The translations under genes were made by a program, and so were the position numbers. DNA of 63,989 bases, filler included, from Perkinsus olseni (taxonomy: Eukaryota): assembly GCA_013115125.1 (NCBI GenBank). It is 6 parts of 6 records of this genome, joined end to end, with 100 filler letters (N's around TTAATTAATTAA, not from the genome) between each part and the next. Parts side by side here need not be neighbours in the genome. Positions count along the whole stretch, not along the records: positions 55,788 to 63,989 come from JABANN010000980.1; 5 more parts are not named here. One strand, 5' to 3'. Positions 1 through 63,989 of the stretch are shown piece by piece. How positions within the stretch are numbered: position 1 is the stretch's first letter; the number at the start of each line of letters is the position of its first letter. The notes beneath the pieces are model-generated. The model searched no databases and had not been told where the DNA came from. It was given only the letters and a program-made list of their open reading frames with translations.

Positions 1-1587
1 TCCTAATCACATCAAACCACAGCTAGAGGTTTCCCCCACAAGAAATCGTTCCGCATTTCTCTACGATGGAAATGCACCGTCACGCGCCACGAAATTATTG
101 AGAACGGCGCAGTTTATCTTGACGGCGTTGTTGAATTTTCCGCTCTAGAGTTGTGCCAATCCCTTTGTTCAATGAGCCTACCTTGGAACTGAGACTCGTT
201 TCTGGGATTGATTTTCACGCCTGAAGTGAGTTTTCAGGATTTACTGTGTATTTGTTATTGTAAAATACGTTTTTGGGGTTCAGAATTGGTCTACTTAACA
301 CCGTCTGTGAGCTAGACTCTATATTGATGTCGTTCGGTAGCATGCGGCCCCGGGTACTACTAGATAGTCCGTGCTCCTTACGGCCTGGCGTGCCTCTCGC
401 TCTCATAGGATCGCCCTTCTTATTACTCACAACTTTTCTGTACCGAAAAGGGTGATTAGAAGGGGGATAAGTTCTTTTCGCTGAAAAGTACTTATCCTCC
501 TGAAAAATTCACTGAAAAGTTAGGTAGTTACTGAAGTTTACTTAAGTTTTTCTGAAAAGTTTTCAGTATGAATCCTGTAACCGCGTTCTATGAGTGAAAA
601 TCAATTCCAGAATCGACTCTGGTTGTTAGTGTTCGCTCATCGCAAAAAGGGGCGATGCTTTCTATGATGTCTCAGGATAGCCCATTCGATATTAATGCCA
701 GCGGAGCCTCGGACCGGTGCCTCGGCCGCCCCTCCCAACCCCGTAGGCAGCGACGGTATACCGGAGATACCCCCCAATGAGATCTCGGCCGACCAGGTTA
801 CTCTTGCTTCTCACGGGTTCCAAAGATACTTCTCTGGCCAGGTCACCATGCATCGGGCTTATACTGAGCACTTGCCGCATTACGGCTTCGTGAAGCCTTG
901 CAGTCCTCAGGAAGAAATTGACTTGTCACCAAACCGACTGAACCCGGGATTCATCGCAGATGAAGTAGCGCGAGAACGCTTTCTTTTTTCCCGTCTCAGC
1001 TTCTTCTAGATAGAGTTCGGTCGAGCGAGAACTCAGCCCATCAGCCTTTTCGAACATAGGCGATGGAAGGTTCATCATAATCTTAACAAGAAAGACAAAT
1101 TCTTCCGCGGTCACGATGAGAGACTGCATGACGGTGGAGGGTCGGCTACCAAGTAGGGAGGGATTGTGTGGCGATACTGAGCCTTTCGCTATTTGTTGCA
1201 GCTGCTGTATACGGCGCGGAATAATAACGTTACACAGGGTGGCAGGTGACACTATTCGTATTAGACAAACTCAATATTCTCAACAGGCAGTTGCGAAACC
1301 TGTCGCATCTTTCGTCTTCACGCTCCTTTCATCGACGATGACGCCATTGACTCAGCGGTACCAGCGTACTGTTAGCTCTCAATTTCACAATATTCTGCTT
1401 CTCCCTCGCTGGCTTGCCTTGCCAACCTCGAATAGCCTCTGCCGCAGTCCTTTACCCGCTTGCATGGGCCGATACCAGCCGCAGTCAATAGAAACGGCGT
1501 GAATTTCTGTCTTCAACTCGCGAAGGTCTCTGGTATCATCACTTCAGTGCCGTGATGGCACTGCCAACCGTTCTCCTTTTCTCGCAG

Positions 1588-3050
1588 GTACTTTCGCACC
1601 AAACGCCACTGGTATCTTTACATCCGTCGTCTGGTGACCATCTACTTCGTACCATTACAGCTAGGTGTAATCACTGGTCTCCTCTGGGCCAACATCGACT
1701 ACGATAACTACGTTTACGTATGGGGAACCGATGACGACGAAAGCGTTGATCTTGGTTTCTCAATAGCCCATCATCCGGTACGAGCGAATGCTCTGCCCCA
1801 TCGCCATCTAATGTCCTCAGGTTACACTGCACTTCATTTTGAATGATATTTTTATGGCTTTCTTTTTCGGCATCGCCATGGTGGAAATCGTCCTCGCCTT
1901 GCTTCCAGGAGGAGCCCTCTCTCCAGTGGCCAAGGCGATAGTGCCGCTCCTATGTAGCTTCACAGCATCAACAGCAGCGATCGCGTTTAACGAGACACCC
2001 TTGCCAGGTACCCTAGGAGGAATCCTGGGCCCAATCGGTGTCTTCTTCTCCCTCATGTACATTCAGAAAGCAGCTGGTGCCTTCGATGACAGCCAGTTCG
2101 AGTTTTCGGAGCTCCTAGAAGGCTGGGGTGTCGTCGTGGCCACGGACATCTCCATCGCCTGGTTGATCGCCACCATCGTCTTCGGCAGCGCCCACACAGC
2201 GATACGCTTCCTGCTAGTTTTGGCAGTGGCAGACGACGTCGGCGGCATGCTCATCATTGCCTTCTTCTACCCCTCGGAGCACGAGAGCAATCAGTGGTAT
2301 CTTTTTATGTGCGTGGGAGCCTGCCTGGTCGCCCTGCTTCTGCGTATCTTCAAATTCCGTCATTGGCTATGGTACATCGCCCTGGCCGGCCCCCTCGCCT
2401 GGTACGGCCTGTTGGCCTCGGGCGTCCACGCTTCCCTTGCCCTCTGCCTGGTGGTTCCCTTCATGCCCAAGTACATCCTCATCGATCAGCCACCACAAGA
2501 TGCTTCGGAGCCGACGACAGCCACTTTGCCGGACCCCAACCCCGTCACCGTCGAGGCGCCACAGCGGCAGCAGCAGACTGTTGTTGACGGCAAGCGTGTT
2601 ATTGAAGGCCCTCTGGAGCACTTCGATCATGACTGTTCTTTCTTCGTCCATTGCGGGCTTTTCTTCTTCGCCTTGGCCAACGCTGGTGTCCAATTCACGG
2701 AAGATGCCTTCGGATGGATCACGTTTAATGTAGTCGTCTCTCTCATCTTCGGCAAATGCATAGGCATTTTCACCTTTGGTTCGATCGCTCTTTTGATACC
2801 CAATTTGTCTCTCCCGCACGGGATGGGTCACCTCCACCTTTTCATTGTTGGTGTGGTATCCGGGGTAGGCCTCACAGTTGCCCTGGTCGTAGCCCACGCT
2901 GCCTACTCTCAACGAGAGCTCCTGGATCAAGCCAAGCTGGGAGCCTTGCTGTCGCTACTCGCCGGCCCCATCGCCATAGCCCTTGGTATCGTACTGAAGA
3001 TCGACAAAGTATCAGCTCCGCCACCTAGCGGGCCGCCCGCTTCCGTGTAA
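1588..3050 (+). CDS. nhaA: NhaA-family Na+/H+ antiporter (spliced; first exon uncertain)
   Basis: Motifs LNDIFMAFFFGIAMVEI, GWGVVVATDISIAW, FLLVLAVADDVGGMLIIAFFY, SGVHA, FFFALANAGV and GVGLTVAL parallel the NhaA signatures. Intron ~1778-1820 joins the 1634 and 1839 ORFs; a probable in-frame intron lies at ~1954-2007. Confidence 0.9.
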
Positions 3051-3069
3051 CCATCAATTGGTATAACAA

Positions 3070-4000
3070 CTGTTGACTCTAATTTCACCTGCAGTATCAT
3101 CGGGCCAGGCCTCCTCGGCAGGGCCATTATTATGTACATTTGTGCGTTGTGCGTAGTGTGTCCCTTTACTAACACTGGGAGCGGCTCGGCTCCTCGATTT
3201 CCTTGCGAAAGGGTGGTCCTTGAGTTGACAGTTGGGAGAAGGTAACCGAAAAGGTAGCCGAGCAGCAGTGCACTGGGAATAACGCAACAAAACCGAAGAA
3301 CGTTAATCTGCTTCAACGTCGCCGCAAATGCATCCCAAGAAAGGTCGGCCGCTACACAACGCCCAGAGGCACTCAACGTCATCAGCGCTGGGATTGATCG
3401 GCAATTCTGAGAACAGTGCAAAGACGTAGCGATCCCTCCAGCAGGCGTAGGGGTCCACCTAGTAGTTGATTCTCCTTCCACTGAACGTCCGCCTCGACGG
3501 CATCAATTACCCGGTGAAGGCGAACCTGAACAACGGGGGCAATTTCTCCAATAAAATTAAACTCATGCTACCCAGGGCTTCGGCTTTGGCAAAGCAAACT
3601 CGTGGCAACACTCTATCATCCGACCAAGATAAGCCTTCTCCAACCTCAGCATCTCGTAGACTGCCGCTAGGCTCTCTTCGTATCTGCATATGGTCCTGTA
3701 AGCACGACCCAGCTCCAAGCGGTTTTCACTTTTCTCGCTCCGAAGACGCGTTGTCGTCGACGACCAGCATGTTCCTTATTGTGAGGAGTTCCCCACTGGT
3801 CATGGCATGGTCCAGCTTCAGGACTTCTTCCAGCAGGGACTCAACGCTGGAGAGAGGGCCTCCCGCTGATGATGTTGACGAAATAGTGAAGGCAATTCAA
3901 CAACAATCGTACTGGCTCCACGCGGTTCGACTCACCAGTCCGGCCTGGTTAACCAACCACAACGGCCCTTCCCCCTGGTCTCTTATTTGAGACCGTGTTA
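3070..4000 (-). CDS. Hypothetical intron-rich gene (limits approximate)
   Basis: Short open segments bounded by GT..AG, e.g. GGPLSSVESLLEEVLKLDHAMTSGELLTIRNML; no family recognised. Confidence 0.35.
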
Positions 4001-4435
4001 ACGTTGGTTCGATTAGGGCTCTGAAGTCTCTTACTTGAACGTTTATGTATCACCCAAATACCCCTAGGGTCGTCTAAGCCCCTCCAGAACTTGCAACACA
4101 ACGCTCGTGCCGGTTGACTGAGGTTTCGTTGCGGCCATTTCGCATGCTGTTATCTCAACGACAATACACAACCCTCAGATTTCACAAGACGTTTGCAGAG
4201 AGCTTCAATGGTCACTGGTCGAATCGGCGAAGGAGTGGTACAAAACTAGATAGCCTACCAAGACTCATAAGAGTCAATTCATAAGGACACTTTTTACACT
4301 GAGGCCGTAGTAGTGGACGGGCAATGGTCATCATGAAATGACGAGGACGAGGAAAATATTAAAACGTTTCGACGCGGTATTCCAAATATGCTAGTCGGTT
4401 TCCGATCGTTGTTGAACTTGACGGTCGAGCTGCCA

Positions 4436-5246
4436 TCATCTTCGACTGTCTCGCCGAGCCGCAGTAGAATGAGCGACACTTCCACGACCCTGATACCACT
4501 CCAATCGCTCCTGCAACTTCTACGCTTTCGAGGCTCACCTTCAAGAGCCGACCACCTCCATTTGCGAAGGTTTTCTGGCAAATCGGTATGTGTCGTTTAG
4601 AGGCTTCGTCGTTGAAGGTCCTCCCGCAGTGGGGGCACTTCACCATGTGCTGCCGCTCATGCTCAGCCTGCAGCTCGGCGAACTTCGCCGCAGCCATCTG
4701 CTGCGCGAAGGGGTCCGAAGACCGACACGACGCAATAGCCGCCTGAATGACTAGTCACTTCCTCAAAGAGTGCAGGCTCCCCTACTCGGAAGGCCTCGCT
4801 CTGCTGTTTCCACTTCGTCGGCTTGGACCGTTGAGGTCCTCTTTTCTTCTCTTGCTGGGCCTTCCTTATCAACTGCTCCTTATTCTCGAACCCATGCAAA
4901 CGATTAGCCACCGTATCGAACCTATCACCAGCAAATACCGAAGACAAAATCGCAGCGGAGCGAAGCAGTATAATGTATACAATGTATAATGCGAAGCAGT
5001 GTACAGTATTGACTTACTCGCGCCTCTTTTCCTTGAAGACCTTCCGACAGACCCGCTCGTGCTTTTCCAGTGATTCCTCGTTGAAGCTCTAAACAACGTG
5101 AATTCGCCTTCAGCGGCAGCGACCGTACGGAGGTCTACTCGACCGCATTGATGGCATCTGATCATTCTGATCTGCTCCTCGGGGTACTCCCCGACGCCCG
5201 GCTCGCCGATAACAACCACACCCTCCTTTATTTCCGGCGCGCTCAT
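4436..5246 (-). CDS. C2HC zinc-finger protein (ZC2HC1/FAM164-like), spliced
   Basis: Two CxxCGRxF...H..C fingers (IRCHQCGR..FNEESLEKHERVC; VKCPHCGRTFNDEASKRHIPIC) with KWKQQSEAFR between them. Confidence 0.8.
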
Positions 5247-5299
5247 CCTTCGACGCTCCGAAGCTTCACCGAAGGTTGATGAACCCTGCCATACGCCGA

Positions 5300-6353
5300 G
5301 CTTCGCTCCGCCAGAAATATGCAAATACATACTTGTTCTTTAGCGGAGCGGTGCTGGTCTGATCCATAGTCGCGAATATTCGGACCTGGCAAAGTTCCCT
5401 GCTCGCCCATGCCGGCTCTAGGGGCTACCAGAGCTGTGATTAAGCCGACGACCAAGTGACCTGTGCTCGCCCGACTCGGGTGAATAGGCTGCACTGCCGA
5501 ATTGTCGCTCTTGGTGGTAATACCATTCCTTCGGCGAATCATCACTATAAGTACCTCTGCTATATCTAAATAGCTGTCAATCTGATCATATCGAAGAGGA
5601 TGGCTCCCACCCGGGTTGAGAAGAGTGCCGACGAGCTCTTCCATAGTTTCCGCCAGTCGTCTTGCTACCAGAGAAAGCACCACCGTTGCGGTCGTCTATT
5701 GGGCTTGGGACCCTAGCTAGCTACGATGAAGCCAGCCCATCCTAGAGAGGCTACTACCTAGCTACATTGTTGCCCGGAGCAGTGGCACTCATCTTGCTCT
5801 TCAACAGAGTAAGACTCGTCTTCAGCGTCTTCAACTCCCCCGTCGAGACAGAAGGGCGCGCACCCGAGCTGGCCGGAGGCGATGGACTGCCGTTTCGTCC
5901 GAACCTAGTCCAGCGCAAGACAGTCCTTCCGCTGGCCTTCTATAGCTCATCAATGGCCCAGCATGAGATTTTCGAACCCTCCCACTACTACATTCGACGG
6001 TCGGGCGGAGAGGAATACCGATGATGGCGAGTCTGATGATGAGACTGAGCGTGACTCCTGCCGTGACTAGCAGCGTTATGCCCGAAAGGCACCTAAGAAT
6101 ACCATCACCCAGCTGCCGTCAAAAAGCCTACCTTTTTCGTAGTGATGTAGCGACCCCCCTTATCCGGGCTGAACACGCTACTCCCATTTCGACTTCCCTG
6201 CATCATCTTCGCCGGACTGGGGTAAGCGGCTGTGCCTCTTCCGTTAAGGTGCTGCTGCCGAGGAGGCACCCAATCTTCACGGGTGCCCATGTAGGTCGAC
6301 CTGGTCGAGGGGGTGACCTCCTCCCGCAAGGATACTCCCCTGCAGTAGTCCAT
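5300..6353 (-). CDS. Hypothetical spliced gene (limits approximate)
   Basis: ORF pieces 5243-5683 and 6105-6353 with plausible splice sites; no family recognised. Confidence 0.3.
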
Positions 6354-6475
6354 AAAGCCCTAGAAGTAAAACTCTATTGAAACTAGGTTATTGAAGGAAC
6401 TGAGCTCAACATCTCGGGGAGTGTCATCATCAACAAGAGTAGCAAGCACGGACATGCTCCTTCAGAGAGAGTCAT

Positions 6476-7900
6476 TCAAACGGGTCTGTAGACGTACTTC
6501 GAGGCTTTCGACTGCAGCTCAGCGTGGAGGGGCCTTAGCAGCCCAAATAGAACAAGCATCAACCTCAGATGCGCATAGAGCTTCGCTGCCGTGAATATCC
6601 CATATTTGCGCAGAACGACCGCCCAGTCGTGAACAGTGAAGTTCACCCAGATTCCAGATACCGCTTTTCCTTCAAATCGTAGCCTTCAGAACGGAGCGAA
6701 CGACATCCCAAATGGACGGCCGGAAGAGAGAAGTAGTGAAGCCCAGGGACGCCCTACGTGTTGAACGTATCCACATCCACTACGAAGACTGAGCATCCCT
6801 GCCCAGCAGCCTTCAGTGTAGCCGTACGCTTGAGGTCCCCATTGAGTAGAGCAACTTCCCCAAAGATACAGCCACTCTCGCTATAGTGGTCCAGTTCCTA
6901 CGACAGCATTACTGCCCTATCACTGCTATACGGGATAATACGACCTTCCCGTCCTCATCGAGGGCCACGGCCACGCCATCTTCCAAAATGAAGGCTCCTT
7001 CGGCTTCGTCTCCCTCGTCACAGATAACCTCATCAGCATCGAATAAGTCCCTCTGAAGTTTGCTCGCCAGCTCGGACTTCTCGTACCTGACTAGGAGGAG
7101 TACTCGCAGACCGGCTAAGCGTGCTCCACCTGTTCAAAATCGCAAAGGCCGGGCACGCCTCAACGAAGTCTTCGTTCTCCTCGGGAGAGACAGCGTCAGC
7201 CGTACGCAGCATCATGCGGAAGCTGTCAGAGTCCAGGCCCCAGGGCTGCCCGAACGAAACCGATTACAGCCAATCAACGATAAGATGGCCACCTTCACTT
7301 CTGTGGTGCACGACACAGTAGCCGCACGGGGCGCGTTGTAGAGCAGGGCCAGCTCGCCGAAGAGGGAGCCAGGGCCGAGGTCCATCACCTTTGAAAGAAG
7401 TCAAGCGAGCCTCTCCGAGGCGTCCGACTACTTTTCCACCCTTGCCGCTCTCACTGGGGTCACGTTTGACGAAGGCCTCCAGTGATCTCTCCGATACGAT
7501 GTAGCAAGCATCACCAACATCACCTTGCACGATGACATCACAGCCCGCGGGGACCGTCTTCGGATACTAAAAGCGGACGTGAACACCCAACACTAGTCGG
7601 TGAGCCCACCATTGCCATAATGACGTCATCAATGGCACTCGACTGAAGGTGCCCGAAGAGACCTAACTGCTCAAACTGCTGCCTTGAATAGTACAAGAAG
7701 ACCGTCACTTGTAAACGCTGATTGCTCTGTATTATATCCCTGAGCATTTGTTTTTCCGCGTCGCTCTTCTCATGCACCGGCTTGGTCCACTCCTGCGCTG
7801 AAGCTCGAGGGACGCGCTCGCCCGAGACCCCAGCTCAAGGCGTGAACGGACACTTGCCGTCTGAGCACGTAAGAGCTGAGTTGTTCGGCAGTTCGGAGCG
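6476..7900 (-). CDS. cAMP-dependent protein kinase regulatory subunit-like protein, two cNMP-binding domains (5' exons may reach ~8330)
   Basis: HEKSDAEKQML linker; VIVQGDVGDACYIV; FGELALLYNAPRAATV cassette; second domain ICDEGDEAEGAFILEDG...FGEVALLNGDLKRTATL. Confidence 0.85.
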
Positions 7901-8676
7901 GACGTACCGGATCAGGATTGCGATCGCCTCGCGGTGACAACGGCATGATACTATTAGAAAAATGATAAACAACTCATGGTAAGCAGCGTAGCATGGTTCA
8001 GTCAACGATTACTGACGTTGCTTGTCGAGGTGATACGGGTGATAGGAGCTCCCTCCTGGACGGTATTCTTCGAGAACCAACTCTTCAGTTGCTTTTCTAC
8101 AACAGGCAGGCTGTGGAGGTTGAAAACGGGCCAGCATTCCCGACGCGGACGCATAAGTTTCAGGCCGCGACTTGGCTCAGCAATACCAACTCGAAACTCC
8201 CGGGGTCAACTCGTCAGGAGCACTCGGGAGCGTTCCTACGCTACGGGCAACGGGGGAGGAGTTCAATGCAGCGGCAGCTTAACGCATGGAAGCAACGATT
8301 CGTGTAACCGAAGAGTCATGAGACAGATTGGCGTCGAGTTTAACGAGAGAGGCGGACGCCTCTGCTGCCGCACCACGCAAGCGTCGCCCACTTCCGTGTC
8401 GTGTGATGCGTGAATCTGTTTCTTAACGGCTTTACCCATATCGTAGCTGAGCTGTATATTTACTTTCGACGCTAGATTGCGCATGGAGTGGTGTTCCTAT
8501 AATAATAATAACCATTGATCCCCTAAACCACCACCTGTTGAGTAATGGCAGTCGAAGAAGAGTGTAATGCGATGCTCGCTTATGTAAAGACTGCACGAGA
8601 CATTTGTCATGGTGTTTTTTCTCTTCTCCATACCTTTGATGTGTCACGCATCATGTGTGGACGTGAAAGCCCCTCC

Positions 8677-8767
8677 CGGGCTGTTCAATAAACCGTTCCT
8701 GAATTTCAGGAACGTTCTTCAAGAACGTTCCTGGGAACGACATCGCGCTTGTCTATTGAACAGCCCG
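8677..8767. mobile_element. Putative 91-bp MITE-like element
   Basis: Perfect 14-bp terminal inverted repeats CGGGCTGTTCAATA (8677-8690) / TATTGAACAGCCCG (8754-8767), flanked by TCC on both sides (8674-8676, 8768-8770); palindromic interior. Confidence 0.6.
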
Positions 8768-9123
8768 TCCGAAGTTCCAAGGCTATAAATTGTTCAAGCG
8801 CGCGCCATGTAGAGCGCGACGACGCCCCGCATGGATCGCGCTACGGCTGATACTCCGCGTCACCCTCCTCCATGACTCAATTGTTGCGTCCGTGCGCGCG
8901 TGCTAGACTTCTGCCGATCTAGTTTCACCTTCACAGATCAGGCTAACCTCGAAGCACCGAGTTTTTGAGAGGTGGAGGCGTTCATTGCATTGAATTCTTC
9001 GCATCCCGCTCTCGAATAGTCGCATGGTGAACAGTCCAGTTCTGCTGTTGACTCAACAGTGCTGAGCTTCCATGGTGCATCGATGATTTCTTCTTTACTG
9101 CTTAGATCGTCACTCAGGTGAGC

Positions 9124-9558
9124 ATGTTTTTTCTTCCTAAACTCATCATCGCCGCGATCTGTATATCACCATCCTATGGAGGGAAGTCGTGTCCCGGATG
9201 TCTGTATGGTCGCTATGAGCTTGTCCCCTTGGAGGACGCCCACTTTACACCGCCTATCCAGGCCCTGAAGTTCGGCCTGTCCCATACAGGTGACTGTAAG
9301 ATCACGTTTACCGTGCACGACGGCAAAAGTGATCCGACCAACCTCTATGCTCTCTACACCCTGACCAAAGGGTCCATTCTTCTCCACTCTGTTCACTTGG
9401 TAGCAGCTCAGCACTCGTCTTACTTCAAACAACATAAATCTACAAAGACCCTCAAAAAGCTCATCTTCAACGGTAAATACAAGGTGATCTGGATACACTG
9501 GCGACAAGGATGGGCGTCCTACAAGCTTGATCCCTCCTCCATCAGGGGAGGATGGTAG
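9124..9558 (+). CDS. Small secreted hypothetical protein (intronless)
   Basis: ATG at 9124; signal-peptide-like MFFLPKLIIAAICISPSYG; open to 9558. Confidence 0.6.
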   Translation: MFFLPKLIIAAICISPSYGGKSCPGCLYGRYELVPLEDAHFTPPIQALKFGLSHTGDCKITFTVHDGKSDPTNLYALYTLTKGSILLHSVHLVAAQHSSYFKQHKSTKTLKKLIFNGKYKVIWIHWRQGWASYKLDPSSIRGGW

Positions 9559-10542
9559 ACTTTTTTACTCGTCAACTGGTTCATTTCGACGCGAACCCTC
9601 CTCGTGATTCCAATATGGCAGTGGCCGTGAGATCCTTTATCCGAGGCTCAGGCGCATTGACTGGGACGTTCACTCGGAATCTGTGGACGTTGAGGTCTGG
9701 AGTCAGGGTTTTGATTCCCGACTGAGGACTCATTTAATAGATTTCTCTAAGTATTAGACCCCTAGTACTACGCGCCCCTACTGTAGTATTAGACTGTTGA
9801 TTATCCATTGGCAATGATGCTCATACGGCATCGTGGTCTCAGGCAGCGCTGTCGTCTAGCCACGGCGTCCAGGAACACCGCTTGCTTTGGCAATGTGGCC
9901 CGTATTAGTACTTTCAATATTCCACTTTGTCCTTGTGTTCGAGTGGTTTGGGCGTGGAGAGACGTACGAGAAGATGTTCTGCTGAACATCTCATACGAGA
10001 ATTGTACCCCAGAATTCGGTGCCGTTTTGTTTTAGAAGTAGTAAAATGCGACGCACCAAAGCAGTAAACATGGTGCCGTCCTACACTGCTAGCGTTCGAG
10101 AAGTTTTCTGTTCTTTTCACGAGTCTAGCTCGGTTCACAACGCCCGAGCTTGATTCTACTGGTGGTGAGCCACGGCTACATTTGAGCTCCATGTAGCATC
10201 TATTCTTTTTATACCCCGGCCCTCGCAACAAAACAAGGGACATCACCTATGGGTGCTCCAAAGTTAGTTATGTCGTGTCGGCTGTCCCTTGCCAAGCAAT
10301 GCATTGTGATATTGTCTACTGCTAGGCTTGAGTGACTTATCATTCGACAGTCGAATTTCGACCGACCTCCTTCGTCCCATACACACGGCGGGGAGCTTGG
10401 TCTACTCCTAAGCTCTTCTGTGCCAAGTGCTGTTACTTTAGATGGTGACGATGTATTACTAATATTTATATACTATACTCAAGAACGCATCACAAGGAGA
10501 GGAGACATCAAACCTTCAATATACATGTCACATACCAGAGAG

Positions 10543-11100
10543 TCACTTATTGGCTGGGGACGCCGGGGGCACAGGCAGGTCGGCCTCGTCGTCAAGGCTC
10601 CGTCTGAGGTCTCCGCTCTCCGTCAAAGCGAGGTCGAACACTCTATGTAGGTTGGTAAACTGAGCAACTTCATCGAAGAGAAATGAACGAAGGGCGGACC
10701 TTGCCGTCTTCTTGCGGTCCCCCCCCCCTCGGACAACTCCACTGAGACGAGGCAGTCGGGTGACTCGAAATGACTCCGACAAAATCAACTTCATGCTGAT
10801 GGAGTTCAACGTTCGTTAAAGGGAGTGGCAAAACTGCGCCCGGAGGGCCTAGGAAAAAGACAAGAGTAGCGGTCGGCCTGACCACATATCTACCTCCAGG
10901 GGCTTTAGGCGGCTCATCGCCGAGGAAGCCCGACCGGGGAACGGCACTACGACTGCGACGCAGGATAGCTCTGCTAGCTGTGTTGTCCGGAGGAGCATCT
11001 GATTCTGAGAACACATTTTAGACTGGTACTCTCCGAGATTGGAAACAAGTCACCTAGGGGGACTTTGCTGGTCTGGATGGAAGGTCGAAGGATGCGCTGC
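10543..11100 (-). CDS. 3' exons of a hypothetical gene truncated by the contig edge
   Basis: Series of short GT-AG introns; last exon ends ...DEADLPVPPASPANK*. Confidence 0.4.
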
Positions 11101-11200
11101 NNNNNNNNNNNNNNNNNNNNNNNNNNNNNNNNNNNNNNNNNNNNTTAATTAATTAANNNNNNNNNNNNNNNNNNNNNNNNNNNNNNNNNNNNNNNNNNNN
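11101..11200. other. Assembly linker (N run with six-frame-stop TTAATTAATTAA)
   Basis: Identical 100-nt linker occurs five times. Confidence 0.98.
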
Positions 11201-12032
11201 ACCCGGCTCCGAAAGCGACAGTAATTGCCGAGAGGAAGTCTCCAGGGATCTCACGCAGTTCCGACGACCTCACAAAGTGGCGATAGGGCCAAATGAGCCA
11301 GGAAAAACCATAATCAAGATCCGTGATGGAAGTAGTCGTGAATTGGATTCACCGCACCGCTGGGTTCATGCGGCCGCAAGGACTCCGCCAACGTCCTCAC
11401 CTGATCGAAGGTTTTGATGAAGCTGAGGACACTATCAAAGCCCAGCATGTTGAGACTGAGGGGGATGTTCCATCTATTATAGAAGGTCTCCTCTACCGCC
11501 CGTAACGGTATCCCTTCACTCTTCTTCGCGTCACTGGCAGCAGCACTCTTCTGGGCCTGCACCGAAAAACTTAATGGTTCTTTTAGCGGAGCGAAGCCGA
11601 CCTTTAGAGCGTCAGCCAGGGCCACGTGAAGTGCCTGGGCGATCATCGATACAGTACGGCTCTCTGGTGTTGGGAAGTCCTTGGAGCAGGTCAGGCTGCT
11701 GACAGCCGGCACGCCTGAGGGGACGAACGATAATGATCAATACAACAACAAACGCCCCGGGCTGTCTTTCTCGAGTACATGCCGGTTAATTGCGAGTGGA
11801 TTTGGGCAAGTTTTGGTATTGTGCAAAGCGGGAGGAAAAATACTGCAAAATAGGAGAGTAAGGGAGACGAGCAGGGGCAGGCCCTCAGTGCCTCGCTCAA
11901 GGAAAGCCGCTGGTCAGATTCAAAGCTCTTCGAAGTATCAGGATTCCGAGGATGAGCATCACAGAAGGTGTCGCATGTTGCGTTCCAGCATTCAATGATC
12001 AAGATCCACGTCGCTGCTGCGGGCAGCTCCAT
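11201..12032 (-). CDS. LOTUS/OST-HTH-like domain protein (5' part; truncated by contig edge)
   Basis: GIPLRAVEETFYNRWNIPLSLNMLGFDSVLSFIKTF (~11400-11515) fits the LOTUS helix...pL....lGF.s...fl pattern. Confidence 0.55.
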
Positions 12033-12144
12033 CCCATCACGCCTCCCCTGTTCATCACAGTATTATTGAAGCAAGTGAAGTAAGCTAATCTATATTAGAT
12101 TACACTTCTACATAATTAACTTTTCTTGACACTGTTATTTCTTG

Positions 12145-13784
12145 TTAGTTCCTTTTCGGCTGGCTGATACATGAAAGCCCGGCCCCCATTACTACCACCA
12201 TCATCATAGCCTCCCAGCCGTCGCCGTTTCGCCGCGTATTCTCTCCTAATCACGGTAAGATACGCCGAGATTGCCAACGTAATAGGTACCAATGCTCCAT
12301 CCGACGTTCGTACGCGATGGCCTCCTCCTGCCCTGTTCGCTCCGCCTGCTCGAAAACACTATCTGGGAGACTCTCCTCGACGCCAACGGGTTTGGTCGGA
12401 GGGGCTTGGGTACCCGCCGGAGTCCTACAAGATGAGCGATGAAGGACTACCCGGGCCACCCAGCGTCTCACCTCCCGACTGGCTCGTTCGGAGGAGGGAC
12501 GGCCGCTGCTGCTGCTGCTGCTGCTGCTGCTGAGGAGCTCGCGTGAGGGGCAGGAGGACCTCCTTCTCGAGGGTGCTGGGGTCTGAAGATCGGTCGTTCG
12601 AACCACCATCACCCTCTCCGCCAAGCTAGTCCGGAGGTACTCACGGTGGCTGTCTTTGCTGCTGCCTCGCTGCTGCTCCTGCTGGCATCGTAGATGATGA
12701 CGATGCTGATGCACCAGTCCCTCGACTGTCGTACCATCTGATGAACAGTTCCAACTATGAGCGATGTTTACCAAAATCTACAAGGTTCCTGTTACTACCC
12801 TTTGTCTCCTCGAGACCCTTTCCCCTTCCCTTTCCCCTGCTGCTGTGATGGTTGTTGGTCCTGTTGGAAGCCCGCCGCGGTAGCATACCCCGGCCCCGAC
12901 GATGAAGACGATGACGAGGACGAGGAGCCACCGCCAGCACTGGCCGAGCCCCCAGCACCACCATACCAACTGCAAACGAACTCTCCTCATTACCACCCAC
13001 TACGCCTCTCTATTACTCTCGATTCGCTCCAGTCGCTACACCCCTTCCACCCTTGCCCCAGTTGCCGCCTCCTTTGTAACCAGCCCGACCGTGGGAGGCT
13101 GGTCCCCAACTCGTATTACTGGCCCCTTCCCACTCGGTAGTGTCGGTGGCCTTCTGCTGCTGCTGCCATGAGGTCATAGAACCTCCCCCGCTAGTATTGT
13201 CCCAATCCCCACCACCAGAATTACTCCATCCACCTCCATGCTGAAGAAAACAACCAACGTCCACGGCGGAGCGAAGCATGGCGGACCCTTACCGAGCGGC
13301 CCCCCTTGCCTTTAGCTGCCCGATTCCTGTCCTCCTCCTCGATAATTTGATGAACCATCTCGTACGCTATCTGCGGCGTTCGGTCGCTGAAAGGCAACGT
13401 AATGAGAAGCCCTTGATGGTGTCGCACCGACGGTACTGTTCTCAGGAATTCCGATTGCCCACTCCGAGCACTACCTCTCGATGCCGTGCAACTCCAGCTG
13501 TAGCGGCTCGTCAGAAGCAGGATGGTTCCCTTTCGTTTTGACCCCTCGGCCCATTACAGTGATATTTCGACAACCTGAGTGCCGTCACCATCACCCGTTG
13601 ATATCGCCGTTACCCACACGCCCCTACCTGCTTTCTGAGATATCTGTTTCAATCGTCTCGCTGCGTTGCCCAGCAGAAGGCCCACGATGGCCGACTCCCC
13701 TCCGAGATGAGGAAAGCGATCCACGTCAATTAGAACTTGGGCCATGGACCCGTCCTGATGGTCACTACTACGAGGAGGTACCAT
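12145..13784 (-). CDS. KH-domain (SF1/STAR-like) RNA-binding protein with Gly/Ser/Trp-rich low-complexity tail, spliced
   Basis: IVGLLLGNAARRLKQISQKA..VKTKG...SDEPLQLELHG..AYEMVHQII resembles an SF1-type KH domain. Later exons carry GW/WG, KGKG/RGG and poly-Q/S tracts; last exon ends YQPAEKEL*. Confidence 0.6.
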
Positions 13785-14139
13785 TACAACGCCACTGTGG
13801 GCGGGTAAAATGACATCTAAGTCGCACGGAGAAGGATTCAATCTCAGGGAGTATCTTAGGTTGACGACGGTGATACGGTGAAGGAGTGGTATTCGCACCG
13901 TCAAAGACCCATGATAGCCGTGCAAAGAAACATCAGATGCCGAAGGAATTTTAAGAAAACCCTAGCGCTGGCATTCCCGACGCACTGAGATACGACAGGC
14001 CAACTTCGAGAATCTTAAGTTGAAGCACAAAAGATACAGAACAGGTCGAGTTGAATAGATCCTCCCACCCCTTGGACTACAACCAAAGTCTGCTCAGACC
14101 GGAGAAAAGACTTCTGCTAGTAACGAAGTGAATAGATCA

Positions 14140-16540
14140 GAGACAGGAAGCTCGAGAGATCAGTGACAACCATCTCTGAACCTCCGAAAAACCAGCTACT
14201 AGTACAAAAGTGTTTGGTGACGAGTTACAGAAGTCACCTGAGGGCCGAAGCACTGACGAACTCCAAACTTCCACGGACAACTACCTGCCGAGTCTAGTGA
14301 GAAGCGCGGTAATCCCCCACCACCCTGTTGATGGTGTTGATGAGAACCTTAGCACTCGACGGCTTACGAACCCCCAGGCGGATGTAAGTGGGCATGCAGT
14401 ATCTGACGACGGAACAGATGACCAGACGACGAGGGGAGGAATCATAGTACCCGAACTTGCCCCAACGGATGGGTACACCAGCTGCCTTGCACTCATCCAC
14501 GATTACCTCAGCTAGGTCCTCCGAGCCAGTGTCGATCCAGATCCACGACGACCAGGCCTCACCGTACATACCTAACACCACGAGAAGATGAGCATCAAGG
14601 ATAGCAGCACGAAGGAGGAAAGGTGCAAAAACACTACAACCACGACTTGAGAACTCCTACTACTATACCACTTAATAAAACTGCGGGAAAGAGGCGATCG
14701 ACCGTACAACTACCGAAGGCCTTCGACGCGCTCAGCGGGTGGTGGGCGCCTCCCCCCACTCAGCGCGAAAACAAAAACGCCGGAAATACCCCGATGGTCA
14801 GCTAGTAGACAGTTTACCCCATAGTCGATCGAGAAATAAAGATTCCTTAACGGAAGCGACGCCTACCTGGGAAGTTTAGGTGCTGAAGCCCTTCAGTGAT
14901 GAAGGCTCTCCACTCGACTGTCAGCTTCCACGTCTTCTCCATGTACTCATCAGCCTTGCAGCAGCCAGCGAGGTAGTGCAGGGCCATTACGTTCACTGAC
15001 CATGGCACCTACAAGCGGCGTCGTACGATCTGCTTCTGCGAGGACCTGCCTGTGGACCCTACCTGCATCTTCTTGATGGCACTGGCGTCCTCCGCTGTGG
15101 GGCAGACAACCGACCCTAGCCTGATGCCAGGGCAGGCCCAAATCTTAGTCCACGAATGAATGACATATATCTGAGCAGCCAACAGCAGCAATGGACCGTT
15201 CGCCGGAGCAAAAACGATGGGAAGAGACTAGCATTGCAGTACATGCTGCAAGGCAGGAAAGGACAGACAAGAGAACGAGTTGAAGACCAACTAAGCAGTC
15301 GATATTATCAGGGCCCGAGCCGACAAAAAGGCGACTGGCAAGTAGACCAATGACGTGGAGGAAAGACAGCACTGGAAGACTATCATCCACTTACGCTGAT
15401 GCCCCTCTTCCTTTGCATGTCCTGTATGAACTCCTTCTGACTGGTGAGAGAATCTTCACGCCAGTGCGGTCCAGCCCAAGGCTGCATAGACTCATCAACC
15501 ACCACCCAACTGTTGTCATCGCACATCTTCAAAATGTATCTGACAGAGCACCACCAAAAGGCATGCAGAAGTACGCGTACAAGCTAGGAGACTTACTCTT
15601 TGATCTCTTCGACGTGCATGTAGTCACCAGTGGGGTTGCAAGGATTGACGATACTGCTAAGCTTGACACCACCATCAACATCAGACCAGTCCAACTCGAT
15701 ACGGCCGGCATTTTTAGCAGAACGACGGTACTCTTGATACTGGGTGGCAAACGGTCCTGAGAAGATAACGACGTAGAAGAGACGCAGAAGAATTCACGTG
15801 CTATCCATGAAAGAACAACCCGAATGACGAAACGCATGAAAGTCGAAACGGTCGAAAGATACTCCGAAACGAAGATTCCTCCCTACCTGGTCTCCATGGT
15901 CCCTTCGGCGCCAACCTCGATATCATATCGATCATCTCGCTCGCCCCATTACCCAGCAGCAAACGGGAGCGAGTGTCAGACCAATTATCAGGAGAGAGGA
16001 ACTTAGCCAAGTCTGTGATGGCGGGCTCAAAGTCGCTCGGGGGGTAATGCTCGATAGCTGAGGAAGAACACCGTCACCGCGCCACGAAACTCGAAGCCTT
16101 ACTGAGCAACGCTTCCTTAGCGGCTTCCAACGCTTCAGGCACCGGGCCAAGACCGTTGGTGGTGACCGAGAAATCCTCGACGAGATTACTAATCTCCGAC
16201 CATTCCTACAACAATACCACAGTCGGAAAGCAACAACAACAACCATGATCATCATCAGCCGTTACCTGTCCACCGTGGGGCGTCTGGGTCTTCAAGTCCC
16301 ACTTACTGGGCCCCTTGGCAGCAGCAGCAGCAGCAGCAGTAGGGGTTAGCTCCTCGCTACTAGTCGCCGTCGTCTCGGAGATAACTGATTCCGCAGAGGC
16401 CTGCCAACAACAATAACAACACCAAAAACACTGGACTAGAAGCAGCGTACAATCTTGTGCAAGGCCATGACGTCTTCCTCCTTCTGCTCATCGGCAATGA
16501 CCACCCCCTCCGGTACGTCCCTTGTGATAATGCTGTTCAT
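14140..16540 (-). CDS. PLP-dependent class I/II aminotransferase (HisC/CobD-like), spliced; 3' end approximate
   Basis: DFSVTTNGLGP, EHYP, LLGNGASEMI, VNPCNPTG, VVVDES, HSWTKIWACPGIRLG (PLP lysine motif), YIRLGVR. Confidence 0.85.
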
Positions 16541-16754
16541 GTTGTTAACTTGTTTATACAGTGTGGTAGGCACAACGAGCTCGAGTGAAGGATCGACTGA
16601 TTACTCCGTAAACTTCTGGTTGCATAAAACAGGTTCTCGCTTCCGAAGCGGAACCCTGCGAGAACGAAAGAGAAACTAAAGTAAAATAATAACAATAAAC
16701 CCCTCCAACAAACAGCAGTGCTCAAACGAAGAGTGGAAACATGAGAACATGACG

Positions 16755-18450
16755 CTACTCAACAACAGAGGCCCAACCCTTCCGTCGTGCCGCTGCGACT
16801 CTGGCACGTTTACCACGACATACAACCACCATGCCAACAGCATCAATGCTAGTCCAATCACCAAGTGGAGGGCCAATTGTCATCTCACCGTCACCACGGC
16901 CGAGAAATAATTGGCCACCTCTCTTCACATAACGGGCAGCTTCAGAGTCGAAGGACCAGACGATATCGTACTTCCCTCGCACCGATAGCTTCACCTTCAC
17001 CGCGCCACGAAATTGGCCGCAAACCTTTTCCAAGGCGATAGCGTCCTCAACTGCAGACGGTAGTACATGAACCTTCCGAGCTCCACCCGAGGACTCCGAC
17101 AACACGAACGGCGCCAACCTGAACGGCCCCGAAAAGAGAACACTTCTGCCACGGAACTCGTCACAGCCAAGCCGACTACACAACCATTCGATAAGAAATC
17201 GCTCCGCTTTACTGAGGCCCGGCAGATGACTGGGCCAGGCCACAGACACAGCGCCGCCAGGAACCGATAAAATCCTCACCGAAAGTCTCTCGAGATCTAT
17301 ATCCTTCAACTCGAGCTTGCACTCTGCAGCACCTTTACTTCCCCTGCTAGCCTCAAGGACTGCTCCACGCTCCAGCGCCCGAGCACGCGACCGTCGAGCG
17401 AGAAAACTGCGCAATTGTGACGCTCGTTTGTGACGGAGGATGTCTCTAGCGCAGACCGCAGCGAGGTTGCCGGCTCTCAAGGCCACAACATCGTCATACA
17501 GGTTACCCGACCTGTCTTGGACGGAGCTACCCTTCACAATCCTCACCATCACAGGAGAGCACCGCATCGCCCTCAGCTCCCGCATGGCAGGGTTTTGACA
17601 CCGGAAATCAGCAGACACTTCCACCACTTCGAAATCGGCAGTACTCCGGCAAACGTCTACGAAGGCCTCTAGAGAGCCGAGACGCCTCGAGGCAAAGAGC
17701 CAGCATTCACCACCAGGAGCGAGCAGTCTCTTGATGGTCTCTTGAAGAGAATAGTGTGTCTCACGGCTGTAAACCACGTCGGCACAGATAATTTGGTGGA
17801 AAAAGTACCGGTACCGGGGATCGAACTCGCGCCCCCAAACAAGGACCTCCGCTCTGATGGTAGTCGAAGCCGGAGATTCCGTCAAGTGGCGATTCCTCAC
17901 GATGGTGCGGTTCAAGCTCTTCACCACCTGAACGAAGTCGCGTGCGCCTCGGACCTGCTGCACAACAAAGGCACAGGGGCAAGGCGATGGCACAGTCAGC
18001 TAAACCACAGGGACAGCGAATCGATCACGAGGGCGTAGCGAGATGTGCACAACACGACACAAAGCGAGGCGTATCATTCACCTTGTCATCTCCGTCAGTG
18101 AGGAGAACATCTATTCCGTTGGGTATCGCTGCCGCTGCCGCAAGGCCGGCAATCCCCAAGCCAGCTCCAAGCTCCATCAGTCGGAATGGGGTCGATCGGC
18201 CTTGGACCTCCGCGGGGAGGTGTTCCAGCACGTACTGGGTGAGAACCTACACCAATGCAGAAGCAGCGTATTAGGCCCCAAGCACGGTCCTTGCCAGTGA
18301 AAGGAAACAGAGTCTTTCAAAAGGATACGAGGATGGTAATATCTGATGACGCTGCCATACTAGTCAAGAAGCCCAACCGAGATCAATACCGAGGGATTCA
18401 CGAGTTTGCCGCAGCCAATTCGGGTACGCACGCACCGTCACAGTCAACGT
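16755..18450 (-). CDS. SAM-dependent lysine methyltransferase (METTL21/CaM-KMT family); 5' exons uncertain, may reach ~19590
   Basis: Motif I MELGAGLGIAGL, post-I VLLTDG, LVWG, IICADVVY, LLAPGG. Confidence 0.8.
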
Positions 18451-19645
18451 GAAGGGGGCCGTATCGCTTGGCTCCAGGTTAACTCTTTCTAGTGCTAACC
18501 TAGAGCGATACTAACAAGGAATGGGATAACATCAACTAAGGCACACTCATAGTTCGAAGACTGGGCAGTGATTCGGTCGCCACGGCACGCGTGCGCGTTG
18601 TCCCATCCGCTTTACCCATGCGTGCAAGCGGGACTGTCGTAGGCACATTGACGAAAGGTGGGTTGAGCCCCATAAGAAGAGCCCTTCCTAGAGACCGCAG
18701 CCGCCGTAGCACATGAAGCTCCCGAAACCCAGGAGCATGGTGCTCGATAAGACTTCTAGCCCAACTGGGGGCGCAACCAACCATTAGATACTGCCCAAGG
18801 CGCGCGTTCAATACTCAGCGTGTCTACTTTTCCACCACAGCTGCGTGAGAAGCAGCACCTCTTCGCTCGGGGACATCCGCTTAGCCATAGGGCACTTGAA
18901 CTTAGTTCTATCAGCCCCTTCCAATGGTTTGCAGATACTCACGTAACGGTCTCGTGTCACTTCGCCAAATTGATACACCAGGACCTGATGGCCATGGTCG
19001 CAAGGGAAACTCAGAAGACACGTGAGTGTTCGAGAAGTTCCATCAAATAGGAACTACCTCGAGCGAGATTCAGTCCAGCAGCCGGCTTCTTCAAAACACG
19101 CATCCAATTCTCCGCAATTGTTACTTGAATCTTTGGTTCCACATTAAAAGGCCTCTCCGCACGAAGCCAAGCCGCGAAGAACGTCAAATAACAACGGAAA
19201 AAGCACTGTCTAATATCGCTATTTTCCGTAGCGATAATAGAACGTGCCAGGCAGCATCATCCGGAAGAGAACGGACGATGGGCCAGCGCCCACAGATTCC
19301 ACGATTCACAAGTGGCCCGTCCCGTAGCAGACACGCTTGATCATTGTTGCGTATCAAAAAGGTCTCACAAATCCGTCCCGCGCCATCAGCTTACTTTCGC
19401 CAAGCATCCACTCAGCTCATCAACCTCCACTGTCGTCTCGCACTCAAAGAAGCCCCAATCCGACCGGCCCACTGCGGTCCTTTCAAGCTGTGAGCATCGA
19501 GATGCAACCATGAAGATACCAACCCGCTGGCCAACCCGACTCCAGTTCGCGCTGTACTCCCCACTCAACTCCCTCAGGCAACATTCGACTGGAGAAACGT
19601 TTTACGTATTGGACAGTGTGAAGAGGGGGCGGCGGGAAGGCAGGA

Positions 19646-20924
19646 CTAACGCTTCCGTTCCTGTCTGAACTTATACACCACCCTCCCATCCGCATCGACC
19701 ATCTTCTTCCGACGACCTCTCTCCGAGCGAACCTGGAAACGACGCGAGCTCCGAGACCGACTCCAGAAAACACTTTCTCCGCCATTTCCGTTGAAATCAG
19801 TAGCACTACTATTCTAACGTTTATATGCTTGCGTATTCCCTTTTTATGCTCCCTTTTTTATAACCTCTTTCCTAAGCTCCAATTCCGCTTCGACCTCCTT
19901 GAGCTTGTCGGCCCTATTCTGAAGGCTTAGCAGAGTTGAGTACTGCTGAGAGGCTTCACCTTGGATTCCGCTAGCAGCCACTGGCACCACTGAAGCACAA
20001 AACATCAACGCCAACTCGAGAATTCACCATTTCTAACCAGTGTTCTCCGAACACCGGAAACGCACTTTGACGATGTGCCGACTACCTCCCTTAGCCAACT
20101 GCTCCTTAGTCAGCCTATTACTGGCCCTTCCTAGTAGTCTCTCATCAGTATCGAAATACACAGCCGGATCGAACTGAAAAAAATCGCCAAAACCAGCAAG
20201 TAGCAAGAGGCTCTACTAGACAACACAGCCATGACCTCCTACTACCTTCCCCTCAGTCTCATCATCCGAGTCCACAAAAATCGTATGCTGGCCAGAGAAG
20301 TCATCCAACCTGTAAGATTCCTTGTGGCATGAGCAGGCTTCGACCTGGATCCTACAAGTGAAGATTCTTCTTCATTTTTTCGATCTTTTTCTCGTCAATG
20401 ACCCTCCTGCTGGTCACATAACGCAAGTCTTGCGTGTCCACCAGTTTGAGCTGGTCTCTATCCAACTTCGCTCCGGACTGGATGACGTCACCTGAGCCAA
20501 GCCAACCATCAACTTCAAGTCAGTCCCAGCACACGGGCACTACTAAAGACTCATCTACTGGACGATATCAGTCACGAAGAGACCAAGAGAATAACGAAGG
20601 AAGTTGCGAACTCTGGCAACCCGACATTACCCTGCTTCTGCTTGGAGCTGGTCATGCGGTAGTAGAACTCATCCTTATTACGAAGGGCAGCCTTCTGCCT
20701 CAAGTTATCTGAACAACACCCACCACTCGATCCTCATATTATTCTGACCTCTCTAGCTGGTGATTACTCAGCTGGTCCTCCTTCTTATGGTAGTCCTTCG
20801 CTCTTCTGCTGTAGTCTTTGTGTTTCTCCAACAACCCCAGCTTCTGCCGAGACGCTAGTTGGTGCCTCTCTTTATGCGTCCGTCGAGCCACCACATGCCT
20901 GAGGGCCCCGCTGCCGGCTGTCAT
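19646..20924 (-). CDS. UTP11: U3 snoRNA-associated protein 11, spliced
   Basis: N-terminus [37 protein letters not shown]-terminus [10 protein letters not shown]. Confidence 0.92.
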
Positions 20925-22260
20925 GGCACAAACGCTTGCACTACACCAACCATCAACATCGAAGCTTGATTTCAGTCAAGGTTGTGCAAAAATTTCCTGC
21001 ACGATTATCTGACAGTTTTGGTCAATAATCATCGTACGGTGTAATGATGAACATCCAGGAATCGTCATCATCCTCTGCAACGCGACCGGCATTCCCGCGA
21101 AAATTTCCAATTTATTGCCCTACCATATGACCAAGCATCGCGCAATGGTCCAATATAATATCAACACATTGCACTACCTGGTAGAGCTCAACTGTTCAGC
21201 GAGGGGGCTCGAACCGTCGCTCTGACGTCACCAAAAAGTATTCCCTGCAATTGCAGGAAAAAGTCTTTGAGAAACGGCCGGCAGGGTGATGCTCCGTTCA
21301 GTACTTGACAGTAGTACCGCCATTGCTAGACTACCCGTGGTAGTGGTACATTTTTGTGTCGGAAACTGGATGTGGCACTGAGTACCGTTACTTCGGCAGG
21401 GCGCCGCAATCACTTGCTGGTGCGCCCGAAATTTGGGCACCATCCCGGATAGTCCAACGTGGTTAACAGAAAGGTCCCAGGGAGGTCTGTTGTCCATAGT
21501 GACTTGCCGCATGGCAATTATCGGTTCCCCCGGTGTGCGTTCGGGGATTGTCGATCGCGTTTTCTCGCGAACTTTCGGCAGTCATCCCGCCGCCGATCGT
21601 GAAAAGGAAGCCAAGCGAGGAGCATTCTCAGATAAAATTATGCCGGTAGCTTTTCTTGTTTTTATTCTCGCCAAATATGGTTCAAGTGATCCTCGTGAGC
21701 ATGGATGGTCTGCTATGCGACTACTGCCTTTTCCCGAGCGATGGGAGAGGGTAAACCAATACATACGGGTTCAAGGAGAATTATATCTGCGATGATCAGG
21801 TTACGGTGTTCCGCCGATAGAGTTGACTGCCAAGACCTTCGCAGGGAACATAAGAGAGGTAGAACGACCTCCTCGGTTGTGATAATAAGCGATTTTGATC
21901 TTTTCCTGACTGATTTCAGTACGGAGCTATCAATCCCGAGTACGCCGCGGCGTACTTGCCAGACAGATTCTAGAGAAGAAAGGGTGAGCAGGAGGCTGGA
22001 TGTTAACTTAAACAGGGATGCTATTTGCTGTGAGGTTCTTTGAGAATGCACCACCGGTTCCCGGGGCAATAAAGGCGTCGAGTATTTGATGAACACAGCT
22101 GACACCGAGGTCCGTTTAGACCTCAAAATGACAATTTGTATATTGTCGGCACGACAATATACGCCGTATATCATACGGTACTTCGCTCACTACACCATTT
22201 CCCGAGCAAATAAAATGTTTTTTCGTTCGGTTTAAACCATTTTGATAGCAATTTAGCGAG

Positions 22261-22360
22261 NNNNNNNNNNNNNNNNNNNNNNNNNNNNNNNNNNNNNNNN
22301 NNNNTTAATTAATTAANNNNNNNNNNNNNNNNNNNNNNNNNNNNNNNNNNNNNNNNNNNN
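22261..22360. other. Assembly linker
   Basis: N run with TTAATTAATTAA. Confidence 0.98.
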
Positions 22361-23104
22361 CATATGAAAGCTTCGTATTAAGCAAGATATCTCAATTTTG
22401 GTCATTTGCATATCAAAATGGCACACACAGTATTAGTATTAGTGATGGGGAGTCGATTATTTATTGCATTACAGTGCTGTACTATGATTGCGGAGCGAGC
22501 CCAGCGTGTACTGTCAATTCGCGCTTCTCTGTGCGTTTATTCCTTCGTTCCTTCCCTAGTAGGGAATCCCTACCCACATCGACTGTGTCGATGAAACTCG
22601 CGTCACACAAACCATTGCGAAGCCCGCCATCCTGATAAAAAATCGAAACTGCTTTTACCCTCATTCTACCATCCGGAATTGTTGCGCGCCGTGTAAAATA
22701 CGGAGAACCCCTGCCCGGGATTTGAAGCCGGGTAGCCCCGAACGCCGCGGTTTCGTCGTCACGAAGGCCAAGTGCAAATGGTTATATAGTTGCTAATAGT
22801 CTCTCCGCAGTTTTGGTCGTGTAGGTACGGGTGTTGCGGTGATTGGTGGGAAGCTGTTGGCGAAGCGGATATCAGAGCGACACATTTGCCTTGCCGGTGG
22901 CGTCCTTTTTCTGGCGTTCGCGATCACCTCGATTGTGATGGGGGTCGAGGATGAAAGCGCTTCGATAAACGGCGGGTTTTCCGTCGACGGGCCTGTTCAT
23001 GTTCGGTGAGGGCCTGATCTAAATGTTTTATGCGTGCTTTGAGTATTGAGTTAGTAAGATTTGTCAAGATATGCGACCTATTTTGTATCTTGCCAGCTCG
23101 ACCT

Positions 23105-26100
23105 ATGGATACGATCGTCAGTAATGAGGAGTTCGTAGCGTGCACGGGTGTGGTTGACTATGATTATGACGCTACTGAGTGCTGGGGGAGGAACGACGTG
23201 TGCGATCGAGGTCGCGGGGACGGCGAAGGCGAGGTTGAAGAAGTGGATTTTTTCCAGAAGTAAAATAGCCTTCTGGGAATGATGGGAACTGCACTCGTTC
23301 TTAAATTAAGCCAAGGACTGTGAGGATGCTTGTACTCTGTATTCTTATATATATGAGCGAGCACCTGCTGATCCGGGACATGGCTCTGTCGAGGGTGGAT
23401 GCTCTGAGGAGGAGGAGGAGGAGGAGGAGGAGGAGCAAAACGCTTCTCCTCGGCAAGGACTCGGAACTGAGTCTTGCATCTTCAACTCCTTCCCTCCCTC
23501 TGCTTTGGGAACGCTCGGTTGAGAAGATCTTCCCGAGTGCATTCTCGCGCTCCCCGTGAGAAGCTAGTGGCTACGGATGCAGGGTGTAGCCGGCGTGAGA
23601 TTCTTAGGTTAGATAGTTGAGAGATCTCAGTCGGGCACCGAGAGATCGATGGCCTCACGAGTATAGGGAGGTCTACTCACAAGTTCAGAATTCATTCGAA
23701 AAAGCAAGAAGGGCCTTTCTGGGAAGTGGCGAATCTCAGCGACGGATGGAGGCCCAAGAGGCTTCGCGTTTCAGTAACTCGCACTTGTGTCACTCTACTC
23801 TCGCACTTTCGAGCACCCACAGATGGCTTGGCCTCATCCTTCGTAGACTCCTCAGACAGTTAGAGTGACTATAACGTCTGCTAGTCCATCGCTATCACTT
23901 TCAGAGAGAAGGGCAAGTCGCTGACGCTCATCGACGAGATAGTAGCGCTGGCCGTTGAGCAAAGAGACCTGCAAGGCACCGGGAAGGCGTTCGAGTCTGT
24001 TTTAGGAAGGTGCCAGAGGCTTTGTTATGACCTCAAGGATTTGCTTCAACCGTGAGAGGATAGGGAAGGCGATCAACGTTTGTTCTCAAAGTCGCGTGAT
24101 TTTTGGAAACTGCAGACGGACGGATTCTTATTTGAATAAAGTATCGCTAATACGGTTAAGAAAAAGATTTTCAACGGTTCGCTCATCCCTCGTTCGGAGC
24201 CGTTCATGCGTCTCGCGGGCTACTGGAATCCTGGGTAAGTCCTCGGCGCAGGTATCAAGAGAGGGGAGCGCTCCTAGATGCCCACATGGCAGACCTCACC
24301 TCACCGCTCATTGCTTTTATTGTGGACCAAGTGTCTCGGAAGGAGCCTCACGCTTGGCCGAAGAGCTGCCATTTGATATGCTCTACCCTTTATCTTATCT
24401 TCAAGGTAGTTCATTGCGAGCTCCGAAGATACGCGTAAAGCAGTAGCGACGGGCTTGTGCTGCTGCTTGGGACGTTAATCGCTTGCGGGCTTCACGTCAG
24501 GCAAAGAGCGTCGCTTTTCGTCTAATGCGTATGCCTGATTAAGAGTTTATGTATTATCACTAGTCCTTCGTGAGGAAGTGGAAAAGCTCGCTCAGCGAAG
24601 CCTTGGACGCAACATTGTGAAATATTCACTGCACGCGACGGTCGCCGGTTCGAATCCCAGGCTCGGCATTTTTCTGTGAAAAATGATTTTGGCACATAAC
24701 TCTCGGTGGAAGCATTGTCGAGTAGTTTTACCTACTGAATCATACTGATAGTGAATCCGGGTAGTGTGCGTCTTGGCTCATATGCAGTTTTGGCTGGGGA
24801 GAAGTAGTTGTACGCACGCACGCTCGAAATGACCCGATTCCAGATAATAAAGCTCCGCTCGCTTCGCAGTTGATAGAATTATCGGAAGCTTTGAACTGTC
24901 TGAGGGTTATGATTTTTGAGTAACTATGTGAGTTGTTTGAATTCCAGGTCCTCCAATATGGTTATCTATGATTACGTGATCACTGCGGAGCGATTGACTT
25001 TCTTAGTTATGATCATCACAGTCTTCGTCGTGATAATAAATTTCTGATAATTTCTACTACAGTGTTACAGATGATGTTACCTACGATTATGTACTACTTA
25101 AATTGGAGTTTCGCCCGTAGTACGTGGCTCCATCCATAAGTACTTTCTGTACACCCAGTACCTCTAGTGCATTCCATTGAATTCGTTTACAAGATCGATG
25201 AGAAGCTCCATCGTCGTCAGGTCAGAGGGCTGAGCAAGGCGCCATTCGGTCACTTCCCTCACGAGATCTCCCTCATCGAGCCAGTGCTGGACCAGGCGGA
25301 GGTGCTGCTGCTTACCGAGAGTGACAATAAAGGCTCAGAAGCTTTGGAGGGCTGGGAGTCTAAGTGAGTTCGACGAACCGAATTATTCCGCAGAGCGCTC
25401 GGGTGGCGAAGCGGAACGTCGGAGTTGGAATTTCGTCCAGTGGAGCCTCGGGGATACCATACTGAGCACAGCTAAGAAATTCTCCCCGAGGCCAGTCGCT
25501 GTTCAACGAGTATCCGAGAGGGTCAGCTGAGCAAGGTCCGGCACATCCTCGATCGGCTCTTCGGACGTGGTGGTCGGAGTGGCGGGTGTAGGTTCATAAT
25601 GCTTGTTTGGCTTTCTGTGCTCTTACTGGCACCATTCCCGTTCTCATCATGGCCAACTGCCGATGTGCCCAAGAGGATTGCGAGATGGTGAGGGGACGTG
25701 TATTAGGTTGAGCGTCTTTTCCTATGAGATGAGGACGTCTCCCTGCTTGAACGCATTTTTACTGAAATAAATAAGGGTGTATCTTAGCAAGGGACAGCCC
25801 CGTGGTTCCAGCTGCATCGGACAGTCGTCCGGCTTCTACTCTCTGAGCGCATCCGCGAGAGACTCTCACCGAGGGTCTTGCTGTCGGGGATTGCTAAGTT
25901 CGGCATCTGGTAGCGAGACAGAAGCCCCTCATTTGAGAGTGCATAAAATGAGCGTTTTTTGGGGTCACAAACAGATCGGTTTCGGTTTTGAGAAGTTCCG
26001 GTCGAACCATTAAAACTTTCTGTTTGCATTACATCAGCAATCGGATTTCCCTTCGTAGTCATTGGCCTCCTCAGTTGCACCACAGCACTACAAAGCCATT

Positions 26101-29100
26101 GTGAACGGCTGCATCGCGCGGCCGCCTTGTGTCTGGCTCGACTTGTCGCTCGGGAGGATATCTTAGAGAATAACGTGAAGAACGACTTCTTCTCTCAACT
26201 CAACGTACGGGGGCGCGTGTGGAGTTGTAAGTGTTGATTGTGGCAACTCAGTAGCACTTAGTGGCTGGTTTCACGAGCTTAAGATATTTTTACAAATCTT
26301 GCAGAGATTTTCGGTAACAAATTTCTATGAGAGAATCTCTTCAATACTGGAAGGCTACTGGTATGGAGGCGGAATGTTATTACTCTGGATATATAAAGAT
26401 GCACTTCATGGTACCAACAGACAGATGGAGAATTAGAGAGTATTGATTTATTGTTCTCTAGTCTCTATTTTCTATTTTCTGCGTAAGTTATGTACAGTGT
26501 GTCGGACGCACGGTATGAACCGATATGAAAGTTCTTAGGGAGAAATCCCAACAGCTTTCGGATCATCGTTGCGGCGGCACAGGGCAAACAATAAGATAGA
26601 AAATGTATTATTAAGAAATGAAAAATTTTAATTCAAACTAATGTATTTTCGGATATTATCTGATCCTCATGCAGGCCCTGTCGGACATCACTTCGGTATT
26701 AGAGGACTCGAATGGGTGGCAGTCGCCATGCATCTTGGTCGCGCATCAACTCAGCAAGCTTCCTACTCTCCGCAATATGCCCAATTCTGAGCTCATTGCG
26801 ATCGTCCAGGCAGGTAGCAGAGCTTGGGGTAAGGCTTTTCCGGTTGACCTCTGTGGCGTGTCTATGAGATTTGTTAGGACTCCGAGGCGCCCCTAAGAAG
26901 GTCGTGGTCGCCTTGTGCGGGCGTATCTGTGCTGAGCTGGTCGACCGAGAGTGCCCCGACCATGTCCGTCAAGCTCGGCAGCAATGGAGGTAGGCGGCGA
27001 AGTTGCGCTAGGGTTCTCGTTTTATAATTTTGCACACAAAGCGAAATTGTCCCGCACTATTTGAAGTAAAGCTGGTTGTCTTTCCTAGTTTCCGGACTCC
27101 CGAGATATTTTCGGTAAAACAGTTGATCATCTCCATGATGACTATTAGTCATTGACTAATCACCACGTCTATCGTCGTTCGATCTGAGGGGCCGTCTCGC
27201 CACGCCTCAGCTTGGGAGTGGCTGTTGAACATGTTACAATGCGCAACTGTAGGAAGCCGTATGATGATTTCGGCCGTTAGTTCGGGTTGAAGTGACGGCA
27301 GCGGAACGAGCTATGTGGGGCCTTCTGGTGCCGGAGCCGAAGATGGTCGGGATTCCGCACTGGATCAAGACTCTCATGTGTTAGGGAGCTTGTTGCAAGT
27401 TGACAGTTTCAACGACTTGCGGGCTCCCAGGGTTACTCAATGACGATAGAAGGTCTTGTTGAAGCGGGTAATGAGGCCTATCGAGGGATGAGCCTGAGGG
27501 CATGCAGGTCTATTAGTGAGCGTGTTGGTTCAAGCAACCCGCTTTTGGAGGGTGATGGAGCAACCCGAACTGTCAAGCTGTAGAGGGTCAGGAGGAGCGA
27601 GTCTCGACGAAGCTTATAATGAGTGGTCCTCATAGTCTCACACACTCTACAGTTTGACACTCTCGACCAGGAACTGCGGGTCTTCATCATGGGCAGGTTC
27701 CGTTGGACAGCTTTCTTGGTGGCTCTTGGTTGTACTCTGACGACCTGAAGTGCCGGCTCTCAGATACACGGCTTCGACTTGGGCCGAGGTTACAGGGAAA
27801 AATAACTGCCAATAGCCTCTACGGTCGCACATCTCATTCAGAACAGAATACCGAGACAGCCCAGCTGTTGAAACCATGGCGAATCTTCTCGCTCAGAAGA
27901 TATCCATCCATCCAACTATCGCTAGCAACAAATCTCCAGGTGTGGAGGAGGAGTCGGATAGGAATACGCACAGCGAAGATTGTCACGAGCATATCTTCTG
28001 CACAGGGCCTTCCCACCCGGATATCGAGAATCTATAAAGATTCCTCATGGACCCAGAATATCCCCTTCCGAATCAGGAGTTGTGAACTGTCCGTTTCTTG
28101 TTGAGTTTTTCTGTTTCCTCGGAGGAGAGACGCCAGTCCGATCTGAGCTCGGGGCTGTGGTTTTTTTCATCATCACCTCTCGCACTTGAACGGCGATCGT
28201 TTAAGTTACTGTGCGCTCGGGTTTGATATGCAAATCGATCAGAACGCTGTGGAGCTGACAAACTAGAGCTGTGGATTCTAAGTTAGGAGGCTGGTATATT
28301 ATATACTAGCTACAGCGTTTTGATCGATAACCAGAGTTGTAACTAGAGCTGTAACTAGAGCTGTAACTAGAGCTGTAACTAGAGTTGTAACTAGAGCTGT
28401 AACTAGAGCTGTAACTAGAGCTGTAACTAGAGCTGTGGATTCTAAGTTAGGAAGTTAGTATATATCCGTTGGTCGATGGTGATGCATTATCAGGTATCGT
28501 CAGGCGGGCGGTAGACGTCTGTGCTCTCCTCTGCCACAGGAGGCTCTGTCTGATGCGAAGAAGGTGAAGGTCGACGATGAGCTGACCGTTGGTGAGTTCA
28601 GTATGCGACAATCAGTTCAGAACCTGGTAGGGTCTCTCTAGCTCGGGGTATCTGCTAGCTCGGATTTTGGGTATCTTAGGTTGAAAATGTGATCGGAGAG
28701 ATCCTTCTGCCGTCCCTGGAGGACCCCGTTACAGTAGTCCGATGGGCTGCCGCTAAGGTAGGGCCTTTTGCTACACTGGTCGCTGATGACGCCAGGTCAA
28801 CCTTTGGGTGCTTCAAGGGCCGTCCTTTTTTCTCGAAGAGGATGACAAGGACCGTCCTTATCATCCTCTTCGAGAAAGTAAGAGTTACGTCCGACGATGC
28901 AGAGTCTTTCAGCGTCGTCGGGAAGGCCCCTGCCATCGTTACCTCGAAGCGTTGTACTCTAGTCCTGCTATTCTCCCACTGAGGATTTCGTGAGCATCTC
29001 AGGCGCTAGGCCGGGTTTCGAACGTTCTACCATCGGCAGCAGCAGTCGACGTCCTCGCAGCTCTCACTCCAGATGGTGATGATGGTCTCAGAAGTCTTGG

Positions 29101-32100
29101 AAGCGCTCATAGGCTGCACGGAACGAGCCTTGCCGTTGCTGAGATGCTACGCAGGTGAGTCTGTCAATGCACCGTCGGCCCGATGAATTTCGCAACTCGA
29201 GTCGGTGACGTGTTCTCATAGCTTCAAGAAGATGGACTGTGCTCTCCCTCGTTGTAGTAGTTGTAGGACGCAGCTTAAGTAAATTGGCCTCTACCGCATA
29301 GTGGATGAGGTAGAGCAGATAGGAGGTGGAATAATTGAGAGAATGAGTTGATAATACGAAGCTAGTATGAGCGCAGCTCAGTTGTGCATGTAGACAGTGC
29401 AACTGTCAGCAGTCGGGCTAGCATCGCTTTATGATCCCTGTGATGACGTGATATAATTTCAGGTTGGGTTCGACAGCCCTCGCCTTCGATAGCCCTGAGT
29501 CTCTCGGGTCCCTCCTCGACAAAGTAGCCAGACCAGCGTTCGAGTGTCAAGGCCTTGCAGCTGCTCGAGACGCCGCCTGCTTCGTCTTGTGGGCGGTGGC
29601 GAGGGGAGTCTGCGATCAGGAGATAGTTGGCAGGAATTTGGACATGATTTTGAGACTACTGGTGAGAAGCCAGTATTGGTGCCGTATCGTCGGCTTACCG
29701 AAGAGCTGCCTGCTCACTGACCGGGAACGTTTGGCCCTTAGCTCAACCGGGTATCAAGCAATCCCCGCGCGGATTCTGTTTCGATGGTATCGCGCTCGAG
29801 GGCTTCTCGTTCCCGACCGCCTTGTCCTGTGACTGCGGAGATTCGTGATTTTTTCGTGTTCCGAAATTGTGATTGAGAGTCGATCAACTCACAAGACTGC
29901 TGGCTACAAATTCGAATGGACAAAACCTTCATCGGCAGTCCTCGGTGGATTGACCAATGGCTGCGGAGACTTGTCATTTTCCGTCTTTCGAAGTTCTGAT
30001 GAATAGCTATCTGACCTCATCTGATGAACTGGCAAATAAACTTGGACAGTCCTCGCGCGAGTTGAACAAAGTCCCAAGTACCAGCCAAAGACAAATCGTC
30101 CTGGGCTGGTAGCCAAGGGCTACTCCCCAAAGTTCGAATTAATGAAGACTTTACCAGCAGTCCTTGGCAGGTATGCTCCTCCCTTCTCGACCCCAATATA
30201 GTAGTCCGGCGTGCGGCCTCGGCTGCAGCCCAGGAGGTCGTCGGTCGGCTGGGATGCACCACTGCTGATGATGCTGGCTTCCTCTTCGTCAATCTGGTCG
30301 ACTATTGGACTGTCGCTAATCGAAGCTACGCGGCCACTACCCTTCTTGGGGACGTTACAGGTAGGCTAGGCCGTAACGAGGGCGACATTCGGGTTCCGCG
30401 GCCGATGGGGACCCTATGTGAAGAGGCAGCAATTTCTACGCAACTCCCCTGTAGTGTCCACCGACACCCAGTCGTCGTCTCATGGCCGCTATTCATCTTT
30501 TCCTGGCCCGACTGAAAGGCCTTTTCAGGTAAACTGTGTGTCGGAGATCCTCATCTAGTGCCTTTCGTCTTGGATCATCTCTGCCGTCTGCACCTCAGGT
30601 GAGTTGCCCTCGGGGCTCCATCTCCACCGTTCGACGATTCGCCTCGCCTTGTCCTTCCCGTCTTTAACCAAAAGCGCGAGTGAGGTTATCGCCTTGGTAG
30701 GAGCCCTGACAAGAAGACTCGAGAACTCGCGGCTCGAAGTATAGGGGCAGTTGTCCCGTTCGTGGATGAAGGTCGCCTTAGCGAGGTAGGTAGAAAAGTA
30801 CGGGCTGTGGGAATCGAACCTGGGTCCTCTTCTCAGTATATATCGCATACGCTGTTGCCAGCGTGTCTTGAAGAAGCCGCCTCTCACCCGACGACCTTCC
30901 GTCATGGAGCGCTGCTGGCCGTTTCTGAAGTTGTGGTGGCCTGCGAGAATCTGGTAAGTGCCAAGGGAAGAGTTCTAGCCTCTCCTTAGGGGACGGCGGC
31001 GTACACAGGAACAACCAAACTGGCTCAGTGCGTTCGATGTTGATACTCACATCCCGGGAAACTGAGATTTTTACGAAGTTTTTACAGACCTTAGTTGGGC
31101 TGCTCTTCGGGACTTGCATGTCAAAATCGCAATTGAAGTTTGAGCGTTGTTGATACCTGGACGCAGCGTCAGTGTTACAGGCCCTCAACCTCGATGCGGA
31201 TGCCCTATGATTGTGTGGAGGGCTACTAGCCCTGGGCTAGTAGCGAAGGGAATGGGTTTTGATGGTATTTGAGCCCCTCGGGTAGTCCGCAAAAATCAAA
31301 TATTATTCAGACGAGGGTCCCCCGGGGATGTTCCCAAACCATTTTCAAAGTATGGCTCGCCCCGGTCGAAGGGATACTCCCAATCTGTCCAACACTTTAA
31401 TGGTCGTATTTCTCGATCAGGTGCGCAGAGATGGATCGCGCAGCGGGAAAATTTTGGATACCTCTACCACCACGTTGATCCGGAACGTAGTCCCCAAGCT
31501 CGAGAAGGCTCGGCTGTATCGGGGGCGGGGAGGAGAGATGATTCGAGCGGCGGCTTGCTCGTTGGTGCAGGCTGTGTTTTACGTAAGTTGAAACGCCGCC
31601 GACCCTCGTGTCTGCTGATGGCTGGCCATTGTCTTTGTAATGTAGATTGCTGAATATCTCTAGGGAACTCGTAGGCAATGCAAGCTTGCAAGTTAAGGCA
31701 ACAAGTTGCAACTCATCGTGTGAAATGGTCGTTCATCGAGAAAGCGCTCGAAGGGGCGCCTTACCAGACGCATTCATACCAAAACTTCACGAACAATCAG
31801 AAGAATATTTCAGGAGGGATCATGCCAACTGTTCTATAGCAATGGAGTGAACGCAACCTTTTAGCTGTCATGATCCTTCCCCGAGATAAACCATTGCTGA
31901 ACGGCTTCGAGTCTTAGCTGTGCCCGCTGGGAGACCGGTGTACTTTCGTCTGCAGCAGCACTCCGACTGCCTAGGGTTTTGTGATCAGGCCCGGAGTTGC
32001 ATTCCGTTGAAGCCCAACACGATCCCTCGGTACATTCAAAGCATCAACTCCAGTATACGTCACTTCACTGCAGCGGTAGTGTCGATGATCATCGTCTCAG

Positions 32101-32800
32101 AAAAAAACTTCGCTCCGCCTTTTTTAGGTCCAAATTGCTGCTGCGGAGGCGTTGATGGCTCTGGTCGTGTGTCGGCCCGGCGAGGCAACCATTGATGAGA
32201 TCACAAGAGCCGAGGCTGATTACGTGAAAAAACTTAAAGTCACGGATGAGAACGTTGCCGCTCGCCGAGGATACGTACTGGCCTTGGCTCTATTGGCCAG
32301 GGCTCGAGAGGCCCCTCCCCAACCTGAAGTGGTTTCCCTCTTTATACGGGAGGCCACTGCCTGGCCGGAGCATCCGATCTCGAAGGATGTCGTCGACGCG
32401 GAAACTCGTCGCTGGGCTGTCGTCGGGTTGCTTGCGGTGGCCGAGAAGGGCGGGTCTGAAGTTGCTGCGAAGGTCGTCAGAGCGTTGGTGAGATGTATGG
32501 TGATCGACTATGCTACGGACACTCGAGGCGATGTGGGACGGTGGATTCGACAGGACGCGGCCACAGGGGTGTCGGCTTTGGTCGCCCTGGCTTCATCGGG
32601 AGGGCTATCTTCATCGTGGCGAGAGGCGCTTCTGGCGGATGAAACTTTGGCCGGGTTGATCGCGGCGAGTGTGAGCAGATTGGACCACGTCAGAGTGGTG
32701 GCCCTTCGCGGCATTGAGGATATTGCCATGGGGCGGCGGCGACAGGAAGGGGGAGCCTTCGCCCTGGTGGGTGCAGTTGGGTCGGCGTTTTCTCCCTGAA
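23105..32800 (+). CDS. TBCD: Tubulin-specific chaperone D (many exons; 3' end probably truncated)
   Basis: LDAHM, VRG..FPHEISLIEPVL, LEDPVTVVRWAAAK|ALGR, HGTSLAVAEMLRR, RDAACFVLWAVAR, VVRRAASAAAQEVVGRLG, RHGALLAVSE, LEKARLYRGRGGEMIR, DYATDTRGDVGRWIR. Confidence 0.92.
24586..24673 (+). pseudogene. tRNA-like fragment (B-box/T-arm) in a TBCD intron
   Basis: CGGTTCGAATCCCAGGCTCGGCA followed by TTTTT; no 5' acceptor strand, so no full cloverleaf. Confidence 0.45.
28329..28436 (+). repeat. 12-bp minisatellite (AACTAGAGCTGT)x9, intronic
   Basis: Nine tandem units, two of them variants (AACCAGAGTTGT, AACTAGAGTTGT). Confidence 0.95.
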
Positions 32801-33411
32801 AGTCGCCGTATGTGTGACGCAGAAGCCTCTAAGAGCTTTCCACTTCGGAATACTGCAATTGAGCCCGGGCAGGCTGCCAAAAAAAGAAAAACTCTAACAA
32901 CTGGAAACTTTGCAACTGGAAGTAGATTTCTGAGATGACTGTGTTTGCACGCTGTAGCGCAAGAGTTCGCGTAACTGAGAGTGACCAGTTGGTGTGTGGC
33001 TATCGTAGCTCAGTCCAGGACTGCCATTGTGTGGCGCATAGAATCCATTTTACTGGTAATGGTTTATTGAACTCCCTGTTAGAGGGGTAAAAACTACGCG
33101 GCTTGGTCGAGCACAAAAGTTGTGGAGTTGTGAGCCTCTGAATCAATTCTGAAATCGATTTTACACGTAAAATGCGGTAGGAGAAAGTAGAGCAACAAGG
33201 CAACTTGAAGGATGAGTTTGTATGCTTAGTGATAGGCTAACAATGGCAGTATCTACCGGTAGCTAGCCTAGCGCTAGCACCGTGTCGTCTTAGTAGAGGC
33301 TTCGTCGGTTTCGGCTTGAGCGAGTTTATCAGGCAATTTGCTGCTGCTGCTGATAATGCAAGCTTGTCCCTGTTCAGGTCTATGAGTCAATTCGGAAAGG
33401 CTACGAAGCGC

Positions 33412-33511
33412 NNNNNNNNNNNNNNNNNNNNNNNNNNNNNNNNNNNNNNNNNNNNTTAATTAATTAANNNNNNNNNNNNNNNNNNNNNNNNNNNNNNNNN
33501 NNNNNNNNNNN
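33412..33511. other. Assembly linker
   Basis: N run with TTAATTAATTAA. Confidence 0.98.
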
Positions 33512-33975
33512 ATTAGTGGCTAGGCGTAGCGAAAAAGTGGCCGGGGCGAGCGAATTAGTGGCAGCGAAAAGTTGATGGGAGGGTCATGTAACAGGGCCAG
33601 CAGCCCATGTTGACCGTTACTGGCGAGGCTAGTTATGGTAGGCTTACTACCGGGCGCATGGCAGCATAGGTATGTGCAGCGTGTTATATTGCGTTAGTGT
33701 AGGATCTGGAGTGGGTTACTTTCGGACTGATACTGGCGATTTTGGGACGTCTCTGAGTCAGATAGGGGAGTCCGCGCCGAGCCCTCCCTTCTCAGGTGAG
33801 CTCTGAGGAAGACTAAGCACGGTTCATGCATTGATGGCCTCCTTAGTCGAACTCACAGGAGGCCTCTCGTCTGTCGTATCGCTTTCTATCTGCAACTGTG
33901 CCCTATTGCTGGAGTACCTCCAGGCAACTGAGCCGTCTCCGCGTTAGTAACTTGAGTTTTCATTGAAGTTGTCAT

Positions 33976-34713
33976 ATGTCAAACATCCGAAGCTTGTTCG
34001 ACTCTAACGACGACGATCAGCAGCAGCACCCCAACGACCCCAATGCTACCAGCTCTTTTACTGGCGGGGAGAAGTCAGGCTTGGCGGTTTTCAACCCCCC
34101 AGAGCCGGGCCAGCAGAAGCCTGACAATCGTTTTATGGTTACCGTGTATCGTAATGGCTTTCAAGTGAACGGAGGCCCCTTCAGGGACACATCTATACCA
34201 GAGAACGCCCAAGCCCTGCAGGATATGCGTCAAGGCATCGCTCCGCCAGAGATCCAGCAAGCCGTCGTTGCTTCCGGTCAGAACATGCGGGAAGTCCAGG
34301 TTATGGTTAATCAGAAGGACGAGGACTACTCTGGCCCAACTCAAGCGGAGGCTAACAGTGGCGAGGCTGATAATGGTCTGTTCGCTGGTCAGGGACAAAC
34401 CCTCGGCGGTAGTGGCTCAGGATCTGGCACTAAGGTCGAGACTCACACTGGAGCTACGGTACACTTGGATGAGTCCAAGCCCATGGGTACTATCCAGTTC
34501 CGCTTCCCTGATGGCCAACGGAAAGTGCAGAAGTTCAACTTGGACTCCCACAAAGTATCGGACGTCGTGGCCTTCGCAGCCTCCTGCATCGGAGCTGACC
34601 CCGCCGCCCTCACGCTGGTCTCGGGATTCCCGCCCAAGCCCCTTGCTGATCTCAGCCTCAGCGTCCGCGATGCGGGCCTCGATGGCGCGGCGGTTACCGT
34701 CAAGTTGAACTGA
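33976..34713 (+). CDS. p47/Shp1-like p97 cofactor (SEP-SHP-UBX), intronless
   Basis: FTGGEKSGLAV, SEP domain TVYRNGFQV..GPFR, SHP box FAGQGQTLG, UBX domain TIQFRFPDG..GFPPKPL. Confidence 0.92.
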   Translation: MSNIRSLFDSNDDDQQQHPNDPNATSSFTGGEKSGLAVFNPPEPGQQKPDNRFMVTVYRNGFQVNGGPFRDTSIPENAQALQDMRQGIAPPEIQQAVVASGQNMREVQVMVNQKDEDYSGPTQAEANSGEADNGLFAGQGQTLGGSGSGSGTKVETHTGATVHLDESKPMGTIQFRFPDGQRKVQKFNLDSHKVSDVVAFAASCIGADPAALTLVSGFPPKPLADLSLSVRDAGLDGAAVTVKLN

Positions 34714-34850
34714 GTCGTTTATTTAATTTTGTGACTACTACGACAGGAAGGCAGCACCCTCCCTTGGACCATTTCATAGACCGTCTTTCTTTCGTTCTCT
34801 CTTCACCACTTCGTCGTGTTCCCTCTGTCCACAGTGCTACTCTTTACCAC

Positions 34851-36168
34851 ATGTCTAGTATCCCCACTGGTGACCAGCATTCCGCCAAGCGTAACATCCA
34901 GCTGCCGGACTCTCCCGACGAGTGCCTGGCAGTCGGCATCAAGGTTATACAAAATGCCTACGTGTAAGTACTTATCAGAACGACCCTTGTCCAGATTCCT
35001 CGTGTGATGTTCAGGTCGAAAATGCAGGCGTTGGAGCATGAAGCCCGTGCACTGAGGTTGAGCCTCGATCAAGAGAAGGCTGCTGTGAGGGGCTGCTGCA
35101 GCTCAGGGTCGACTACTTGCTGATGATCGTGTTGCAGCACATGCAAACATTGAAGAGGGCCAATGCCTTGGACGTGGAGCTTATCGATTCTCGCGAGACT
35201 GGCAAGAAGTTGCAAGAGGAAAACAGGAACCTCCTCCAGACCTTGAGGGCTGTACTGGGGGGCCCCGGCTCTCGCCAAGTGTTGTTTTCCGAAATCTTAT
35301 TCTTTTCAGCAAAATCAGCAGCTAGAACACTTCGAGCGGCTTAAGCAGACTCTCGTCGGCGGCTTGGACTCCTTCCAGAGCGACTCGTCCAGGATACAGG
35401 ATGCAGACGCTGGAGGGTACGCGGACTCGAGGTTCCTAAGGCAAGAAAGCTATCTTCAAGTGAGGTTATGCATTCACCGTTGTCGTGTTGCCGATGATGG
35501 TATATTCAGGGTATCGCTCCCATGGCTACCTCTTCCGCTCCTCCACCGATGTGCACCACTGTAGTCTATTCGTCTATTGTTTTCTGCGAGCATTTTGCAT
35601 GTTTCAGCCGGTGGCCTCGGCCAGCGTATTCGGCAGCTTCACCGCCAGCACTGGTCAGAACCAGCAGAACGGCAGCAGCCAGTTCGGGATTCCCAACCCT
35701 GGACTCAACTTCACCTCCAGCGTTCCACAGGCTTCTGGTGCATCTCCTGTTAATAAGAGTACCTCTTCGATATCGGGTATCGGCATGCAGCAGAACCCCG
35801 AAGATGTAGGCCCCCCTCTGAAGTCGTTAGCTCAGTGGCATCTTATCTCAGAGTGCTATGCGGGATGTGAGCGGGGACAGCACTGGAGGCCGTGCAAGTG
35901 GGATCGACGGCAAAAGCTTCTTCAAGGTGGCCAGGTCGAGGTGGGCTGCTACTGTACTACCATTGTTGTCAGTGTGTCAGCGTTCTGTCGGTGTAGATTG
36001 TCCTACGAGTCCTTCAATAAGTTCTTAGCTAGCATCAAGCGTCTCAACGCCCAAGAACAGAGCACTGATTCAACTCTTGCTGATGTCAAGAAGATCTTCG
36101 ACGAGGATGGCGAAGGGAATGATGATCTCTTCTCGGACTTTGCCGCTTTGATCCACAGGCGTGATTGA
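34851..36168 (+). CDS. Coiled-coil protein, At4g15545-like, spliced
   Basis: N-terminal LPDSPDECLAVGIKVIQNAY, central coiled coil, C-terminal DGKSFFKVARSRLSYESFNKFLASIKRLNAQEQS..KIF..DLFSDF. Confidence 0.7.
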
Positions 36169-36448
36169 AAGCTAAGCATGGTGAATTAAGGGTAGTACCA
36201 TTCATGACGGGGATATGCACCACGGTCTCAACAACAACAACAACAACAGCACGTGCACGGGCTATTGAGGTATCCAGCAGTATTGAGTCCTGTTGCGCTC
36301 GGTGGTGGAAGGGGGGTCGAAGGTTCGAACTCAAATAAGGAGTATCCTTTTCCTTAGTGGTGTCGTGTACTGATGGGAGCCCGAATATGCTCTCATCGAT
36401 CGAGTTATTGCCATCCTATCAGGGTGGATCCATTGTCGTTTATTTCTA

Positions 36449-38275
<1,827 letters not shown>

Positions 38276-38488
38276 ACACACCCATTGTTTCAACAACCTG
38301 TTGTGATGATCCAGCCGCTGTTCCTGGTCGTCTTGGTCGTACTTTACACCACCAGCAGCGATGGTAGTAGTAGCAGTAGCAGCAGTAGTTGAAGTTTGAT
38401 CATATTTCGTGGAGGTTATCACCATTCTGCTTTGGGTTGAGCTCAATGAAAGGCACTCTCGTGTGCAGTGCTGGCATTGATGTAGTTA

Positions 38489-39466
38489 ATGTCCAAAAGC
38501 CAACCCGATGGTTATGTACTGCACTCGAAGAATCATCTGAAGTCGATGTTAGTACCCAGGCAGCCCGAATCATCACCGAGCACGGCTGAGCCTTGGCGGT
38601 CTCCTCTGCAATACACGGAGACAGTTTTTGTGCACCCTTTAGAGCACCCCATGAACCAGCTGTACGAGGGAGTCTTTAAGTGCCCTCTCTGTACAACGGC
38701 ATCCTTCTTGCCGTGCGGGTTCAGGAGGCTACAGGAACACTACTTCGAAGAGCACTTCTCGCAGGGAGTCAATCTTGGTGCTATCACGACATTCCGTTGT
38801 CGTTGCGAATGGGGTGGTAGGTCCGAGAGGACGCTGCCCCTCCGCCGTGCTCGGGCAGCCAGTGAAGGTTCCTTGACAAGCCCTTACTCTGGACGACGGT
38901 CATTATCGACTGACGCTTTTGGAGGGTCGGGTGCCACTTCTGCATCTTCCCGCTGTTCTACGGACAGCACCAGTCCGACCGAGTCTGCACGGTCCCTTCG
39001 ACGGCAGAGAAGGACCCCCGATAGGTTTGGGAAAGCCGTACCCTACCATTACCATTGTCCTTACTGTGAACATTCTTGTAGTGGTACGGCTGAGGAGATC
39101 ATCATGCATGCTAGAGTGGCCCATCGGATACGAGTCACGGCCTCCGATGAAGACTGTCGCCCTAGGGAGGGCAAACGTGAGATGACATTAGAGGACCCCT
39201 TGTCACCATCGAGACTTTCTGAAGGCCCTAGCGAGGAAGGGTCGACTAAGAGAGTTCGTTTCAACAGCCAAGTGAGGGTAAGGTTGATGGACTCGGATGC
39301 TTCCAGAGTTGAGAAGCTCGGAAGTATCCTTGGTGATGACCCGAGGAAGGAGGTCTTCGCCAGGGGATGGCTGAACGCTGCGGTGGAGTCAGCTGTTGGG
39401 AGCGAGTACTCGTGGATGTCTGATGTGCCGGCAACTGCTTCGAACGACTATCAACAGACGTCGTGA
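38489..39466 (+). CDS. Hypothetical protein with C2H2-like zinc-binding motifs (intronless)
   Basis: 325-aa ORF with CPLC..H..EEH and YHYHCPYC..H...H; also RVRF (RVxF-like). Confidence 0.65.
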   Translation: MSKSQPDGYVLHSKNHLKSMLVPRQPESSPSTAEPWRSPLQYTETVFVHPLEHPMNQLYEGVFKCPLCTTASFLPCGFRRLQEHYFEEHFSQGVNLGAITTFRCRCEWGGRSERTLPLRRARAASEGSLTSPYSGRRSLSTDAFGGSGATSASSRCSTDSTSPTESARSLRRQRRTPDRFGKAVPYHYHCPYCEHSCSGTAEEIIMHARVAHRIRVTASDEDCRPREGKREMTLEDPLSPSRLSEGPSEEGSTKRVRFNSQVRVRLMDSDASRVEKLGSILGDDPRKEVFARGWLNAAVESAVGSEYSWMSDVPATASNDYQQTS

Positions 39467-39939
39467 CAGAACTATTCCTACTTTATCTATGTCAAGCTAG
39501 AGTGTTTAAATGGCCTAGCCCACGATAAGGTTGTAATATTTGTTCTCAAAACAATGACTTGTGTATGGTGAGAATGAATCCCCGACGAATTCATCACGCC
39601 AGCCTGGACGTGACCTTATCACGTCGTTAGAGATTCGGCATGCAGGTTTTATCTCAATTTTGAGCGATATGCTGGGCGACTGTAAGACAAAAATTAAGGA
39701 CGGTTCTCACGTCTTCTCACTCATTGCATGACGACAAATCCCACAATGCCACCCAAGTGAATGTTAAATAACACAATTCATCGATATCAAGTGTCCGGCC
39801 GAAACTGCTGTTGTTGAACGTCGTAGGTACCATCAAACCAGCTAGCGTCATCACCGTCACCATCGACAATGTTACCAAGCGGCAGCCATCACTACAATAT
39901 ACAGTAGCGAAGGCAACAGCATAGTAGTAGGCAAAGCAT

Positions 39940-40618
39940 TTATCGATAGGACTTCTGGAAGCGTGCGCGGGCGGAACGGCCACCGAACTTCTTGGGCTCG
40001 CAACGACGGGGATCGGCAACGAGGAGGGAACGGTCGAAGGCGATCAGGATGTCGCGGATCTCGTTCTTAGAGACCTCATCGATGTCTGCACACAAATGGA
40101 AATAACAAGGGTACGACAGGGAGGGCGAAAGCGACGAAAACAGCATCCGTTATCGGTTATTACACTTCTGGTAGTAAGAGACGATTCCCTTGGCGATGGC
40201 CTGACGGATGGCGTAGATCTGGGAAGTGTAACCACCACCACGAACGCGGACGCGGACGTCAATGTTCTGGAAGCGCTCAGCACCGAGGAGGAGGATGGGC
40301 TCCATAGCCTTCACACGAAGGGTAGGAGGGTTCACCTGACCAACGACAACATCAGGTCAAGAAGAAGGGCACCTCAGTATGCTTGCACAGTCAATGACGC
40401 GAACTACCCTTCACACGAATCGATAACGGTCTACTAGCTGCAGCCAAGTCCCCAGCGACTTTCGATAAGACCCTATTGATGGTGTGCATTACCTGATCCA
40501 AAGGCATGCCGTTGACACGGATCATACCCTTGCCAGTAGAGACAAGGGCGACGGCAACAGCGTTCTTCTTGCGGCCAAAGGTTTGGCAGCGCTCCTCCTT
40601 TACAGCGTTGTAAGACAT
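39940..40618 (-). CDS. RPS16: 40S ribosomal protein S16 (uS9), spliced
   Basis: [63 protein letters not shown]. Confidence 0.98.
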
Positions 40619-40812
40619 AACCAACGACGGGCGGACAGCAACCGGGAAGGCAAGTGTGACCAAAAGCAAAGGACTCGCTCGCCCGTATGATCTATCCGAA
40701 GGTAGCGTGGATTTTCCAAAGTCGAAATCTCGCTCGCCCAGATGATCGATAAAGTTGCAGCGAGCCCCTGAGAGGCCCTAGATCAGCCCCCTACCTCCGA
40801 TCGAGACTCAGT

Positions 40813-41370
40813 ATGCCTACTAAGCGTCGTAATAACGGACGTTCCAAGCACGGACGCGGCCACACCTGCATCTTGAGGTGCTCTAACTGCGCCAGGGCCG
40901 TCCCTAAGGTACTAACTCTGGGATATACTACTATTCTTATGGGTACGTCTTGAATGGTTGTAGAGTTGTCGAAGTTGGGTGGAATAACGCTAGCAGTACG
41001 TCGAACAGAGGCTTAGTCGTTCGGAGCTGACGTTGGATAGAGAGATCGGGCTTCGTCTGATGGGTTTGAACTCCTCGTTGTTATTCAGGATAAGGCCATC
41101 AAGCGCTTCAACGTGAGGAACATCGTCGATGCCTCCTCCCAGAGGGATATCCGCGAGGCCTCTGTCTACCAGTCCTACGCCCTCCCTAAGCTTTTCATCA
41201 AGCAGGTGAGATCGGCGGAGTACAACCACCTCTTCGGCTGACGTCACGTATTGCCTTCTCAGGTGTACTGCGTGTCCTGCGCTATTCACGCTCGTGTCGT
41301 TCGTGTGCGTTCCGCCGAGAACCGTCGCGTCCGTGAGGCCCCTCCCCGCCGTGCTCCCCAGAGGAACTAA
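40813..41370 (+). CDS. RPS26: 40S ribosomal protein S26 (eS26), spliced
   Basis: [48 protein letters not shown]. Confidence 0.97.
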
Positions 41371-41702
41371 GCTGCTGTTGTTGTTGGAGCTGCTGTTTTG
41401 TGACCATTAATACTGTATGATGGCTGCTTGACAAGTACTACTACTACGACGTGCTGTCATCAGTGGCATTGCTGACGACAACAATGATGTTGATGTTGGA
41501 AGCGCTACTGAGTAGTCGGCCGCTGAGGCTACGGGACTTTGTATTCGCGAGTTGTGTTGGGTTACACGCATATTGGGGTGGTGACACTGGGGCAGGGAAT
41601 GGATAGTGACTGAGGGCGCTATTTCCTGAGCTAAATTTCGACAGGCCCTCGACGTGAACAGACAGCATGGTGAGGTGTCGTTGAGCGGTAATCCTCGTAG
41701 GC

Positions 41703-43016
41703 ATGAGTGTGCCTTTATACTCCTCTGTCCCTATGAAGGAGATGCCCGTCATCAAAGTATCATCAACCGACTCGAGAAGCTCCATCGATCTGCCCAGTTC
41801 GGCTGCCCCGGAGAGGATGGGCGTACGGTCGTACATAGCATTGGGTGTTCTCCTCATGCTTGGTATCTCCGCCTGGGTTGGTGTTAATGCCGTCTATGCG
41901 CAGCTCTTCGCCATCGTACCACACCAACCGGAGTCCTTTAGTCTGGCTTCCTATCTGACTGTAGTCGCCCAATGCGCCAATATAGTCATACCTATCTACA
42001 CCTTCATTCCTCGGAAACCTTCCTTGTGGGTAACTGTTCTGGTAGTTCTCTTCCTGAGTGCGGTCGCTATGTTTTTGATGTCAGGGCTGTGGGCAAAAAC
42101 CGCGGTCGTTTTCGGAGCGCCTAGATCGGTTGGCCTTATGTCTACCTGTTTTCTCCTTTCCTTGAGTGACATTCTGTCCAACTTGGTATTCTTCTCCTAC
42201 GCCGCTGCCTACGGCCCGAGCTCGTCGTACTTGGCCTCACTAGCCACAGGAGAAGTCCTTTCGAGTGCCGCTGCCTCGCTCGTAGTACTCATCCAGAAAG
42301 GCATCGGATTTGGTCCTGCTACCTACTTTGCCGTAATAGGTGCATACAGCACGCTCTGCGCCATCGCCTTCATTTCACTGCACTTCTATATAATTTACGT
42401 GTCGGGCGGTTGCTACCGGTCATCGAGGATCGTTCGTTTTTCAGCTCGGGGAATAGACCATTCATCGGTCTTTTCTCGTTGATGGCTTGGCTGTCACTTA
42501 TACAAAATTCTGTAACTTTGGTATTTTTACCGTTTGCCGCCCGGGCCTATCCAGGCTCCTACGGCTTAGCAACAAATTTGCTCTTCGTCTGTCGCCCAGT
42601 GGCGTCTCTAACAGCTGCAGCATTACTCGGGTCGAGGCATAGTGAGAGTCGTGCGATGAGAATCCTGGACGTTATAGCATTCACGGCCTGGAATTTCGGC
42701 GGGTAAGTGACCAATGAGATCAAAGCACTCTTACAGCGAGTTCGCCTTTTTCAGGCTATTCATGATCACTCTGTCGTACATCCCACCTCATCAGCTTCCC
42801 CTCTCTGGAGAAGCAGTCGGCACTGTGGCCTTCACGGCCATCGTAGTGTTCAGCGGGTCCACTATTTCCTTTAGTAAAGTGGCTACTCTACTTCGCCTAG
42901 GGCGCCATAACTCTCAGGGAGTCCTAAAGAATACAGGTATATGCATCCAGGCAGGCTCCTTGGTTGGGGCTCTGCTTTGCTTCCTAGTTGTCCACCTCTG
43001 CGAGCCACCGACGTGA
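41703..43016 (+). CDS. SLC52-like riboflavin transporter, copy 1, spliced
   Basis: GISAWVGVNAVYAQL..PESFSLASYLTVVAQCANI; multiple TM segments; C-terminal GICIQAGSLVGA. Confidence 0.8.
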
Positions 43017-43621
43017 GTGAACAGACCACCGTTTTCAAACCAAGGTCTGAATGTTACGACATCTCAGTAAGAAACTGTCGCACCAGAAGACAGCTGTGGG
43101 CACGGCTTTCCATCAGTAGTCGCAGAAACCAGACCTTTCAGCGCAGTAGTTTTTTTTTTGCTGAGGCAGTCTTTCTGACCATTATGACTGTCCTCAACGG
43201 ACTATCGGATATTGCGGGCTTTGTCCTTGATGATCACTACAGTAGCATTGTGCAGTGGCAAAGTCTCATATCCCCTCATGACGTGTTGGGTCTACAAATA
43301 TCCGCTGAGAGGATACTCAGAGCCTCCGGGGAGGTGGTAATAGGGAAGGGGGGTTACTTCAGGATGGATGATAATTGATGAGCCTCTTGGCACCCGGCTA
43401 CCCATTCCCAGTCCACGCCAGGGATCGCAACGCATTAAAGCCGTTACGGCTTTCCGGCGTCCAACTGGGAATAGGTTCCACCGGCTAGCGTGTCGAGTGA
43501 TGCTTACTCGCTGCTCCCCCTTCACAGTCTCCATCAGGGCCTGTGTTGATCCCCACCGTCAGTGCGGCTCCTTCAGGCTTGTTTGTATATGGACCCTGCC
43601 ATACTGATTTGAACCCCAGCC

Positions 43622-44552
43622 ATGCCCGTATCACCGTCCTCAAACTCGCTGGGAGTCGACTCACCAGCCGAGGACCAGCATCCTACCTTAACCAGTCATC
43701 GGCCTTCGGGATCTGAGGATGTTTCTGATCCTACGGCCAAAAGAACTTTCACGCTCAGGCTTCCTACAGCAGGCAAGGCTTCTCCATTGGCTTTGGTCCT
43801 CTTCGCCATGCTTGGAGTATCAGCATGGATTGAAACCAACGCCTTGTTCTCCGAGCTGTGGGCCGTGGCTCCTGTTCTGCCTGAGTCGTGGAATCTAGCA
43901 TCATATTTGGTAGTAATAATCCAGTTGGGTAACATAGCCCCTCTGGTCTACTCCTACCTCCCCAAGCCACCATTATGGATAGCTATGCTTATTGTACTTC
44001 TATCCAGTGGATTCTCTATGTTTTTGGCCTGCGGCATTTGGGATATCACAGCCAACGTCTTCGGTGCTGAGCATTCTGTTGGTCTCCTAGTTGCGGCATT
44101 TGTAGCGTCGATGAGTGACTGCCTGTCTAACCTGGTGTTTTGGCCCTATGCCGGTGCCTTCAGCTCCCATCCAGGTTACGTCGCCGCCCTAGCCACCGGT
44201 GAGAGCCTCTCAAGTGCGGCCAGTGCGGCCGTTGTCGCCATACAAAGTGCATGTGGCTTCAACCCTACCGTCTATTTTGCTATTATTGGTAGCATCGTCA
44301 TGTTCTGTACCGCTGGCTTCTTCATGCTCCACTTTGGGTACAGCGGTAAGGCCATGCATGACTTCGTGCGCGAGGACCAGACTCCCGATACCCCTGCGTC
44401 GTCATCCTCAGCATCACAGAGAGAGCACAGCCTCTTCTCTCGAGAGAGCAAGCGGTTCCTCGGTTTCTACCTTCTTATCGGCTGGCTCTCCTTCGTACAG
44501 AATGCGTTAACTCCCACATTCCTCCCCTTCGCTGGCAGGGCATACCCGTCCG
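43622..44552 (+). CDS. SLC52-like riboflavin transporter, copy 2 (truncated by contig edge)
   Basis: GVSAWIETNALFSEL..LPESWNLASYLVVIIQLGNIAPL, DCLSNLVFWPY, ATGESLS; colinear with copy 1. Confidence 0.82.
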
Positions 44553-44652
44553 NNNNNNNNNNNNNNNNNNNNNNNNNNNNNNNNNNNNNNNNNNNNTTAA
44601 TTAATTAANNNNNNNNNNNNNNNNNNNNNNNNNNNNNNNNNNNNNNNNNNNN
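44553..44652. other. Assembly linker
   Basis: N run with TTAATTAATTAA. Confidence 0.98.
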
Positions 44653-44716
44653 TCTAATACCTCATTATACAGTGATACTATTCCGAGGCGGAAAGGTGGA
44701 GTCGAGTTGGCTAATT

Positions 44717-45421
44717 CTAGTACAGCCGGGGAGGAAGGGAGCCGGGTAATTGTTTTCCGTAGTTATTATCTTCAGACCAGATAGAACGACAGACGGCTTT
44801 GAAGCGATCGAGGAGATGCTGCACGGGCTGACCGCCTCGAGCACGTGTCAGCTCGTAAATTCTGGTGTCTCTCTTCTCTGATAGACGGTACAACATATAA
44901 CCAGTGTCCCCTCCACCATCACAGTGAAACCTCACAAAAACATGTCCATCTGGGTGAATGTCGAACTGTTGCTTGATAGGTGATAACGGGGTATCGGACA
45001 TGAAGTTTCCCCCTATGAGCGGCCGCCACCGGCGCTTTAGGGTGATCTTTCTACCACCCAGCTGGGATGTGATGTCACCCTCCTTGTCGAGACCAAGCTC
45101 CTGGAGATCAGGAGATTCGATGGCAATTTTAGTGCAAGCAATTTGAAGAGACTTGAGCAAATGACCGTACGTGTGGGTTTCCCGGCTGGTTTCCGGAAAT
45201 CTATGGAAAATAGCGCTATCCTCTTCGCTCCCGCTCGGCTCGAACCAATTCGTTCGGTATTTGGCGCTTCCACATTTAACAGAAAGTTCAGCATGACCAC
45301 TTCTAGTCATCAAAGCCACTTCAATAGCAGGTTTCTTGGACGTGTAAAGGTAGTGACCATCCGGGATAGCAACGACCATGGTGATAGCCGCCCAGAGAAG
45401 AATGACGAAGGACAAAATCAT
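44717..45421 (-). CDS. Secreted lineage-specific hypothetical protein
   Basis: Signal-peptide-like MILSFVILLWAAITMVVA inside a 278-aa ORF; two internally similar halves, each with a Cys pair. Confidence 0.55.
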   Translation of the reverse strand: MILSFVILLWAAITMVVAIPDGHYLYTSKKPAIEVALMTRSGHAELSVKCGSAKYRTNWFEPSGSEEDSAIFHRFPETSRETHTYGHLLKSLQIACTKIAIESPDLQELGLDKEGDITSQLGGRKITLKRRWRPLIGGNFMSDTPLSPIKQQFDIHPDGHVFVRFHCDGGGDTGYMLYRLSEKRDTRIYELTRARGGQPVQHLLDRFKAVCRSIWSEDNNYGKQLPGSLPPRLY

Positions 45422-45721
45422 TGCTGAATAGAGGCGCTGAAACGCTGGTTGAGAAACGGTAAATGAGATGACTATGAGACGCATCTGGGGCCCCAAAGCA
45501 CTAGTGTGCAGTAGCGGAGAGAAAGGGAGACTTATCAAGTCTGCAATGAACAATGAGCTATCGATACGATAAACGGTCTCGCGTCACCAGCGAGTGAACG
45601 CACGACTGCAGCATTTCAAGCTTCGAAGCACTACTGTTATAGCGCAGCATGAGTTTGAGATGTCTGTAGCTGACGAGGCTGTGCAGTGGCGGGCAAAAGA
45701 GAGACTTGCACTATAAGAGTA

Positions 45722-46447
45722 CTCGAGACGAGGGTCGAAGAAAGGTAAAAGCAGTTTTGATGGGATTTAAGCGATAGTGGGCTGTATAGCTTACTGAGCT
45801 AAGCTTAGTGTAGCACGTACACTCATGCAGCGACTCCATGCGTGACGCGATTGCCAAGCGCAGAATGAGCTCAGACGGAGATCTGATACTAATGATACGC
45901 AGTAGAAGTAGTGGCAAGTACTGAAGCAGGCTGTGGCTGTTGCACGGCCTACACTGTAGTCGTCACTATGCTGTTGTTATAGTGCAGACTGATGATCAGG
46001 TTTGCAGTAAACAGTGAGCCATCGATCAACGGGGTGTTGTACGTTTGTGTTCCCAATCAGTCGGTCCCTACAAAAGAGCTCAGATGAGATCGTGCTACAT
46101 AGTCCAATGCACCCCAAGGTGGTATTATTGTCATCGGATGAACAAATGTATGCAAGCGAGTCGCACGCAACAAGCGACACGCGCACGTCGTGTGCGTGTA
46201 ATACACGCGCACTGTACAGCCTGGTTCAATACTACTCAGCTGTAAAACCCCCAACGCTGCGTTTACTTTTACTGCTACTGCGTACCATTAGTATCAGATA
46301 ACCGTCTGATCTCACTATGCGCCTTGCACTCGCGTGCATGAGTATACGTGCTACACTAAGCTGAGCTAGCTCAGTGAGCTGTAAATCACATTATTGCTTA
46401 GCTGCCACCTAGTCCAATTTTACCTCTCTTTGAACCCCGTCTCAAAT
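45722..46447. mobile_element. Degenerate long inverted-repeat (foldback/MITE-like) element
   Basis: 45722-45910 is an imperfect reverse complement of 46270-46447 (e.g. AGCTTAGTGTAGCACGTA / TACGTGCTACACTAAGCT; ATCTGATACTAATG / CATTAGTATCAGAT). Confidence 0.65.
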
Positions 46448-46955
46448 AGCCCACTGTACGGAGTTGTAGTGTACACGAACCTATCTCGCGGATTATTGCT
46501 ACATGAAACGTGTTGCAATTAGTGAGGAATTTTGCAAACGTAGGCGCGTGTAACACCGGTGACGAATAACTCGTGACCACCGGTGGGACTTTTTCCCCGG
46601 ATCACGGACTGAAGAGCGGCAGAAACCGCGGGAGATGGGGACTGAGTCCCCATTGGGGAGTTCCCTCCGGATTCTCAGAGGGTAGTCGAACTGAATTCTC
46701 GACTCGCAGAACCCTGCAAGGAACCAGAAACGGCTCTCCGAAAGCTGTTCCGACTGATCGCTGGTGGCACCATTCTAAGACTCTTCTCCAGCTGACTGTC
46801 AAATGGTGGGCCACGCAGACGAAAGGTGGAATGAGGCTAAGACCCTCGCAATTGAGGCAGGGAAGCCTCTGAAGCCGAACTGTGGAAAGTGGGCGATTCA
46901 CTCGGGCATACGTGCCTCGAAGCCCAAGAGGATGAGGGGGAAGACATTTACGAGA

Positions 46956-47037
46956 CGACAGCGGCAGGATTCGAACCTGCGCAGGCGGAGCCTAGTGGAT
47001 TTCGAGTCCACCTCCTTAACCACTCGGACACGCTGTC
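46956..47037 (-). tRNA. tRNA-Ser (CGA)
   Basis: 82-nt cloverleaf: acceptor GACAGCG/CGCTGTC+G, anticodon arm GTGGA-CTCGAAA-TCCAC, long variable arm, T arm GCAGG-TTCGAAT-CCTGC. Confidence 0.96.
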
Positions 47038-47149
47038 CCTGCTCAGAATCAAATGTATGGTCGAAGTCTCTAGCATTCGACACTGAGGAAGCTCTAGACT
47101 CGCAGGGGATGAGGAGTGCCCGCTCAGGTTGTGGGTTACAATGACAACT

Positions 47150-49100
47150 CAGGTGAACCCATTCTCAAACTCCATTCGGATTGACCAGGGCTCCGAGTGG
47201 AATGTGAGTTTCTCTTAGGCCGCGACTTCGATCTGCGGTTGGTGTTGCGCACGGCACTCTCTGAGAAGGGCTCCTCGTTGAATCCCAACCTACATCGTGA
47301 ATACGCTCACGGTCGTTAGTTGCGACCGCTCCATTCGCATGGACCAAGCGGATCAAGGTAAACACGCGCGTGCCGCGGCTGCAGAATCACTCATCCCATC
47401 GAACTATGGGTGTGATTTAGTTCATGATATCCCATTCGTAGTGACTCATTCCTTGATGGTCAAGTCCGTAGTCAATGACTCCCTAGAGTTGACACTGGGG
47501 AGAATAGAGCTTGAGCCAAGAGACACCGCAGCTCCTTATCCGCCTGCCGAGACTCTTGGCCCAAGAAAGCAAGTTGGCCCGGTCCTCATAAGGAGCGCCT
47601 CACCTTCCTCATCACTTGGCTCTGATACTCCGTCAGGCTGACCGCGGTGCGGCAGCTGGAGAGCATCCTCAAAGCTCAACTCCTTCCATATCGAACTGAG
47701 ACGCTCGACAGGAGAGTTGATTTCGATCGGCTTTGGGATTCCTCACGCATAAGACCCCTCCTGGATGTACCCTGCAACCTGTTGTGCCATTTGTTGCCTG
47801 AGACTGTTCACCTAGGGGACATAGCCATTCACTGGCATCGGGTGTTCACTTCTTCCACACCGATTCGAAGACATCTAGAAGCGTCCTTCACATTGTGATG
47901 CATCAGGTAGGTGGCAAGGAGTCCTCTGGGCTGTGTGCCGCATCCTGTGTCCCCAGCAATCCGAGCTCTAGTAAGCAGTATGAAGTCTCGGTGCTCCCAC
48001 AAGGCGACACTCTGCCGGGAGCTATTTTTTGGCTGCAACGACGCCTGGGGTTTCCACATCGGGGGACCTCAGATGTGGGAGCCTCACCTTATCCTCTTCA
48101 AGAGGACCTCTTGCTTCTGACTTGCTTCTGCTTAGTCGAATTCCCGGACTAAATTCTTTATAGAGAAACAGACCTAGTCATAGTACTTCGTACTTCATGG
48201 ACATGGGGTTCTCGAACCAGAACTAGTTGCTCGACAGTGTTGGCCAACACACCATCACCATAGTAGACCAAGGTCCGTGAGATGGTTCTCGATCACTGGG
48301 CGGCCGATGGGATGGTGAAACGGAGGTAGGATGCTGGAGATTGCCGGCTCGACCGGACCGGGTAGGAGTCAGGCAGTTCTCTAGTGTCCTACTGAACAGT
48401 GGTGGATAGTTGACTGCCGCCAGATTAGGCGGCCCACTTACTAGCTCTGACACTGATGAATGATGAATCAGGTCATTCACTGTTCACTCTCCCAACCTCT
48501 GCATCATGGGAATTTCGTCACTTTGTATCTGCGTACAGCAGCACGCAGACGCACATCTTGAACCTCTTGGATTTCTCGGACTTTCCCAACGACCTCTCCC
48601 TGAGAAACGGATGAGAATCCAACTCGAGCCTACTCTATGTTGTTTCCTTCGTTGTGTACACAGCCGCGGGATTGTATCATCACCCTTCTTGCCTTGCTGA
48701 GCCAGCGAACCTTCAATGCTTGAATACGGTGATAGGTCCACCTGTAGGCGAACTTCAGTTGATTTGGAATTTCGTCTACCTAGGGTTGGCCAGAAGAATT
48801 TTAAGGCTGCAATAACACGAACGTGCCAACCGTTGCTGTACAGGCTGTCGGAAAACTTAGGCTACAGAACGTTGTTCTTCTATCGTTGAGGAAATGTCGG
48901 ATGTTGCAGCATCTGTTGATCTTAGACGACGATGGGAAACTAGGGAGGAGCATGGGTTTGGACAACGTTGACGGTGTTGACGGAATGAGGGGTCCCGTAT
49001 TGCTGTCACTCGCGCTTGGATTCGCACCATTGCTCTTGATCCGCCACCTCACGAATCGGAATCAACTAGTTACCCTGGTGAAGGTGTACATGAGTACAAG
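47150..49100 (-). CDS. Hypothetical intron-rich gene (limits approximate)
   Basis: Run of short exon-like segments with GT..AG boundaries; no family recognised. Confidence 0.3.
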
Positions 49101-49360
49101 AGCAGAGCATCATCATACTCGCCACTAGGCTTTGCGTTGCATAGTATTCATCACAGGTAGGGTGATCATCGTTGGTATCAAGGGCTGAGCATGGACACTG
49201 ATGTGAATGCAGTGAGCTACGCGGCGCAAGAACAGATGCATTCAATCTACTGTTCCCTCGCATCCGGCCCGCTTTGGAGGAAAGTCCTGTCATCTTCACG
49301 ACGACTCTCCCCTTCCCATATCGCCTTCAGTGGAGCCACTGTAGACCATCCCTGGTCGTA

Positions 49361-51177
49361 ATGTCTGTTCTACTCGACACCACCGTTGGTGAAATAGTGA
49401 TAGACTTGGAGGTCAAGAAGGCGCCGAGGAGCTGCGAGAACTTCGTACTAGGGGAGAGGGAGCGTGGCACGGGAAGGGTGACTGTTCAGGTTAAATTGTG
49501 CAAACTGAAGGCTTACAACAATGCACTCATTCACACAGTGCAAGCGGATTTTATTTGTGAAATTGGCGGCCCTGAGGACAACACGTGTGCAGCCCATCGG
49601 TTGGCTATGATGAAGGGAAAGGAGGCACCAGCCTTCATCGACGACGAAATTCGGCCGGACCTGAAGCACGACAGACTTGGTAATCTCGGGGGGCTTCAGG
49701 ATCCTTGTTAATTGCGCGACTTGAATGTTGTCCTCCTCCCTGCATTCGCTTTGACTCCAGGTACCGTGGCTATGGCGTCGACCGGCCCTGGAGAGAACGG
49801 GGTGCAGTTCTACATCACGCTGAGGGATGAGGTGTCTTACCTCGATGGCAAACATTCAATATTCGGGTAAATTTCAGTGGGTAAATCATCCTGCCCAAAA
49901 CCGTCATATCAAAGATACGTCCCTGAGGGAGATGGTGATGACGTGTTGCGGAAGATCAATGAAGTGTTCGTTGATGAGGAGAACCACCCCTACAATCCAA
50001 TACGTATTAAACATACCGCGGTAGTGTAGAAATCACCACGCTCCTCTCTTCATAAGCCCCGGAGTGTTCATCAGGTCCTGGACGATCCATTCCCAGACCC
50101 AGCAGATTGGCCAGCGGAGGAGCCTCCCAGCCCAGACGAGGTCATCGATGAGAAGCTACAGACTGATCTCGACGACCAGGAGGAGGTGTGTATTGAACCC
50201 CGTGGGCGGGGAGAGAGTTTTGCCGCTTTTAGGAGGAAATTGAAGAGCGTCGAGCAAACGCCCAGGCCCAGGCCCAGTCGATCGGCTTGGAGCTGATGGG
50301 GGACCTGCCGGATGCAGAGGTAGTCTGTTGGGCACCGACGAAGTCCTGGCTGACGAAGCGAAGCCGTGTTTCAGGCTAGGGCATCAGACAAGGAGCTTTT
50401 CGTGTGTCAACTGAATGAGGTCACAGAAGATGAAGATCTCCGGACGATATTCGAGCGTTTTGGGCCGGTAAGCTGATCACTATCCTGCACCCGACCATAT
50501 CGTCTTGAAACTGGCGCTGATCAGATCAAGAGTTGCGATGTGGTGCGAGACTTCAAGACTGGAGAGAGTCTCCAGTACGCTTTCATAGAGTTCGAGACGA
50601 AAGAAGCGTGCGAGATGGCATATGTAAAAATGCAAAACGTTGTTATTGATGACAAGAGAATCAAGGTAATGACCATCGCTCGGCAGCAACCTGGCCAGTG
50701 ATCGTTTCACTGCAGGTGGACTTCTCACAGAGTGTCAGCAAGCAGTGGAAGGAGATACGCCAGAAACAACGAGAGGAGTTACGAAGAGCAGCGAGAGGAG
50801 AGAAGCCACGAAGACATGATGACGAGTAGGTTGGCGAGGCTTTGAACCATTGGGGCTATGTGGATACTGTAGTCGACGTGAGAGGAAGGACCGAGATGGC
50901 GGCAGATATCGTGATCGACGAGGAAGTGGTGACTACCGAAGGCATGAGAGGAGAAGAAGCCGGTCCCGTGAGGGGGCGAGGGACAGTCCGCGGCACTATA
51001 AACGGAGTCGACACGACAGGGAGTGAGTAGATAGCGCGACGTCGCGAGGCTTGGCACCGTAGAGCTGCATTCAGGCGGGAGGTTGCATATGGGAGAGATC
51101 ATCAGGGAGGATACCATAGTCGCAGAAGGAGTGACGAAAGGTCGAGATCTCGAGAGAGGGAGCGCCAGCACCGTTAG
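49361..51177 (+). CDS. PPIL4: Cyclophilin-RRM-RS protein (PPIL4/CYP59), spliced
   Basis: [104 protein letters not shown], Arg/Asp/Ser-rich tail. Confidence 0.93.
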
Positions 51178-52064
51178 TGATATCCTTTACTTTTGTGTTA
51201 CGAGTAGTTGAGGAATAACAGAATTTTGGTGGGTCTACCAGATTTCTCTATGAAACAGTGTAACGGAAGTTCTATGATCGTGTGAGGAGACTTGACACCC
51301 TCTCACGGGAAGGAGGCGGTTTAAGTAACTTCTTCGTCGAACCCCTGGCCAGAGTCTATGCAGTCTATGAGGTAGACTGGCTCCATGCAAACTCGACAAC
51401 ACAAAACCCGTTGCAACTGGAAAAGTAAACGCGCGATGGCTACACGCCATTACACCACCGACTGAGCCAAGGTCGAAAGGTTCGAAGAGAACAGTCGTAA
51501 TATACGGCCGTCGGCGAGAGCTCAACGAAAGAATCCACGGACACATTCGCACAGGAGCAAATGGTTGCATCATGGACCTGGAAAATCGTTTTGGTGACCG
51601 GTAACAACAGTATCGAAAAACCAAGAATCCAGACAAAAACCGAGGACGGACAAATCTTACTCACGTACCTCGTCTGGCATAGCCAAGGCTCACCTTGTGC
51701 ACTGGCAGGACCGACTCCCTCACAAGAATATAGGAATTCGGCGACCAACGCAGAGTGACGAGCAGTCAGCAGCAAATATCATAATCAGAAGGTAGGAGAA
51801 GATGGATAATAGTAATCATCTACGACCCAAGATAGTCGAAGAAGCACGATAAGATCGCCGAGGACTGAGCCAGACCAGAACTTTCCCTGGTGACTCTAGT
51901 CCTCGGAGCAGGGAGGTCGTGCTCGAAGCTTCGGCTAGGGCGACCTACAACTAGTCGCAGAAAATTGGTGCGCAATTACACCGAAGACAAATTGGGATCG
52001 TAGTGTATCCATGATAGAAGAGTAAGACTAAATATAGAACACGAGAACATAGCATAATATACTT

Positions 52065-53393
52065 TTACTCCCAGCTCTCAGGCATGAAAGCGAACTGCAT
52101 AATACCCTGAGGGGTGTTGGGGTAGTCAGCCTTCACTCTGCTTGCGAAATTTACAAAGGGGACACCGTCCCATACGCCGAACTCGTAATGCGCCTTCGAA
52201 TCACCACACTGACCATTGAGAGGCTGCATACAGTTAGGCGACGTATTGAATGATGTAGACCACATCATAGAGATCTTCCCTTCCTGAGAGTACTGAACGT
52301 AGGAGGTCTCCGTGTACTTGATGGCTGTGACATCGCTTTTGCCACTGAATAGGTAGTTGTACATAGCAAGAGCATCATTCACATAAGTGACGAAGGGTGT
52401 GGTCACCGGAGAGCTTGCTATCGGCATGCCAGCATCATCATAGAAGTCGAACATTTGAAGATAAAGATGATCGACGGTCTCAAGGAAGATTGAGCCGCGA
52501 TTGTCAGGACGAGTAACCTCATCAAAGCCACAAGTCAGGGCAGTAGTTAATCCATTAGGTGCCGCCATTCGGATCTCTGAGTTGTCGTGGTTGAGTAATC
52601 TGTTATACGAGGGTGTACCAGCAAACTCTTCAGTGTCATAAACAACCCCAGTAAACACGTCACCGTTCCTGGCAGCATACTCTATAACACCATCGAGGAA
52701 GGACCCCATAGGTGAGGCAGCCAACCATTGGTCTCGTTTACCATGGGCGGTCTCCAGATCGGGATAGCAGATAACACTCAACTTGCCAGCAATACGATTG
52801 AGTAGATGAGAGTATAGCGGGGAGCTCCTCGTACCAGTTAGAGCATCATCAGGAGTGGTCACTCGGACAACTACTTGAGAATAGCGCATGCCGATGTGAT
52901 TGCCCATCACATGATTGTAGACCTCGTCGTAATAGACACCAAGCTGATGCACATCGTAGATCTCGGGGAATTCGACCCACATGAAGGAGTTTTCCACAGT
53001 AGCTGGCGGAGGTGGAGGGGTCGTCTTAAGAGCAACAGAAGTGGTCTCTGGAACTGCGGTGTCAGTTTCGGTGACAACCCGAGTAGTTGCGGGAGCACCG
53101 GAGCTTGTCTTGGGGGCAACAGGATTCGTAGAGCTGACCACATCATGACCCCCAAGATAGTTTTGTAGCTGTTGCTGGGCCGGTATGGCGCAACTACAAG
53201 AGATCGAACCACCATGGCACACATGAGAGTTGCCCATACAGTAAGATGCCGCACCCTGTACCCGAGCGTCTTGACAGAATTCATCACCCGTCGTAAGACA
53301 GCTCGAGCTCAGTCCACGCAACATAGTAGCTTGGACCGAGAACACTGTAGATAAAGAAGCGGCGACGAATAGCACGACGGATGAGCAATGCAT
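52065..53393 (-). CDS. Secreted protein: Cys-rich module, Thr/Pro linker, GH18-like domain (copy 1)
   Basis: Signal peptide; six-Cys segment; mucin-like linker; FTGVVYDTEE, VDHLYLQMFDFY and GIMQFAF resemble GH18 beta4, beta6 and beta8 motifs. Confidence 0.7.
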   Translation of the reverse strand: MHCSSVVLFVAASLSTVFSVQATMLRGLSSSCLTTGDEFCQDARVQGAASYCMGNSHVCHGGSISCSCAIPAQQQLQNYLGGHDVVSSTNPVAPKTSSGAPATTRVVTETDTAVPETTSVALKTTPPPPPATVENSFMWVEFPEIYDVHQLGVYYDEVYNHVMGNHIGMRYSQVVVRVTTPDDALTGTRSSPLYSHLLNRIAGKLSVICYPDLETAHGKRDQWLAASPMGSFLDGVIEYAARNGDVFTGVVYDTEEFAGTPSYNRLLNHDNSEIRMAAPNGLTTALTCGFDEVTRPDNRGSIFLETVDHLYLQMFDFYDDAGMPIASSPVTTPFVTYVNDALAMYNYLFSGKSDVTAIKYTETSYVQYSQEGKISMMWSTSFNTSPNCMQPLNGQCGDSKAHYEFGVWDGVPFVNFASRVKADYPNTPQGIMQFAFMPESWE

Positions 53394-54781
53394 TCGTAAA
53401 ATGGAACTGCGCAAACTGACAAAACAATGAGTACCGAAGATACAACCCAGGATATTAGGCGAGATAAATCCAGAAGCAGCGGACAGAATGCCGTGGAAGA
53501 ACGGTGGATGGCTAGCGCTAGTGAAGGCCCGTGGGAGAGCATTAGATGGGGTGCTTCTTCCATGGCGCTAGGCTAGTACGACGGCTAGAGAACAATGTGA
53601 TGGGTACTGAACCAGGCGGTGGGTCCGAATAGTCTTCAGAAGTACTCTAGGGATGTGGATAAAGTCCAGTGAATGTGGTTGATGCTACTCCGTAGTAACA
53701 TCTATCGTACTCACAAGCAACCTCAAGTTAGTTGCTGGGACACTCGCATGATTGTTCTGTGTGAGATCTACCCTCATACGGCCCTCGCTAGTAGCACACA
53801 ATAAGTTCCAGCTCCGCACTGTGACGCGTCATGCCTACTCTCTAGCGCCTCTCAGTAAGTAGAGCAAAGCGCTTCCCGAACTATCCCTGAGGATTCGTTC
53901 GACACATTCCTTCCTGACTATAAACAAAACATCAGAATGACTGTTAACATCAGTAAGGTCAAACACCCCAATCGAGTACAAAGCTGAACTGATATTATGG
54001 AATAGGCTGTACACATAGATGATGAGCAATAGTCAACACAACCGAGGAACAAATCCGTCTCCAATCGAGAACGAAGGCTGCGTGAATCGATGTCAACGAT
54101 CCGGGGAGACACTGATATCAGACGGTTCGATACGAACAACAGCGACATCAGTGACTCGGGGAAAATAGAAACGTCAAAATGGGACGCCTATGCAAGAAGA
54201 CTTCTCGGAGAGGCTCCGGCGACGGGCAACACGGTGCCACACCATTGAAACCTCGGCTACATGGTAGCCCGGGCCAGTCGTTGAAGCTCCTTGAAAATAG
54301 CTAGTAAGCCACTTGAAGCGAACAAGAGACGATGAGTAGAACTACAAATACTGAACAGAGATAACTGCCCAAGTAATAGGTAGAGCACATGAAAGCCGGC
54401 TGAAAATGTGCGACATCAACCATGAGTTGCAGAGCTCACCACGCGGATGCTGACACCGCAGACGCACCTAATCAATTACTTGAACGCCCTAGGGCAAGTA
54501 CGAGGAGATATGACGGCGAGTCGTCACGAAGTGGTGGCTACAGATGAATACCGAAAACTTTAACGAAGTGGAAAAGTATTTACCGACCGGGGAAGTCAAT
54601 ACGGTTTGGAGGAACAGTATGCACTTCAATAATGAAAGAAGGTTATCACAATGAGGCATTGCAACATCGTGATGTTAACCAAGATCGGGAGTTCGCTGAG
54701 GTTGGAAGCTCAACATATCACTGATCAGGATGAAGTGAAGAAGCAACGACGACATGGACGACAAAGGGCTCTGGATGTGCC

Positions 54782-55687
54782 TTACTCCCAGGAACGAGGC
54801 ATGAAAGCGAATTGCATGATGCCCTGAGGAGCCTTTGGGTAATGATCAACCACGTTAGAAAGGAAGGACACGAACGGCAAACCCTCCCAAACACCGAACT
54901 CATAGTGAGCCAGAGTGTCACCACACTGACCATTAAGAGGCTGCATACAGTTAGGCGACGTATTGAATGATGTAGACCACATCATAGAGATCTTCCCTTC
55001 CTGAGAGTACTGAGCGTAGGAGGTCTCCGTTTCTTTGACGGCTGTGACATCGCTTTTACCGCTGAATAGGTAGTTGTACATAGCAAGGGCATCATTCACA
55101 TATAAGTGACGAAGGGTGTGGTCACCGGAGAGCTCGCTATCGGCACGCCAGCATCATCATAGAAGTTGAACATTTGAAGGTAAAGATGATCGACGGTCTC
55201 AAGGAAGTGCGGGCCCCGATTGTCGGGACGAGTCAGCTCGTCGAAGCCACAAGTCAGGGCAGTAGTTAACCCGTGAGGCGCCGCCATTCTGATCTCTGAG
55301 TTGTCGCGGTGGAGCAGTTTGTCATAGGAAGATGTGCCAACAAACTCTTCGGTGTCATAAACGACACCAGTGAAGGCCACGCCATTTCTGGCAGCATACT
55401 GTATGGCACCATCTAAGAAGGACCCCATAGGAGAGGCAGCCACCCATTTGTCCCGCTTCCCGTGACCAGTACCGAGATCGGGATAGCAGATAACACCCAA
55501 CTTGCCAGCAATACGATTGAGTAGATGAGTGTATAGCGGGGAGCTCCTCGTACCAGTTAGAGCATCATCAGGAGTGGTCACTCGTACAACTACTTGAGAA
55601 TAGCGCATGCCGACGTGATTGCCCATCACATGATTGTAGACCTCGTCGTAATAGACACCAAGCTGATGCACATCGTAGATCTCGGGG
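54782..55687 (-). pseudogene. Paralog of 52065-53393, frameshifted (or sequencing error); 5' end truncated by contig edge
   Basis: Highly similar to copy 1 but has 2 extra nt at ~55100 (CATTCACATATAAG vs CATTCACATAAG), splitting ORFs 55096-55671 and 54782-55099. Confidence 0.75.
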
Positions 55688-55787
55688 NNNNNNNNNNNNN
55701 NNNNNNNNNNNNNNNNNNNNNNNNNNNNNNNTTAATTAATTAANNNNNNNNNNNNNNNNNNNNNNNNNNNNNNNNNNNNNNNNNNNN
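55688..55787. other. Assembly linker
   Basis: N run with TTAATTAATTAA. Confidence 0.98.
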
Positions 55788-58700
55788 GGTCGTCTCATTG
55801 GAAGAAACCATTGAGATTGCAAAATTCTATGATGAGGATGAACAACAAGATCTACTCCAAGCGAAGGGTAGTAAAGGAGCCTCTGAAGCACCTAAATCAT
55901 CCGAAAGATCATCATCAAGACCGGTATGCAAATTCTACATACGTGGGCATTGTACGAAGGGGGTGAACTGTACCTTTGCTCACCCTAAAAGAACATCGGA
56001 GCGACTTCCTACTCAACAACAGGGCACGACTTCTACTGGACCACCTAATTTTGAGAACCCTTCCTTCAAGCCCAAAGGTATCTGTCATGAATTCAAGAGC
56101 ACGGGCAAGTGCTCCAGGGATAATTGCCTCTTTGCTCACATAAAGCCCGAAGCGACAACGGGCCCAACCCCAACGACTGCTACTGTCACTATTGATGAAC
56201 GCCGCAATGATGAGAAATGCATGGCCATCGTGGGTACAGCGAGGTCAACAATCACGATAAGCCAAGCCCTAACTGCAAATGTTGGCATATGCGGAAGTTC
56301 TGGTGGCTGTACTCGTCAAATATGCTGTCTATTGGATACTGGCAGTAATGTGAACTTGTGTAGTTCAGCTCTTATACAACGTCTAAATTGTGAAGACGAT
56401 GTTATCAACGACAATAATGGTCTAACTAGTGTCCGCTTGGCGGATGGTCGGAATTCCCTACAACAGGCAGGTTCTGTGAATCTTCTATGTGAAACACCAT
56501 GCGCACAAGCCCGTATTACATTCGTCGTGGTGCCGACTTTGGCCTACGAAGTTGTCCTGGGAACCGGGGCATTAAGCTCTCTGGGGATCCACATCCACTT
56601 CAGCAAGGGCACTGATCAACCTAAGGTCACCAGTGGTCATTCGGTGGTGGTTCAGAACGCCAACAATGACGACGGTGTTGCCGCTCCCAACAAGGAGGAA
56701 ACTACAAATGAAGAAGAGTGGCAAGATGATATGAATGATGGGTTAATATCATGCGGTGCCACCTTCGAGCCTATCGTCCTGAAGGACATAAAAGATGATG
56801 ACAAGAAACTTGATGATGACAGTCAACATCAAGACAGCAACATCTTCTCCGACCCCCTAACAATTGATGATGAACCATCAAAACAAAACATTGGCAGGAC
56901 ATCGCCAGTGCTACAAGATCTCCCGTGGTGTGGTGAAAGTAGACCCAAAAAGAACTGGTTCGAAGCTTTGGGGCGAGCAAGGAGCTTGGAACGCTCCCTA
57001 TCCCCACCAGAGCACATATCAGCACAAAATGCCTTTCAAACACCACTTGAAGAAGGTCACATTGAGTTGTGTGAAGAAGATGACATCAATTACTACTTGC
57101 CCATTCATGTTGTCTATAAACCGGGAAGCATAAGCTCGGCTACGAGATTAACAGTGGATGGGCGACGACTCAATAAGCTCTTACGAGTAGGGTCATTGGA
57201 TAATTGTTTATCACTGAACCATAACCTAACCATATGGCGATTATCACCCGGATATGTATCCTTGGATCTATCCAAGGCATTCCATTCGATCAAATTATCT
57301 ACGGTGGTATCATCCTATTGTGGTGGATATCTTTATGGACACCACTTTAGATGGAGGTCTCTGCCCTTTGGGCTATGCTGTTCATCATCTTGTTTACACC
57401 AATCTCTATTACCCATCATCAATAAAATTCCCACTGATTCGTCAGTGGTATGGTATGTTGACGATGTAGGTGTCACGGCCAGAACCGTCGATGCCCTGCG
57501 ACTAAATGAAGGAAAAGTATCAACTACTCTGACACACAAGGGTTTCACTCTTCAACCGAAGAAACGGGTATCTTCAGTTGACTCGGTTGGTCACTTTACT
57601 CACTTCGGTTATCATTGGCATGTAGATCCTTATTCTTCTCCGGTATCTGATGATATATGTGCACAACTTCCTCAACATGTACAAACCCTATACGATGATC
57701 CTCAGTTAATCTTGAGTAAACGACAACTACTGGCTGCTTATGCCACGTGGTATGATTGTATGGGCATCTTCCCAAGTATCGGCGTCAGAGGCAGACTCAA
57801 TATGCAAGCTGCCAATCAAGATACTCCTAATTGGGATGATGAAGTTGACCCTAAACACATTGACAATTTCCGTCTGTGGTGTCAAGCAATAGTTGATAGT
57901 AAGCCTCGAGTGGCTCGCTCACTCTGTGGCGAACATATCTTTATGTTTAGCGATGCTAGCGAAGTAGCGTGGTCTTGCGTCGCTTACTCCCCTACATATG
58001 ATATTCATCGTTCATGCATCCGAAATGATAAACCCCTGCAGCCGTTGAGGGGCTCGGGTGGTGTGTTCAGTTCGACTCATTCATCATGGACTATTCCTAA
58101 AAAGGAGTTATACGGTCTCTACAGAGCATGTGAGCTCTTGAGAGAAATATATGATGCTACAAAATCATTAAATATCCCTCGTCGTGAGTGGCTTTTATTC
58201 AGCGATAGTGCTATCACTATCTATCGCGTGAAATCGAACCGTAATGATGTTAAGCTCTCGAGCCTTGAAGCTCGTTGGGTTACTTATATCCGTGATACTT
58301 GTAATAAGTTGAATGTCCATTTGCTACATGTTTCAAGTAGCAATAATCTAGCTGACGCGCCTTCCAGAGGAATTATTGTACCCTCTGAGAATTTTGCGCA
58401 TTTCAAACTCTCCTTTGTTCGGTCATTACTTGATGGTTCTACCCTGGTCGAGCATTGTCCAAGCCCTGACTTGAAGAACGAACACAGCAATGATATGTTA
58501 TGCTCTGCCATCGATGAGGACCGTGCCGAACAGGAGAATGAAGATGTTGAGGTTGAAGAAGTTGAAGTACCACTGATGGATATGATGGATATTGAAGAGG
58601 TCCGTGAACATCAACAACGATCTCCACTGTACAAAGATATCCGTCAATGGTTACAACAAGGTGGGCACTGGAGTACTTCATGTAGTTTACCGAGAAGCCT

Positions 58701-60210
58701 ACTAGAGAGAGAAGGCCCACCATATTCCTTACAAAATGATATTCTCTATCGCATCACCTCAGTAGATGCTAATGGTGTATCCCAACCTAAGATAGCTCTG
58801 GACCACGCGGACAAGGATTTTATACATAGAGTGATTGACGTGAACCACCACCACATGGGACACCTTGGTGCTGAGAAATTTATACCTTTGTTAGAAGAAC
58901 GTTATTATTGTTCGAGATTCAAGTCTATAATAAGGTCTCGTCTGAAGACTTGCGACCCCTGTCAAAGGATACATGCTGTTCGACATCATAAAAAGTTTTG
59001 GTCCCGTCTTCGTCTGAAAGGACTCCGTCCAGCACAAATCATAGCCGTTGATGTTGTGGCTATGTCTCCTCATGGTGTTGATCCGGCAGATCCGCGGACT
59101 CGTCGCTACACTTCTATTCTCACTGCGACTTGCGCAGTGAGTAAGTTTACTTGGTTGCGGTGTATGCACTCCTATACGGTTAACGAGATTATTAAAAATC
59201 TCGATATTTTACTTGGCGACATCGGTTATCCTATAATATTAGTCTTCGATGGTGCAGCTACACAAACTCCGTGGACAACCACAAGCCAATATCAGAAGCT
59301 TAAAGCGTGGGGTGCAAAAAAGGCAATACAAATTGCCATATTACCACCCTACGCTAGGGGTTATGCTGGCTGGTACGAGGCGTGTCATAGGTTTGTACGT
59401 AAAGCTCTGCAGGCAGATTTTTTAACTGGCAGTGAGCCTGAGGCTTGGCCCGAGCGTATCGCTCATTTCCAACTTATCATGAATAGTACCCCTTATGATT
59501 CGCAGAGTAGCCTATGCCCGTTATACCTTTTTTATGCCTATGCTGGCAGAATACCCTGTGATGTACCATCAGATCCAACAGAAGACCTATCCAATTTGGT
59601 CTCTGGTGTACAACATTTATTGAACCCCGTTGAGCAGGAGTTCTTAACTAAGTTACATGCTGAGTCTGTTGCTATCACTAAAACTCAGTTCTCTGACTAC
59701 CAACTATATTGGAAGAAGCAGAAGGAGATACAACAAGCAGCACTTCAACGGAAATATGGTGCGGCCCAGACCCCTTCCTTCAAGGAAGGCGATCTCGTTC
59801 TAGTTTTTACTCCGTCTAAGGAGCGAGCATGTCCGGACTTTTCTGGTCCCTTTCGTATCGTCGAATGTATCAGTCCGAGCACATGCAAAATTTTGCCTGT
59901 AGGAGGTCACAGCGGTGAGGATCATATCGTACAGTTGCCACTCGTAGAAACTCTGCTCGTGTACCACAAATCCGTACAGTTTCACCTCATACAGTTTCCA
60001 GTCGTACAGTTTTGCTTCGTACAGTGTCATTTCGTCTTGCTGCACTCAGTACAGTGTCATTCCGTACACTGTCGAATCTTACAGTGTCCACTAGTACAGT
60101 GTCATATCGTACAGTGTCCGCTCGTGCAGTTTCACTTAGTACAGTGTCAAATAGTACAGTTTCACCTCGTACAGTGCCAAATCGTACAGTTCCACTCCAT
60201 ACAGCGTTAA
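55788..60210 (+). mobile_element. LTR-class retrotransposon A: uninterrupted gag-pol ORF (CCCH x2, PR, RT, RNase H, IN), BEL/Pao-like motifs; 5' truncated
   Basis: LLDTGS; YYLPIHVVYK..RLTVD; LDLSKAFHSI; LPFGLCCSS; YVDD; NWDD; FSDAS; TIPKKEL; NLADAPSRG; HHHMGH..CDPC; IAVDV/FDG/GWYE. Confidence 0.93.
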
Positions 60211-60254
60211 CTCGTACACCCTACTCTCGTACACCCACGATTTCGTACAACCCC
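59925..60254 (+). repeat. Degenerate 15-bp tandem array, core CGTACAGT
   Basis: About 20 units (e.g. TCGTACAGTGTCATT, TAGTACAGTGTCATA), translating as VQxxx pentapeptides at the end of the pol ORF. Confidence 0.9.
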
Positions 60255-60316
60255 GGCGGGGTTACCCCGCCAATTTTTTAGTATATTTTGCGCCGCGGCG
60301 CAAAATACATCCGAAA

Positions 60317-60690
60317 TTCGGATGTATTTTGATTGAAATACTTTTCGAGCCATCTTCTAGTTGAAGTCCGAGCACGGGAAGGTAGTCAAAGACTTCTTTC
60401 CTCACATACAGGGAATCATCATCATCCTCGAAGAGTATCCTCATTGCAGCTATTTGCCCATCATCGTACCCGTCGCGCTTCATCCCCCTTCTGATCGCCC
60501 TCACGATATCATCATGTAAATGCGGATAAGACATGCTAATGGTACTGGTTCCAGTATCGATGGTTGTCATGAACGACCTTGGATACGTGTATAGGAATCT
60601 TTCCTTCGTGAGAAGATTCTCATTTGTGTCGAACAGCTTAACAGACGGCACCCAAGTCTTAGTGTAAGCTCGATGGTAGTGTGGACCGCG
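60317..60690 (-). pseudogene. Fragment of a host pepsin-like aspartic protease (C-lobe)
   Basis: TTIDTGTSTISM catalytic motif, followed by YLPVLGLQL..SISIKIHP; no N-lobe or start. Confidence 0.6.
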
Positions 60691-60789
60691 GAAAAGCTCT
60701 ATGATGTTGTACGCTGATTGTGGAGATCTCATCGCGTCCCCGAGCGTCCCCGAGCATGGCACATCTAGTGAACCTAGTCACTAGATGAC

Positions 60790-63700
60790 ATCTAGTCGAC
60801 TGTGAAGCTTCGAAGATAGTACAGCACTGGTCCTCGAGGACTTGAGTGTCCAACACCCCGCCCCCCTTGCGAGGAATCAACACCTCTCCAAGGCACCGAC
60901 CACCGGCGTGCTCAACAGGCCTATCCAGTAGACTGCTAAGGGAGTCGGCGTGGGTGTTAGAGGCACCGGGGATAAAGTCAAGGGAGAGAGAGCTGTGCTC
61001 GCGGATCACCTCCAACTCGGAACCGATAGCATCCACCAGGCGCACCAGGGCTCTTCTCTCGAGAACCTTAGAAGACTGCAGTTTCAGAGAGCCAGACTGT
61101 ATCCATGCTAAGCTGGGACGGTTGTCACAGCGGAAGCACACCTCCAAGGGCACCACCCCTCGTCGCTTCTTGCAGGCTGACTTGGCGCAGAACTCAACGA
61201 TCTCAGCAACCTTACGGAGAGCTAAGAGGCAGAGACGTAACTCACGGCGGTTGCTCGAGTGAAGAGTCTGGCTTCGACTGAATCTTACTGCATCTTCATA
61301 GATAAGCTGGCCGTCCGAGTAGATCGCGAAACCCCCACCGAACAGGGAAGCATCACTACAGACCTCCAACTTGATGGGCTGGGGCTCATTGGTACGGACC
61401 ATGACAGCATGCGAACAAGGTACGGACTCCGCCTCGCAGATCTCTCGACCCCAACGAACAAGCTCGAGGTAGGCGAGTTTGTAGTCGTCGCTCATACTTG
61501 CTAGGTCGCACACGCAGTCCCAGTCCACCGCCGCAAAGCAACCGCCCACCAGTGACCTCAACGTATCAGCTAGTAGTCGAGCGCGGGCATGTAACTTGGA
61601 TAGGACGCCCTACGCGTGAACTGTAGTCTACAGTCTGTAGACGAAGTCGGTATTAAAGATAGAGACAGCAGAGCCATTGCTGACGTCCATACCACACTCC
61701 GCGAACACCGCCTGCATCTCCTCGACAGACCTCGGTACCGTGGCTACCGCCAACTTCTTTTCCTGAGATAAGAAGCCACCAAGGAATAGGAAACGGAGCA
61801 GCTGGCAGAGGTTGTGAGCGACAGCGACAGGCAACCCGGCGATGACCAGGTCATCGAAATAGTCGTGGAGCCAGGTATCCGTGGCCACGTCGCTGCATCG
61901 ATAGCCAGAGACGCCTACTCCCAAGGTTCCACGCAGCGCCAACGGACCGGCAGATACACCGAAGCTAACCCTCGCGGTGATGTAGTTGCCGACGGCGGTC
62001 TTAATGGAGATGGCAGGTGTACCCGACTCGGGCGATAACCTGATGGAGTAAAAGGCCGACTTAATGTCAGCTGTAGCAAGGGCCATAGGGGCCGTCATCC
62101 TGACCGAGCACAACACATCAGCCAGACCCGGACCACCATGGACGGCCGCAAGAGGCAAGGCCGAGTTTATCGGCCGGAGGTCGCAGACGAGACGACTCTT
62201 GGAAGGTGGCTGGGACGACGACTTGTTGGTCACCAAGAACACATTGGCCGCTGGCACCGAAGGCGACTGACCTCCGTTACTGGGAGGTGCTTCGGCCCAG
62301 AACCCCTTGTTGACAAAGTCGCCTACGAGTTCAGCGTAGGACTGCTGAAGTGCACTGCTCAAACGGCGGTACATCGCGAGGGCGTAGTCTCCAACGGCTA
62401 CTCTCGGCACTGAGAGAGCAGGGAGGTACAATTCGGCGACGTAAGCCTGACCGGGAACGTCCAAACGCTCAGACGGAAGCAGACGACGGATCCGAGTGCG
62501 ATACGAGCCACCCGAGGAAGAGTCCAACCATCCCTTAGCGGCGATAGCGTTCCAGATCTCAAACAGGCTGGTCTCGGTCCGCGGTGGGAGTCGAATGACC
62601 ACCGGCTTGGTGGGGACCGAAGAAGGAGGAAGGAGAGTGAACTGCGAGGAGTCAACTCTTGCGGTCGTCGCCTCACCACCGTAGAACAGCTGGTTGTCCA
62701 GTGGTTCGTCAGAGATGACCTGGATAGTCTCGCCGGCTTGGGCATCGGGAAGGAGGTCAGAGCCATAGACTAACCGACCGTCAATCCAAGCCCCGGAGAC
62801 TCCATGGCAGACAATTCGCCAATGGTCGATAAGGTCTCGCCCGATCAAGCAGTACGGCTTATGGGTGGCATCGCTGCTGGATGTCGCCCGACGGGATTGG
62901 CAGAGAGGCAGGAACCGGAAGACGTGATCGGTGTCGCCTAACCACTCTCGTTGGTTGATGTCCAAGGCGGAGACGGACAGACGAATAGTGCTGTTGACAT
63001 CGATACAGCGGCCGTCCGCCAGTTGGACTCTCGTAGGATTACCTGCACACGACACGGAGAAGGGCAATCGAGCCAACGGGTCTGGGCTGACTAGGTACGA
63101 TGCACTGGCTCCAGTGTCGACAATTCCATGAACTTGAAGGGTCTCCTCGGACTGGCGGAGACGAAGCTGAAGAGTGACCTCCGACAGATGGCGCTGTTGC
63201 TGAGCACCGTGGAGTTCACTTCTCAGGCGGATAGAGTCAATCGAGTTATGGCTGACCCAAGCGCTACTGCCATCCTGGGACAGGCCACACGAAGACGGCG
63301 GCTTGAAACCAGTTGACAGCGCATCGATCTCAGCGGAAGCTGCGTCGTAGCATGCCGCAGGCTGACCACCGAGAGGAACAGACGGAGAGCTCGTAGGTGG
63401 GGAAGTTGATAGTGTAGGCTCACTCCGGCCATTGTGCGAGCTGCCTACTGGCTCACACGACCGTGGGAGTTTTTTGAATTGGGTTTGTAGTCACAGTCGA
63501 ACTGCTTCACCCTGGTATAGAGCTTCCTGTCTGTGAACCCTTCCGTCGCCGCCGCCTCACCGGAAGTTCTGGAATCGAAAGCCAGTAAAGCATACTTCTG
63601 GCCTCGCCGTGACACCAAGAACTTGACCTCACTGGCCGCCCCTAAACCGGGAGAGTTAGCAGGCGCGCTCTCGAGCTTACCGACACCAGGTCCGGTCACG

Positions 63701-63989
63701 AACAGGACGTAAGGTTGACTGCGGGCCCACGTCATCACCTCGCGGTACTCCTTCTTGTGCTTGCTAGTGGACCCCGCATCACCAGTGAAGAGCACCCTGT
63801 CACGAATATCCTTGGAAGGCTGCTCACGGTCCTGAGGTCGGCTCGCCTTTCTGGAGTCGGAAACAGCTGTGAAGGACTGGCAGATATCACTGAGGATGGA
63901 CAGGACTGTCACATCTTCGGCTTTACCATCAAATGGTAAACGCAGTTGCCATTCCTTCGACGCCGTACCGGGCCGGAGAATCCTCGCCG
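60790..63989 (-). mobile_element. LTR-class retrotransposon B, decayed: gag-like ORF, -1 frame pol (PR, RT, RNase H), integrase missing
   Basis: IVDTGAS (~63100-63125), RLVCDLRPIN, ADIKSAFYSI, VSFGVSAGP, YFDDLV, VCSDAS, SNRREL, CDN, NTHADSLS; two in-frame stops near 61610-61630. Confidence 0.88.
63414..63475 (-). promoter_or_regulatory. Predicted -1 programmed ribosomal frameshift signal
   Basis: In-phase A AAA AAC (63475-63469) just before the gag TAG (63447-63445); stem 1 GUGUGAGC/GCUCGCAC; stem 2 GUAGGC/GCCUAC; the -1 frame is open through PR and RT. Confidence 0.8.

Follow-up and report, generated by a model that had tools for sequence, protein, structure and literature searches.

How does a retrotransposon whose gag and pol genes lie in different reading frames make Gag-Pol? 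The question is raised by a gag-pol junction on the minus strand of a 63,989-nucleotide stretch of DNA (hereafter, the window) from Perkinsus olseni, a shellfish parasite. As argued below, the junction probably belongs to a very divergent family of LTR retrotransposons of this host in which Gag-Pol would be made by programmed -1 ribosomal frameshifting, the predicted order in the family being gag followed by protease, reverse transcriptase (RT), RNase H and integrase.

The gag ORF is cut by the window end; its full-length counterpart in another assembly (P0112, P. olseni; 494 aa) shares 98% identity and has the same end point. From 63490 on, directly past a TGA that closes it upstream, the -1 frame is open, and the gag stop is the eighth codon past the slippery heptamer. 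The first Met in the pol frame is codon 373, beyond the protease motif, so that pol apparently cannot start on its own.

Features of the retrotransposon around the gag-pol junction (window coordinates)
Feature	Position	Strand	Details
gag ORF, 3' part	63445..63987	-	180 codons, cut by window end; TAG 63447-63445
TGA closing the -1 (pol) frame	63491..63493	-	15 nt upstream of heptamer
Slippery heptamer A AAA AAC	63469..63475	-	gag codons UCA AAA AAC; X XXY YYZ phase
Spacer UCCCA up to base of extended hairpin	63464..63468	-	5 nt; 10 nt with 8-bp stem 1 alone
13-bp hairpin	63426..63463	-	minimum-energy fold without pseudoknots
Hairpin lower helix	63463-63459 with 63430-63426	-	
Hairpin AAU bulge	63433-63431	-	
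Stem 1 (hairpin upper helix)	63458-63451 with 63441-63434	-	8 bp; one pair is U63455.G63437
Hairpin loop	63450-63442	-	9 nt; holds gag TAG
GCCUAC, possible 3' arm of stem 2	63414..63419	-	pairs with loop GUAGGC 63448-63443
pol ORF, -1 frame	61628..63490	-	620 codons; ends at in-frame TAG 61630-61628
Protease motif VDTGAS	63121-63104	-	in pol ORF
RT motif YFDD	61861-61850	-	in pol ORF
Two in-frame TAGs (61630-61628, 61612-61610)	61610..61630	-	deletion scar, RT-RNase H connection
pol continuation, RNase H region	60794..61609	-	same frame; motifs CSDASL 61360-61343, HADSLS 60952-60935

Judged by its layout, the junction is built like a canonical eukaryotic -1 frameshift site: an X XXY YYZ heptamer lies in phase with the upstream ORF, the -1 frame is already open before the heptamer and leads into a long ORF while a 0-frame stop is near, and a stable structure follows at the appropriate distance (~5-9 nt), here a 13-bp bulged hairpin behind a 5-nt spacer. 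What the first-pass annotation had read from the DNA is confirmed, namely, UCA AAA AAC in gag phase, stem 1 with its GGUC/GGCC extension (to which the fold adds one more pair, leaving the 5-nt spacer), the pairing of the stop-containing loop GUAGGC with GCCUAC across one unpaired A between the stems, and a -1 frame open through the protease and RT motifs with no early ATG; the interpretation that it had placed on these features is partly supported. In the mechanism that we propose, ribosomes translating gag would stall while Lys-tRNA occupies AAA and Asn-tRNA occupies AAC, held up by the stable hairpin that starts 5 nt downstream and whose loop may lock it into a pseudoknot. Some of them would shift one base backwards onto AAA AAA and go on in the pol frame, and the remaining ribosomes would terminate at the TAG in the hairpin loop, yielding Gag. 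We infer slippage at the heptamer, and likewise its frequency; PMC5009743 counts A_AAA_AAC among the heptamers on which eukaryotic ribosomes slip most readily.

The excess of this cassette over chance is moderate. Canonical heptamers occur 145 times in the 127,978 positions of the window on both strands, such that about 0.015 would be expected at the 13 positions of the overlap that are in phase; the sequence AAAAAAC is found nine times. The 45-nt hairpin has a fold energy of -18.8 kcal/mol, a value that 48 of 5922 window 45-mers (top ~1%) and 103 of 7750 GC-matched 45-mers also reach, and among 142 heptamers this site ranks second in downstream stability. The fold is unexceptional next to shuffled versions of the GC-rich 69 nt to which it belongs, with z = -1.37 and 17 of 200 shuffles folding as well.

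The candidate stem 2 comprises six Watson-Crick pairs, with L1 = CA, the single A63442 between the stems and a crossing loop of 14 nt. In an enumeration of H-type candidates, the best one combined the same stem 1 with this stem 2 (stacking energies -16.1 and -12.3 kcal/mol). Candidates equally good or better, 4-10 nt downstream, exist at 81 of 126,088 positions that fall in few loci, this site being one, and for stem 1 alone the number is 619 of the same 126,088. The sequence allows the features typical of the mouse mammary tumor virus (MMTV) pseudoknot, A63442 at the junction and A63420 at the 3' end of the crossing loop, around a stem 2 that, once stem 1 is given, also forms when the 40 nt downstream are shuffled (353 of 5000 times) and thus is not significant on its own. 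Hence the hairpin is supported and the pseudoknot is not established: from the H-type pseudoknot claimed in the first-pass annotation, the pairings survive as the best enumerated candidate, whereas an excess of stem 2 beyond chance does not. The extended hairpin competes with the pseudoknot for part of the loop. A search against Rfam gave no minus-strand match and two chance-level matches on the plus strand.

The assignment to an LTR retrotransposon follows from the order of protease, RT, RNase H and integrase on one polyprotein. The motif order in the window agrees with protease-RT-RNase H, and the full-length copy P0113 can be aligned with P0017 from protease to integrase (E=2e-111). Pfam matches of pol are weak (Asp_protease_2, E=0.023; RVT_1, E=0.12), and the family profile matches Ty3 Gag-Pol (7q5b, E=4.6e-21), the PFV integrase (E=2e-18) and HIV RT; the 109 homologues of pol include many of 1300-1600 aa. 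A sister family is represented by P0007, which is 41% identical in pol. For gag, there is no Pfam match, the AlphaFold model has a mean pLDDT of 46, and a fold search returned helical-hairpin look-alikes of residues 9-96 and nothing else. With these three sources uninformative, the label gag rests on position and on a language-model lead, the nearest clusters being PNMA, Retrotrans_gag and DUF1759 at 0.79-0.87, values to be taken as a lead only. No LTR-like repeats were found in the window, the 5' end of the element lying beyond it and the 3' end being truncated at 60794.

The first-pass annotation had called the element BEL-like, an assignment left unsupported by the lack of any match to PF05380 (Peptidase_A17, Pao) in the element, in P0113 and P0114, and in all 46 relatives scanned (0/46). 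The domain is matched (E=9e-16) by another retroelement of the same window, element A, which, as had been stated, consists of one fused ORF (1488 codons). The same window also contains SLC52 genes. The description of the frameshift signal as functional is not supported for the window copy, which is dead, given two in-frame TAGs, a deletion scar at a site that is sense sequence in the copies P0003, P0113 and P0114, and an integrase that is evidently missing because homology to full-length copies stops at 60794. The cassette in the window would thus be a well-preserved relic of the family design. As all three in-frame stops are TAG, we considered reassignment or readthrough of this codon; the idea was provisionally set aside, since at the junction gag and pol differ in frame and, where the pol TAGs lie, other copies carry a different, longer sense sequence.

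The first-pass annotation had named copies with gag and pol in one frame as the observation that would speak against frameshifting; none was seen in an alignment of 990 nt with contigs of two sequencing runs, X2 and X8, or among the gene models of four P. olseni assemblies. The contigs differ from the window at up to 54 of 990 positions, with no gaps and a constant length of the A-run. Among the differences listed (40 of 59), none changes the heptamer, and the substitutions just upstream of it (63484 and 63490) are synonymous in gag. Only one of these listed differences falls in the cassette: U63455C leaves the pol protein unchanged and converts the U.G pair of stem 1 to C-G, which lowers the fold energy from -18.8 to -20.7 kcal/mol; it is one-sided and not compensatory, so that pair conservation amounts to no indels and one U.G to C-G change among close copies, for 40 of the 59 differences, of which the other 19 might include a further cassette change in X8. 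The low variation of the cassette itself (1 difference in 62 nt, against 26 in 232 in the next contig) was set aside as weak evidence, since divergence is very uneven along the element. None of the four gene models joins gag to pol across the A-run in a single frame: P0112 is a complete gag with no intron, and in P0113 and P0114 pol is reached only through a predicted 'intron'. Following the site, the window, P0004 and P0113 share the pol-frame residues SSHNGRSEPTLSTSPPTSS without a difference, and the linker that follows is variable.

The pattern of substitutions fits a frame switch at the heptamer. Upstream, 9 of the 12 differences listed are synonymous in the gag frame (expected share 0.30; p=0.002) compared to 4 of 12 in the pol frame, suggesting that gag is still under purifying selection. 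Downstream, 11 of the 28 listed are synonymous in the pol frame and 4 of 28 in the gag frame, and the pol stretch compared has no significant synonymous excess (11/28 listed against an expected 0.32; p=0.25).

The frame change could instead be an inherited lesion. In this case, gag and pol were fused in the ancestor, an A was lost or gained in the run, the heptamer and hairpin are coincidental, and all copies examined descend from, or are alleles of, one dead copy. An A6 run is an indel hot spot, the copies, all from one species and sharing ~88-98% protein identity, are close enough to have inherited one ancestral lesion, and gag and pol are fused in relatives with long N-termini as well as in element A. 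Every pol copy examined carries defects or predicted gaps: further lesions are present in the window copy and in P0114, some segments are absent from P0113, and purifying selection on the pol stretch compared is not significant. An indel, however, explains neither the correct phase of the A-run (1 in 3) nor a top ~1% hairpin 5 nt downstream, nor frame-closing stops 6 and 8 codons to either side (~0.08, as estimated from 3/64 stops per codon); moreover, selection on gag persists in the differences listed, and the A-run is free of indel polymorphism in the X2 and X8 contigs. We consider such a lesion unlikely. An origin in the transcript or its copying, with transcriptional or reverse-transcriptase slippage on the A6 run yielding RNAs with one A more or fewer that put gag and pol in frame, is extremely improbable: six A are short for efficient polymerase slippage, the run is of constant length in all contigs compared, and the correct codon phase would not be needed, even though the homopolymer sits exactly at the frame change and slippage of reverse transcriptase ahead of template structure is documented in retroelements, according to part of PMC5737552.

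Splicing of Gag and Pol messages is known from Ogre elements, and here removal of a 50-nt GT-AG intron (63494-63445) from some transcripts would take out the end of gag together with its stop and create a gag-pol fusion, the unspliced RNA encoding Gag. Two NCBI gene models, P0002 and P0113, are drawn with this intron, joining ...KQFDC to SSHNG..., and its length is close to the median of annotated introns in P. marinus (49 bp; 99.3% GT-AG; PMC7789003, from its Table 1). The junction resembles those of copia and BARE1, where splicing sets the Gag:Pol ratio, in being overlapped by a short GT-AG segment the removal of which would change the frame, but in these elements, as described in sections of PMC5580714, splicing makes a Gag-only RNA, whereas in Perkinsus it would have to make Gag-Pol. 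With 19 different GT...AG segments of 30-150 nt that would restore the frame here, one such segment is unremarkable, and its GC content of 0.48 is nearer the exon level than the 43% that an excerpt of PMC7789003 gives for P. marinus introns. The P0114 model has a different 'intron' and P0112 has none, as expected if the predictor patches a frame change, and the same predictor placed 'introns' across the in-frame TAG scar and inside open gag. Splicing leaves the in-phase heptamer and hairpin unexplained, and we regard it as quite unlikely. Distinctly improbable, too, is a dual-purpose junction, at which Gag-Pol arises either from unspliced RNA through frameshifting or from splicing, with both perhaps under the control of the hairpin; slippery site, stem 1 and gag stop would all lie within the 50-nt segment. 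If true, a protist retroelement of an unclassified, Pfam-invisible LTR lineage would produce a Gag-Pol fusion by splicing.

Programmed frameshifting, the reading that we favor, places the junction alongside MMTV gag-pro and other retroviral A AAA AAC sites, with which it shares the heptamer, a 3' structure few nucleotides downstream and a nearby 0-frame stop. The differences lie in dimensions and setting. Stem 1 is short in MMTV, whereas that of Perkinsus has 8 bp, or 13 bp with the bulge, and the crossing loop has 14 nt; the minimal pseudoknot leaves a spacer of 10 nt and the hairpin one of 5 nt, and stem 2 is only a candidate. The host is a protist and the element a retrotransposon, not a vertebrate retrovirus, and there is neither sequence homology nor an Rfam match. 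According to the review PMC5009743, what makes an MMTV-type pseudoknot active is an unpaired A between the stems together with an A as the last base, on the 3' side, of the crossing loop.

Among LTR retrotransposons, an overlap of gag with pol in the -1 frame is standard, alongside fused ORFs, according to a portion of PMC5443660. The Perkinsus family shares this overlap with the LTR retrotransposons that use gag-pol -1 frameshifting and differs from them in being invisible to Pfam. Such frameshifting has reportedly been surveyed in LTR retrotransposons by Gao et al. in 2003. Thus, the strategy is ordinary and the host is unusual; given that the strategy is textbook, what is gained is breadth rather than principle. 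In the literature searched, Perkinsozoa have so far been known for odd mitochondrial frameshifts, and no description of LTR-retrotransposon recoding in Perkinsus was found. If functional, the site would add nuclear retroelements of Perkinsozoa to the known range of retrovirus-type -1 frameshifting.

Scans of metagenomes with the alignment profile and of viral contigs detected no distant relatives of the family, and the one metagenome locus picked up with a single protein (L001) was dismissed as a 15-residue chance match. In the public gene models of P. olseni, the frame change and the deletion scar both appear to be patched with invented introns. As a result, the annotated 'hypothetical proteins' would be chimeras, and the family has gone unrecognised as a transposon.

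The first-pass annotation read the minus-strand gag-pol junction (63414-63490) as a functional, MMTV-like -1 frameshift signal in a BEL-like element. The sequence observation was confirmed, with the slippery heptamer in gag phase, the -1 pol frame, both stems and the junction A all present on the minus strand, and the interpretation was borne out in part, the pseudoknot, the claim of function and the 'BEL-like' label excepted. The last gag codons include UCA AAA AAC, which puts A AAA AAC in phase X XXY YYZ, as in a -1 slippery site. The first Met of pol is codon 373, downstream of the protease motif, so pol is not expressible by itself. Folded without pseudoknots, the RNA reaches its energy minimum as a 13-bp hairpin with an AAU bulge, which begins 5 nt past the heptamer and holds the gag TAG within its loop; the best H-type candidate found by enumeration is exactly the combination of stem 1, stem 2 and A63442. 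Judging from sequence, the window contains a dead copy of an unclassified LTR-retrotransposon family of Perkinsus, in which a genuine signal for -1 frameshifting has probably been preserved.

Features of the frameshift cassette, the two retrotransposons and the rest of the window
Feature	Position	Strand	Basis
Upstream (gag) ORF, 180 codons; window ends inside ORF	63987 to TAG 63447-63445	minus	frame reading
TGA closing -1 frame	63493-63491	minus	frame reading
Pol ORF in -1 frame, 620 codons	63490 to 61628	minus	frame reading
Slippery heptamer A AAA AAC	63475-63469	minus	gag codons UCA AAA AAC
Stem 1, 8 bp including one U.G	63458-63451 with 63441-63434	minus	pairing
Stem 2, 6 bp	63448-63443 with 63419-63414	minus	pairing
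Unpaired A between stems 1 and 2	63442	minus	sequence
Protease motif VDTGAS in pol ORF	63121-63104	minus	motif
YFDD motif in pol ORF	61861-61850	minus	motif
Two in-frame TAGs in pol frame, within short aberrant stretch	61630-61628 and 61612-61610	minus	comparison with other copies
Inverted repeat	60284-60331		sequence
Element A, single 1488-codon gag-pol ORF: CCCH zinc finger, RVT_1, PF05380 (E=9e-16), Integrase_H2C2	55744-60210	plus	Pfam
Direct repeats, about 600 nt, 80-90% identity, 2717 nt apart	52065-52679 and 54782-55398		sequence
500-codon ORF, no Pfam match, overlapped by the direct repeats	52065-53567	minus	Pfam
Two tandem SLC52-type riboflavin transporter genes	41685-42482, 42711-43016, 43613-44608	plus	profile match
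NhaA-type Na+/H+ antiporter ORF	1812-3050		

The window has 145 canonical heptamers in 127,978 positions on both strands, which gives an expectation of ~0.015 in the 13 in-phase overlap positions. The 45-nt hairpin (-18.8 kcal/mol) is equalled by 48 of 5922 random 45-mers from the window and 103 of 7750 GC-matched ones, and the cassette ranks second in downstream stability among 142 heptamers in any phase. Of 126,088 positions, 81 have an equally good H-type candidate and 619 an equally good stem 1 by itself. By contrast, when the site's own GC-rich 69 nt are shuffled, 17 of 200 sequences fold as well (z=-1.37) and, with stem 1 given, shuffling the downstream 40 nt produces an equally good second stem in 353 of 5000 cases. 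Taken together, the rarity counts and the shuffle results make the slippery site with its hairpin a well-supported non-random feature, whereas the pseudoknot is only a possibility. A_AAA_AAC is described as among the shiftiest heptamers, and the MMTV gag-pro pseudoknot as needing two As, one unpaired at the stem junction and one at the crossing loop's 3' end (PMC5009743). The cassette has the heptamer and an A at each of these places (63442, 63420); its stem lengths, loop lengths and spacer differ from those of MMTV, however, and stem 2 is a candidate only. Gag/pol overlap requiring frameshifting is reported as standard in LTR retrotransposons (PMC5443660), with splicing as an alternative control of the ratio (PMC5580714); our literature search found no account of recoding in Perkinsus retrotransposons.

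Since neither metagenome nor viral contigs yielded a relative when scanned, the comparison of copies was restricted to contigs of four public sequencing runs (X1, X2, X8 and X10; 63000-63989, 80% likeness) and gene models of four P. olseni assemblies. X1 is identical to the window over the compared stretch and may be its source, and X10 is identical over the only part it covers, 63631-63887; X2 falls into eight pieces that in places represent two haplotypes, and X8 is one contig with 54 differences. No contig piece contains a gap, and no indel appears among the differences listed (40 of 59 differing places; by contig totals, 17 of the 54 in X8 fall outside these). At least three differences lie within 63414-63490: A63484G and C63490U (minus strand), both synonymous in gag, and U63455C, synonymous in pol and Val to Ala in the gag tail, which converts the U.G of stem 1 to C-G and brings the fold to -20.7 kcal/mol. 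Of the 12 differences listed on the upstream side of the heptamer, 9 are synonymous in gag (expected fraction 0.30; p=0.002) and 4 in pol; of the 28 listed on the downstream side, 11 are synonymous in pol (expected fraction 0.32; p=0.25) and 4 in gag. Those listed include 8 of the 10 differences of the X2 junction contig, and we infer that the other two fall in its last 30 nt; its first 30 nt are common to another contig that matches the window exactly. Between frameshift site and protease lies a hypervariable linker (63213-63384, minus): one X2 contig differs at 26 of 232 nt, at least 24 of them inside the linker, the flanks differ by only about 1-5%, and the 19 pol-frame residues directly before it are identical in three copies.

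Copies with gag and pol in one frame, which the first-pass annotation had proposed to look for, are absent from both sets: no contig has a gap, and none of the four gene models carries a single frame across the A-run. P0112 gives the whole of gag, with the same stop and the Val-to-Ala change, P0002 (the window locus) and P0113 join ...KQFDC to SSHNG... via a 50-nt 'intron' (63494-63445), and P0114 jumps to pol from a different point. If this GT-AG segment were truly spliced out, gag and pol would be joined, and annotated P. marinus introns are given a median of 49 bp, with 99.3% GT-AG (PMC7789003 Table 1). However, 19 different GT...AG segments here would restore the frame, and the gene predictor picked different ones in different copies and also placed introns over a deletion scar and open gag sequence, which makes splicing decidedly unlikely. 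Had gag and pol once formed a single ORF, an ancestral indel in the A-run would account for the homopolymer, and we give it some weight because the copies are all close kin and every pol copy looks damaged; such a lesion nevertheless seems unlikely, leaving unexplained the heptamer phase, the hairpin and an overlap so short that stops close the two frames at a distance of 6 and 8 codons (estimate about 0.08). Polymerase slippage on the same A-run is highly improbable. P0002 removes three short minus-strand 'introns', over open gag (63642-63680), the frameshift site (63445-63494) and the two TAGs (61610-61630); models from other assemblies have the same or different ones. With such cuts across gag, frameshift site and TAG scar, the annotated proteins are chimeras of transposon gag and pol.

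Where the window copy has two TAGs, other copies carry longer sense sequence; homology with full-length copies stops at 60794, and ~640 residues including the integrase are absent from the window. By this comparison, the window copy is dead. P0113 and P0114 extend through the integrase and also have gaps or frame-shifted stretches.

A P. olseni 'hypothetical protein, partial' matches the pol ORF at 100% identity and a second copy matches it at 88%, and Pfam recognizes almost nothing in the ORF (Asp_protease_2, E=0.023; RVT_1, E=0.12). Exhaustive search yielded 109 homologues, 62 at E<=1e-10 and many of 1300-1600 aa. In a Pfam scan of 46 relatives, some match RVT_1, Integrase_H2C2, rve, RT_RNaseH or Asp_protease_2 and none the Pao family PF05380; a profile of 12 family members matches Ty3 Gag-Pol (7q5b, E=4.6e-21), foamy-virus integrase (E=2e-18) and HIV RT. 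These matches point to a deep, unclassified LTR-retrotransposon lineage of order PR-RT-RH-IN. 'BEL-like' is unsupported for this element but supported for element A, on the other strand.

The upstream ORF is named gag from its position. Its full form is the 494-aa P0112, of which 63448-63987 (minus) encodes the C-terminal 180 aa; P0112 has no Pfam match and no zinc knuckle. The language-model clusters closest to it are PNMA, Retrotrans_gag and DUF1759 (0.79-0.87), a lead only; the nearest neighbours are domesticated Gag proteins of PNMA type. The structure model is of low confidence (mean pLDDT 46), but residues 1-90 form a confident helical hairpin at the N-terminus (pLDDT about 80), and residues about 405-478 a C-terminal beta-alpha-beta-beta-alpha-beta domain (pLDDT 64-73) that ends right at the slippery site.

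Element A indeed has the fused gag-pol ORF ascribed to it, and its G+C (0.44-0.47) is below that of its neighbours. A survey of BEL/Pao elements covered metazoan genomes (PMC3118150); an element with a clear PF05380 match in a parasite of molluscs thus raises the question of wider distribution or transfer from a host. At the 3' end of the ORF of element A, a 15-nt unit (consensus near TCGTACAGTGTCA) is repeated at least 13 times (59941-60240); this array probably lengthens the ORF artificially, and it adjoins the truncated end of the minus-strand element. Between the two elements lies G+C-rich palindromic DNA (60250-60335); of all heptamers in the window, the one there (TTTTTTA at 60274) is followed by the strongest fold (-22.6 kcal/mol). 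In each SLC52-type gene, the N-terminal part of the profile falls in one long ORF, and the first gene has its C-terminal exon further on.
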